64,000 nt of DNA from Scyliorhinus canicula. Lineage: Eukaryota. The notes beneath the pieces are model-generated. The model saw only the letters and a list, made by a program, of their open reading frames with translations, made no database searches and was not told the origin of the DNA. The stretch spans positions 167,008,410 through 167,072,409 of the forward strand of contig NC_052147.1 of the NCBI RefSeq assembly GCF_902713615.1, written 5' to 3'. This document shows, in pieces, positions 1-64,000 of this stretch (positions are counted from its first letter, which is position 1; each line of letters opens with the position of its first letter). The position numbers and the translations under genes were made by a program.

Positions 1-1375
1 ATGAACGATCTCCATCCTGGTGATCGCCCTTTCCTGGGACCGTCGACCACATCCAGGGCCCTCTGCTGAGTCATGGTGAGGGGCCCAAGGTCCGGCGGTC
101 CCCTCATCAGCTCCCGGCGGTTATGGGCGGCCTTCCCCTGGGAGGAGGGGGGAACAGAAAACGACAGTGTTAGACAGTCCAATGCATGCAGCCCAGGAGG
201 TGGAGCTGGTAGCATCAGAGGCCAGGGCAACTGGCCATGGCGGTCGGTGTGGGTGCTGACATGTGGTGCAGGATGGGGGTTCGAGCACCCTCCGGGTGGA
301 TGGAAGGGGGGTTAGGGCTACGGGTGTGTGGGACCGGGGTTAGTGCCAGAGGCACAGTGTTGCCTACTCACCTTGGCCACCCTGAAGTGCTGGTGCAGTT
401 TTTTACAGCACTACTGGCCGGTCTGAATGATGTTGCTGGTGGCGATGAATACCTCTGCGCCTGTGCCCAGGCATGGTGAATGGCGGACCTGACAGCCTCC
501 TTCCCAGGCCGGGGTACAAGGTGGGCCACCTCTTCTCCACCACATCCAGGAGGATCCCTCGCTCAACGTCCATGAAACGGGGTACCAATCTGCTCACTGC
601 CATCTTGTTGGCTGGGATGGTGTGTGTGGGGAGTGAAGTGTGTATATGCGGCTGCAACTTGTCAGCCTCCTGAGTGTCAATCACGAATCCAGCACTGTTT
701 CTCACTGGAATCGATTGTGTTCCATGTGGTGCCAGTGCTAGCCCCTTAACAATAGGCTGGGGTCTGTCGACTCGTAGAGGGCTGGCCTGGGGTGGAGTTG
801 GGGAGGGGGGGGGCACCCATACAGCCGGTGGCACTCTGCACATCTAAGGACCACAGTTGGCTGTCCATGGGGTGAGCAGCCAGATGGCTGCCTTGCAGGC
901 CATGCAAATGGTGGTCCGTACCCGGACACTCCAGTCATAGGGGGACACGCCGATCTCAGGGCCGTTCGCATGGTCGCTCCCTGCTACTCCCCCCCAGTCT
1001 GGGCAGACATTCCTGGCCAGCTGCCCAATTAGCAGTTCACCATTGAGCCTTTAGTAACTTGGCTTACCTTCTCTCTCCCACATCGCCCACAGCGCCTGTT
1101 CCCAATTTTAAGTAGAACAAGTGAACTGCGCTGTCGTCAATTCCGCTTGGCAGAGGCGGAGAATTGTGTGGAGAATACCACGTCAGGCCCGTTCATGATA
1201 TGCTAATGGCCATTACTGTACAATTTACATGCCCACGCTGGCACCCAGTGTGGACCGCTTTCATGCCGCATAGAGACGTCGGAGCATGGCGATTCGTTAA
1301 ATGCCCAGTGCGGATCTCAATTATCGACTGATAGAGATTCACGATTCCGGCATCGCTGGAGGGAGAATCCCGCCC
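1..1375 (-). mobile_element. PIF/Harbinger transposon end with decayed Myb/SANT-like gene
   Basis: Minus-strand MAVSRLVPRFMDVERGILLDVVEKRWPTLYPGLGRRL (~403-605), homologous to 20160-20382; terminal inverted repeat (TIR) GGAGAATCCCGCCC ending at 1375. Confidence 0.8.
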
Positions 1376-2111
1376 GTGATCTTTTTTTGATCCTAGATCC
1401 TTTCCAGAACATTCAATGGTGGCAGCCATCTTGCTCCACCCAGAGGTTTAAACAATCACGCAAGTGTATAAGGATCAATGAACCAGTCAAGCCAATTAAA
1501 CATAAATGAAAGAAACCATTAAACGTTACAATAACCTCTCCTACAACAAATGATTGAATAATTCACTCACTTTGCCTACACTGAGCTTCAGAATGTCAGC
1601 TTTGGTGAAAGAATATGTGATTTTGTCATGTATTTGATATCAGTAGATTTGTATCTCGTGAACAGAGACATCCCGAGCCTTTTTCCTTCGCCACTGATTT
1701 TTTAAAGTAACAATTGAAGACTCCAGCTCTGCTCTCTAAGTACATGCATTTTAAATATGACTTTCGCCCCACTACTATTGGTTTTGACCCCAACTCCCAT
1801 CTGTCTTGCTATTTTTCTGTTTACTTCTGTTCCAAGGTGACTTCAGCTAACCTGAAACTTAGAACAAAATGAAAGATAGAATGGAAGGAAAAGGACAGTC
1901 TTTAAAATATGAAATAAATACCACCCCCCAACATTGCAGTTGCAATGTCATGAAATAGGTACATGCAGTGATAACATATCATGGGTGTTGGAGCACAATC
2001 TAGAATCTAAGTACCCTGGCAGTTATACATGCACTGTAATTCAAGCAAATTGTTCTGGAAATGTACATCTGTATCTTGACCAGTTTTGGACTCGACTCGG
2101 GTCATGACTCA

Positions 2112-2432
2112 GACAGCACAGTGGCACAGTGGTTAGCACCTGTGAGCCGGGTTAGATTCCGGCCTTGGTTGACTGTCTGTGTGGAGTTTGCACGTCGTCC
2201 CCGTGTCTGCGTGGGTTGCCGCCGGGTGCTTCGGTTTCTTCCCACTGTCCAAAGATGTGCAGGTTAGGTGAATTGGCCATGCTAAATTGCCCTTTAGCGT
2301 CCAAAGGTTAGTTAGGGTTGCTGGATAGGGCGGGGGAGTGGGCCAAGGTTAAGGTGCTCTTTCGGAGGATCAGTGCAGACTCGATGGCTGAATGCCCACC
2401 ACCTGCACTGTAGGGTCTCCCTGACATTCTAT
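2112..2432 (+). mobile_element. HE1/V-SINE upstream of gene 1 promoter
   Basis: tRNA-like head, V-domain core tgtgtggagtttgcac...gtccaaagatgtgcaggttagg, CR1-like tail. Confidence 0.85.
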
Positions 2433-2744
2433 AATTTTATGACATTACAGTGAACTATTGAAAACACACACATTTGACTGGTGCAGGCCCGATGGGCCGA
2501 GGGATTTCCTTTGTGCTGTAGACATTTATGACTCTACAACACCTATTTGAATGTGAAATGACAACTGTTTGGGAATTTCAGTAGTTGTACAATACCCAGA
2601 ACGCCCAGAACACAATGGATTCCAATGAATTGTTGCCTTCTCCACACAATTAAAATGACATTGAGGCAAAAGACATTCACTGTTACATAGGTGCTTTAAA
2701 ATTGTTTTCTTTTCAATGTGTGTATGTGACGTGTGTTTTGCTGC

Positions 2745-2827
2745 CTTTGTGCTGAGTTCAAACTATTGCAATCATTAAAATAACAAAAGTACAGTCCAGG
2801 GAGGCAATTCTGTCCAACATATAAATA
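2745..2827 (+). promoter_or_regulatory. gene 1 proximal promoter: SOX-like CTTTGT + Maf half-site TGCTGAG (2745-2756), AACAAAAG (2782-2789), TATAAATA (2820-2827)
   Basis: Same motifs at similar spacing upstream of all three genes; SOX and Maf factors are established crystallin regulators. Confidence 0.75.
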
Positions 2828-2886
2828 CCAAACTGTGTGAAGTGGTGAAACATAGTCAGTTACTCAGCTAAAACTCTGAGTTCAAA

Positions 2887-5757
2887 ATGGGGAAGGCAAG
2901 GATAAATCAGTTTATGTATTGGATTGGAATTCTTATGCTGTGTTTGAAAAATTATTAATGAATAAACCTGTGACTTTTTCCACAGATCATCTTTTACGAG
3001 GACAGGAACTTCCAGGGTCGGCACTATGAGTGCAGCAGTGACTGTGCTGACCTGTCCCCTTACTTCAGCCGCTGTAACTCCGTCCGTGTTGAGAGTGACT
3101 GGTGGGTGATGTATGAGAAACCCAATTACATGGGATACCAGTATGTTCTGAGCAGGGGAGAATATCCTGACTACCAACGCTGGATGGGATTCAATGACAA
3201 CATCAGGTCATGTCGCTCCTACCCACATGTAAGTTGCCTTTGGTGGTTTGTATGTTCTAATCAAACTGACACTGAGAAAATGATCAGTGTGCTCAACATT
3301 TGAGTTTGTCTGAAATATACAGGTCTGATTTTAGCTTTAGGCAGTGGTGGTTAACAGGTAATGTGTTGTCTGCCTGCCACTTATCCAGCCTAATTTCCTA
3401 ATCTACTGATATGTCTTTCTGTCACTGCAGAAGTTAGTAACAGCTCCTGTAATTTTACAGCTGCTGTTAAGTTATGCAGTTTGGTTGTAAATCAATAGGT
3501 ACACAAACTGGGAAGTTAGTTGCAGGGAGTAAATAAAAGCAAAATACTTGGCATGCTGGAAATCTGAAATTGTCAGCATGGTTTTATGAAGGGTAAGTTG
3601 TGCTTGACAAAGTTCTTTGAAGATGTAACCAGCAAGTTAGATAATGGGGAGCTTGTGGATGTGGTATACCTAGGCTTCAAGAAGGCATTTGTGAAGCTGC
3701 CACATAATAGACTGATCCAGAAGGTGAGATCGCAGGGGATTGGGGATTGAGTACTAAATTGGATTGAGGATTGGCTGACTGACAGGAAGCAGAGGTTTGG
3801 GATAGATGGGTCCTTCTCTGGCTGGGAAACTGTAACTAGCGGGGTGCCACAGTTGAAGTCCTCTGACTTCAACTGTTTACAATCCATATAAATGATCTGC
3901 AAACATAGCAGAATTTGCAGATGATACTAAACTAGGTGGAAAGCAGATGGTGAAGAGAAGATAAAGAGTTCACAGACGAATAGATCGGCTAAGAGAATTA
4001 GCCAAAAATTGGCAGATGGAGTTTAACGTGGATAAGTGTGAGGGTATCCACTTTGGTTATGAAAATAGAAAGAAAAATTATTATCGAAATGGAAAGCAGA
4101 TTCAAAATGAATCTGGGCAGAAGGATCTGGGTGTCTTTGTTCATGAATCTCAGAAAGTCAGTATGCAGGTACAGCATGTAATAAAAACGGCAAATGGAAT
4201 TATAGCGTTTATTGCAACAGGACTGGAGTATAAAAATCGGGTGGTGTATTCCAATTGTATAGGGTGTTGGTGAGGATACACTTGGAGTATTGCATCCAAT
4301 TTTGGTCTCCTTATTTGAGGAAGGATGTGGGGGCATTGGAGGCTGTTCAGAAGAGTTTCACCATGTTGATTCCGGGGATGAAGAGGTTGACGTATGAGGA
4401 GAGGTTGAACAGTTTTGGCTTATAGTCGCTGGAGTTTAGAGAATGAGAGGAGAGCTGATTGAGGTATATAAAGTACTGAGAGGGAATGATAAAGTAAATG
4501 TAGACTAAATGTTCCCCCTTGTAGGGCAATCAAGAATGAGAGGTCACAGATATAGGTTGAGTGGCGGTAGATATAAAACTGAGATGAGGAGGAACTACTT
4601 CTCGCAGAAGGTGGTGAATTTGTGGAGCTTGCTGCCCCATAGTGCGGTGGAATCTGAATCATTAAATGGTTTCAAGAGGGATATAGATATATGAACATGG
4701 GGAACAGGCAGGGAGGTGGATTTGAGACCAGAAAGAGATCAGCCATAACCTGTTCAAGAGTGAGATAGGTATATGAAACCAAGATAGATATATTTCTGAT
4801 TTTAAAAATGGTTAAAGAGATATGGGGAACAGGCAGGGAGGTGGATTTGAGACCAGAAAGAGATCAGCCATGACCTGTTTGAATGGTGGAGCAGGCTCGA
4901 AGGGCTGAAATGCCTACTTATACTCCTCATTCCTATTTTCCTATAAAAACAGAAGAGCTGGAAATGCTTTGCAGGTCGGCTCGTATCTGTGAAGAGAGGA
5001 ACAAAGAAAAAGATTTTGATCATGCAGGATTCTTTTTCAGAACTTTTAGCTCTTGGTGTCTTATGATGACAGCTTGATGCAAAACATATGAATATTCAGG
5101 ATATAATTGTGAATGTTTATTTGCACTCAGATAGTCACCACTGAACACCAAGTTGGCACATTAACAGTGCAGAATGTAATAAAGTTATATATGGATAGTC
5201 ACAAAATGACTGGCTACAAAATATTTACAGATATATTTGTACTCACCTCATTTGTGTTCTTTTAATTTTAAATACTTTATAGGAAAGATAAATCTGCTCC
5301 CACTCAGAGAAACAGGCTCAAACATAATCAACCTATTGAATCAATGTTCATAAATTATCTCAGCTTTGCTCTCTTTGTTGTTGTCATCATCTGGGCTCCA
5401 TTCTACTCCTTCCTTTACAATGTTTCTGTTTTACGATACATAAAAAATGTATATTATAGTTTAATCTTATCTCTATCACAGTACCGAGATGGAAACTACA
5501 GAATGAAGATTTACGAGAGGCCTGACTTTGGAGGACAGATGATGGAATTCATGGATGACTGTCCATCTGTCTACGATCGTTTCCGTTACCGTGACATCCA
5601 CTCCTGCCATGTGATGGACGGTTACTGGACCTTCTATGAACATCCCAACTACAGAGGCCGACAGTACTTCATGAGACCCGGTGAATACAAGAGATACAGT
5701 GACTGGGGCGGCTACAACTCAACTATCGGATCTTTCAGACGCATGAGGGATTTCTAG
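2887..5757 (+). CDS. gamma-crystallin (gamma-S1-like), gene 1; join(2887..2895,2986..3228,5482..5757), 175 aa
   Basis: Exon 1 ATG GGG AAG, then a GC-AG intron (90 bp); 243-bp exon 2 [40 protein letters not shown]...; GT-AG intron 2; 276-bp exon 3 [23 protein letters not shown]...RRMRDF*. Four Greek-key motifs, typical gamma-crystallin exon layout, open frame. Confidence 0.96.
2986..3228 (+). CDS. gamma-crystallin gene 1 exon 2 (Greek keys 1-2)
   Basis: ttccacag|ATC...CAT|gtaagt, 81 codons. Confidence 0.96.
3571..4943 (+). mobile_element. 5'-truncated CR1 LINE in gene 1 intron 2, with a tandemly duplicated 3' end
   Basis: RT fragments ([23 protein letters not shown]) and CR1 3'UTR; splits an older repeat (3536-3570 / 4944-5045). 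Confidence 0.88.
5482..5757 (+). CDS. gamma-crystallin gene 1 exon 3 (Greek keys 3-4)
   Basis: tcacag|TAC...TTC TAG; 3' part of ORF 5344..5757. Confidence 0.96.
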
Positions 5758-5785
5758 CCTGTTATTATAAAACATCTGTGAACAT

Positions 5786-5791
5786 AATAAA
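5786..5791 (+). terminator. poly(A) signal gene 1
   Basis: AATAAA 28 nt after stop, followed by T-rich sequence. Confidence 0.8.
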
Positions 5792-6959
5792 ATACCTTGC
5801 GTTACACTTTCATTGTATTTTACTTGCTTATTTTTGGATCCTCATAGCAATGATCCCGAACAGCACTGTTATTTGGTATACTCAAAGTGAGTATTTTACC
5901 ACAATCTTCTCAGCTGTATTATTGTCATTAAAGTGAGTAAATAGAAATAGAAAGGCAGAAAACTGTTGAACTAAGAACGTTCCAGAAAGCATATAAACAG
6001 GCCGATTGTACTATGGGCTGCTGATCTTGCTGAGGTTTGCGTGGTCAATAGGACATCATTTCATTCATATGGCACCTGTAGGCATCTTTTTCCTAACTAT
6101 AACTTCCTCCGCTATGGAATGCTTCCAGCTTCCTTTGGGCTGCTGTGCTTCTGCCCACTGAGCCTGCCTCCCTCTGGTATTCCACCAATGAATCTGTAGT
6201 GCTAAATACAGGAATGATGAAGGTAGCTTTGAATGGAGGGGGTACAATAAAAGAGGAAGGACAACTATTAAGAATGCTGACATGGTGAACAGGAAGCAAT
6301 GTTTGGTACTCATAAATTTAGTGGGGTTAGTACCAAGGTATCAGGTGATGGCTCTTCGGGAGAGGCCATGACAGATGATGGGGCGAAACTCGAGACTGAT
6401 ATAAGATCAGAACCAGCGTGGGGAGATCTTCAGACCAAATTGGGCTCAACGGGCTTGAAGAAATGACGCAAACAATGCTCATGAGAATGTGCTTCATTAA
6501 ATTGAAAATGCATTAGGAACGCATCTCACTTGATAAAAATGCCTCAAGGAATAAGCGAGGAACCTTGACACATGCTGGGATTGTGAAAGATATTCTGAAA
6601 GTGAAAATATTTATTTATTTAGTAATAATATCAATCTATCACCTATTACCATCCTTCAGCTGATGAATCAGTGGTCTTCCATTTTCAACACCACTTGAAA
6701 GTGGCACTGAGGGTGCCAAGAGTACAGAATGTATTGTCACAAATGTGGCGTTTGTAAAATTGTTATGTTTTGGATCTGTCTCTTTAATTTAAAATGAAAC
6801 AGAGGAATGTAGGGGGTCATGTGACATATTTTGAATTCTGCCCAGCATCAAGGCTGGGTGACTTGCTTGCGAAAGGTTAAAGGTTGCACTGGGAAGAAAG
6901 TAGAAGATATTCATGACTGTAAACAAGCAGTTACTTAGCAGTACAGAACTTTGATATAC

Positions 6960-8330
6960 CTGAAAAGAGAGACATGTTGCCAAAGCTTTTTGTCTCGTAC
7001 TATTCAGGACAAATGCAAGAAGGTCAAATTTCAGATTTCAAACAATTACAACAATTCATAATGCAGGAAAAAAATCTCTGCTGATTGGTTGCCAAGTTGA
7101 CTCTGATTGGGCAAGACATTTCCAAGGAGAATGCAAAGGAAAGTAGAAGCTGCCTAACTCCTGGGTAATTCAAAAAAGGCACAAGGTATGAATACATGCT
7201 TTTTGTTTGCAGAGAACAGGTCCATGTTAACACAATCCCGGACCAAACCCCAGCAGTGGCTGGGATACTGGACAGAAACTCCAACATTTTATTTTTAGTT
7301 TGTAAGACTGAGGAAAGGATACCTCAGTCCAGGAGTGATTTCATGCAAGATAGGCTTATGGAATATTAAAACAAACTTTATTACTAACACAGTATTAAAA
7401 TATATTTAACATCACACAAGAAAAATAGCTTACAACTATCCCTCAAACAATGTTAATAAATACAGTGACACAATAACCCTTAATTGCTATCTTTATTCCC
7501 ACTCAAACAACAAAACCATCTCAGCTCTCAATCCACTTTCAAATGCAGTTAACGCTCAAGAATACCTGCTGTACAGAGATATCTGGATACTCTACTTTGA
7601 GACTGTTGTAAGAGATAGGCCTGAATCTTGTCGGAACAATGAAGGAGCTCTGGCTATATTTCTTCAAAAGCTGTTTCTCAGTTTGTTTCAGCTCACCTTC
7701 CAGCCACAGCGCTGATCTGTTCTGTCTACAAACATATCTTTAACCAAACTGCAGTGAGAGAAGACACACTTCTCACATCTCAGTCTGAAACCCAACTGAA
7801 CTGCTTTTCGGCAAAATTGTGGTACCTTAATAAATCCCATTAATAACACCATCTTACCAAGCTGAAATCTAATTAACTGCACAGGGAACCCCCTGAATCC
7901 AAACAAATCTCCACCAGCCCAAACCTTTTACAATACCTTAACTGCACCTCTGGCTCCCAAAACATTTCAAACCAGGATCCTTTAAAAACACTACTGCAGC
8001 AGATATACACACACTAACTCAAGCATTTAACACTCACTGCACCAAAATGTCGACAATACAATTAATCTGAAATTCCTCTATTCATCACACAGTGTATTAA
8101 TGGATGTCACCTCCAACAACTGTAAATGAGCCATGCTACAAATGTTACCGATTAACTTAAATTGTTTGCTTATGTAGCTGGTATCCAATATTCATTCAGC
8201 GTTTCCAGCCAATCAGCACCTTTTTCTCCTGTAGTATAATTTGTCGGGATTGTTTGAAATGTGGAATTCCTGTGTTTGTCCTGATGTGCAAGATGAAAAG
8301 CTTTGAAACATGCCCTTCTTATCAACAACA
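6960..8330. mobile_element. old element with ~130-bp inverted termini, each ending in a degenerate hammerhead-like motif (Penelope-like), interrupted by an LTR-like insert
   Basis: Reverse complement of 6960-7092 aligns with 8206-8330. Confidence 0.6.
7225..8089. mobile_element. solo-LTR-like insert
   Basis: TG...CA termini, interrupts the flanking element; no clean TSD. Confidence 0.45.
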
Positions 8331-8513
8331 TCTGTACACAATGACAAGAGCAGCTGTGCTGATTGAGGACAGACTGTTAGACTACAAATCACAGGGATAT
8401 CTTCATAATGTCCAGCTTTCTAAACAATTATACTTTAAACAGCACTGTTAATTCGAAGATAAAATGAAGTTGGGGCCTAGAAGATAGCTTGTTCGCATTT
8501 ATTCCTGGATATA

Positions 8514-8940
8514 AGGGGCGGGGTTCTTTCAGCCCAGGCCGGGCCGGAGAACCGCCGGGCCGGGCACGAATTGCACGACGCTGCCCTGATGCCGGTCCGC
8601 CGATTCTCCGGAGAGCGGAGACTTGACGCCATTGGCGCCAGAGCAATCGCTCTACGCTCCCCCCCCCCCCCCCACCCCCCTGGGCGATTCTCCGCCCGGG
8701 ATGGGCCGAGCGGCTGCAAATAAAATCCGAGTCCCACCAGCACCGTCCATGTGCGGTCTTACCCGGCGGGACCTCGGCCTGCATGCATCCGGCATGCGCG
8801 CATTGGCGCTGGTTGCAGTGCGCATGCGCAGACCTGCGGTGCCCATTTGACACTGACATCGGCAGCTGGAGCAGCATGGGTTGCTCCACTGCCATGCTGG
8901 CCCCCTGTAGGGGTCAGAATCGCTGCTCCTGAGGGCATGT
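8514..8940. mobile_element. truncated non-autonomous Harbinger (GC-rich)
   Basis: TIR-like start, internal GATTCTCC/GGAGAA repeats, C-run. Confidence 0.65.
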
Positions 8941-8979
8941 TGAGGAGAGTGGAGAAAGAGAGCAGGAGCAAGACTCTAT

Positions 8980-9611
8980 GGGCGAGATTCTCCGCAAATG
9001 CGGAGAATCGTAAAGGCTGCCGTGGGACAGGCCGTGACCAACAGCAGCCTTCACGCCCACTTCCGGGGCCGATTCTCCCCCCCAGGCCACCTAGGAGCGT
9101 GGCCCCGTGCGCACAGCGGCGCGGCCTTGATGACGGTCGTCAAGGCCGCACGTCAAGCGTCACGCCGGCTGACGCAGCGCATGCGCAGTTGGCATCTTTT
9201 CCCTCAGCCACCCCGCAAGACGTGGCGGCTTGATCTTGCAGGGCGGCAGACGGAAAATAGTGCGTCCGTTATGGACGCACGGCCCGCGATCGGTGCCCAC
9301 CGATTGCGGGCCTATGCCCCCCTTGGCACGGCTGTGGTGCTGCCGTCCCAATCGGGCCCAAACGGGCATCTGGCGCCCGTTTCACGACGGCAGTGAGCAG
9401 GTGTATTTGCTGCCATGTTGAAACGGGCGTGAAGGCCCGGCCGCTCGGCCCATCGGCCTCGGAGAATCGCCGCTCGCCGTAACAAGTGGCGAGTGCCGAT
9501 TTGTGGCGTGGGTCGGGCGTGGGGGGGGGGAGAATAGCGGGAGGGCGTAAAAAATATTGGGAGGCCCTCCCGCTATTCTCCCACCCAGCATGGGGGCGGA
9601 GAATCGCGCAC
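8980..9611. mobile_element. non-autonomous Harbinger, 632 bp, TSD TAT
   Basis: tat|GGGCGAGATTCTCC...GGAGAATCGCGCAC|tat; same family as 36301-37015 in the opposite orientation. Confidence 0.88.
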
Positions 9612-9666
9612 TATGTATCCCATGAATAATGTGGATGACAGTTTTTCCTAGGATTGAAGAAATTAG

Positions 9667-10525
9667 GGGCGCGATTCTCCGCCCCCCACGACGGGTCGGA
9701 GAATAGCGGGAGGGCCTTCCCGACATTTTTCCCGCCCTCCCGCTATTCTCCCCCCCCCCCCCCCCGCCCAACTCCCGACACGAATCGCTGCCGCCGTTTT
9801 TTTACGGCCGGCAGCGATTCACAGCTGATACAGGGGCCGAAGTCCCAGCCCTTTACGCTGTTTTTACGAACGGCAAACACACCTGGTCTGGCCATTCGTA
9901 AAAACGGCGGGAACAACTCGCTTTTTATAACCATGGCACCGATTGGTACGGCAGTACCACGGCCGTGCCAAGGGTACCATGGGCCCGCGATCGGTGGGCA
10001 CCGATCGAATCCCCATTTCCCCATATCCCCATTCCCCCATATCCCCCTTCTCCATATCCCCCTTCCCCCAAATCCCCCATATCCCCCCTCTCCCCAAATC
10101 CCCCAAATCCCCCATATCCCCTTCCCCCATATCCCCCTTCCCTCATATCCCCATTCCACCATATTCCCCTTCCCCCATATCCCCTTCCCCCAAATCCCCC
10201 ATATCCCCTTCCCCCAAATCCCCCTTCCCTCATATCCCCATTCCCCCATATTCCCTTCCCCCATATCCCCCCTTCCCCCAAATCCACCATATCCCCTTCC
10301 CCATATCCCCCTTCCCCCATATCCCCCTTCCCCCAAATCCCCCATATCCCCCCTTCCCCCATATCCCCTTTCCCCCAAATCCCCCATATCCCCCTTCCCC
10401 CATATCCCCCCTTCCACCATATCCCTCTTCCCCTACCGTGGGATCGGCCCATTCACGCCGTCGTAAAACGCGATGGCGTTTCTGATGGCGTGGACACTCT
10501 GCCGCAGGATTAGAGAATCCTGCCC
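9667..10525. mobile_element. composite non-autonomous Harbinger containing a minisatellite
   Basis: GGGCGCGATTCTCC...AGAGAATCCTGCCC; no matching TSD. Confidence 0.7.
10010..10432 (+). repeat. C-rich minisatellite (CCCCATATCCCCCTT-like units)
   Basis: ~420 bp of C-tracts separated by ATAT, AAAT or TT; no G on the + strand. Confidence 0.95.
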
Positions 10526-10879
10526 CTGGTTCCTGAATAGTGAAGTGTCCATGTAAGGGACAAGCTAAAGTAAGATAGTAATGGGGAATGTTAGGTTGCT
10601 TTAAAAGAAAATGGGAACTTTTCTGTAGTTTAAACTATAAATTGCATACAAAAATAATGTTCAGACAATATTGCTCTTCGTTTGTTTAATAGAAAAGTTG
10701 TAAAACTTGACATTTTGTGATCCTTTCAGTTAGTCACTGGAAAATTCAATTATATTTTTAAAAGTTATTGGGAATGTAATACCATTTTGTCTTGGAGAAT
10801 TCAATGTCCCATCACAAAGAGTAGCACAGTTGCACCAGTACTAAATGATTTGGCTGGGTCCTGAAGGCCATATCTGCCA

Positions 10880-13800
10880 AATTTGGCTTGTGGCAGAGGG
10901 TGAGAGAATCAACACGAGTTAAAAAGCTACTTGTCCTCATTCTAATCACTTTACCTGCACAGATGTCTCTGTCCATACTCCCCCTTCACACTGAGGACCT
11001 GGTCCAACTGTGTGGTGCAGTACTGCCCCAATGCTAAATGGGATGAACTCAGATAATTTCTTGTTATTCAAAATTGAGCATCCAGAAGGTGCCTTAGTGT
11101 GGTGAATGTATTCACCGAAGTATGCTGTCTGTATAGTGCTGTGACCTATGACCTTGTACTGGAACGCCGGTGGGCTCCACCTCTGGCTCCACCCTCACCG
11201 GGGCAATGTATAGACCGGCCACCTGTGGGTGGCACTCATTTGTACAGCCGACTCTGGCAGGCGGGTTCCTGGATGATAAAGCCTTATATTCACCCGTTCT
11301 CACGGTCTCATAGTGAATTAACGGTATAACAATTTATTATCCAGCGACAGCACCATGGAAGCCGCTCTCAAGCCAGATAAACTCGACGCGCGAGCAACAG
11401 AAGCCAAGGAGATCTTCAAACATTGGCTTCGTTGTTTCGAGGCCGACCTCAACTCCTCCGCAACGCCTCCCTCTGAAACCCTCATGCTGCGACTCCTTCA
11501 CGCACAGGTGAGCCATCGAATATTTGTGATGACAGAGAAAGCTGCCACGTACGAGGTGGCGGTCGCGACCCTCAAAGCGCATTTCGCGAAACCAGTAAAC
11601 GAGGTTTTCGCGTGACAACTCCTCACTACTCACCGTCAACGCATCAGGGAATCGCTGGACGAGTACCTGGAAAACCTGACCCTACTCGCGAGGAACTGCA
11701 ACTATCGGGATGTGACGGCGGAGGAGCACATGAAGCAACAGATCTGGGACACCTACGTGGCTGGGGTCCGATCGAACTATATCAGGCACGCCTGCTGGAA
11801 AACGGGACCACTGACCTGTGGGACATGGTAAAGCTAGCTATCTCGTTAGAGATGGCCTACCAGAGCCTCAGTGTGTTCCCCGCGGACCCGGCGAACCACT
11901 CGTGGACACCATCGTCGCGGCCCCTATAGGACCCGACTACATCACAGGCTTGTGCCGCGCAGCTGCCAGTCCAGACCAGGGAACCGCAGTGCTACTTCTG
12001 CGGCCAGGGTCAACACCCCCGGCAGTGTTGCCAGCCCGCACAGCAACGTGCAGCGACTGTGGCAAAAAGGGACACTTGGCCAGAGTCTGTCTGGGCCGAA
12101 CTAAAGCCCAGAAATCGAACACTCACCAGGCCGGACCCGTGGACTCACAGGCCCGCAGACCCTGCAATGTGGCTGAGTGCCAGCTGGGATTGCCCCCTTC
12201 AGACGCGTCATCAGCCGCGTGCGACTCGTGGGGGCTGCCATCTTGGCCGCCGGCTCCAACACCGACCGACACGTGCGTCCGATGGGGGCGGCTATCTTGG
12301 TCGCTATCTTCGACGCAGCCCACCAAGTGCGACTCATGTGGGCCGCCATTTTGTGGTACCGCCGACCACACAGACCCCGCAGTTTGGTGCAGTCACCCAC
12401 AACTAGTCGCAGCCAAAGCACCTGAAAAATTCCATGATGGTCGTCCGGGTCAAAGGGCACGAGACCCCTGTCTTTTCGACCCCGGGAGCACGGAAAGCTT
12501 TGTTCACCCTGACACGGTAGGGCGTTGCTCCCTTCACATATACCCCACATCCCAAACAATCTCATTTGCTTCCGGATCCCATTCGGTCCAGATCCGGGGT
12601 TACTGTATCGCTAACCTCACGATGCAGGGCGCCGAGTACTCCCGTTTTAAGCTGTACGTCCTCCCTCACCTCTGCGCCCCCCTACTGCTTGGATTAGACT
12701 TCCAATGCAGTCACCGAAGCCTGACCCTACAGTTCAGCGGACCCTTACCCCCACCCTCACGGTATGCAGCCTCGCGACTCTCAAGGTCTTCCCCCCCATT
12801 CGCTCTTTGTGAACCTCACTCCCGACTGTAAGCCCATCACCACCAGGAGCAGGCGGTACAGTTCCCAAGACATGATTTTTATCAAGTCGGAGGTCCAGCG
12901 ACTGTTGGGTGAAGGGATCATCGAGGCCAGCAACAGCCCCTGGCGAGCGCAAATGGTGGTCGTCCGGACCGGGGAAAAGAATCGGATGGTTGTGGACTAC
13001 AGCCAAACGATTAACCGGTTCACGCAAGTGGATGCGTACCCCCTCCCCCGCATAGCGGAGATGATCAACCAGATCGCACAGTACCAGGTGTTCTCAACGG
13101 TCAATCTGAAGGCGGCCGACCACCAGCTCCCGATCCACCCGGAAGAGTGCCACTACACTGCCTTCGAAGCAGCCGGCCGGCCCTTCCACTTCCTCAGGGT
13201 CCTTTCGGCGTCACTAACGGGGTCCCGGTTTTCCAGAGAACGATGGACTTAATGGTGGACCAATACGGGTAGCGGACTACATACCCGTACTGGGACAATG
13301 TTACCATCTGCGGCCATGATCAGCAGGACCATGACGCCAACTTCCAGAGGTTCCTCCAGGCCGCCCAATCCCTCAATCTCACATATAACAAAGAGAAGTG
13401 CGTTTTCTGCACTACCCGACTGGCCATCCTCGGTTACGTCGTGGAGAACAGGGTCCTAGGGCCCGACTCCGACCGTATGCGCCCTCTCACGGAACTTCCC
13501 CCTCCCCACAGCCTCAGGGCCCTCAAACGATGCCTGCGGCTGTCCTCCTGCTATGCCCAGTGGGTCCCCAACTATGCGGACAAAGCCCGCCCACTTATCA
13601 AAATCACCACATTTCCCCTGACAGCTGAGGCCCGCTCGGTCTTCAGCTGCATCAAGGCCGACATTACTAAGGCCGCAATGCACGCGGTGGATGAGTCCGT
13701 CCCCTTCCAGGTAGAGAGCGATGTGTCAGATGTCGCCCTGGCCACCACCCTCGACCAGACGGGCAGGTCGGTAGCCACTTTCTCTAGAACTCTCCACGGT

Positions 13801-15720
13801 CCGAAATCTGAGACGCCTCGGTCAAGAAGGAAGCACAAGCCATAGTGGAAGCCGTGCGGCACTGGAGGCACTACCTAGCCGGTAGGAGGTTCACCCTCGT
13901 CACCGACAAACGGTCGGTAGCCTTTATGTTTGACAACGCACAACGGGGAAAAATTAAGAATGACAAAATCTTGAGGTGGAGGATCAAACTCTCCACCTAC
14001 AATTACGATATCAAATATCGTCCTGGGAAGCTTAATGAGCCCCCAGATGCCCTGTCCCACGGCACATGCGCCAGCGCGCAAGATAGCCGACTTCGGGCTA
14101 TCCACAATGACCTCTGTCACCCAGGGGTCACTCGGCTTATCCACTTTATTAAGGCCCACAATCTGCCCTACTCCACTGAAGAGGTCAAGGCCATGACCAG
14201 GGACTGCCAAGTCTGCGCGGAGTGCAAACCGCACTTCTACCAGCCAGACAAGGCCCACCTGGTTAAGGCCTCGCAGCCCTTTCCACGCCTCAGTATTGAC
14301 TTCAAAGGGCCCCTCCCCTCCACCAACCATAACGTATATTTCCTCACCATCATCAATGAGTACACCCCCTTCCCCTTCGCTGTCCCCTGCCCCGACATGA
14401 TCTTTGCCATGGTCATAAAGGCACTGCACAGCATCTTCACACTGTTCGGTTTCCCTGCGTACATCCACAGCGACTGGGGCACATCGTTCATGAGTGATGA
14501 GCTGCGTCAGTACCTGCTCAGTAATGGCATCGCCTCAAGCAGGACTACGAGCTATAACCCGCAGGGAAACGGGCAGGTGGAGAGGGAGAACGCGACGGTA
14601 TGGAAGGCCGTCCTTCTGACCCTCTGTTCTAGAAGTCTCCCGAACCCTGCTGGCAGGAGGTCCTCCCCGACGCCCTCCACTCCATCAGATCGCTCCTCTG
14701 CACAGCCACGAATGACATCCCTCACGACCGTTTGTTTGTCTTCCCCAGGAAGTCCATCTCTGGGGTCTCACTTCCATCTTGGCTGACAACTCCTGGACCT
14801 GTCCTTCTATGGAGGCATATGAGGAGTCATAAAACCGTTCCCCTGGTCGAGAGGGTCGAGCTGCTGCACGCCAACCCCCAATACGCCTACATCGCGCACC
14901 ACGATGGATGGCAAGATACGGTCTTCCTACGGGACCTGGTGCCAGCTGGTTCGCCTGCCAACGCGCCCCCCTCCCCGTTGCCTACCGCCACCCACAGCGT
15001 CTCTTATGCCCCCTGTGTCTCCTGTACTGTCCCGAGCCTGCACTGCCACCACCCACAATCCCTCTGCCTACCCCCTCATCCGTCTCCGACACGCCGGACT
15101 AAAGCTCAAGCTCCAGACAACATGCCCCCGGAGTCGCCACCTGCAACAACCGTGCCTGCTGCATTGCCAGAGCTGAGGATGTCTAAAAGAACGACCCAGC
15201 CTCTGGACAGACTGAATATTTGACGACCCCACATCACCCCCGCTGGACTTGATTTTTTAAAAAGGGGGTGAATGTGGTGAATGTATTCACATAAGCATGC
15301 TGTCTGTATAGCGCTGTGACTATGACCTTGTACTGGAATCCTGGTGGGCTCCGCCTCTTGCTCCGCCCTCACTGGGGCGATATATAGTCCGGCCACCTGT
15401 GGGTGGCACTCATTTGTACAGCCGACTCTGGCAGGCGGGTTCCTGGATAATAAAGCGATATATTCACTCGTTCTCACGGTCTCATAGTGAATTGACGGTA
15501 TAACACTTAGGCCAATAGCAATAGCAGAATTGCATTCAACCACAATCTGCAAACTCACAGCCCGACATATCACTCCTCCTTTCATTCGAGGATCAGGGAA
15601 ACAACCTGGCTTCAAATCAGCATGCAGGACAGCAGCAGCACCAGACATTTCATCCTACTCAAACCGCAACAAAAGACTGCATGCATGCCTGAGAACAAAC
15701 TAGAGCAGTGCTGCTCCCTC
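10880..15720 (+). mobile_element. ancient LINE ORF2 fragment (10880-11097 and 15511-15720) split by the Gypsy insertion
   Basis: The two flanks join across the TSD into continuous degraded LINE-like coding sequence. Confidence 0.45.
11098..15505 (+). mobile_element. full-length decayed Ty3/Gypsy LTR retrotransposon (4408 bp), TSD CTTAG
   Basis: LTRs 11098-11331 and 15273-15505 (TG...CA, about 20 differences), polypurine tract 15259-15272; gag from 11355 with knuckle CSDCGKKGHLARVC, protease FDPGSTESF, RT (SPWRAQMVVV, DAYPLP), RNase H, integrase (CHPG..CQVC, IDFKGP, GNGQVER) in Gypsy order; frameshifts and stops. Confidence 0.96.
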
Positions 15721-16639
15721 CACTCCTTTAGTGTTCACAGCTAGCACTTCACACAACTTACACAAGGCTGATTGACTCTTTATTTGTACTAATATGCCAC
15801 AGACTTCAAACTTGATAAATGTCACACAGACCATTTTGTCACCCAGGCTCTTTAGCTCAATGAATGCCACACAGACTCTTTTACTCAATCTACTAATAAA
15901 CGTTACTCAATTCACAAATTGAACTCAAATATCACCTTAGCAGAACAGCTAGCCAGGCACTGCTCCAGAGGTATCCACTGGTCTCAGTGACACAGACTCG
16001 GGGTCATCGTCTGTGATGGTTGTTCCAAGAGTTTTCACTCCAAGGTTCTTGCTCCTGAGACTTCGATATCTTTAGATGATTCCTGTAGACTTCTAAAATG
16101 TTCATTGACATATGTGTAAGACCCTCATGTGGCTGAGGTCATTCTCCCTGAATGTCTGGTGAACAGGCTACATCTGTTTCATTTTCCCTATGCAGATTTC
16201 CATATTAACAGCCCTTTGCAACCACAAAGGACAGGTGACTCTCTTGCTTAGGGTCTACAAATGTCACTGGTTGTGTGGTTTCAACTTCCCTTTCTCCTTT
16301 TCGCTATAAAGCTGCTATCTGTTATTTAAGATCTTTCTTGTGGTTCACCAGATTAGGTCTTGTGTTTGGACACCTATAGCTTCCATCATTATTCACTTTT
16401 TATTGGAGTTCTTGTCCAGATTTCCCATCATGCAATTGAGTTTGGCTACAGCAGAACGTCTTAGGAAGAGCTACGTGATTTCATAATCAACAGCTCAGAT
16501 AAACTCAAAGCTCCGCACTCTTGCCACATTCAGTTATGAATGGTAGTGGAGAATTAAACAAACAACAGGAGGAGAATGTTCCATGAACATCACATCCTGA
16601 ATGATAGATAACACGTCGGCCTTTTAACACCTGCAGACA

Positions 16640-17140
16640 ATGGATATTGGAATTCAACCAGCCCTCCTCATCATTGCCGCAGCCCTGGGGGATGCCCTGT
16701 GGCTGTACGAGCTGCAGCTGCTCGAGAAGGAGGCAGCAGTGGAGCATACAGCAATGGAGTGTGTAGCAGCAGAACAGGAGGCAGCCACTCAGGATGGAGA
16801 AGCAGCCGCCCAACAAGCCGAGGAGGAGGAGGAGGTGCCAAGGAGCCACTGCATGAGGCCTCATCTGTCTGGCAGCACCTGTTATTCGAGGACCTGCAGG
16901 ATTGGGCGTGCCGTCGAATACTCCAGCTGAGCAGGGAGACAGTGCGACATAACTGCCAGTACATGACACACCTGGTACTATGGGGAAATGGGGGAGGACT
17001 CATGCTCCCAGTGACCTTCAAGGTGATGGTCACCTTGAATCTTTACACCATGGGCTCCTTTCAGGTGCTGAGTGGGGGCCTGTCCAGGATCTCACAGACC
17101 TCAGTGCACAGGTGCATGTATGCCGTCATGGAGGTTCTGC
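16640..17140 (+). pseudogene. Harbinger transposase N-terminal fragment
   Basis: FEDLQDWACRRILQLSRETV...LNLYTMGSFQ...ISQTSVHRC; homologous to 28710-28968; frameshifted and truncated. Confidence 0.85.
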
Positions 17141-18179
17141 CCGGAGAGGGATGATGGTGGGATTGGTCATGGGCACGGACACTGAATCCCACCCCTGAAC
17201 CTCCCGCCTCACACCCCTCCCCCCCATGACCACCCCCTGCATGCAACCCATTCCATGATTCAGACCTGCCGCCCTATGGGGTGTGGGCCCTGGGTTGGCA
17301 GTAACACCAGGCCTGGTCCATGGGATAGAGGATGGCGACAACCCACTCTGCGATGACCTCTAGTGCCCCCGCATTGTTTGACAACATCTGGCCCCTGCCC
17401 ATGGTTGCACTTCCCACCGTTCACCTGGGTGATTCCTACCTGCGAGTTGGCCAATCCAATACATGATCCCATTGACTCTCTGGTGTGGCGGAGGTGGGAT
17501 TGGTCAGGGGGAGGATGGTGGAGGGGAGGGGGGAGCTTAGCCCACCCACAACATCTGCCTCATTCCCGCAACCCCGCCATCGCACCCCCTCTCGGGCTAG
17601 CCCTGACCAGCTCACCCCTCATACCCATCTGACAGAGCAGCGAGGCAGGATGTAACAGTGTGTCCTCGCCACTAACGCCCTTCACCCGTGCCAACTTAAC
17701 TGGTTGCAAGGGATGGGTTAATTCTATCCACTGTGAAGATACTTGGCAGCTTTCCAAGGCCAGGATGTTGACTGGGACATAAAGCACCAGGTGTTCAAAC
17801 TCAGGCGTTCTCATGCCAAGCTATGCTTGGTATCCAACTATTTATGATACTTTGCTGACTTTCCCAGCCATTTCTCTCTTCTGGAATTTTTATTCCATTG
17901 TATATCTGAGAGGCACATCTGGTCGTTCGTTGGATTTCACCTCGGACCTGAGTCGCGACAGGTGCCAGGAGCTGAATCTCAAAGTCGCCGTCAACACCGG
18001 GGTCCCCGTCAAGCTGATGGATGAGAGATTCTTGTGGTGTATACTTATCTTATATTATACTTATATCATATTACTTTTATCAATAAAGTAGAGTAGACAA
18101 ACATTTGTCGTTATCCTCTTAATTATATTGTGTCTGAATCACAAAGAACCCTTGGAGGAACCCAAGACACTGGTGTCTA

Positions 18180-20382
18180 ACTTTCTGGCCTTACGGGCCG
18201 AATGCTACGTCTAGGTGATGCCCAGATGGTACATCAGGAGCGGAAGCAGCCATTGGTGGACGGCGTCTGGGCGACTGGGCCTGGATTGGCCTGGCTGCTG
18301 CTCAGGTGACCCAGATGGCTTGGTGCTGCCCTGATCTGCCCAGTGCCATAAAGGTGCGTCAGGGACAGGAGGGGGAAGGGGTCTGAGGTGTTGCGGTGTT
18401 CTGGTACCTCCTCTGCTGAACTCACTGGCACTGGCCCGATCACCTTCTCCTTCCTCGGATTTCCCAATGGCCCCCGGGCTGCTTCATGGGACGAGGGTGC
18501 GAGCGGAGCTATCCCCTTAGGCACACCCGCCACCTGGCACTGCCAGTCCTGGAAGCCTGCTCTCTTCTCGGCTAGGGTCTGTAATCTCACATCCATGGAG
18601 CACAGGGAGTGGATCACCTCCGTCTGGGGCTGCGCCACATCACACTGCGACTGTGCCACAACCTTCTGGGTCTGTGCTACATCAGCCAGTGACTGCGCCA
18701 TCTCCCTCTGGCACTGGGCCACCTCCCTCTCCCTCTCCGCCACATTGGCCTGCGCCTGGGCAATGCCGCTGATGCTCTAGCCATGGCCCGCTGTGAGTGG
18801 GCAACACTCAGGAGCACTGCCGAAATGTCCAGGTGGCTCTGATACATGGCTGCCTGTGTCAGGACAGCCCTGTCCTGGGCCCTGGACACCGTCTGCACAG
18901 AATATCACAGGCTTTGGACATACCCGTAACAGCCTCCCCGAACAGGCGCCAGAATGTGGCGACTAGGGGCTTTTCACAGTAACTTCATTGAAGCCTACTC
19001 GTGACAATAAGCGATTTTCATTTCATTTTTCATTTCATTCACATACTGATCCAGAGCCTAAACCTTCGCCCCAAGGCCTCCAACATGAACTCCACCAGTG
19101 CGGTGTTGGCCTGGGTGGCATGCATGTTCGGCACCGGCTCTTGCTCCTGTAAGCAATTGGACACTTCCACCTGCACCTGCAGGTACTGGATGCTCGCGAC
19201 AACCCCTCATGCAGTCCCTAGCTCTGCAACTGCATCTCCACAATCGATTGGACTGCCCGTTCCAGAAGCCCGAAACACATTTGGACGTCAGCTAGCCCCT
19301 GGGGTTGGCCTGTCCTCTGGCAGTCCGTGCCCTCGGGAGTTCCTACCTCCACCTGCTCTGTGGTGCGCACCAGAAGCCTCTTCACTAAAGTGCCCGACTG
19401 AGATGAGTGTCTCTGGGATGGTGGACAGTGTCGGAGACAGCTGTAATGGGAACTTAGCGTCCACATCGGAATCGAGCTCCAGGGTATCCTGCCATGTGTG
19501 AACTCCGTGTCAGTGTGGTCGTCACTGCTCTGCACACGGGGTGTTCTGGTTGTGACTGGGGACGGGGGATGCCTCATAGATGCGTCCCATCACCAGCAGC
19601 TCCTGCAAGACACACGGCCGGACGCGTGATTAGACCGCGGGCCAGGGGAGATTGGGGGTGACGGTGGTGTGGGGGTGGGGGTGATCGTAGTGTGGGGGTG
19701 AGAGTGGTGTGGGTGTGAGGGCGGTGGTGATGGTGACACATGTGGCATGGGGAACCGTAACTAGTGGGCTTTCATGTCCAAGCTCGCGGCCGATCTCCAC
19801 CTCAGTGACTTCTCTTTCCTCAGGCCTGCCATCCAAATCTAGGGCCTGCTGCTCTGCCGCAGTGACGGGCTGCCGATCCGGCAATCCCCCTCCAGTCTTC
19901 CCCCTCACCCGGCGGTTATGAGCGGCCTTCACCTTGGGGGGTGGGGGTCGGAACAGAAAATGCACAGCGTTAGACAGTCCAATGCATGCAGCCCAGGGTG
20001 TGGGTAGCTGGTTGCTTCAGTGGCCGGAGCTACCCGCCATGGTGCCAGTATGTAGTGCAGGGTGGGTGTTTGGCCGGCCTGCGGTTGTGGGGGTGGTGGG
20101 AGGGTGGGTTATGGGTGTGTGGAATGGGGGTTGGTGCCAGAGCACAGTGCTGCCTACTTACCCTGGCCGCACTGAGAGACCATGCAGTTTCTTCCTGAAC
20201 TGCAGGCTTGTCGCTCGTGGTGCTCACCGTCTCTTCCACCTACGCCCAGGCACGGCGAACGGCGGCAGCTGGCAACCTCCTTCCCCAGCTGGGTTACATA
20301 GTGGACTACCTCTCCTCCATGGCATCCAGGACGGTCTCAAGCTTGGTATTTGTGAGGCGTGGAAACACGCTTCTTGCTGCCA
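18180..20382 (-). pseudogene. Harbinger second gene (Myb/SANT-like, spliced, with heptad-repeat region), decayed
   Basis: MAARSVFPRLTNTKLETVLDAMEER* exon at ~20160-20382; VKAAHNRRVRGKTGGGLPD exon; repeats MAQSLADVAQTQKVVAQSQCDVAQPQ; convergent with the transposase. Confidence 0.75.
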
Positions 20383-21639
20383 TTCTTTGGCCAGGATGGT
20401 GTGTGTGGGGAGTGAAGTATGTGTATGCAGCTGCAGCTTGTCAATTGTGAACCGGGGGAATCCCGCACCATATTTCATTGGAATCGATTGTGTTCTGGCT
20501 TCACGGGTGCTGGCTTCTTTTTTTTTTAAATTTAGAATATCCAATTCATTTTTTCCAATTAAGGGGCAATTTAACGTGGCCAATCCACCTAACCTGCACA
20601 TCTTTGGGTTGTGGGGGTGAAACCCATGCAGACACGGGGCGAATGTGAAAACTCCTCACAGACAGTGACCCAGGGCCGGGATTCGAACCCGGGTCCTCAG
20701 CACCGTAGGCAGCAATGCTAACCACTGTGCCACCGTGCCGCCCTCGGTGCTGGCTTCTTAATCGTCGTTGAATCGGTCCAGGTGCAGCGCCAGTTTGCTG
20801 TCGGAGAAGTGGTGATAAGTCTATGGCTATATTATAGTTGGATGGTGTGGGACCTCCAACCAGAAGGTGGTGGTACAGACACACCTTGAGGTCTCTAGAC
20901 CAAGGTCATGTGACCTGTGATTCGGATATAAAGGGAGACACACCCGTCCATCTTCAGAAGAAGATTGAATGGGCAATAAGACATACATGTGAATGGTCAG
21001 TGCTCAGTACAAGTTCCAGAGGAGTAGTTAGCAGACTCCCATGACAATGTACTCTGTATCAGATTGCTATCTTACCAGAGGAGACTCAGTAAAAGATCCT
21101 GGTTTGGACCAGTCGAGGTGTTTGGTGAGTTCCTTCATAAAGTACAAAGGGTCAAACACAACATGGTACCACGAGTGCTGAAGATTTAAAGATAGCGACG
21201 GCAGTGATAACATTAGGCACTCGGCATGAAGACCGGCCTCGTGAACTGCAGCCTGAGGCGATCCAACACATAATAAAATGCTGAAGCTCGAAATGGATGG
21301 ACTAAGGGCCTCCCACCAGCTTCAGATGTCTGTAGGTGAGAACTGGCGGCTGTGCACACAGCAGATTGAACTTTATGTTTCGGCCGTGAGTCTGCAGGCC
21401 CGGCCTGATGAAAGGCGAATCGCGTTGCAGTCCACAAGCACTCGAACTGTACAACGTGTTTGTGTTTGATAATGGAATAGATCACAAGGAATTTGATGAA
21501 GCACTTCGATAAGCATTGTTTCCCTCAGATTAATGAAAAGTTTGAGCGCTATATGTTCTGAATGCGTACCCAGAGACCTGGCGAATCATTTGACAGTTTT
21601 GTCACAGACTTGAGGCTGAAGACCCAGTCATGCAACTTC

Positions 21640-22141
21640 ACCCGCTTTCCCCAGGCACCAGGAGGTGTTGATAGAGTCAATGGATGGGAGGCAGGTTTGT
21701 GTGATGGACTGGGCTGTGTTCACAACACTCTGATCTTTTTTGCGGTCTTGGGCCAGCAGTTGTCGTACCAGATGCAGCCAGATAGGATGCTTTCTGTGGT
21801 GCATCTGTAAAAGGTGATAAGAGTTAATAAACTTCTTCCAACGGGCAGGAGATACAAAAGTTGGAGAACATGCACAAACAGACTCAAAAACAGCTTCTTC
21901 CCCGCTGTTACCAGACTCCTAAACAACCCTCTTATGTACTGACCTCATTAACACGCCACTCCTGTATGCTTCAGCCGATGCCAGTGCTTATGTAGTTGCA
22001 TTGTGTATCTTGTGTTGCCCTATTATGTATTTTCTTTTATTTCCTTTTTTTTTCATGTACTTAATGATCTGTTGAGATGCTCACAGAAACATACTTTTCA
22101 CTGTACCTCGGTACAAGTGACAAACAAAATCCAAATCCAAA
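21640..22141 (+). mobile_element. Rex1/Babar LINE 3' fragment with inverted 5' part
   Basis: Minus-strand FYRCTTESILSGCIW (21640-21818) joined to a plus-strand 3' end with (AAATCC)n tail. Confidence 0.75.
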
Positions 22142-22201
22142 TTGCCTTTGGTTTACTTGATGATAAGCTTAGTGCTCTGATGCATGTCATGCAGAAACGC
22201 G

Positions 22202-22834
22202 GGATTGGATTCTCCGCACCCTGACGCCGAAACTGCGTTCAGCGACGGGACGGAGAATCCAGTTTCCCGCACGAAATTGCTGGTGCCGGTTCCGCGATTC
22301 TCCGCCCCCCGAAAAGCGGCTGATTATCCACCGCCTCAGGCCATTTCCTGAGGCCTGGCCCACTATTCTACAATGCTGACCGGCCGAATTCCCTACGGTA
22401 TGGACCACTCATGGCTCCACCATCCGGGATCCTCGAGTGGTGGCTGCAACTTAGTCCAGGGCCGCCATGGTCGAGGGAGGGCTGATCGGAGGGCAGGAGG
22501 TGCCTCATTCGGGACTGGGGGCTATGTGGGCGGGCGGTCTGAGTCAGGCGAGTGGCCGATGTGGGGCATAATTTCTAGGGCCCACATCCGTGGGCTGAGT
22601 CCGCCATGGAGCACAGAGCGGCTGCTAGAGGCCGCCGCCATGAGCATGCGCAGCCTCTGACCTGGAAGTGCGGAGGGCTGTATCGGCAGCTGGAGCTATG
22701 AGCTCCACGACAGCTGCCTGCTAGCCCCCTACATGGCTGTGAATCTGTGGCCTTTTGACGCCAGTTTTCCTGGCGCAAAAGACAGTTTCCATGACGGCGT
22801 AGGGACTTCGTTCCAAAAAGAGAAAAACCCGGCC
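22202..22834. mobile_element. non-autonomous Harbinger inserted in gag
   Basis: TIR-like ends and internal GATTCTCC repeats. Confidence 0.7.
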
Positions 22835-23911
22835 GTGGTCTCAGTGTGGGGGGCCATTTTAAGCGGTCGATAGGAGCCGCCGCCGCCATCTTGTGCCAGA
22901 TAGGTGGCACTTGACATGATTTGCTGAACCACAAATCATCGGCTGCACAGGCTGCACAATCGACTTGAGGGAGGGCAGGGAGAATAATTAAAACAAAGTC
23001 AATGTCCTTTGGAAAAGTTTGTTCCATGTGCGGCCATGTTGGGCATTTTGCAAAACAATGTTTTGCGTGTTCCACCATGGACCATGTATGAGCGATGTGT
23101 GCAGTAGATGAGATAAACATGGAAACAACAGTTTTTCATTGATCTCATTGCGGTGAGAAACCAGACAACTCTCAAAAACAAAGATGAAAGCAAAATCGAA
23201 ACAAAGAATGAAGATAATAAGAATGCTCAGAAAACCTGTCATTCTCATATTAAAATCGAAGGTCGTGCTCAACGATGCTTTCATTCATTGTGATTTTGAC
23301 CCAAACGCAACGGCCAACCTCCATAGCAGACTGCATAATAATGTGCTCTGTATCAGATTGCTATCTTACCACAAAAGACTGAATGGAAGATTCTGGTTTC
23401 GACAAGTCAAAGTGTTTGGTGAGTTCCTTCGTAAAGTACAAAGGACCAAACACAACAGTCCAGAGCCCCACTGCCCAGCCTCCTCACTCTCCCTCATCAA
23501 CCACATTGTCTGTTTCTCGATTTTTAAAAGCACAAGTGAACCTCACCATCGGGAATTCCCCCTGCTGGAGGCGGAGTATCGCATAGGCTCCGGAGAATAC
23601 CGGGTCAGGTGTACCAATGATATGCAAATGCAGAGTGGAAGGCATTGGCACCGCTATCGAGGCACCGGAGAATTGCGATTTGGCCTGAACACGCGTCCAT
23701 CACGATTTTGGTGTCAAAACGATTCTCTGCCCAATTGCCTTTCCTGATTTCAACATTGCCGACAGAGAATCCCGCCCCCAATCCTTTATGCAAATCTCAC
23801 CATTGTACAATGATTCTAATTTCAGCTTTCCAGTCCCTCCACTGCACACTATTCTTTCGACATAAATATGAACTTCCTCGACATTAACCCACTGACTTCA
23901 CATGTCTAGTG

Positions 23912-25065
23912 TGTTATTGTTAGGAGCAGGTGAGAAAGGGTGAACTGGCTCCTCTCTATTCAACCTCCTCGTTGTTAGGTTAGGTTAGGTTTCTTTTTTA
24001 CAAGACTATGCCTTATCCAAAACATAATGGGCGGGATTCTCCGGTCTACCAGCCATGTATTTCTTGGCGGCACGCCTTCGCCGGAGGAGGGATTCGCCAT
24101 TCCTGCTACCTACTAATGGGATTTCCCAGTGTGGCCACCCCACGCCGCCAAGAAGCCCACGGGCGTGGGTATGCTGCCGGCGCAATGGAGATTCCTGCCA
24201 GCGGAGAATTCTGCTGAATGTATTTCAATATTTTCGCTGTGAGCAATAAGGAACCGATTGTACATGGTTTTCTTTAGTCAAAGAAAGATCACATTTATTT
24301 ACCAATAACTTGGTGAAAAATAAAAATATGACGTCGCTGAAATAGTCATTCTGCCTCCCCCCCATGCAACACACACAAACATACATAAACACACACACAC
24401 ACACAAACACACATATGAAAAATGAGAGGAGTTAAAGTCCAATTAAAACAAAAAGTAAAAGAATATATTGTCAAGTGCCCTTTGATTATTCTTGAGGGGT
24501 AGATTTTAAACATTATGACAATTCAAGTTAACAGGTTTCTTGGATGTGGTCATATGCAGAAAGTATTGCAATTATTGTGAGATTTTGGTTCACTTGTAAC
24601 TTTCTAGTTCTCTGGAGAGGCTTCTCAACAGGTTGACATGCTTATTCCAAAAGAAAGAGGGAGAGAGAGCCATGTTCAGCTTGTTTCCTCTGCTGAAGAC
24701 TTTCTTGACGTCACCTGTACAACTTGCAACCTCTCTCTTGTGGCTGGGAAGCTTTGGCTTGAGAGACTTCACATACTATGTACTTGGGTGTGTCTGCCTG
24801 GGGCAGACATTGTTTCAATATTGAATTTTGAATGTCTCTTCCTTCGACAGTTAGTACTCAGTTTCAATGGGACTCTTGATTAGAGGAAACCTCTCTCTCT
24901 TCGCGCCTCCCTGTGGGTGATTGGTATATTTCTCATCTTCACCTTGGAATGTGGCCTTTCATTTTTAAGCAGTTTGCTCTGTCTCAATTCAAATTGCTAA
25001 ATTTACAGCCATTTGGAAGTTGAAAAATCATATTTTCAAAAAATAAAGGACATAGCTTCATAACA
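23912..25065. mobile_element. solo-LTR-like element
   Basis: TGTTAT...ATAACA termini; no TSD. Confidence 0.45.
24029..24216. mobile_element. Harbinger MITE, 188 bp, TSD AAT
   Basis: aat|GGGCGGGATTCTCC...GGAGAATTCTGCTG|aat, palindromic arms. Confidence 0.85.
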
Positions 25066-25180
25066 TTACGTTCCAGTTTTTAGCCTCTTTACTCAAGTCA
25101 TAATACAGATATATATATATTGTCCATTAATTCAGGTGCATATTTGCTGCAAAAATATGTTTTTCTTATGATTATCTGTT

Positions 25181-25531
25181 TACATAGATTACATAGAATT
25201 TACAGTGCAGAAGGAGGCCATTCGGCCCATCGAGTCTGCACCGGCTCTTGGAAAGAGCACCCTACCCCCTATCCAAGGTCAACACCTCCACCCCATCCCC
25301 ATCACCCAGTAACCCCACCCAACACTAAGGGCAACCTTGGATACCAAGGGCAATTTATCATGGCCAATCCACCTAACCCGCACATCTTTGGACCGGAGCA
25401 CCCGGAGGAAACCCACGCACACACGGGGAGGATGTGCAGACTCCGCACAGACAGTGACCCAAGTCGGAATCGAACCTGGGACCCTGGAGCTGTGAAGCGA
25501 TTGTGCTATCCACAAGGCTACCGTGCTGCCC
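25181..25531 (-). mobile_element. HE1/V-SINE
   Basis: Full head-core-tail on the minus strand. Confidence 0.85.
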
Positions 25532-26592
25532 CCAAAGCGCTGATGAATTTTCTTGGAATTACTAAAAAGCCCCTTTGTGATAGAGATCTGGTAAAACAGT
25601 TTTAATGACAGCACCCCGACGGTATGGGATGGCCTCATTGGGAAACCCCATTGGCCAGCTGCGGGGACGGAGAATCCCGCTGCTGACAGGGGATGCACCG
25701 CGAGAATCCCATCCGTGTCTCCTTTCCAAATCAGCACATTTAGACTATTCCAAATTCAACTTGATCAAAATCATTGTTATTTTACAGCCCCTCAGACTTC
25801 ACCTAATGAAGGTATAATCAAAAATCATTCACTACAGCTCCGGTCGCCGAGGCATAAATATAAGACCCCACCAGTAAAAAGTAGTGAAATCCCATTTCAA
25901 AACTCTTTTGAAATATTTGGGAAATCTGTCGCATTTAATTCTCAATCTTAATATGAGATGTGAGCGTTTTCCTCAGGCTTCTTAGCATTTCAGTTAGATA
26001 ACTTTTCAACAAAACCTGTCACCCCCCTGAAACGTTGACCTCTGTTCCTCATTCCACGGATGCTGCCGGATGGACTGAGATTTCCAGAATTTTCTATTTT
26101 CATTTTCAGATTTCCAGCCTCTGCAGTCTTTAGCTTTCGTTCTCAGCATATGATTGTGGGATTATATACACATGATAGTCAGACAACAGGATAAGATCAC
26201 CCGACTGGAATTAAATTGTGATGATGCTGCCTGAAACCAATAACAGTAAGCAGCCGTTCCACACAGGTTTTTCCTGCATTTATACAGCGCTTTCAGCATG
26301 GTAACATTCCAAAGTCCTTCACGGGATCGTTAGCAAATAAAATTTGATATCAAAATGCATAAGAGGGCCGCAATTATGAACTGTTGCAATTCACTCCTCC
26401 TGCCACCGGCGCAACGGCGCACCCCCACCCATGGGATTCCCGGCATTGTGGGGGAGCTTCAATGGGAATTTCCATTGACAAGTGGCGGGACTAGAGAATC
26501 CCACCGCCAGCGAATGACGCGCCGCCAGGGAACATGCGGCTGGAGAACCGGAGAATGCAGCCCGAGATCTTGCAACAGATGACTAAAGTTTT

Positions 26593-26732
26593 GGGCCGGA
26601 ATTTTCTGTCCTCATTCACAGCTGGGGTTTTTTGGTGCCGCTGAAAGTGAATGGAGATTTGGCTGAAATGCCAGATTTTCCGTTCTCACTTGCAACGGGT
26701 CCCGTCCCAGATGAGACCGGAGAATCCTGCCC
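26593..26732. mobile_element. short Harbinger MITE
   Basis: GGGCCGGAATTTTC...GGAGAATCCTGCCC, palindromic. Confidence 0.65.
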
Positions 26733-27168
26733 ACAGTCCAGGAAATTGCTTTTACAGAGCCTCTTGGAAAGGGAGAGAAAGGTAAAGAGCTGGAGTGGTT
26801 AAGGGAGAGAATTCCAGAGGGCATGGGTCTAAGCAGCTGAAGGCATAGCTTGCATTAGTGGAACGATTAAAATTGAATATGTGCATGAAGCCAAAATTGG
26901 AAGAGCACAGAGGGATCTGCGATAATTGTAGAGCTTGATGAGTTTACAGGGATGTGTATTGAGTGTATATTAATTCCATTCAGGTGGTGGATAGTGATTG
27001 GAGGCCAGCCTGTGCTGGAAGAGACTAAAACTGTGATCATTGGTTTTCAGCTGCACAATATGTAATTTGTCTGTAAAGTAACGCAGTTAACGTATAAAAA
27101 CGAAACTCCGATCCTATCCACCATCCACTGGCTATCTGAACTACAACGTATGGAAGGGTAGAGAGATG

Positions 27169-29844
27169 GGGTGGGATTCTCCGTTGGCTGACACCGAAAT
27201 CGGGAATCGCGATTGGGCGGAGAATCAGTACCAATGCCGAAATCGTGGCAGGCGCCATTTTGACGCTAAATCGCGATTCACCATCACCTCGATAGCAGCG
27301 TCAATGCGGTCCGGATCAGACATCCAGTAAACACTATTGGCACATCATTAACAGGCCTGGCCCAGTATTCTCCGGGACCTCCGTGATTCTCCGCCTCTGA
27401 ATTCCCAATGGTACAGTTCACTCATGCTTTTAAAAATTGGGAAACCAGCGTTAGAACATAGAACATACAGTGCAGAAGGAGGCCATTCGGCCCATCGAGT
27501 CTGCACCGACCCACTTAAGCCCTCACTTCCACCCTATCCCTATTTTTTCTTTGTTCTTCTTTAACGGGTGTGGAACAGAGAGAAGCATACCTTGGAAAAT
27601 AGGCAACAGGTTTAGATAAAGGATCTGGATCGGCGCAGGCTGGGAGGGCCGAAGGGCCTGTTCCTGTGCTGTAATTTTCTTTGTTCTTTGTTCTTATCTC
27701 AGGAACCCAATAAACCCTTCTAACCTTTTTTTGCTCACTAAAGGCAATTTATCATGGCCAATCCACCTAACCTGCACGTCTTTGGACTGTGGGAGGAAAC
27801 CGGAACACCTGGAGGAAACCCACGCAGACACGGGGAGAAAGTGCAGACTCCGCACAGACAGTGACCCAGCGGGAAATCGAACCTGGGACCCTGGCACTGG
27901 GAAGCGACAGTGCTATCCACTTGTGCTACCATTCTGCCCATTGTGGGTGATAGGGAGAGAGAGGACGTAGAACATGGAGAGGTACAACCGTGTGCTGCCA
28001 GGCCGGACACTGATCGGGCTGGCTGGGGCGGGGGGCGGGAGGGTGATAGGGGAATGGGCCATATGGCCAGGGTGACCCCCCCATGGAACTGGGGTGGTGT
28101 CCACACATTGACCGCCATTACCGTGGCCTGTAGGCAACCATCTTGGTGGGCACCTCATGATCACCGACCTGGCCCCTGGTTCTGCAGAGTAACACTGGCC
28201 ATATGGGTGCCCTACTCCTGAGATAAGACCCCTTAAAACTGGATAGCTGGGATAACACTAGAATAATTCTACATAAGTTAGTTTATTAAGGATTGAGATT
28301 AATCACAGAAAGTATACCCAGTAATCATTATTAACCATAAAACATATATTTCTAGGACACAGCAGTAATAAGCATTCAAACTCTTGCTACAAGCAGTGAC
28401 CACAATGCATGATGGGATTGACGCTCGCTAACCTGCCCATGTTTTTGAGACAAACAGGGATGTGGTGTGGTCAGCAATAACGCAGTCAGCTCAGGAAACA
28501 GTTCTTATCAGCCCCCCCAATATCCTGTCTTAGACAATCCATGGTGAAAAGAGGAACCAACTTAGGAATCTTGCCCCTAGATGAACAATAAGGTAAGCAG
28601 GAACTGGCTGAGACAAGTAAGATGGGAATGTCAGAAAAACAACTTCATAATGATACAATATCCAGAGTAAATTTTACTGCTCAATATAAAATTGATGCTG
28701 TATAAGACACCGGCTGAGCAGGGGGACAGTGGGACATATCTACCAGATCATGGCACACCTGGAACCACGGAGATATGGGGGAGGACATCCGTTCCTGGTG
28801 GCCATCAAGTTGATGGTCGCCCTGAACTTTTACATAACGGAATTCTTCCAGGCACTGGGTGGGGACCAGTCCGGGATCTCACAGACCTCGGTGCACAGGT
28901 GTATCTGCGCTGTCACGGATGCCTTATATGCCGAGTCGACTCACCACATCCATTTCACTAGGGACTGAGTCACCAGGATGCCCGGGCTGAAGGGTTCACT
29001 GCCATTGCCAACATGTCCCGTTCCAGGGGCTGATCAACGGGATGCATGTCACCCTACGAGCAACGGCTGATGACAGGCCACTCTATTCAAGCCGAAAGGA
29101 GTTCCACTCGATGAATGTGCAGCTCCTATGTGGCCATCAGCAATGCATCATGCACGTCTGCACCCGATATCTGGGCGATGTGCATGACATCTTCATCCCG
29201 GCAGACTCGATGATTACAGACATGTTCTGGATGCCCCCCCCCGCTTAGGGGGTTGTCTCCTGGGTGACAGGGGTTATCCACTGTGGGCGTGGCTGATGAC
29301 CCCTATCCAGCGGCCACAGACCGACACGGACACCCACTACAATGAGGCCCATGCCATAACCAGGAGTGTGATTGAGCAGTGCTTCGGCATCCTGATGATG
29401 CGGTTCAGATGCCTGGGTCGCTCTGGAGCGGCCCTCCAGTATGGTGCTGTGATAGATAAATGTAAAAAGCAAGAGGGTGGCTAAGGAAAGGTTGGGACCA
29501 CTGAAGTACAGTGGGGGGAATCTATGTGTTGAGCCAGAGGAAATGGCTTCTCGACAAGTACATGGATAGGATGGAAACAGAGGGATAGGGCATGAGGAAG
29601 TGCTGAGGGTTTTGGCCAAGGCTGGTATCATGACCGGAACAGGCTTGGAGGGCCGAAGGGCCTGTTTCTGTGCTGTATTGTTCTTTGTTTCTCACTGGAA
29701 TCGATTGTGTTCCACGTGACGCTGTTGCTCGCCCCTCAACAGTAGCAGAATTGGTCCAGGTACAGTACCAGTTTTGCTGTCGTGGAACTCCATGAATCCT
29801 GCGCCAACATCAACACTTAGTCTCAGGATTGGAGAATCCCGCCG
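27169..29844 (+). mobile_element. internally deleted Harbinger transposon, TSD ATG, with nested SINE/CR1/LTR-like pieces
   Basis: atg|GGGTGGGATTCTCC...GGAGAATCCCGCCG|atg. Confidence 0.85.
28710..29450 (+). pseudogene. Harbinger DDE transposase fragment
   Basis: ISQTSVHRC, GLINGMHV, RKEFHSMNVQLLC, GDRGYPL..WLMTP, YNEAH..TRSVIEQCFGIL..RFRCL motifs; stops and frameshifts. Confidence 0.9.
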
Positions 29845-30440
29845 ATGAAATCATTTAAAGACAAAGCTGAGAATTTTGAAATTGGATTGTTGCTAGCCCA
29901 GGGGCCAATTGCAGACTATCAAGCACAGGGATTATGGGTGAACAGGACTTGGCCCGAGTTACAAAACGGGAAGCAGGGTTTTAGATGAGTTACTGTTTAC
30001 TGAGGGTGGAAGTTGAGATTCCGGCTGGGAGTGCATTGGAAAAGCCAAGTGTGTTGTTGAAATATCCAAGACAGTGGAGGTATTGAAAGAGGCAATGGTG
30101 TCTTATAATATTGTAGTCTGCTGATTCTGCAGCCAAAAAACATTAAATAGTTGTTTAAATTTATGTTCAGTCAATGTGACAAGTTTTCACCTTCTTTATC
30201 CTTGTATGCAAAAGAACTAATAAACAAAAGAATCATGCGTAGCTTATATCAGCTCAGCAGAGTTCACAGTTCAATGTTTTTGTGTATTTTACTTTGAGAA
30301 TAGCTATGGCCAATCATTAATTGTTTCTTTATTCCCACAGACAATCAAAATGGCAGGAAAGCAAAACAAAAAGAGCCAATAGCAATCCATTATTCTGAAT
30401 AAAGGTGTTTTGAAGCAAAATCTGTCAGAGATTTTCATTC

Positions 30441-30516
30441 TTTTTTTGCTGATGTGCGCTTGAGATTGTTTGAAATAACAAAGGTCTCTCACAATGGCCT
30501 CTCAAACATATAAATA
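30441..30516 (+). promoter_or_regulatory. gene 2 proximal promoter: T-rich Maf half-site TGCTGA (30447-30452), AACAAAG (30477-30483), TATAAATA (30509-30516)
   Basis: Position-conserved motifs upstream of the ATG. Confidence 0.75.
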
Positions 30517-30566
30517 CTGAGCACCCAGAGCAATAATGTGTCAGTCTCTTGCAGTCTGAGCTCAAA

Positions 30567-33500
30567 ATGGGAAAGGTAAGGTTAACTCTCGTATTTTTCA
30601 CCTTATCAATAATTGGTTGGAAAATACAAGTATTTCATTTCATCTTCTTTCCTCACAGGTTATCTTTTACGAGGACAGGAACTTCCAGGGTCGGCACTAT
30701 GAGTGCAGCAGTGACTGTGCTGACCTGTCCCCTTACTTCAGCCGCTGTAACTCCATCCGTGTTGAGAGTGACTGGTGGGTGATGTATGAGAAACCCAATT
30801 ACATGGGATACCAGTATGTTCTGAGCAGGGGAGAATATCCTGACTACCAGCGCTGGATGGGATTCAATGACAACATCAGGTCATGTCGCTCCTACCCACA
30901 CGTGAGTAATTGTCTTGATAGGCATATATTTGTGAATTGTTTTTCGTTTGAAATGGTCTGTTTATCTATTTGAAAGTGAAAAGTGAAAGTGAAAATCGCT
31001 TATTGTCACGAGTAGGCTTCAAATGAAGTTACTGTGAAAAGCCCCTAGTCACCACATTCCGGCGCCCGTTCGGGGAGGCTGTTATGGGAATAAATTAAAA
31101 GTTCACCTTATTTTTCATCCCCTCTTTCTTTAACAGATTCTTTCATCAATAATCTGAATTTTAAGTTGAAATCAAAATCATTGTTTTTTATAAATTTAGT
31201 ATACCCAATTAATGTTTTCCAAATAAGGGGCAATTTAGTGTGGCCAATTCACCTACCCTGCACATCTTTTGGGTTGTGGGGTCGAAACCCACGCAAACAC
31301 GGGGAGAATGTGCAAACTCCACACGGACAGTGACCCAGAGCCGGGGCCAAACCTGGGACCTCGGCGCCGTGAGGCTGCAGAGCTAACCCACTGCGCCACC
31401 GTGCTGCCCCTGAAATCAAAATCATAAGCTACAATTGTCGGTTTGCCTTCATTCAGGAATCGTCTCAGCATTGTCCGAATTGATCATTGTAACTTTGATG
31501 GAAATCGGTGAAAAGGCTGGGTACACCGATTGGGGCTGGAAGGCAAGGATTGGTTGGCAATTGGAATTTTGACAGTCTTCCTCAGAAGTTATGGTGATCA
31601 ATCAGGACAATTTCTGAACAAGCTCCTCGTGAAATATCACTTTGGTGTAGAAAGAATAACAATTGCCAGGACACTCTAGAAAGCCAGCACTAAAAAGGTT
31701 TGAGAAAACTGGCTGAAATTAGTTCAGCTGCCAACATAGGTATTGATACGGCTGATACCACTTGTTAAGTACCCCACCAGGAAACATAGGAGAAAAATCC
31801 ACAGGCATTCTTCTATTTCTCTCCCAGTTGATGTATCCAAGAGCAGTCAAATGGGCCCTCTTGGAGGAACTGCAATATACATAACGGATGAAAATACAAA
31901 TTGTTTCAAAATTGAGAGTTGAGTTTAAATCTTGGAATTATGGTTACAAAACCAAACTATGATAAGTAATCATCTTCCCCTCTCCCAAGTCCTTGGGGAC
32001 AAGAGGTAACCCATGTCTTCAACTGTTGTTTTACCAGCAGAAGAAACATTGGATTTTCTTTTTTACGGAAGATGACCTTTACGTGGTTGTATCATTAGCT
32101 TAACTAGGGCTGGGAGACCGTTTACATGCAACGGAGAGTTGACACTTCATGGTAGAGGAACAGGTATGATGGACAGAAAGAAACTAATTCTGCTGGTTGG
32201 GAAGTTTAGCAAGCATATTGTAAAAATTAGAGCTGGATCTTTCAGAAGTGAATGCAGGAAAAACTTTGACGTGCAAAGAGTAATAGATGTTTGGGATTCT
32301 ATTATGAAAATGACAATCAATGCCAAAACAATTGTCAAGTTGTAAACCAAAGATATGCCATAAATGATATGGGGTGAAAATACATGGAGACAGGTCACAG
32401 ATCAACCATGAACTCAAAATAATGGTGGAACAGACTCAAGGGACAAAGCAGCTAATTCCTCGTCATATCATAGAATCATATAGTCCCTACAGTGCAGAAG
32501 GAAGCCATTCAGCCCATTGAGTCTGCGTTGACCCTCCAAAAGAGCACCCTATCTAGGCCCACACCCCTGCCATATCCCCGTAACACTATATAACATTTGG
32601 ACACTAAGGGGCAATTTAGCATGGCCAATCCACCTAACCTTCACATCTTTGGACAGTGGGAGGAAGCCTGAGTACCCAGAGGAAACCCATGCAGACACGG
32701 GGAGAACGTGCAATCTCCACACATGCCTCTATTCCCATCAAATGCAAGTACTCAGTTGAATCGCAAATTGATATTCAAAGGCTAAATTCTTGTTGCCATT
32801 CCCCAGGGCTTTCTGGAGTGGGACTCCAATCTCAAACCTTCCAGCTCATAGTTTTGAACAGTAATAACTTTGACCATATTGAGAAAACGGTACAATTGTG
32901 ATTGCTGAATATCAGATAACCAAACAAAAATATTGGAAATGTGCAACAGGTCAGAGAACATCTGGAAGCAGAAAAGGCAGGTTAATATTTTGGCTGGAGA
33001 ATTTTCATCAAAGCTGCCAATTAATATTACAACCATCACAAGATGATATTACAAACTGTTGAAGTAATCAAAAAATAATTTTCTTCAGAGTTGTGTAGAC
33101 ATACTTCTACCGAGGGCTGGTTTAGCTCAGTTGGCTGGATGGCTGGCTGATGATACAGAGTGAGGCCAACAGTGTGGGTCCAATTCCCATACCAGCTGAG
33201 GTTATTCATGAAGGTCCTGCCTTCTCAACCTTGCCCCTCGCCTGAGGTGTGGTGCTGATCAGGTTAAATCACCACCAGTCAGCTCTCCCCCTCAAAGGGA
33301 TAAGCAGCCTCTAGTCATGTGGGACTATGGCGGCTTTACTTTATTTCTATCTCTCTGCCAAATGTTTAATTTATTTCTCTCACAGTACCGAGGTGGAAAC
33401 TACAGAATGAGGATTTACGAGAGGCCTGACTTTGGAGGACAGATGATGGAATTCATGGATGACTGTCCATCTGTCTACGATCGTTTCCGTTACCGTGACA

Positions 33501-33661
33501 TCCACTCCTGCCATGTGATGGATGGTTACTGGACCTTCTATGAACATCCCAACTACAGAGGCCGACAGTACTTCATGAGACCCGGTGAATACAAGAGATA
33601 CAGTGACTGGGGCGGCTACAACTCAACTATCGGATCTTTCAGGCGCATGAGAGATTTCTAG
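30567..33661 (+). CDS. gamma-crystallin (gamma-S1-like), gene 2; join(30567..30575,30659..30901,33386..33661), 175 aa
   Basis: ATG GGA AAG|gtaagg, 83-bp intron, exon 2 [11 protein letters not shown]...SYPH|gtgagt, exon 3 [16 protein letters not shown]...RRMRDF*; intact frame. Confidence 0.97.
30659..30901 (+). CDS. gamma-crystallin gene 2 exon 2
   Basis: ctcacag|GTT...CAC|gtgagt, 243 bp. Confidence 0.96.
31185..31410 (-). mobile_element. short V-SINE variant in gene 2 intron 2 (same type at 20519-20743, 42957-43180, 58838-59065)
   Basis: tRNA head, V core, A-rich tail. Confidence 0.85.
32130..32722. mobile_element. CR1 3' end (+) followed by HE1 SINE (-) in gene 2 intron 2
   Basis: [18 protein letters not shown] motif; SINE tail and core. 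Confidence 0.7.
33112..33346 (+). mobile_element. tRNA-derived SINE (non-V type) just upstream of gene 2 exon 3
   Basis: gggctggtttagctcagttgg head; its 3' half recurs at 40240-40373. Confidence 0.7.
33386..33661 (+). CDS. gamma-crystallin gene 2 exon 3
   Basis: ctcacag|TAC...TAG, 276 bp. Confidence 0.96.
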
Positions 33662-33711
33662 ATTTTGTGTTGAAAACTATAATTTTCCCATGTTAAAGGA
33701 TATTGAAACAG

Positions 33712-33717
33712 AATAAA
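33712..33717 (+). terminator. poly(A) signal gene 2
   Basis: AATAAA 50 nt after stop. Confidence 0.8.
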
Positions 33718-34664
33718 TGTTCCATCATCAAAACTAATTTTGTTTCTTTGTATTGTGTTTCTATTCTATAAAAATGCAGAACCAAAAATATAATAACCTC
33801 TGAATTGCTACCTGTGCCACGAGCTAATTGGCACAGGGTCAATAAGATTAAGGAGGCAAATCCATGGTTCAAAGATTGGTGTGGGAGAAATGGGTTTGAA
33901 TTCATGGGAAATTGGCAGCAGTACTAGGGAAGAGGTGACCTGTTCCGATGGGATGGTGTTCATCTGAATCATGCTGGGACAAGAGTCCTGGCAATTGCAT
34001 AACTAGGGCTGTAGATAGAGCTTTAAACTAAATAGTGGGCAGGAGAGTTCAGTTATATTGAGAATTAGCAAAACAAAGCTAAAGGAGAAGGTAGAAGTGC
34101 AGGTTAATGGCGAGGACTTTAAACTAGTTAAAGGAGCAGAGGGCTCAGGAGAGGTTAGTAAAGTTTCCAGACAATGTAATAGAATGGAGAGTAGAATAGA
34201 ATAGAAGGTGACAGAATTCTAACTTCAGGCAGAGTAAAAAAGGTGACAGATATGAGAAAGAAGGTGGTCAATGCAGGACTGAGGGTGATGTACCCAAATG
34301 CACGCTGTATACGGAACAAGATAAATGAGCTTGTTGCGCACATTGAAATTGGTGGGTACGATGTTGAGGGCATCACAGAGACGTGGCTGCAAGGGGATCA
34401 GGGGTGGGATCTAAATATACAAGGATATGTGGCCCATCAATAGGTCAGGCAGATGGGCAGAGGGAGCGAGGTTGCATTGTTAGTGAGGCATGAAAGTGAA
34501 TCGATCACAAGGAACAATATAGGATTGGAATGCATATAATCTATGTGGGTAGAGTTGAGGAGTTGCAAAGGTAAAAAGACCCTGATGGGAGTTATGTATA
34601 AGCCCCCTAGCAGTAGTCAGGATGTGGGGCAGGAAATAATCAGGAGATAGAAAAGGCATATAAG

Positions 34665-34895
34665 AAAATCTGGAATCAAAAGTCTAATGATGATCCATTG
34701 TCGATTGTCATAAAAACCCATCTGATTCACTAATGTCCTTTAGGAAAGGACACCTTACCTGGTCTGGCTGACGTGTGACTCCAGACCCACAGCAATGTGG
34801 TTGACTCTTAACTGCCCCCTCTAGGGTAATTAGGGATGGATAATAAATGTTGGCACAGCGTGCGACACCCACATAATATAAATGACTGAAAAATA
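34665..34895 (+). mobile_element. SINE 3' part inserted in CR1
   Basis: Interrupts the endonuclease domain; tail resembles the LINE end at 58638-58700. Confidence 0.6.
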
Positions 34896-36300
34896 AATTA
34901 CAATAATCATGGGGGACTTCAATATGCAGGTGGACTGGGAAAATTAGGTTGGTAGTGGATCCCAAGAAAAGGAATTTGTGGAATGTCTGAAATGGATTTT
35001 TGGAGCAACTTTTGGCAGAGTCTACTAGGCTACAGGGACATCTGGATTTCGGGATGTGTAATGAGGCAGACTTAATTAGGGAACTTAAGGTGAAGGAACC
35101 TTTAGGGGGTAGTGACCACAATATGACAGAATTTATCCTGCAGTTTGAGAGGAAGAAGCTGGAATCAGATGTAACGGTATTACAATTAAATAAGGGTAAC
35201 TACAAAGACATGAGGGACGAGCTGGCCAGAGTTGATTGGAAAAGGAGCCTAGCAGGGATGACAGTGGAACAGCAATGGCTGGAGTTTTTGGGGGTTATTC
35301 GGGTGGCACAACAGAAATTCATCCCAAGGAGGAGGAAATATGCTCAGAGGAGAACGAGGCATCCATGTCTGATGAGGGAAGTTCAGGACAGCATAAACGC
35401 AAAAGGAAAAGCATACAAAGTGGCGAAGATTAGTGGGAAGCCAGAGGATTGGGAAGCCTTTAAAAGCGAGCAGAGGACAACTAAAAAATCAATAAGGGGG
35501 AAGAAGATGGAATATGAGTGTAAGCTAGTCAGTATATAAAAGAAGATAGGAAGAGTTTTTTTCAATATATAAAAGGTAAGAGAGAGGCAAAAATACACAT
35601 TGGACCAATAGAAAAGCAGGCTGGAGAAGTAGTAATTGGGAACAAAGAAATGGCAGAATAGTTACTTTACATCAGTCTTCAAGATGGACGACACCAGTGG
35701 GATACCAGAACTCCAGGAAAATCAGGGGACAGAGGTCAGTGCAGTGGCCATCACTCAGGAGAAAATTCTGGGGAAACGGAAAGGCCTGAAGGTGGATAAA
35801 TTCCCTGGACCGGATGGACTACACCCCAGGGTTCTAAAGGCGAAAGCTGAGGAGATTCTGCTGGTACAGGTGGTGATCACTGGAGGCAGGGACATTCCCA
35901 GAGGATTGTAAAATGGCCAATGTAACACCCCTGTTTAAGAAGTAAGGGAGGCAGAAGATGGGAAATTATAGGCTGGTTAGCCTGACTTCTGGCATTGGTA
36001 AGATTTTAGAGTCCATTATTAAAGATGAGATTGCAGAGCACTTGTAAGTGTATGGCAAAATAGGACTGAGTCAGCACGGCTTTGTCAAGGGGAGGTCATG
36101 TCTGACAAATCAGTTAGAGTTCTTTGAGGAGATAACAAGGAAATTAGATGAAAGAGAACCAGTGGACGTGATCTATTTAGATTTCCAGAAGGCCTTTGGC
36201 AAGGTGCCGCATAGGAGACTGTTAAATAAGTTAAGAGTCCATGGTCTTAAGCGTAAGGTACAGGCATGGGTAGAGGATTGGCAGATTGGCTGAAGACAGA

Positions 36301-37015
36301 GGGCGCGTTTCTCCACTCCCCACATGGCATGGGAGAATCGCGAGAGGGCCTCCCGACAAAATTCACGCCCTCCTCACGCCCCCCTGTGATTCTCTCCCCA
36401 CCCCACTCGGAAGAATCGCCGCTCGCCGTTTTTCACGGCGAACGCCGATTCTCCGCCCGGATGGGCCGAGCGGCCAGCCATTCGTGGCCGTTTCATGATG
36501 GCGGCAACCACACCTGGTCGCTGCCGTCCTGAAACGGGAGTGAGAAGCCCGTTTGGGGCTTGTAGGTGGCCTAGAAAGGAAAGAACACCACGACTGTGCT
36601 CGGGAGGGGACAGGCCCGCGATCGGTGCCCACCGATCGTCGGGGCGGCGTCCAAATCGGACGCACTATTTCCCCTCCGCAGCCCCGCAAGATCAAGCCAC
36701 CACGTCTTGCTGGCCGGCTGAGGGGAAAGACGGCCACCGCGCATGCGCGGGTTCATGCCGTCAGCGTCATGACGTCAGCCGCACATGCGTGGGTTGGAGC
36801 CGGCCAACCTGCGCATGCGCGGCTGACGTCATTAGGCGCGCCGGCCGCATCATTCTCGGCGCAATGCCCCGGCGGCCGAGATTTATGGAGTGCCGCTCCT
36901 GGCCCCGCCGGGAGAGGAGAATAGGGAACGAGGAGCGGCTTCCGAGGCTGTCGTGAAACGCGGCCGAGTTCACGACGGCCCTCACGATTTTTCCCGGGAG
37001 GGGAATATTCCGCCC
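36301..37015. mobile_element. non-autonomous Harbinger, 715 bp, TSD AGA, inserted in CR1 RT
   Basis: aga|GGGCGCGTTTCTCC...GGAATATTCCGCCC|aga; CR1 resumes after it. Confidence 0.9.
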
Positions 37016-38196
37016 AGAGAGTGGGGGTAAAGGGATATTTTTCAGGATGGCAGCCGATGACGAGTGTTGTGCCTCAGGGGTCGGTGTGGGAACCACAACT
37101 TTTCACAATATACATTAACGATCTTGAAGAAGGAACTGAGGGCACTGTTACTAAGTTTGCAGATAATACAAAGATATGCAGAGCGACAGGTAGTATTGAG
37201 GAAGCAGGGATGCTGCAGAGGACTTGGACAGACTAGGAGAGTGGGCAACGAAGTGGCAGATGGAATACAATGTGGAAAAGTGTGAGGTTATGCACTTGGA
37301 AAGAGGAATGGAGGCACAGACTATTTTCTAAATGGGAAGGTGCTTAGGAAATCAAAAGCGTTAAGGGATTTAATAGTCCCAGTTCAAGATTCTCTTAAGG
37401 TTAACGTGCAGGTACAGTAAGCAATTAGGAAGGCAAATGCAATGATAGTATTCATGTCAAAAGGGCTATAATACAAGAGCAGGGATGGATTCTAAGGCTG
37501 CATAAAGCTCTGGTCAGACCCCATTTGGAGCATTTTACGGAAGAATGTGCTGGCCTCGGAAAGGGTCCAGAGGAGGTTCACAAGAATGATCCCTGGAATG
37601 TAGAGCTTGTCATATGAGGAGCGGTTGAGGACTCTGGGTCTGTACTTGGAAGTCAGAAGGATGCAGGGGGTTCTTATTGAAACTTACAGGGTGCTGCGAA
37701 GCCTGGATCGAGTGGATATGGAGAGGATGTTTCCCTCGTAGGAAAACCTGTGAGGGAACCAATGGGTACAGTCTCAGACTGACGGGACAATCCTTTAAAA
37801 TAGAGATGAGGAGGAATTTCTTCAACCAGAAGGTGGTGAATTTGTGGAACTCTGCCGCAGAAGGCTGTGGAAGCCAAATAACTGAGTGTGTTTAAGACAG
37901 AGATAGATAGATTCTTGGTTAATAAGGGGATCAGGGATATGGGGAGAAGGCAGGAGAATGGGGTTGAGCAAATTATCAGTCATGATTGAATAGCGGAGCA
38001 GACTCGATGGGCCGAGTGGCCTAATTCTGCTCCATTGTCTTATAATCTTATGGTCCTCTGCTACCACAGACATTTTATGATCTTCAGATGATCATGCTTT
38101 TATTTCAGAATTTATGGGACACTTTGTCCAGATTTCAGCCACACTCTGGCAACATTTATTCCAGAAGTTCTCTGAGGTCTTCACCTAAAAGATTAA

Positions 38197-39099
38197 GGGC
38201 TCGATTCAACCAAACGGGAACAAAGTCCCACAGCGAGCGCGTTTAGCCGCATGTTTCCCAGCGTACACAGGATGGAGGAAAACATGTTTATTCAACGCAA
38301 CTCACTTTGTATAAGGGGCCACAGTGGGGAATGCGTGGGTGAGGCTGCACATTGCCCTGTTTTGTACACTGGGGAGCTCCGCTCATTGGAACTCCCTGGT
38401 GAAGCAAGAGATTGGGATGCCATTTTTAAATAGCGCCCCATTCTTCGGGGCCCCCGCAGCAAGTCACAACCACTGTCTCAGCCCGAGCGCACATAGGAAA
38501 GGTATCTGGACCATCCCCTTGAAGTTCCCAACACCTACGCAGGGCAAGCCCAGCCCGATCAAACGAGTGCAAAAACAGCCAGCTTGGCAGTGCCAATCTG
38601 CCACCCTGGCAGTGCCCATGCCAGCTGCCATTATCACCTGGGAATCTTGGCAGTGCCAGGCTGGCACTGCTAGGGTGCCCAGGGTGCCCCAGCAGTGCGA
38701 TGGCACCTCCCTAAACAAAGGGCTTCTAGCTGGGGCCTCTGATCCCCTTGGAGACTCCCACAAGTGCCATTCCGTCTTGTTTCCATTTGTAGGGAGCAGT
38801 GCTTAACGACGCTCGCCCAAGATTTCCGAGGCAAAGGGGATAAATCCCAAAGCCTCAGGTACCTCTGGAATCTGCACATTAGAGTGAGACTAACTTTCTC
38901 GCTCTAAATGCATATTTGTCAAAAAATGATCCCACTCATTGTGGGCAGGATTTACATTGCAACGTCTCGCGAGATCTCATTGGATCTCAAAGGCATTGTG
39001 AGCCAGGCAGACCCCACAAGCAGGGTCTCCTGGCTTTTATCGATGACACTGCAACACGAGAGCTGCTTTTCAGGCGCAGCATGGCATTGGATCGCGCCC
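38197..39099. mobile_element. non-autonomous Harbinger, 903 bp, TSD TAA
   Basis: taa|GGGCTCGATTCAA...TTGGATCGCGCCC|taa; internal TGGCAGTGCCA repeats. Confidence 0.88.
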
Positions 39100-39560
39100 T
39101 AAGTGCTCTGCTAGTCCACCTTATTGGATACATCACAGAAGTTACCAGGAGAGAGGATGTGTCTGTTCATTAGCATCTTGCTTTGTTTCCCTCTGATTGG
39201 TCTCAGGTTGCAAGGAGCACATGAGGCTAAATGGCTAAAGAAGAGATTACAAGGAGGGTGAGGTGATATCTCACCTCCCGGTGGATAGAGGGTATCCTTC
39301 GTCCGCTGGATCTCCTTGATCAAGACCTTTCCCTTCATTGTTTAGCCATCCCGCAATGTGACATTATGTGTGACACACATTGGCCGCCTGTTCTGGTACA
39401 CTGAGGGCAAATTCAGAATGTCCAATTCACCTAACAAGCATGTCTTTCGGGACTTGTGGGAAGAAACTGGAGCACCCAGAGGAACCCACGCAGGCACGGG
39501 GAGAACGTGCAGACTCCACACAGACAGTGACCCAAGCCGGGAATCAAACCTGGACCTCTG

Positions 39561-40200
39561 GGGCGTCATTCTCCCCTACCCGGTGTGACGGAGGGTGCCG
39601 GCGTAGGGGAGTAGCGCCAACCACTCAGGGGTCGGGCCTCACCAAAGGTGGGGAATTCTCCCCACCTTTGGGGGCTAGCCCCGCGCCGGAGCGGTTTGCA
39701 CCAGAAGACTGGCGCAAACAACCGGCGCCCCCGGCAGCGGGGCTGGCCGAAAGGCTTTCGCCGGTCGGCGCATGCGCGATGTGGGGTTCTCTTCCGCTTC
39801 CGCCATGCCGAAGGCCATGGCGGCCGCGGAGGAGAAATAGTGCACCCAGGGCACTGGCCCGGAGTCTGAGCGGGGGGCCCCGATCACGGGCCAGGCCACC
39901 GTGGGGGCACCCCCCGGTGATATCGCCCCCGCCCCTCCCAGGACCCCGAGGCCCGCTCGCGCCGCTGTTCCCGCCGTTTCAGAGGTGGTTCAAACCTCGG
40001 CGGCGGGAGAGGCCTCCCAGCGGCGGGACTTCGGCCCATCCGGGCCGGAGAATCACTGCAGGGGCCTCTCCGATCGGAGTGGCGAGATTCCCGCCACCGC
40101 CACTTCCCGGGTGGCGGAGAATCTTTTCCACGGCGGGGGCGGGACTTTCGGCGGCCCCAGGCGATTCTCCGACCCTGCTGGGGGTCGGAGAATTTCGCCC
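39561..40200. mobile_element. non-autonomous Harbinger inserted in a SINE
   Basis: GGGCGTCATTCTCC...GGAGAATTTCGCCC; SINE on both sides. Confidence 0.82.
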
Positions 40201-40919
40201 AAGGTCTGTGAAGCAACAATGCGTACCACTGTGCTACCGTCATGAAAGCCCTACCTACTCAACCTTGCCCCTTGCCTGAGGTGTGGTAGTCTTCAGGGTA
40301 AACCACAAGCAGTCAGCTCTCCCCCTCAAAGGGAAATCAACCTCTCGTCATCTGGGACTTTGGCAACTTTACTATCAATTTAATGCCAGCTTTCACCCTT
40401 TGCCAAAAGAACCCTTTCATCAATCTTCTGATCATCGCCTGATTCAGTGATGGTAAATGTGCAACTTTAATTTGCTTCTCAACTTTACACTTGATCGACG
40501 CCCCATCCACCCCCTTAACATTAACTCCTTGCACCGTCGTCCATGACAACAAAAATGTACTATATACAAGAAGCACTGCAGCAACTCACCGGGCCTCTTG
40601 TCTGTGTGGAGTCTGCAAGTTCTCTCCGTGTCTGTGTGGGTTTCCTCCGGGTGCTCCGGTTTCATTGATAGGTCAGGAGGGGAGGGGCAGCAGAGATAAT
40701 GGGATAGGTATGGGTAGAGGAGGTATTGCAGGTAACTCTCTGGTCATGACTGCATTGATAGGAATGGATCCAGACAAGGGTAGTCCCACCCACTTATACA
40801 ACATTGCAGAGGTGTTGGAGGAGGATAGTGTGGTTAACCATGCCAAAGGACGTAGACATGTGATGACATATGAGGAGGAATAGCTTACAGTCACAGATAA
40901 TATCGCCCATCACTTTGAT

Positions 40920-42255
40920 AGCAGCGTGCCTTAATGACTATCGTCCAGTGGCTCTGACATCCATCATCATGAAGTGCTTTGAAAGGTTGATTCATGGTAC
41001 AAATCAACTCCAGCCTCCCGGATTGCCTTGATCCACTACAGTTCGCCTACCACTGCAACAGGTCCACAGCAGACGCCACCTCCATGGCCCTGCACTCTAC
41101 CCTGGAACACTAGATAACAAAGACACCTATGTCAGACTCCTATTTATCGACTACAGCTCAGCCTTCAACACCATCATTCCTACGAAACTCATCTCCAAAC
41201 TCTGTGGCCTTGGCCTCGACTCCTCCTTCTGCGACTGGATCCTGAACCTTCTAACCCACAGACCACAATCAGTAGGGATAAGCAACAACACCTCCTCCAC
41301 GATCATCCTCAATACCGGTGCTCCACAAGGCTGTGTCCTCACCCCCCTACTATATCCCTTATACACCTATGACTGTGTGGCCAAATTCCCCTCCAACTCG
41401 ATTTTCTAATTTGCTGATGACACCACTGTAGTGGGTCGAATTCAAAGAATGACGAGACAGAGTATAGGAATGAGACAGAGAATCTGGTGAACTGGTGCGA
41501 TGACAATAATCTCTCCCTCAAAGTCAACAAAATGAAGAAGATTGTCATCGACCTCAGGAAGAGTAGTGGGGAACATGCCCCTGTCTACATCAATGGGAAC
41601 AAAGTAGAAAGGGTCGAGAGCTTCATGTTTTTAGGTGTACAGATCACCAACATCCTGTCTTGGTCCCCCCCCATGCCGACACTATAGTTAAGAAAGCCCA
41701 CCAACTACGCTACTTTCTCAGAAGACTAAGGAAATTTGGCATGTCAGCCACGACCCTCACCAACCTCTACAGATGCACCATAGGAAGCATTCTTTCTGGT
41801 AGTATCACAGCTTGGTATGGATCCTGCTCTGCCCAAGACCACAGGAAACTACAAAAGGTTGTGAATGTAGCCCAGTCCATTATGCAAACCAGCCTCCCAT
41901 CCATTGGCTCTATCTATAATTCCCGCTGCCTCGGAAAGGCAGCCAGCATAATTAAGAACCACACGCACCCCGGACATACTCTCTTCCACCTCCTTCCATC
42001 AGGAAAAAGATACCAAAGTTTAAGGTCACGTACCAACTGACTCCTTCCCTACTGCCCATTTTGAATGGAACTACCTCGTATTAAGTTGATCTTTTCTCTA
42101 CACCTTGCTATAACTGTAACATTATATTCTGCAGTCTCTCCTTCCTTCCCTATGTACGGTATGCATTGTTTGTACAACAAGCAAGAAACAATACTTTCAC
42201 TGTATACCAATACATGTGACAATAATAAATCAAACCAAATCAAATCAAATCAAAG
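40920..42255 (+). mobile_element. Rex1/Babar LINE, 5'-truncated
   Basis: [53 protein letters not shown]; (AAATC)n tail. Confidence 0.9.
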
Positions 42256-43320
42256 ATAAGAACCATCTCAGTAATCCATTGCGGCAAGGTAAGAATCTGA
42301 TTTGAGGGATTGAACTATTGTGGTTCCAGGAAAGATGGACAAGGATTTGAGAGCCATTTAAGAACTTTAGAGAGGAAAGAAAGGAGCAGTAGTATCTGAG
42401 AACAAAGTTTTTCTTGAGCAGAGGGCTGATGATGGTAGAAGGAAAGGGGAATCATATCCAAGGACAGAAGGCAGTGAGTAATACCAGATAACATGGGAGG
42501 CAAACAGTAAAGTTTGGTGGGCAATGGTTCATTTGTGAAAGGGTCAAGGGAGCTGGAAATGGGTCTCACAGATAAGCTGGACTTTGAGAGGGTGTGAGAG
42601 GAGATTGGAGCGAAACTAGCAAAAGATAGAAGTTCTGGAACAGGCAGAGGAGTCGTGAGAGAAAATGTTATCATGATGGGTGAGGGAAGGGGTGGAAGCA
42701 GTAGAGAATTCTCCAAAAGAATGAAGTTGATTCTAAAAACAACTTTAAAACATTACAAATGACAAAAATATCATTTCAGTAATGTAACCATACAAAAATA
42801 TATATTCCTGTTATTAGCCCATACAACTGTTTACTAACTATATACGAAGTGTCCTGAGATTGTGAAAGGTGCGATATAGAAATACAAATCATTCTACCAT
42901 TAGTCCTAGCTCCAATCAGTAATAATAAAAGTGAATGGTAATAAATAATAATTATAGGGCAGCATGGTGGCGCAGTGGTTAGCACTGCTGCCTCTGGCAC
43001 TGAGAGCCCGGGTTCAATCCCGGCCCCGGGTCTCTGTCTGTGGAGTTTACACATTCTCTCTGTGTCAGTGGGTCTCACCTCCACAGTGCAAAAAGATGCG
43101 TAGGGTAGGTGGAATGGCCACGCTAAATTGCCCTTAATTGGAATAAAATAATTGAGTACTCTAAATTTAAAGAAAAAAAAAGTAATTATTATTTTTATTT
43201 TCCAATCAAATGGGCATAGCTGATGCTCTTTAATTCATCTCCAGCTTATATTATCATTGAGTCAATGAAAACCCAAAAACTAAGTAACAGCCTCCTCGTT
43301 TGCTGTGCTTAAACTCATTA

Positions 43321-43514
43321 TGTGGAGATGCCGGCGTTGGATTGGGGTGAGCACAGTAAGAAGTCTTACAAAACCAGGTTAAAGTCCAACAGGTTTGTTT
43401 CAAACACTAGCTTTCGGAGCGCAGCTCCTTCCTCAGGTGAAAGGAAGGAGCTGTGCTCCGAAAGCTCGTGTTTGAATCAAACCTGTTGGACTTTAACCTG
43501 GTGTTGTAAGACTA
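43321..43514 (-). mobile_element. Penelope-like terminal-repeat insertion with inverted duplication, 13-bp TSD CTTAAACTCATTA
   Basis: TSD at 43308-43320 and 43515-43527; 72-bp inverted arms 43362-43433 / 43442-43513. Confidence 0.85.
43405..43439 (-). ncRNA. minimal type I hammerhead ribozyme motif
   Basis: CAC CUGAGGA A GGAGC-UGC-GCUCC GAAA GC UA GUG: core boxes, stem I, stem II and palindromic stem III. Confidence 0.72.
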
Positions 43515-43624
43515 CTTAAACTCATTAGTCCATCAGTTGTTCCTAGTGGGACAGTCTTCTGAGATGTTCCACACAGTTTCCAGCGTATAAACTGCACCTC
43601 AATAATAAATTAGAGGCTTTTTTT

Positions 43625-44062
43625 GTGATTGATGTGAAATAAATCTATGTCGTCGGATGGATCTTATTCTGATCTATATAAATCTCAAGCATGTATGAGT
43701 CAATGAAACAATAGTCAACTGTAAAGTAAGGTTTTTGTTCTTCGCTCCTAACAATGTGCTCTGAACCCACCCACAGGACATCACACACAACTGCATCCAA
43801 TCTGACATTTTTCTAAAATAGATCTTTTGCATTCTAGCTCAGTTCAAATGATTGCAGATTGTTTTGGTGCATTGAATTTGATTCAAATTCATGTGCTAGA
43901 AGTCATGTCACCAAGCTGGTGCCTTCTTTAAACTTCCCCAACTGATGAACTCTCAGTGTCCCTAAAACGATGGTATTCAGGTTATTGGTTCCACTGCCAT
44001 ATATGTCTCCAGAAAATCAAATTCATCATTGCCAGATCAATCATTTCGAGTGCATCAGGACA
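43625..44062 (+). pseudogene. probable decayed gamma-crystallin promoter, exon 1 and exon 2 relic
   Basis: TATATAAAT at 43675 followed by a match to the gene 1 5'UTR, donor gtaagg at 43726, 96-bp intron, ag|ATC TTT at 43822, patchy exon 2-like codons; ATG lost, stops present. Confidence 0.5.
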
Positions 44063-44299
44063 CAAACAGATATAAAAATATCCCTCTTCAACTTATTGAG
44101 TCTTTCGTCACAGATGATGAACAAAAATGTGCAGGTTAGGTGGATTGGCCACAGTTAATGTTAATAAATCGTTTATAGTCTATCTACAAGTGATCTTGTA
44201 ATATAAATCAGGCCATCCGACAAGAACATCACAGATATGGTGCAGATCTGACATGTTTTATCCCATTGGAAGATGTGAAACGTGGCACTTCTGAAATGA

Positions 44300-44469
44300 A
44301 ATGAAAATTACTTGTCAGAAGTAGGCTTGAAATGAAGTTACTGTGAAAAGCCCCGAGTCGCCACATTCCGGCACCTGTTCGGGAAGGCTGGGATGGGAAT
44401 TAAACCGTGCTGCTGGCCTGCCTTCGTCAGCTTTCAAAGCCAGCAAATTAGCCCTGTGCTAAACCAGCC
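44300..44469 (-). mobile_element. tRNA-derived SINE with (ATTTC)n-type tail
   Basis: Head ggctggtttagcacag; same tail at 18930-19040, 30971-31090, 47340-47430 and 60560-60660. Confidence 0.7.
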
Positions 44470-44689
44470 TTAAAACTTCTAAACCCTATACCAGCTAAAC
44501 TTCTAAAGGCTGTTCCGTTATCTGACACAAATACTTTAGTTAACCCATGGACCTCGAAGCACTGATGAATAGGGTGGAGGAGTGGACCTAGGTACATTGC
44601 TCCTTCAGAGGGCTGGTGCAGACTCAATGGGCCAAATGGCCTCCTTCTGCACTTCAGGGATTCTATGGATTCTATGCAGATGAGATTAA

Positions 44690-45560
44690 CAACTACATAT
44701 GCCACAGTCGAGAAGTTTCATCAGTGCTTCGTGCTCCATGGGTTAACTAAAGTCAGATAACGGACAGCTTTTAGAAGAGCCGAGTTTCAAAGTTTCACAT
44801 CTTCCAATGGGATAAAACATGTCAGAACTACATCATATCTGTAATGTTCTTGTCGGGTGGCCTGATTTATATTATAAGCTCATTTGTAGTTAAAGCTATA
44901 AACAATTTATTAACATTAATTGTGGGTCAAATATATACAAAACAACAGATAAATAACAATATTAAATGCACAAGCCAACTCTCTCCCAACTTCCTAGTCA
45001 GTCTGAGGTCACCTGACTTTAACATTCAATTATATATTAATGAGACTCCTAGTGGTCAGTTAGTGAATTACAACACAACCATGCCATCACTACAGTATCA
45101 TCCCCTATCAAATGGACATGCTGAGCGGGCAGTTTAAATGTTCAAGGATAGCTTAAAGAAACAGCCAGCTGTGTCTTTAGAAACACAGTTGCTCGGCTCC
45201 GCTTAGTGTACAGGACCACCCCTCATTTTACCATGGGTATATCTTTAACAGAGCTATTGATAAGTTGAAGGTAAATTTGCATTCCCAAAATTAGCAGGGA
45301 GCGTAGAGGCAAAACACTGCAACCAAAAGAGGAACCGTGATTCAACTAAAGATGCAAATTGTTTGAAATAGGTGACTCAGTTTATTGGAGGAATTTCGGG
45401 AGTGGCCTAAGCTGGGTTCCAGGAATTGTTGTGGCCAAGACTTTATCTTACAAAGTGAGTGTACAGGACAGGACTTGGAGGAAACATGTGGACCATCAGG
45501 GTGGTCGAGAGTTATCCCAGGAGCCAGCGTTATAGCCTGGTTCATTGTTGCCAGCTGAAG
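44690..45560 (+). mobile_element. Gypsy integrase fragment
   Basis: VSDNG.AF, GIKHVRT..YHPLSNGHAERAV, YRTTPH motifs. Confidence 0.8.
44840..45094 (-). mobile_element. solo LTR in the integrase fragment, TSD ATATC/GTATC
   Basis: TGTAATG...CACTACA termini; splits the SY|HP codons. Confidence 0.8.
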
Positions 45561-45911
45561 GTGTTGTTGGCTGGCTGGGAAATGTGACAAGCAAGAATAT
45601 CGTTCTGACTGAAACAGGAGGTTGAAGCCTCAGTTCAGAGGACAGACTGCCTGTGACAGTCACAGTCACCCGAGGCCGGAATTGCACCCAGGCCTTTGGT
45701 GCTGTGAGGCAGCAGTGCTGATACCTTTGGGTTGTGGGGGTGAGACCCATGCAGATACGGGGAAAATGTGCAAACTCCACACAGTCAGTGATCCGGGGCT
45801 GGGATCGAACACAGGTCCTCGGCGCCATGAGGCAGGTTGGCAGCATTATGGCTGCATTACTCTGTACATAGCATGCTGCGCAAATACATTTTTGTTATTT
45901 GTACCCTAACT

Positions 45912-46378
45912 CAGTGATTTTCAAACGTTTTTCTGGGGACCCATTTGTACCAACCGGCCAACCTTCGCGACTCACGCAGACCAACCTTCGCGACTCACAT
46001 GGGCCGACATTCCCAACCCAACATTAATCGCCAACCAACATAACTGAAAGAGATAATTTGGTCATTGTTTGTGGGAACCTGTGTACACATATTGATTGCT
46101 GCGTCTGCCACCTTACAGCAGTGACTATGTTTCAAAAGTACTTAGTCGGTTGTAAAGCACTTTGGGAACATCCTGAGGTCAGGAAAGGTGCTACATAAAT
46201 GCAAATTGAAACAGACCCAGGATGAACTCAAAGTGCCGGGAAAGACCACTCTATCTATCAGGACTCTGTTGAAATTTGGGGCCTCAGCAAGGGATTCCCC
46301 GCCGAGGCCTCACTTAATGCCATTTCCTGTACTGAGAAGCTCCACTCGCCAGAACCCCTCAGTGCTGGAGGGCATCGG

Positions 46379-46415
<37 letters not shown>

Positions 46416-47089
46416 GGGGGGGGGGGGGGGGGGGGGCTGGTGGTGGTAAGGGGGGAGTTAGCATGACCCCACTTTGCAGTCAGCAGGAGCCGGGGCTGCA
46501 CCTCATCAACGACAGAGGCAGGAAGAGACCCTTCATTGGCCGCTCAAGCAGCTCAATTGAGCTCTTGCAAGGTAGCTTGGTGGCGGGAGAATTTCAGGTA
46601 TGCATCCGCCATCCCGCCCCCGCAGATGTGCATCCTTCCCGCCTCCCTATAACACTATATGGACCACCTTGCCTCCCAGCTGCCTGATAAAATCCTGTGT
46701 AATGAGTTTGCATCCCACAATCAATTACAATTTCTTGTCTTGTCAGATAAATAAACTGACAGGAAAAACCTGTCCAACAAGCAGTTACAAGGCATAAACA
46801 CCCATAATGCATATCAAAGTGTTTCATTATTAGAATACATGTTAGGAACGTGGTTCTGCGCATGCGCATCAATGAGCAGGCACGCATGCACAGTGCGCCT
46901 GCATATGTTTTTATGGTCGCTGCCATTATTTGGAAGGCCATTCACCGCTGGCATTGTTAAAAGCCGGCTGCTGCAGCTGCTGCATGAGAATTTGCGCAAT
47001 CAGGTGCGCCACGACGGACGCTCCGCACCCCTCCTGATACCCGCCCGTGACCCACCTGCGGCCCGCGACCCCGACTTTGAAAATGCCTG
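45912..47089. mobile_element. non-autonomous hAT transposon, 1178 bp, 8-bp TSD CCCTAACT
   Basis: TIRs CAGTGATTTTCAAA / TTTGAAAATGCCTG; TSD at 45904-45911 and 47090-47097. Confidence 0.88.
46377..46436 (+). repeat. poly-G tract (G4 A G33 T G21)
   Basis: Direct reading. Confidence 0.95.
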
Positions 47090-47329
47090 CCCTAACTGCT
47101 GGAGCCAAGTTACTGCACTTACATTTTGTAGATTTTATTGTTTTGTCACCTTTGCTTTTCTTTGTTTTTTTCCTGTCACCAACATCTTTGTTTTGATTCC
47201 ATTTTTGTATGCAATTTCTTGTATTTTATTGTTGTCTGCTATCTTTCTAGATGGCCTTGACTCTATTTTCCTAACATATAGATGAAAACGAAAATTTTCA
47301 ATTCAATGGCGAAAGAAGGGAGCCCGAAT

Positions 47330-47618
47330 TATAATAATAATAATCTTTATTGTCACAAGTAGGCTTACATTAACACTGCAATGTTACTGTGAAAAGCCCC
47401 TAGTCACCACATTCTGGCGCCTGCTCGGGTACACAGAGAGAGAATTCAGAATATCCAGATTACCTTAACAGCACGCCTTTCGGGACTTGTGGGAGGAAAC
47501 TGGAGCACCCGGAGGGAACCCATGCAGACTCTACACAGACAGTGACCCAAGCCGGGAATCGAACCTGGGACCCTGGTGCTGTGAAGCACCAGTGCTAACC
47601 ACTGTGCTACCGTTGCGC
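47330..47618 (-). mobile_element. hybrid V-SINE with (ATT)n tail
   Basis: HE1-type head and core joined to the alternative tail. Confidence 0.75.
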
Positions 47619-47939
47619 CTATTCAAAGAATAGGACACATATGATAGCATAAATAGTTTTCTTCTGCACTCTATAATTCAAACGGCCTCATTTTCTGATA
47701 TCGGGAGTGACAATACACTGAACTTCAGTGGCTTCTGGGTGTTGTGACCCTGGAACGTTCTGACGTACATATTGTCCGGGAAGTTTAAACTTCCAATGCG
47801 CTGATTTCCACTGCCTGGGACCCTTCATGAATGTCTCTTACATTGTTCTGAGTTTCACGCACTTGAGTTTGATTCACTCTATTCACCTGCATACTTACCC
47901 GAGAATTATTAGTCTGTTTGATCTCTGGTGGCTCCAACT

Positions 47940-49240
47940 CCAACTACAAGTTTGCTGACGACACTACCATAGTGCGTCGGATCTCGAACAACGATGAATC
48001 AGAGTACAGGAGGGAGACGGAGAACCAGTGTGTAACAACCACTCTCCCTCAATGTCAGCAAAACTAAAGAGCTCGTCATTGACTTTAGGCAGCAAAGTAT
48101 AGTTCACACACCTGTCAGCTTCAACGGGGCCGAGGTGGAGATTGTTGACAGCTTCAAATTCTTAGGTGTGCACATCACCAACCGTCTGTCCTGGTCCACC
48201 CACATTGACACTACGACCAAGAAAGCACAACAGCGCCTGTACTTTCTCAGGAAACTAAGAAAATTTGGCATGTCCACATTGAATCTTATCAACTTTTACA
48301 GATGCACCATCGAAAGATTCTATCTCGCTGCGTCACAGCCTGGTATGGCAACTGCTCAGCCCAAGACCGTAAGAAACTACAGAGTCGCGGACACAGCCCA
48401 GTGCATCACACGAACCTGCCTCCCATTCTTTGGCTCTGTCTACACCATCCGCTGCCTGGGAAAAGTGGGAAGCATAATCAAATACCCCTCCCACTTCTAC
48501 AGTGCTGCACGTGAAACTGGACCCGGTCCCTTGGGGTGTTGGATCAGCCGGGATTGGAAATCGGTGCGGATGCATATGTTGTAGTCTTTGCCTCGTTGAT
48601 CGCCCGGAGGCGGATCCTGTTGGGATGGAGAGCAACCTCTCCACCCTATGTCCTGGCAGGGCAGGGGGACATGTTGGAATTCATTATGCACTTTCAAGAA
48701 TTGGATAACATCGAACATTAGGGGGAGGGCGTTGGGAGGGTTGTGGGGAGGGGGGCTGTATGTGTTAATGGTGACTATGGGTGATTCCTTTTTGTTATTT
48801 ATTTATGTTAACATGCGGGCTGTCGTTTGGGGGTTGGTGGGAGGATGGGATTGCTGTTTTTGATTTGGGGATTGACATTATATTCGTTACTGCTTATTAT
48901 TTGTTGTTGGTGGCTGTAAATTTGGGAGAAAATGTGAAAAAGGAGGAGATAAAAGACCCCTCCCACCTGGGTTATTCTCTCTTCCAACCTCTTTCATCGG
49001 GCAGGAGATACAAAAGTTTGAGAACACGCACTAATAGTTTCAAAAACAACTTCTTCTCGGCTCTTACCAGACTCCTAAACGACCCTCATATGGGCTGAAC
49101 TGATCTCTTCACACATCGTCTCTACTGAGTAGTACGTCACTCCTGTTTGCTTCACCCAATACCTGTGTCTAAGTATTTACATTATGTATTTATATATGCC
49201 CTATGTTTTTTTCCTATACGCAAAACAATACTTTTCACGG
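47940..49240 (+). mobile_element. Rex1/Babar LINE fragment with nested L1/Tx1-like 3' piece (~48498-48950)
   Basis: YKFADDTT, VDSFKFLGVHI, AQQRLYFLRKLRKF; host resumes at IKDPSH. Confidence 0.82.
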
Positions 49241-49650
49241 TACCTTGGTGCCCAGCAGAGTTTATTGAGCGTGATCAATGCTTCGAAGCAAGTGCTATTG
49301 GCCTGAAGGAGAGCACTGATGCCAGTGCACCTATCATGCCAATGGATCTGCAGGATCTTACAGAGGCAGCGCTGGTGGTTCTTCTCCAGGGTTTTGAGGT
49401 GTCTGCTGTATGTAGCCCACATCTCTGAGCCTTATAGAAGGGTTGAACACCTCTAGTGTCATCAGCAAGAGCAAGCTGAAGCCAGGTGTCAAAGGCGAAA
49501 GTCACTCGTGGCAACCTGAGCACTTTATTCACACGCTCCTCCAACCACTGCCCCACCTGTGACAGAGACTGTGGGCTCCTCAGCCACCTGAGAACTAATT
49601 TGTCGTGTAGAAACAAATAATCCTCAATTCTGAGAGACTGCCTGAGATGT
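49240..49650. mobile_element. RTE-clade LINE fragments in inverted arrangement
   Basis: Minus-strand WATYSRHLKTLEKNHQRCLCKILQIHW; plus-strand CPTCDRDC zinc finger and tail. Confidence 0.65.
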
Positions 49651-50104
49651 GGAAGAAACTGTCCATCATTCCTCCAACAAACCCTTTGACCTGACTTCCC
49701 ATCCAGGAACCAGAGTGCCCACCCTCACTGATCTGAGTAGACTGTCCATAAAACCGCTGACCAAACTACCCACCCTACAATCCTGATACGAACACCCCAG
49801 AACCCCCAACCTGACCACCCACTACCAACCCACCATCAACCCGACAACTAAACCCCCTAACCCGACTACCCAACCCTCAACCATCCACCCAACCTGGCTA
49901 ATCCACGAACAACCCCAATGCAACTCACAAACCCCAGAACCAACTAATCGAACCTAGCCCTTGATCCCACTACTCATGCCCTCATCATGACTACCCCTCA
50001 ACCCGACAACTCACCTCATCACCCGACTGCCCACTCACAGGCCACAAGTCCTGCCACCCACTAATTCACTCATCTTCCCATTCATTCACTCTCTCACTTA
50101 CTCA

Positions 50105-50930
50105 TGTTAAGAATTGGAGAAAATTAAGGTTGAGAAATGAAATTGAGATAAAATAAAATAAAAAGGGAAATTGATAAGGGCAGCTAATTTGAAAGTGGTT
50201 TTGATCTGTGAATCAGCACATCAGTGAGAATAGCAAGTCTTTACCTATGTGACTATGGGTAAACAATGGGAGGTAGAAGAAGTAACTTCAAAGTGGAGAG
50301 ATAAGGGACTTGCCATATATATGCTATAAACTGAGTCCACAAGGTGGGTAACATCAAAGGAAAATAATGAGATATCCAAGCACACTAACTAGAAAAGGAG
50401 ACACATTAGCAGCTACAATCACAGCCACACTCAGCTGTAGAAAACAGTCTCCCTGAAAACAAGTTATTGCTAAAAGGGCAGCAGGTTAAAATCCAAAACA
50501 CAAACCGAGAATATTATGACTTTGCTGAAACTGAAGATGGTTTTCCAAAATGTGGACGAATGATCTGTGGGTGGTAGTTATCTGCTGTATTTAGCTCATA
50601 GAGATGTTGTTTGGGGAAAGGGGCATCTCAGATTTAGGTAATTTAGAACAAAGGGGTAACTTCATGTAATACTGTGTGTGTGTATAGCCATCACTATAGT
50701 CAAGTTTACTGTTGCAGTGTATTACAGTCCTTCTTGTTTGTTTTTCTTTTCACTCAATAAATATTTTTTATTATTTGATCACAAAATGATTGGACTGTTT
50801 TTCCCTGGTTTTGCATTTCTTTTCTCACAGAATACCAAATTGAAAACATACACCACTACAACCAGTGTTCCAAGTTACCTTTCTGGGTTTTGGGATATCC
50901 TCGCATTTAACATCAGCGGGCTTCTTAACA
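50105..50930 (+). mobile_element. solo LTR, 826 bp
   Basis: TGTTAAGA...TCTTAACA inverted termini, flanks CTCA/CTCG, internal AATAAA. Confidence 0.7.
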
Positions 50931-51355
50931 CTCGCGGGGCGATCTGGCCCCGGGGGGTGCCCACACGGTGGCCTGGCCCGCAATCGGCACCCACCGATCC
51001 GCGGGCGGGCCTGTGCCGTGGGGGCACTCTTTTCCTACTCATTGGCTGTGTCAGCCTCCGCGATGGCCAACGCGTAGGTGAACCCAACCCTCGCGCACGT
51101 GCGGGGATGACGTCAGCAGCCGCTGATGCTCCCGCGCATGCGCGGACTCTCGTCGCCGGCAGAGTCCCTTCGGCCCCGGCTGGCGTGTCGCCAAAGGCCT
51201 TCCACGCCAGCCGGCGAGGCGCAAACCACTCTGGCGCCGGCCTAGCCCTTGAAGGTGCGGGGGATTCATTTGGGGCGGGCCGACACTGGAGTGGTTCCCA
51301 CCACGCCGTCCCGCCGGAACCCCCCGCCCCTGCCGGGTACGGGAGAATCCCGCCC
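50931..51355. mobile_element. half of a non-autonomous Harbinger
   Basis: Ends GGAGAATCCCGCCC; related to the left arm of 39561. Confidence 0.75.
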
Positions 51356-52229
51356 CAGATGTCCTTCTGGAAGTTGGGAAAAAGATAAGCACACAATGAT
51401 CCGCATCGTCAGAAGCAACACGCACGGCCTCGTTGTTGATCAGATGATCTGTCCTGATAATTCGACACAACATTGCCCTTTCAGAGTTTAAGGATGTCAA
51501 CTCTGCCAACTGAATTTGAGGTCGAGGCCATGTACTCAATTTCAGTTATCAGTATCCCTTGAACAGGGTCATCCCAGAACCTTTTTCTCTTTCGCTGATT
51601 TATTTGGTAATCACTGAAGTCTCCATCTCCCGTCCCCCTGTTTGTACATTTGAAAATGACATCTACATTTCTATTATTCAGCTTAATGTTCTAAAATAAC
51701 CTAACCTAATTTAGAACGAAATGAAAAGTAGTAGTATGAAACAAAATGATGTTGATGTTGTAAAGCCAGTGTTACTAAATCGCCCCCTCACATGGCAGCA
51801 GTAATGTCCCCAAATAGATACCATACAAGCAGTGATAAAAGCCTCTGGTCTTTGGAGTACAATCTGGAATCTAAACACACTAGCAGTTGTACATCAGCCA
51901 TTATGCAAAGCATTGTAAATAAAGCCACTTATTCTGGAAATGTACATCTGCACCTTGACCAGTTTTGGAGTAGACTTCATTCATGGCACCGAACGTTTAG
52001 AAACATTCCTGGTGGAATGTGTAATGACAGCTGTTCGAGAATTTGAGAAAAGGTAGTGTATGGAGAGCACAATGCGCTCCAATTCATTGTTGCCGTCATT
52101 CACTCAACAATTAAAAGTGACAAAGTGACATGAAGGCAGAACGCAATCATTCATAAAAAGGTGCCTGAAAATAGTTTTGCCTCATAACGGTTTTCTTTAC
52201 AATGAGTGTATGTATCATGGATTGTTCTG

Positions 52230-52312
52230 CTTTTGTGCTGACTTCGAACCATGGTAAATATTGGAATAACAAAGTACAGCTGAGAAAGGCCTTTCTGCCC
52301 AGCATATAAATA
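52230..52312 (+). promoter_or_regulatory. gene 3 proximal promoter: CTTTTGT + TGCTGAC (52230-52242), AACAAAG (52268-52274), TATAAATA (52305-52312)
   Basis: Same arrangement as gene 1. Confidence 0.75.
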
Positions 52313-52371
52313 CAAAGCTGTGTGAAGCAGTGACACATTCAGTCAGTTACTCAGATAACTCTGAGCTCAAA

Positions 52372-55300
52372 ATGGGAAAGGCAAGAATAAATCAGAGTTT
52401 ATATATTGCACTTTCCATTCAGCATCTCCTGATATGATAAATTATTAATTTCCAGCTTTGTCTCTTTCCACAGATTATCTTTTACGAGGACAGGAACTTC
52501 AAGGGTCGGCACTATGAGTGCAGCAGTGACTGTGCTGACCTGTCCCCTTACTTCAGCCGCTGTAACTCCATGCGTGTCATGAGTGACTGGTGGGTGATGT
52601 ATGAGAGACCCAATTACATGGGATACCAGTATGCTCTGAGCAGGGGAGAATATCCTGACTACCAGCGCTGGATGGGATTCAATGATAGCATTGGCTCATG
52701 TCGCTCCTACCCATATGTAAGTTATATTTTTTATGAAAACTGAGACTTGGTAAAGTGACAAGGCCATGAATGCCATATTTGTGACACTTGAAACGCCTCA
52801 CAAGTTTTGAAGAAATCTCGCAAGACGTTGCGATCTGGAACTCATCCTCCCTGGGCGATATCCAAATGGACATATTTAAGTCAGCCATTAGTTTCATTTA
52901 AATATGCCTGCGCCGGATTCTTCCAGGGCCCAGGAAATCATGGCCCCACCTGGGAGACCTCGCCCTGACACTGTTCAGCACTGGTTTCCACAAACATAGA
53001 CGAGGTGTAACAGTACTTCGGGGTTCTCCCAGTCCTTTAGAGACCCCTGGGCTGTCAGGCTCTGATCAGGGTGGTACCCTCGCACTCCCGCTGACAACTG
53101 GGCACCTTGACACTGCCAGCCTCCCACCTTGGCAATGGCACCCGGGCAGGGTGTCTGGGGGACACTGCCAGTCTGGCAGGGGCACTGCCATTGTTCCAGG
53201 CTGGCAGTACCAAGGTGAGCATATGCCAGGTTTCCCATGCCATGGATCGTGCCCGGGGGTGCCTTGTCCTTAGAGGTGGGGTGAGGGGGTCTTGAGGATC
53301 CTGTAAGAGGTACATTTGATGCAGTGAGAGGAGGGGGATCTGGAGGCCACAGTGGGGTGGCTGAGAAGGTGTCAAAAGAGTGGTATTTAAAAATGGTGCC
53401 CAGATCCGTGAATATGGTAGTGCGGCCTTGGCGGGTTGTTCCCCGCAGAGGTAACAAAAAATGGCAAAGGGCCGTTAAATAGCAATGTCGAACCCGGTGC
53501 TGCAGGTGCTAATAAATACCCCACTAAATGTGCCCAAAATGGCACTCTGTCTCGTTATGTCAGGCTTTAGATAATGATCAGTGTACTGAACATTTGACTT
53601 TGTGCACATCAGCTCTGATGAGCCATCAAGCTGTTTTGACAGGACTGATTTTAACTTTGGTCAGTGGGTGGTTAACAGGTAGTGAATTGTCTGCCTATCA
53701 AACAAGCAGCCTGATTTACCAATCCATTGGCAAGTCTTTCTGTTTGCATTGTCGGGGCATTTTCAGAGACTTGAGTATTGAGCTGGCTTTTACGTGGGGA
53801 ATTTTCCCCATCTAATTGCGGTTCAGCGAACAAAAAGACTCATGGAGACAACTCTGGTTAAGACGGCTTTACTTTGTAAGCTTGGTTTAAAGTACAAGGG
53901 AGAGTCGTTTAGATAAATGGCAAAACCATTCTGTCTTACATTGCTTCAGATTCAACAGTTATACAATTTCCAATAATCAGTAGTCCACCCCAGCCTGACT
54001 TGATCCAATCCGTGTAGCTGTAGATTTTACCTTGACCAATGAAATTTACTTTTGGCAGCATGGTGACTGCATGATCAGCTTGTGATATAGTTATGTCCTA
54101 TCCACTGGCCATCTGTTGTTTTTCAAGACCCTCGCAGCCGCTGTCTCTTGCTCTCCCGTACTCCCATTCCCCTTATCTTAGTGTAGAATCGGCTCACAAC
54201 ATTGCCAGTTTGAGCACAAGATGCTGGAGTTGTTGGAGAGAACTGCTTATTGAGTTGGCTGTGTTATTGCTGGCCACATTATTTCTCTCTGATTCTGTCT
54301 GTCTTAGGTCAAGTTAGCCAGCTTAGATCCCAACATACATTGTGAGCACTACTATCAGCAAGAGTTTAAATGCTTAAAATCATAGAATTTATAGTGCAGA
54401 AGGAGTCCATTCAGGCCATCAAGTCTGCACCGGCTCTTGGAAAGAGCACCCTACTTAAGCCCACACCTCCACCCTATCCCATAACCCAGCAACCCCACCT
54501 AACCTAAGGGTAATTTAGCATGGCCAATCCACCTAACCTGCACATCTTTGGACTGTGGGAGGAAACCGGAGCACCCAGGGGAAACCCACGCAGACACGAG
54601 GAGAACCTGCAGACTCCGCACAGACAGTGACCCTCGCTGGCAATCGAACCTGGGACCCTGACGCTGTGAAGCAACTATGCTAACCACTGTGCTACCGTGC
54701 TGCCTGAGAAAATAGCTTGTTCCTGCTATTTGCCAAGAATACATGTTTAATGTTTAATAATGATTACTGGATATAATTTCTATTTTCTAGTTACTTTCTA
54801 GTTTCAATCCTCAAAGAAACAAACTTTGTAGAGCTTATGTAGAGCTATTCCAGTGTTATCCGGTTTGAAGGGGTATCATCCCAGCACCCCGCCCCCCCAA
54901 CCCCTTAAAATACCAGCTCTTGTAATTTTGTAGGTGCTGTTATACAGATTGGTTCTTAAATCAAAAGCTTTAGGTGTCACGTGACAACGTTCAAGATTAC
55001 CTGAGGTACAATTGGATGCATTTATTTGTATTTAATTGGATACCATAATCGTATAAAAGTTGAACCTTTGAGACCCTTTTATGGTCAGAAATAAGGTGTT
55101 AACCTTGACACAGTGATGTTTCTGCTGGGCTTACTTTTAACCAGCAATGGTCGTGGCTCACAGAGCCAGCAGGAATCGTGCAGCTTTTCACGCTTTCAGT
55201 TTTCGATGCTCTCAGCTGATATGGAAGTGGACTGGAGCCAGAACGGAGGTCAGAAAGTTAGATTTCTGTCATCCCTTTTCTTTCCCTATGGGGTAATAGG

Positions 55301-57091
55301 ACTTTTCATGAAAGCTCAGGGAGCTGAGTTCCATTTTTGGTTAAGTTCTCGATATGTTCTAGGCTCACACACACACACTGTGGACACTGACTCTGCAGTT
55401 TGTTCTCATCTTACCTCCATCATTTCAATGAGAAATTAAACTTTCACTCACTCAAGTTCCCCGATATCTCAGTGGGCAAATTGCACTCTGTGATCTAGTA
55501 CCGATGTTGAGAGAACTGATAACACTTGCTTCAGTCCTGGTCTCTGCTGTGTTACTCTGAGCACAGAGTGGAAGAATGAGCTGAGTCAGAGCCGAGGGTC
55601 ATTGGAAACTCGGGGCTCACCTTTTACACAAGGTATATCGAAAACGTAAGGAGTTCTTGACCAATGATTGTGGCTGGCTTTTACACGATATGGAGTACTT
55701 CTCAAGCATTGACAGTGTAGATATTACGGGCGGCACAGTGATTAGTATTGCTGCCTTTGAGGCTCCCAGATTCGATCCCAACCTCAGGTGACTGTGTGAA
55801 GTTTCCACATTCTTCCCGTGTCTGCGTGCTTTCCTCCGGGTGCTCCAGTTGCCTCCTACGGTCCATAGATGTGCAGGTTTGGTACATTGGATATGCTAAA
55901 TTATCCCTAGGTGGGGTTACAGGGCTAGGGTGGGGGATTGCACCTAGGTTAGGGTGCTCTTTCAGAGGGTCGATGCAGACTCCATGGGTCTTCATCTGTG
56001 CTGTAGGGATTCTATGATTCTATTCAATAAGGTCGTCTACAGGTGGACTAAATGACTACAGCCTGCTGTCAGACATATTTACACTCATCAAATTCATCTT
56101 GCTTCAATTGTTTAACACATTCTAGGAAAGAGAAAGCTGTCCCCACACAGAGAAACAGAGAAACAATCTGATCAACAATAGGAACCAGAAATACAGATTT
56201 TTACTGAGATAAACCTCTGTCTGTGTGCACCAACTAATATCAGTCCCCTGTGCACTCTTATACACACATCACTGATTAACTGTTTAAAATTATACATATG
56301 GGGCGGTACGGTGGCACAGTGGTTAGCACTGGTGCCTCACAGAGCCAGGGACCTGGGTTCATTTCCGGCTTTTGGTGACTGTGTGGAGTTTGCACATTCG
56401 CTCCGTGTTTGTGTCGGTTTACTCCGGGTGCTCCGGTTTCCTCCCACAGTCCAAAGATGTACAGGTTAGGTGGATTGGCCTTGATAAATTGCCCCTTAGG
56501 ATGGGGTTGCAGGTTCGGACAGGAATTGGGCTGAGGTAGGATGGTCTTTTGAAGGGTCGGTGCAGGCTCAATGAGCCGGATAGCCTCCTTCTGCAGTGTA
56601 GGGATTCTATGATTCTATAGGAGCTACTTGTTGGTATCAAATCAGAAACATAGTCAACTTATTGAATTGAGTAAATTATCTGAGCTTTGCTCCCATTGCT
56701 GATGTCATCATCTGGGCTCCGTTATATTGCTTCCTTTTCAATGTATCTCTTTTTCTACATATAACAAATGGATATTTATTATTTAATCACTAATATAATC
56801 TTATTTCTATTACAGTACCGAGGTGGAAACTACAGAATGAGGCTTTACGAGAGACCTGACTTTGGAGGACAGATGATGGAATTCATGGATGACTGTCCAT
56901 CTGTCTACGATCGTTTCCGTTACCGTGACATCCACTCCAGCCATGTGATGGACGGTTACTGGACCTTCTATGAACATCCCAACTACAGAGGCCGACAGTA
57001 CTTCATGAGACCCGGTGAATACAGGAGATACAGTGACTGGGGCGGCTACAACTCAACTATCGGATCTTTCAGACGCATGAGGGATTTCTAA
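52372..57091 (+). CDS. gamma-crystallin (gamma-S1-like), gene 3; join(52372..52380,52474..52716,56816..57091), 175 aa
   Basis: ATG GGA AAG|gcaaga (GC donor), 93-bp intron, exon 2 [11 protein letters not shown]...[10 protein letters not shown]...[11 protein letters not shown]|gtaagt, exon 3 [14 protein letters not shown]...RRMRDF*; intact frame. Confidence 0.96.
52474..52716 (+). CDS. gamma-crystallin gene 3 exon 2 (absent from the ORF track)
   Basis: ttccacag|ATT...TAT|gtaagt, 243 bp, translated by hand. Confidence 0.95.
52760..53550. mobile_element. non-autonomous Harbinger relic in gene 3 intron 2
   Basis: GGCACTGCCA repeats resembling 38197-39099; absent from the homologous gene 1 intron. 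Confidence 0.55.
53750..54335. mobile_element. solo LTR in gene 3 intron 2, TSD TGCAT/TACAT
   Basis: TGTCGGG...CCCAACA termini. Confidence 0.7.
54380..54704 (-). mobile_element. HE1/V-SINE (further + strand copies at 55729-56022 and 56300-56618)
   Basis: Full head-core-tail. Confidence 0.85.
56816..57091 (+). CDS. gamma-crystallin gene 3 exon 3
   Basis: ttacag|TAC...TAA, 276 bp. Confidence 0.96.
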
Positions 57092-57129
57092 TCTGTTATT
57101 GTAAAACATGACCTTATCACTGTCAACAA

Positions 57130-57135
57130 AATAAA
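57130..57135 (+). terminator. poly(A) signal gene 3
   Basis: AATAAA 38 nt after stop. Confidence 0.8.
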
Positions 57136-57999
57136 AAGGACTTCCATTAAACCGTTATTTTGTTGGAATCACTTCAAAATTGTCCAAAACCGTGGTTACA
57201 TGCAGAATCTATCACTATAATGAATTAAGTTTTGTGATTACAATTAAAATGGGAAAATAGAGAATCAGGAGAAACGTGGACCGATCCTGCTGGAGAAGCT
57301 GGGTCAGTGCCTTGCTATTCTTACTGAATTTTGTGCAGTCAAAAGCAGATAATCTCGTTTCCCTGGGTACTGCAGGCACCTTTTTCCTTGCCTTAACACC
57401 CTCAGATTCAGAATGCTTCCAGCTTTCCTGAGGCTGCTGTGCTTCCGTTCACTGGGCCTATCAGCTTCCGGTGTCCCCCAGGATACCTGCAGACTGGAAA
57501 TGTGGCAACTTGCAACCCCCACCCGCAGCACTTCCCCTCTGAGATTCTCTGAACCCAGTAGTGATTTAGGCCTATTTGAAGGAAAGGGAGAGAGTCCAAA
57601 AGGAGAAAGAGTGTCAGCTAATATGTGAATCAGATAGGAATGCTGATTGCTCATAAATTTAGTGGGATTAGGGTCAAGTGATCAGTTGTCAGTTCCCTTG
57701 GAGAAAGGGAGCTTGGTGTGGGCATAAGGAATCATAGGAGTGAAACTAGAGATGCAAGATCAGGATTAAGCCAAGGGTGATCTCCAGAGGAGTTTTGATC
57801 CAAGGGCAGAGGCAACCATACAGAGAAAACACAAGGAGAATCTGACACATAACAACAAAACACATCAAGAAATCACATTGTGTGACAAAACAAATCCTTG
57901 TGGTTCAGTTGAGAAAGTACCAACCCTTCTATTTGTCAATATACCTATTTCTAATATCACAGCATACACAGCTAACATTTCCACACAAAATTATGCACC

Positions 58000-58710
58000 A
58001 AAGAATATTTTGACCATTTCCCCTTGACATTCAATGGCATTACTGTCACTGTCTCCCCCACTATCAACATCCAGGGAGTTCCCATTGACCAGAAACTGAA
58101 CTGGGTCAGTCAAAGAAATACTTTAGCTGCAAGAGTAGGGCAGAGGCTGGCAATTTGACTAACTCACCTCCTGACCCTCCAAAACCTATCCACTATCGAC
58201 AAAGCACAAATCAGGAGTATGGTGGAATACTTCCCACAAGCATGGATGTGTGCAGCTTGAACAGCCCTCAAGAGACTCAGCACCACTCAGGACGAGAAAG
58301 TTCCCTTATCTGGCATTCACCATCTTAAACATTCACACTACCACCAGTGCACAGTGGCACCTGTGTGTCCCCCAGGATACAGAAATGTGCCAGGTTTCAT
58401 TCAATAGTGCCTTCCAACCCTACAGCCACCATTTAGAAGGAGAAAGGCTGGAGATTCATGCGATCATCGTCAACTGAGAGTTCCCTTCCAAACCATATTC
58501 AATGCTGACTTGGAAAGTATCACTGATCCTCACTGCCAGTGGGCTAGAATCATGCATCTCCCCCACTAAGTGGGTGCATCTACATCACATGAAGTGCAAC
58601 AATTCAAATAATGGCTCATCATCGTTTTTTCAATGACAATTAGGGAGGATCAATATATGCTGGCACTGCCAATGATGCTCACATCCCAATAATGAAGAAC
58701 AAAAACAAAT
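58000..58710 (+). mobile_element. ancient LINE 3' end
   Basis: Degraded PLTFNGI, DQKLNW, KAQIRSMVEY motifs and an A-rich tail. Confidence 0.6.
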
Positions 58711-59149
58711 CAATGCTAATAACAGGCAATGTGAATATTTCTAAATGATTGCAATCGAACAGATATTTTCTGATCAAATGAACATCAGCAACATACTTTA
58801 TTCTAATCTCTAACGTTTAAGACATAGCACTGATGGTTTAAAAAAAAAAAAAATTAGAGTACCTAATTCATTTTTTCCAATTAAGGGGCAATTTAACGCG
58901 GTCAATCCACCTAGCCTGCACATCTTAGGGTTGTGGGGGCGACACCCACGCAAACACAGGGAGAATGTGCAAACTCCACACGGACAGTGACCCAGAGCCG
59001 GGATCGAACCTGGGACCTTGGCGCCGTGAGGCAGCAGGGCTAACCCACTGTTCCACCGTGCTGCCTCGGCACTGATGGGTTTTAACAAAAGGTCATAAGA
59101 AGGAACTGGAGTTGAACACACATGATGCCAGCCCCTTGAACTTGCTTCT

Positions 59150-59381
59150 TGTGGCGCTAACAATTGCACACAGAAGACTCGATGAGGTACAAGAGAGGCT
59201 TTATTACAGTGAGATGCTAATCCTCTGGCTGCAGCTGTAGAATGGCATCTCAGGAAACTTATGCATATTTATACAGCTCCCTGGGGGCGGAGCTAGCCGG
59301 CAGGGGCTTACCAGCAAACCTGTAATACAGGTATTGTCATACATCCCCTAAGGCAAGCACACAGTGGTAGAGATCACTACA
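59150..59381 (-). mobile_element. solo LTR, 232 bp, TSD CTTCT, inside a minus-strand CR1 3' end (59094-59740)
   Basis: cttct|TGTGGCG...CACTACA|cttct; AATAAA and TATA on the minus strand. Confidence 0.85.
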
Positions 59382-60454
59382 CTTCTCCCATTCAATACAA
59401 TAATGACTGATGTTCTGCCTCAACTCCCTTTCCCATCCACTTCACATATCCTTTTCATCCCTGAGAGAACAAATATCTACCTATCTCAACGCTAATTGTG
59501 CTCAATGATGGATCATCCACAACCCCCTGAGGTAGTGAATTCCAAAGACTCACAGCTCTTTCAGTTTCTCCTGATGTTAGTCCAAAATGATCAGCCATTT
59601 ATCCTGTAACATGTCCCCCTGTGTTCTAGATTCATCATCTGGGGGTAAACAACCTCTTTAGTGTCTACCCCAAGCCCACTCAGAATCTTGTACTTTTCTT
59701 GTATGAGATCAACTCTCAATCTTCTAGATCCCCAGTGAGTATTGTAAAGTAAAATGGGAAAGATGTAATTTGTAACATGGTCTGATAAAACCAGAAGGAA
59801 TATGAGAAAAAGCAAGCAGAAATCCCACAAAGGGTTAACAACATTCAGAAAAGAAGGTTTGAAATGCAGACAGCCTTTATCACACAGGCGTTAAGAGAAC
59901 AGCTCTAAAACAGCTTATACTGTAGTCTGATACCTTTCTTTCAAGTTAGAGAAATTCTTGCAAATTAAGTTTTTAGTTACATAAAGGGAACGGTATTCCA
60001 CCCTTTTATAGAAGTTAATTAGTTTACAAACAATTGATTAGAATTGCCAGAATCTTAAGTGAATTACGTGAAATCTTGTGCATTTGTGAATCCTTGTATA
60101 CCATTTAGAAAATACTTTTGAACCTTTTTGGTTTAGGGGGAGATTTCTAATAAAAGTGGTGATTTAAATTCAGTATAGACTCAGTTTACTCACCCTCTCA
60201 TCACAGGAACCAAAAAAAACTTTAATCTTGGTACCTCCAAATCAAATCTATCCTTCATTAAATGCGGAAACCACAATGTGTAAAGTCACATCTGGGTGAG
60301 GCAGGTGGGATCCAGAAGAGGAATTCTGTCCATGCTATGCTGCACTCTCACCTGGCCTCAGAATACTTCTAGCATCAGTGGTGAGAGGGGAAGGGAAGAG
60401 TGCGTAAATTTCTGGCCCCTAACAAACTCCTTACGGACTTCACCGAAAAGAGAA

Positions 60455-60570
60455 GTAATAATATAATAATAGAATAATAGTAATAATATAATAATATTAG
60501 AACAATAATATAACATATAATAATATAATAATAATATCATAAATAGAATATTATAATAATATAAAATAAT
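60455..60570. repeat. degenerate (AAT)n microsatellite (expanded SINE tail)
   Basis: Direct reading. Confidence 0.9.
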
Positions 60571-61192
60571 CTTTATTATTGTCACAAGTAGGCTTATATT
60601 AACACTGCAATGAAGTTATTGGGAAACGCTAGTCGCCACACTCTGGTGCCTGTTCGGGTACACAACACGTTGGGCAGTACGGTAGCATTGTGAATAGCAT
60701 AATTGCTTCACAGCTCCAGGGTCCCAGGTTCGATGCCGGCTTGGGTCGCTGTCTGTGCGGAGTCTGCACATCCTCCCCGTGTGTACGTGGGTTTCCTCCG
60801 GGTGCTCCGGTTTCCTCCCACAGTCCAAAGATGTGCAGGTTAGGTGGATTGGCCATGATCAATTGCCCTTAGTGTCCAAAATTGCCCTTAGTGTTGGGTG
60901 GGGTTAATGTATTATGGGGATAGGGTGGAGGTGTTGACCTTGGGTAGGGTGGTCTTTCCAAGAGCCGGTGCAGGCTCGATGGGCTGAATGGCCTCCTTCT
61001 GCACTGTAAATTCTTTCGGGACTTGTGGGAGGAAACCGGATCACCCGGAGGAAACCCACGCAGACACAGGGAGAACATGCAGCCTCCCCACAGACAGTGA
61101 CCCAAGCCAGGAATCGAGCCTTGGACCCTGGCGCTGTGGAGCAACAGTGCTAACCACTGTGCTACCATGTCGTTAACCACTGTTCTACCGTG
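60560..61192. mobile_element. SINE-in-SINE: plus-strand HE1 (60672-61011) inside a minus-strand hybrid SINE
   Basis: Host matches 47330-47618. Confidence 0.78.
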
Positions 61193-61194
61193 AT

Positions 61195-61960
61195 GCAGGC
61201 ATTCTAGATAAAGAGGAGGCGTGCAAAATATTTTGTACAACAATGATAGTGAGAGAGCAAGTACAGGAGGGACTGCCATCCTTGAAGGGAGATAAATCAC
61301 CAGAGCTAGATACATTTAAACCAAGCTTTCAAAGGAAGCTTCAGAGGAAATAGTGGATGCCCTGAGGATTATTTTCCAATCCTCACTAGATACAGGTGAG
61401 ATCCTAGAGGATTGGGGGTACTGCAAATGTTGCACAATTATTTAAAATAGGCCAGAAAATTATAGGCCAGCCAGTCTGACTTCAGTGTGGGCAAATTCTT
61501 GGAAACAATTTTGAGAGAAAGGATAAACTGTCACTTAGAAAGGCACAGATCGATTTGGGATAGTCAGCATGGTTCTGTTAGGGTAGGTTAACTAACTTAA
61601 TCAAACTGTTTGAGGAAGTAACAAGGAGGATTGATGAGGGTGGTGCAGTAGATATTGTCCACATGGATTTCAGTAAGGCATTTGACAAGACCCCACATGG
61701 CAGACTGATCAGAAAAATGAGAGTTCATGGGAAACAGTGGAAGTTGACAGGTTGGATCTAAAATTGACTCAATGACAGAAACAAAGGGTAATGGTTGACG
61801 GATGTTTTAGCGAATGGAATATGGCTTCCAGTGGTGTTACACAGGATTCAGCGGCCCTTGCTGCGTGTTGTATATATTAATGGTTTAGACTTAAATGTGC
61901 GAGGCATAATCAGGAAATATGCAGATGTAACAAAAATTGGCCATTTAACTTATAGTGAAG
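61195..61960 (+). mobile_element. CR1 RT fragment
   Basis: PENYRPASLTS, SQHG, MDFSKAFDK motifs. Confidence 0.8.
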
Positions 61961-62220
61961 AATCATAGAATTTACAGTGCAGAAGGAGACCACTTGACCC
62001 ATCGACTCTGCACCGGCCCTTGGAAAGAGCACCCCACCCAAGCCCACACCTCCACCCTATCCCCGTAACCTAGTAACATCACCCACCCTTTTGGACACTA
62101 AGGGAAATTTAGCATGGCCAATCCAGCTAACCTGCACATCTGTTAGGTGGATTGGCCATGATAAATTGCCCTTAGTGTCCAAAATTGCCCTTAGTGTTGG
62201 GTGGGGTTACTGGGTTATGG

Positions 62221-62678
62221 CAGAGGAGGGGGTCACTTCCGCCTCCACCATGGTGAAGACCATGGCGAAAATGAAAGAAAAAGAGTGCCCCCACAGCACA
62301 GGCCGGCCCACCGATCGGTGGGCCCCGATTGCGGGCCAGGCCATCGCGGGGGCACCCCCCGGGGTCAGATTGCCCCGCGCCCCCCCCCCCCACCAGGACC
62401 CGGAGCCCGCCCGCGCCGCCAATCCCTCCGGTCAGGTAGGTGGTTTAATCCACGCCGGCGGGAGAGGCCTGTCAGTGGCGGGACTTCGGCCCATCGCAGG
62501 CCGGAGATTCGCCGCGGGGGGCCCGCCGACCGACGCGGCGTGATTCCACCCCCTGCCGAATCTCGGGGGGGGGGGGCGGAAAATTCGGGACACAGCAGGG
62601 GCAGGATTGACGCCGGCCGGCGGGCCCCCCACGGCGATTCTCCGGCTCACAATGGGCCGAAGTCGGAGAATCCCGCCT
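62221..62678. mobile_element. truncated non-autonomous Harbinger
   Basis: Ends GGAGAATCCCGCCT; homologous to the right part of 39561-40200. Confidence 0.75.
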
Positions 62679-63050
62679 ATCGTCTCTATTGTTGTTAGCA
62701 CTATACTCCATATTCTTCACCCGATGTCTGTGTCTATATATTTACATTGTATATGTTATAATCCCCTTGGGAGTCAAGGACTGTGCTCCATTCGAATTCC
62801 CGCTGACAAAGATGAGTATGTGCACCCTCACTAACAAGGGAAAACCACATAGTATAAAAAATCTGTCAGGAGGGTGACTCTTTGGGTGGAGGAGTTATGT
62901 CTTTTGTAGTTTGGGGTACACCGAAGTAAATCTGTTATTCATTTCTACCCTACTGTGTGTTCCTGCCGTCTCTCCTGTTCGGGTCCTAAAGTGTATTTAT
63001 TGTGTACCCTCATGCATGGAACTACCTGCCTGGATTGTATGCAGAACAAT

Positions 63051-63942
63051 GGCCGGGATCATCCGAGTTCACGCCGGGTCGGAGAATCGGCGGTGATGTG
63101 GGAAATTCCGGCCATGCCGCAGCGACGCCGAGTTGCGATTTTCTGGTGACCGGAAGATCGGCGCCAGTCGCGCGCGTGCGGTCGACGGCCAAATTCCCGC
63201 CGAGTACCATCCGGCGGGAGCTCGGATCCAGGGCCATGGTGGCCATCCTGGTGGGGGGCGGTGGAGATCTGCCTCTGGGGGCAGCCTGCATGGCATCCAG
63301 GCTCGCGATCGGGGGCTACAGATCAGCGGGCGCCCGCGACCTGGAGGGGGCCTACCGCCTTCCACACGGGTCCGCTGTAGGTCTCCGCCGTGTTGCTTGG
63401 TGCTGGAGCGGAGACGGCCACCACGTGCATGCACCAGCATGGAGACGGCCATCACGCGTATGCGTAGACCGCACCGGCTGTGCAGGGCCGCCTTTTGGCG
63501 CCGGAGCAGCGCGCAGCACTCCACAGCCCACTTCCTGGCCACACCCCGCTACTCCACCCAGCCCTGGCAGAAGCCCCCTAGCCAGCGGCACAACTGTCAC
63601 TACATTATGACGATGGTGGACACTTCCCTCTCTCTCCCCCTCAGCAGCCATGAAGCCTATTTCTCGATTTTTATAAGCACACGTGAACAACACCATCAAG
63701 AATTCTCCAAGTGGAGGCGGAGAATCACGGAGGCCCCTGAGATTACTGGGTCAGGCCCGCTAATGATATGCAAATGGCATTTACTGTACGTGCAGAGTGG
63801 AATGCATTGATTCCGCTGTCGAGGTACCGGAGAATTGCGATTTGGCATGAACCTAGCGCCTGCCACAATTTCGGCATCACATCCAATTCTCCGCTCAAAC
63901 GCCTTTCCCGATTTTGGCGTCGGCCAATGGGGAATCCCGTCC
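63051..63942. mobile_element. non-autonomous Harbinger retaining an autonomous-type terminus
   Basis: aat|GGCCGGGATCATCC...GGGGAATCCCGTCC|tat; 63630-63942 homologous to 23480-23777. Confidence 0.78.
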
Positions 63943-64000
63943 TATGTTCGCCCGACAGCGGAGAATTGCTACTGATTTACGTTTCCACCTAGGAGTTCAA

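Follow-up and report, generated by a model that had tools for sequence, protein, structure and literature searches.

The window analysed here, a stretch of 64,000 nucleotides of the Scyliorhinus canicula genome (NC_052147.1, positions 167,008,410 to 167,072,409), contains at 11098-15505 a dead, decayed copy of a Ty3/gypsy retrotransposon without env. The copy shows TG...CA long terminal repeats (LTRs), a target duplication, a polypurine tract and the domain order protease-RT-RNase H-integrase, all of them features of the Ty3/gypsy group. Its best relative of solved structure was the Ty3 Gag-Pol, and the closest named proteins were those of rays and catsharks. The gag-pol region is broken by several stops and frame changes, and the two LTRs differ by 19 mismatches and 1 gap across 233 alignment columns. 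The features of the element are as follows:

11093..11097, + strand: target-site duplication CTTAG, left copy (identical 5-mer at 15506-15510)
11098..11331, + strand: 5' LTR, TG...CA, 234 bp, aligned to the 3' LTR
11207..11238, + strand: TATA-like box to an initiator-like A at 11238, the predicted transcription start (sequence and spacing)
11269..11280, + strand: LTR arm, 3' end of the predicted self-primer, ending in a poly(A) hexamer mutated here to GATAAA
11281..11284, + strand: RCC motif directly 3' of the arm, where cleavage is predicted and a short second helix begins (family counts)
11332, + strand: one-base spacer (A) from the LTR end to the primer-binding site (LTR-pair alignments of 11 loci, 6 foreign families)
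11333..11344, + strand: putative primer-binding site (PBS), complement of the LTR arm (pairing and co-change)
11355..15223, + strand: broken gag-pol with Gag (two zinc-knuckle-like motifs), protease, RT, RNase H and integrase
15259..15272, + strand: polypurine tract (sequence)
15273..15505, + strand: 3' LTR, 233 bp, with intact arm and AATAAA at 15443-15454
15506..15510, + strand: target-site duplication CTTAG, right copy, matching the left copy

The TATA-like box is mutated in the 5' LTR of the window and intact in its 3' LTR counterpart at 15381; a spacing of 30-34 nt between this box and the initiator is common to the sister families. Just upstream of the arm there is a splice-donor-like CAG/GYRAGT motif (window 11255-11266; L002-L030), through which an effect of U1 on the poly(A) signal is possible. 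A primer made by splicing was considered and was not needed, because the unspliced LTR contains the arm without interruption in 29/29 families.

Other repeats were seen in the window. Some 650 bp upstream of the element, at 10002-10441, there is a tandem repeat of short period. Copies of two young repeat families, 260-300 bp long and 93-97% identical, occur at 5457-5756, 33361-33660 and 56791-57090, and at 2974-3234, 30647-30907 and 52462-52722. A short interspersed repeat, which we take to be an HE1-type SINE of cartilaginous fish, is present in many copies (20528-20737, 25189-25513, 54378-54699 and others).

Pairing of the leader with the LTR arm

The leader TTTATTATCCAG occupies 11333-11344, one base (A at 11332) behind the CA that ends the 5' LTR at 11331. 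The first-pass annotation of this DNA had described it as the exact reverse complement of the 3' LTR at 15443-15454 and had noticed that no TGG follows the 5' LTR of the window, and both observations were confirmed. It had also reported 12/12 pairing with the 5' LTR arm at 11269-11280, including one G-U. The pairing was seen again, but the G-U proved to be private decay of this copy: among the family copies retrieved by a genome search (2,123 candidates, 40 scored, 30 retrieved), AATAAA was found in the 5' LTR of 29/30, so that the G at 11275 is a mutation of the window copy, the family helix is 12/12 Watson-Crick and the G-U pair is without meaning. When positions of the window were sampled, a complement of at least 11/12 located 10-110 nt upstream was found at 15 of 6,387 (0.23%). 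Folding of the 141-nt leader/LTR region gave a z of -2.4.

Two genome searches with divergent Gag queries yielded 60 further S. canicula loci (30 of 150 matches in each search). These loci are sister families, in which both arm and leader differ from those of the window and still pair, the changes including AATAAA/TTTATT to ATTAAA/TTTAAT. Among the 90 S. canicula loci the number of pairs was 12/12 in 44, 11 in 33, 10 in 8, 9 in 4 and 8 in 1; at least 11/12 was thus found in 77/90. In the sister families L031-L090, the LTR end plus the spacer form a perfect small hairpin, TTGATG-N4-CATCAA, which overlaps the first base of the PBS and may stack on the main helix or compete with it.

Using a 31-protein alignment of the clade as query, we found 515 relatives in metagenome contigs, and 80 of them were kept; 5 more were found in contigs of metagenome-assembled genomes (MAGs). 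The gag start plus upstream DNA was available in 49 of these 85 relatives, and 37 of the 49 paired 11 or 12/12 in the same register. The 12 loci below 11/12 comprised copies whose LTR end is mutated (L117, L133), two at 10/12 and contigs with little or no LTR, and as far as seen they are decayed, truncated or misassembled. In L115 the 3' LTR end (about 4040-4053) is also followed by an 11-nt PBS and then by unrelated sequence. The contigs filed under bacterial MAGs that carry elements of the clade (L171-L175) are probably bin contamination. Named homologues of the RNase H-integrase region came from shrimp, leafhopper, stick insect, snail, mussel, gorgonian, hydra, sea anemone and liver fluke, and polyproteins across the clade are 35-52% identical.

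Co-change was evaluated at positions 5-12 with one representative for each of 29 families (22 foreign and 7 own-genome), all of them carrying different leaders. Cognate leader/arm pairs gave 228/232 Watson-Crick cells, non-cognate pairs averaged 3.9 of 8, and the best of 100,000 permutations reached 150 cells; because the 29 families were picked among helix-bearing loci and are partly related, not all being independent, this figure shows co-change and not prevalence. Relatedness does not account for the co-change, since L098, L105 and L111 have nearly the same RT and different helices in which both arms changed together, and L107 and L108 differ by a single compensated base. The compensatory changes that the first-pass annotation had proposed to look for were therefore found, confirming that the leader-LTR pairing is real and under selection.

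Probable self-priming and the predicted length of the primer

None of the 29 leaders has a TGG within its first 13 nt. Many copies are young, with LTR pairs 99-100% identical, which implies that some primer must exist and that these elements replicate without a PBS for a tRNA end. Taking together the pairing, the co-change, the fixed position, the lack of TGG, a second helix and reverse-copy junctions, we consider it quite probable that the leader 12-mer is the primer-binding site of a self-primed Ty3/gypsy lineage.

According to the mechanism that we propose, transcription would start at 11238, about 30 nt upstream of the arm, and the leader at 11333-11344 would pair with the arm at 11269-11280 in the element's own LTR. 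The RNase H of the element would cut the RNA between 11280 and 11281, right after the arm, and the capped 5' piece left as primer would be about 43 nt long here and 43-57 nt long in sister families. The reverse transcriptase would extend the cut end into minus strong-stop DNA, with 11332 back to 11281 as template. Plus-strand synthesis would then copy the primer end and the PBS would be rewritten from the LTR arm in every round, which would explain the fast, wobble-free co-change.

In order to find traces of such primers, the genome was searched for LTR ends followed by a leader that runs on as the reverse complement of the LTR. We examined 100 distinct loci; 13 listed matches were left out (7 duplicates, 5 of ambiguous class and 1 remaining), and three uninformative classes were set aside, namely U5 inversions between the two arms, LTRs in which the arm is followed by a short minus-strand insert, and deletions ambiguous through the palindromic LTR end. 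Their own arm was kept by 46/100 loci, and the TATA box and initiator were found by rule in 30, which gave 27 events after merging three pairs with shared junctions. Six of the 27 extend far into U3. In the 21 terminating events, scored with an initiator rule that was fixed only after family C had been inspected, 8 ends lay within 4 nt of the predicted +1 (P ~0.008) and 3 exactly on it (P ~0.005), both for uniform ends from -39 to +20. The ends track the arm-to-start distance in the 43-, 54- and 57-nt subfamilies, and 5/21 lie 3-19 nt beyond +1. For families A and B it had been predicted beforehand that the fossil copies would stop near 43 nt, and this prediction failed (31 nt; 37, 50, 59 and 74 nt).

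The events deep in U3 and the ends past +1 suggest that DNA fold-back makes such junctions too, and copying of a second intact RNA would also yield ends at +1. There is thus moderate support for an RNA start 30-45 nt before the arm with the whole piece attached to the cDNA. The position of the fossil ends near the predicted start suggests that the primer is probably the 43-57-nt 5' piece ending in the hexamer, and not a Tf1-like 11-mer. The first-pass annotation had held that a start near 11269 would indicate priming and a start farther upstream occlusion of the poly(A) signal; this distinction was not borne out, because the predicted start is at 11238 and the fossil junctions suggest that a longer piece was copied.

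In L188, L244/L245, L271 and L274 the normal leader resumes after the copied stretch. A reverse copy of the RNA 5' piece after the LTR was seen in L244/L245, L177/L267, L181/L276 and L271; three such junctions are each present in two copies, suggesting that the derivatives may have been mobilised again. Among the loci set aside, 8-25 nt of minus-strand U5 directly follow the arm in L178, L182, L192, L206, L207, L212, L216, L220, L223 and others. These inserts recur in at least 3 families and resemble a primer-to-cDNA joint followed by a template switch; DNA-level switching also fits.

Self-priming by some other piece is unlikely, whether this be the arm on another RNA packaged together with the first, the arm in the 3' R copy, or a short Tf1-like primer from a start at the arm itself. 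The 3' LTR arm is equally complementary to the leader, the whole U3 is present in the copied strand at many junction loci, and the start site is a predicted one: four raw RNA-read runs compared with the window 5' LTR and a sister LTR showed no pile-ups of starts or ends (3 reads had an A-rich loose end behind 11293, too weak to place a poly(A) site). However, the fossil ends pile up at the initiator at TATA+31 and not at the 5' edge of the arm, own-genome families lack a TATA box at 30 nt before the arm, and the short stacked helix described below suits local folding.

Priming versus occlusion of the poly(A) signal

The first-pass annotation had suggested that one helix could act as self-primer, as silencer of the AAUAAA of the 5' LTR, or as both. 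A helix that mainly hides the 5' poly(A) signal, with priming by something else, agrees with the 19/29 arms that end in AATAAA or ATTAAA, with a helix that is possible at the 5' end only, and with a predicted start upstream of the arm. The polyA hairpin of HIV-1, a virus with a tRNA PBS, is a local structure found at the two ends of the RNA; the window helix, unlike this hairpin, has its partner strand outside the LTR, at the PBS position. The likeness between the two is an RNA structure over AAUAAA, for which HIV-1 gives a precedent of regulated polyadenylation (PMC2645353).

Against a helix of this kind, 10/29 arms lack a canonical hexamer, and the canonical hexamer lies outside the helix in L105 and L111 (downstream) and in L092 (far upstream). 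Some of the 10 non-canonical arm ends are presumably weak variants of the poly(A) hexamer. The LTR-pair alignments stop one base before the leader in 11 loci of 6 foreign families, and the loop of the helix varies from 21 to 66 nt across the 29 families while the position of the leader is fixed, which argues for a primer-site requirement, since an occluding helix needs no such offset. Occlusion would also leave the near-absence of G-U pairs and the lack of any other PBS unexplained. The arms without canonical hexamer, the fixed leader position and the lack of TGG together favour priming, and we consider occlusion as the main role improbable. Occlusion may contribute to the selection, given the 19/29 arms with AATAAA or ATTAAA at their end, and hiding of the 5' poly(A) signal would be no more than a plausible side benefit of the priming helix.

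A second helix was found next to the main one. The RCC motif directly follows the arm in 24/29 families, and a 4-bp partner for the RCC-side segment was present in 20 of these 24 (4.5 expected). The helix begins exactly at the 3' edge of the arm, with a summed stem length of 120 compared with at most 100 in 500 shuffles; in the window's own family it has 3 bp only, its partner being a downstream GGY. It tolerates G-U, which occupies the first pair in 12/29 families, whereas the 348 cells of the main helix comprised 342 Watson-Crick pairs, 5 mismatches and 1 G-U. This contrast in wobble pairs agrees with copying of the PBS from the primer in each round.

Binding of the leader to an internal tRNA fragment or another host small RNA, the LTR match being secondary, is very improbable. 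Half-tRNA priming exists in copia lineages (PMC6317226, PMC10886601, as described in their available parts), and our comparison covered just 11 distinct host tRNA sequences (20 of 63 tRNA matches retrieved), in which the best complement to any of 7 own-genome leaders was at most 6 nt. There was no Rfam match in window 11050-11450 at E up to 1, and a plant survey, in its accessible part, reports half-tRNA use only for copia (PMC6317226). Moreover, each of the 29 different leaders matches its own LTR, which leaves little room for this interpretation. Chance or a neutral fold-back duplication can practically be dismissed: 12-mer complements do lie near 0.23% of window positions and fold-back events do occur in the family, but the compensatory conservation across so divergent a clade and the permutation test refute it.

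Lineage and comparison with known self-primed elements

In a quick RT tree of 94 rows, without a named chromovirus, the window element belonged to a clade of 46 rows with a long stem (SH-aLRT 100), which was apart from Mag-like, Gmr1-like and other gypsy rows. Full-length relatives have a compact single ORF of about 1,200-1,250 aa with a double zinc knuckle. No chromodomain was present in the integrase tail of the window copy, in agreement with the first-pass annotation, and neither the chromodomain (PF00385) nor the Tf2-type SH3 (PF24626) was found in the window copy or in any of 11/11 full-length relatives at E up to 0.1. When chromoviruses were searched for in S. canicula, PF24626 led to elements with the integrase before RT (Gmr1-type), and the chromodomains seen were those of the host, 0/20 chromodomain loci being near a retrotransposon pol. 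An abundant Gypsy family of this Gmr1 type was observed in the genome (L296-L325). The viral contigs searched contained no relative.

The size of the window clade resembles that of Cigr-1 of Ciona intestinalis: with a single ORF of about 1,210 aa and LTRs of about 245 bp, Cigr-1 would belong to the same size class. Cigr-1 represents a small non-Mag Gypsy clade also found in molluscs, according to the part available of PMC6238403. Motif searches aimed at naming the clade returned nothing from the accessible parts of the papers or supplements of PMC6238403, PMC8556966 and PMC13524379.

The self-primer of Tf1 is an 11-mer; the primer predicted for the window clade is about four times longer. Self-priming with RNase H cleavage is a known route in Tf1 and Tf2 of Schizosaccharomyces pombe, Tj1 and Tosmo1-3, in the available parts of the sources (PMC7175516, PMC4600332, PMC10085805). 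As in the Tf1/sushi group, as these sources present it, the window element is a Ty3/gypsy element with a putative PBS right after the 5' LTR, complementary to its own R region and independent of tRNA. Tf1 also has an extra duplex beside the central one (PMC10085805, available part), and the window clade has its short stacked helix. In contrast to the three-duplex pretzel of Tf1, the window clade shows the central duplex and one stacked helix; the full pretzel was not found, the two further Tf1-type duplexes (arm-downstream with LTR end, leader-downstream with U5) giving no family-specific pairing. Tf1/sushi is a chromodomain group, whereas the window clade lacks the chromodomain. The Tf1/sushi self-primer is the very 5' end of the RNA; in the window clade the TATA/initiator spacing and the fossil ends point to a start 30-45 nt upstream of the arm. 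The element may work like Tf1 but, as it failed the chromodomain test, we did not file it in Tf1/sushi.

Self-priming has also been predicted, from complementarity between PBS and LTR, for the plant elements Tcn1 (Ty3/gypsy) and TAR (Ty1/copia: Houba, Osr-1) in the part seen of PMC6317226. They differ from the window clade in lineage and host, Tcn1 grouping with Tf1/sushi and TAR being copia; the self-priming of TAR in copia suggests that this mode of priming arose more than once. In the portions available to us, the literature ties self-priming to Tf1/sushi, Tcn1 and copia TAR, and we found in it no description of self-priming in a non-chromodomain animal gypsy clade (PMC6934838, PMC6317226, PMC4600332, PMC7175516, PMC10085805, PMC3601003, PMC5006619, PMC10886601, PMC13524379, PMC3587641, PMC6238403, PMC5341516, PMC3670739); older primary literature may hold an earlier mention.

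Implications

We give about an even chance to the complete proposal, that is, a widespread animal Ty3/gypsy lineage with self-priming that evolved separately from Tf1/sushi, in which RNase H cuts the RNA 43-57 nt from its capped start and exactly behind the poly(A) hexamer, the helix serves both as primer and in silencing the 5' poly(A) signal, and the PBS is rewritten in each round. To the known systems this study adds the stacked second helix, the contrast in wobble pairs and, as a likely feature, the long primer with its internal cut. To our knowledge, tRNA-free priming has been proven only for the fission-yeast Tf1 and has been tied to chromoviruses. If the proposal is true, tRNA-free priming would have been invented repeatedly, in animals by a second, non-chromodomain lineage that has named relatives in cartilaginous fish, crustaceans, insects, molluscs, cnidarians and flatworms. 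The 29 different primer/PBS pairs would then be a natural series for studying how RNase H chooses its cut in an RNA duplex, and the fossil junctions offer a sequence-only readout of primer length and start site. Annotation tools requiring a tRNA PBS would overlook such elements, and the elements themselves would presumably escape control by tRNA 3' fragments.
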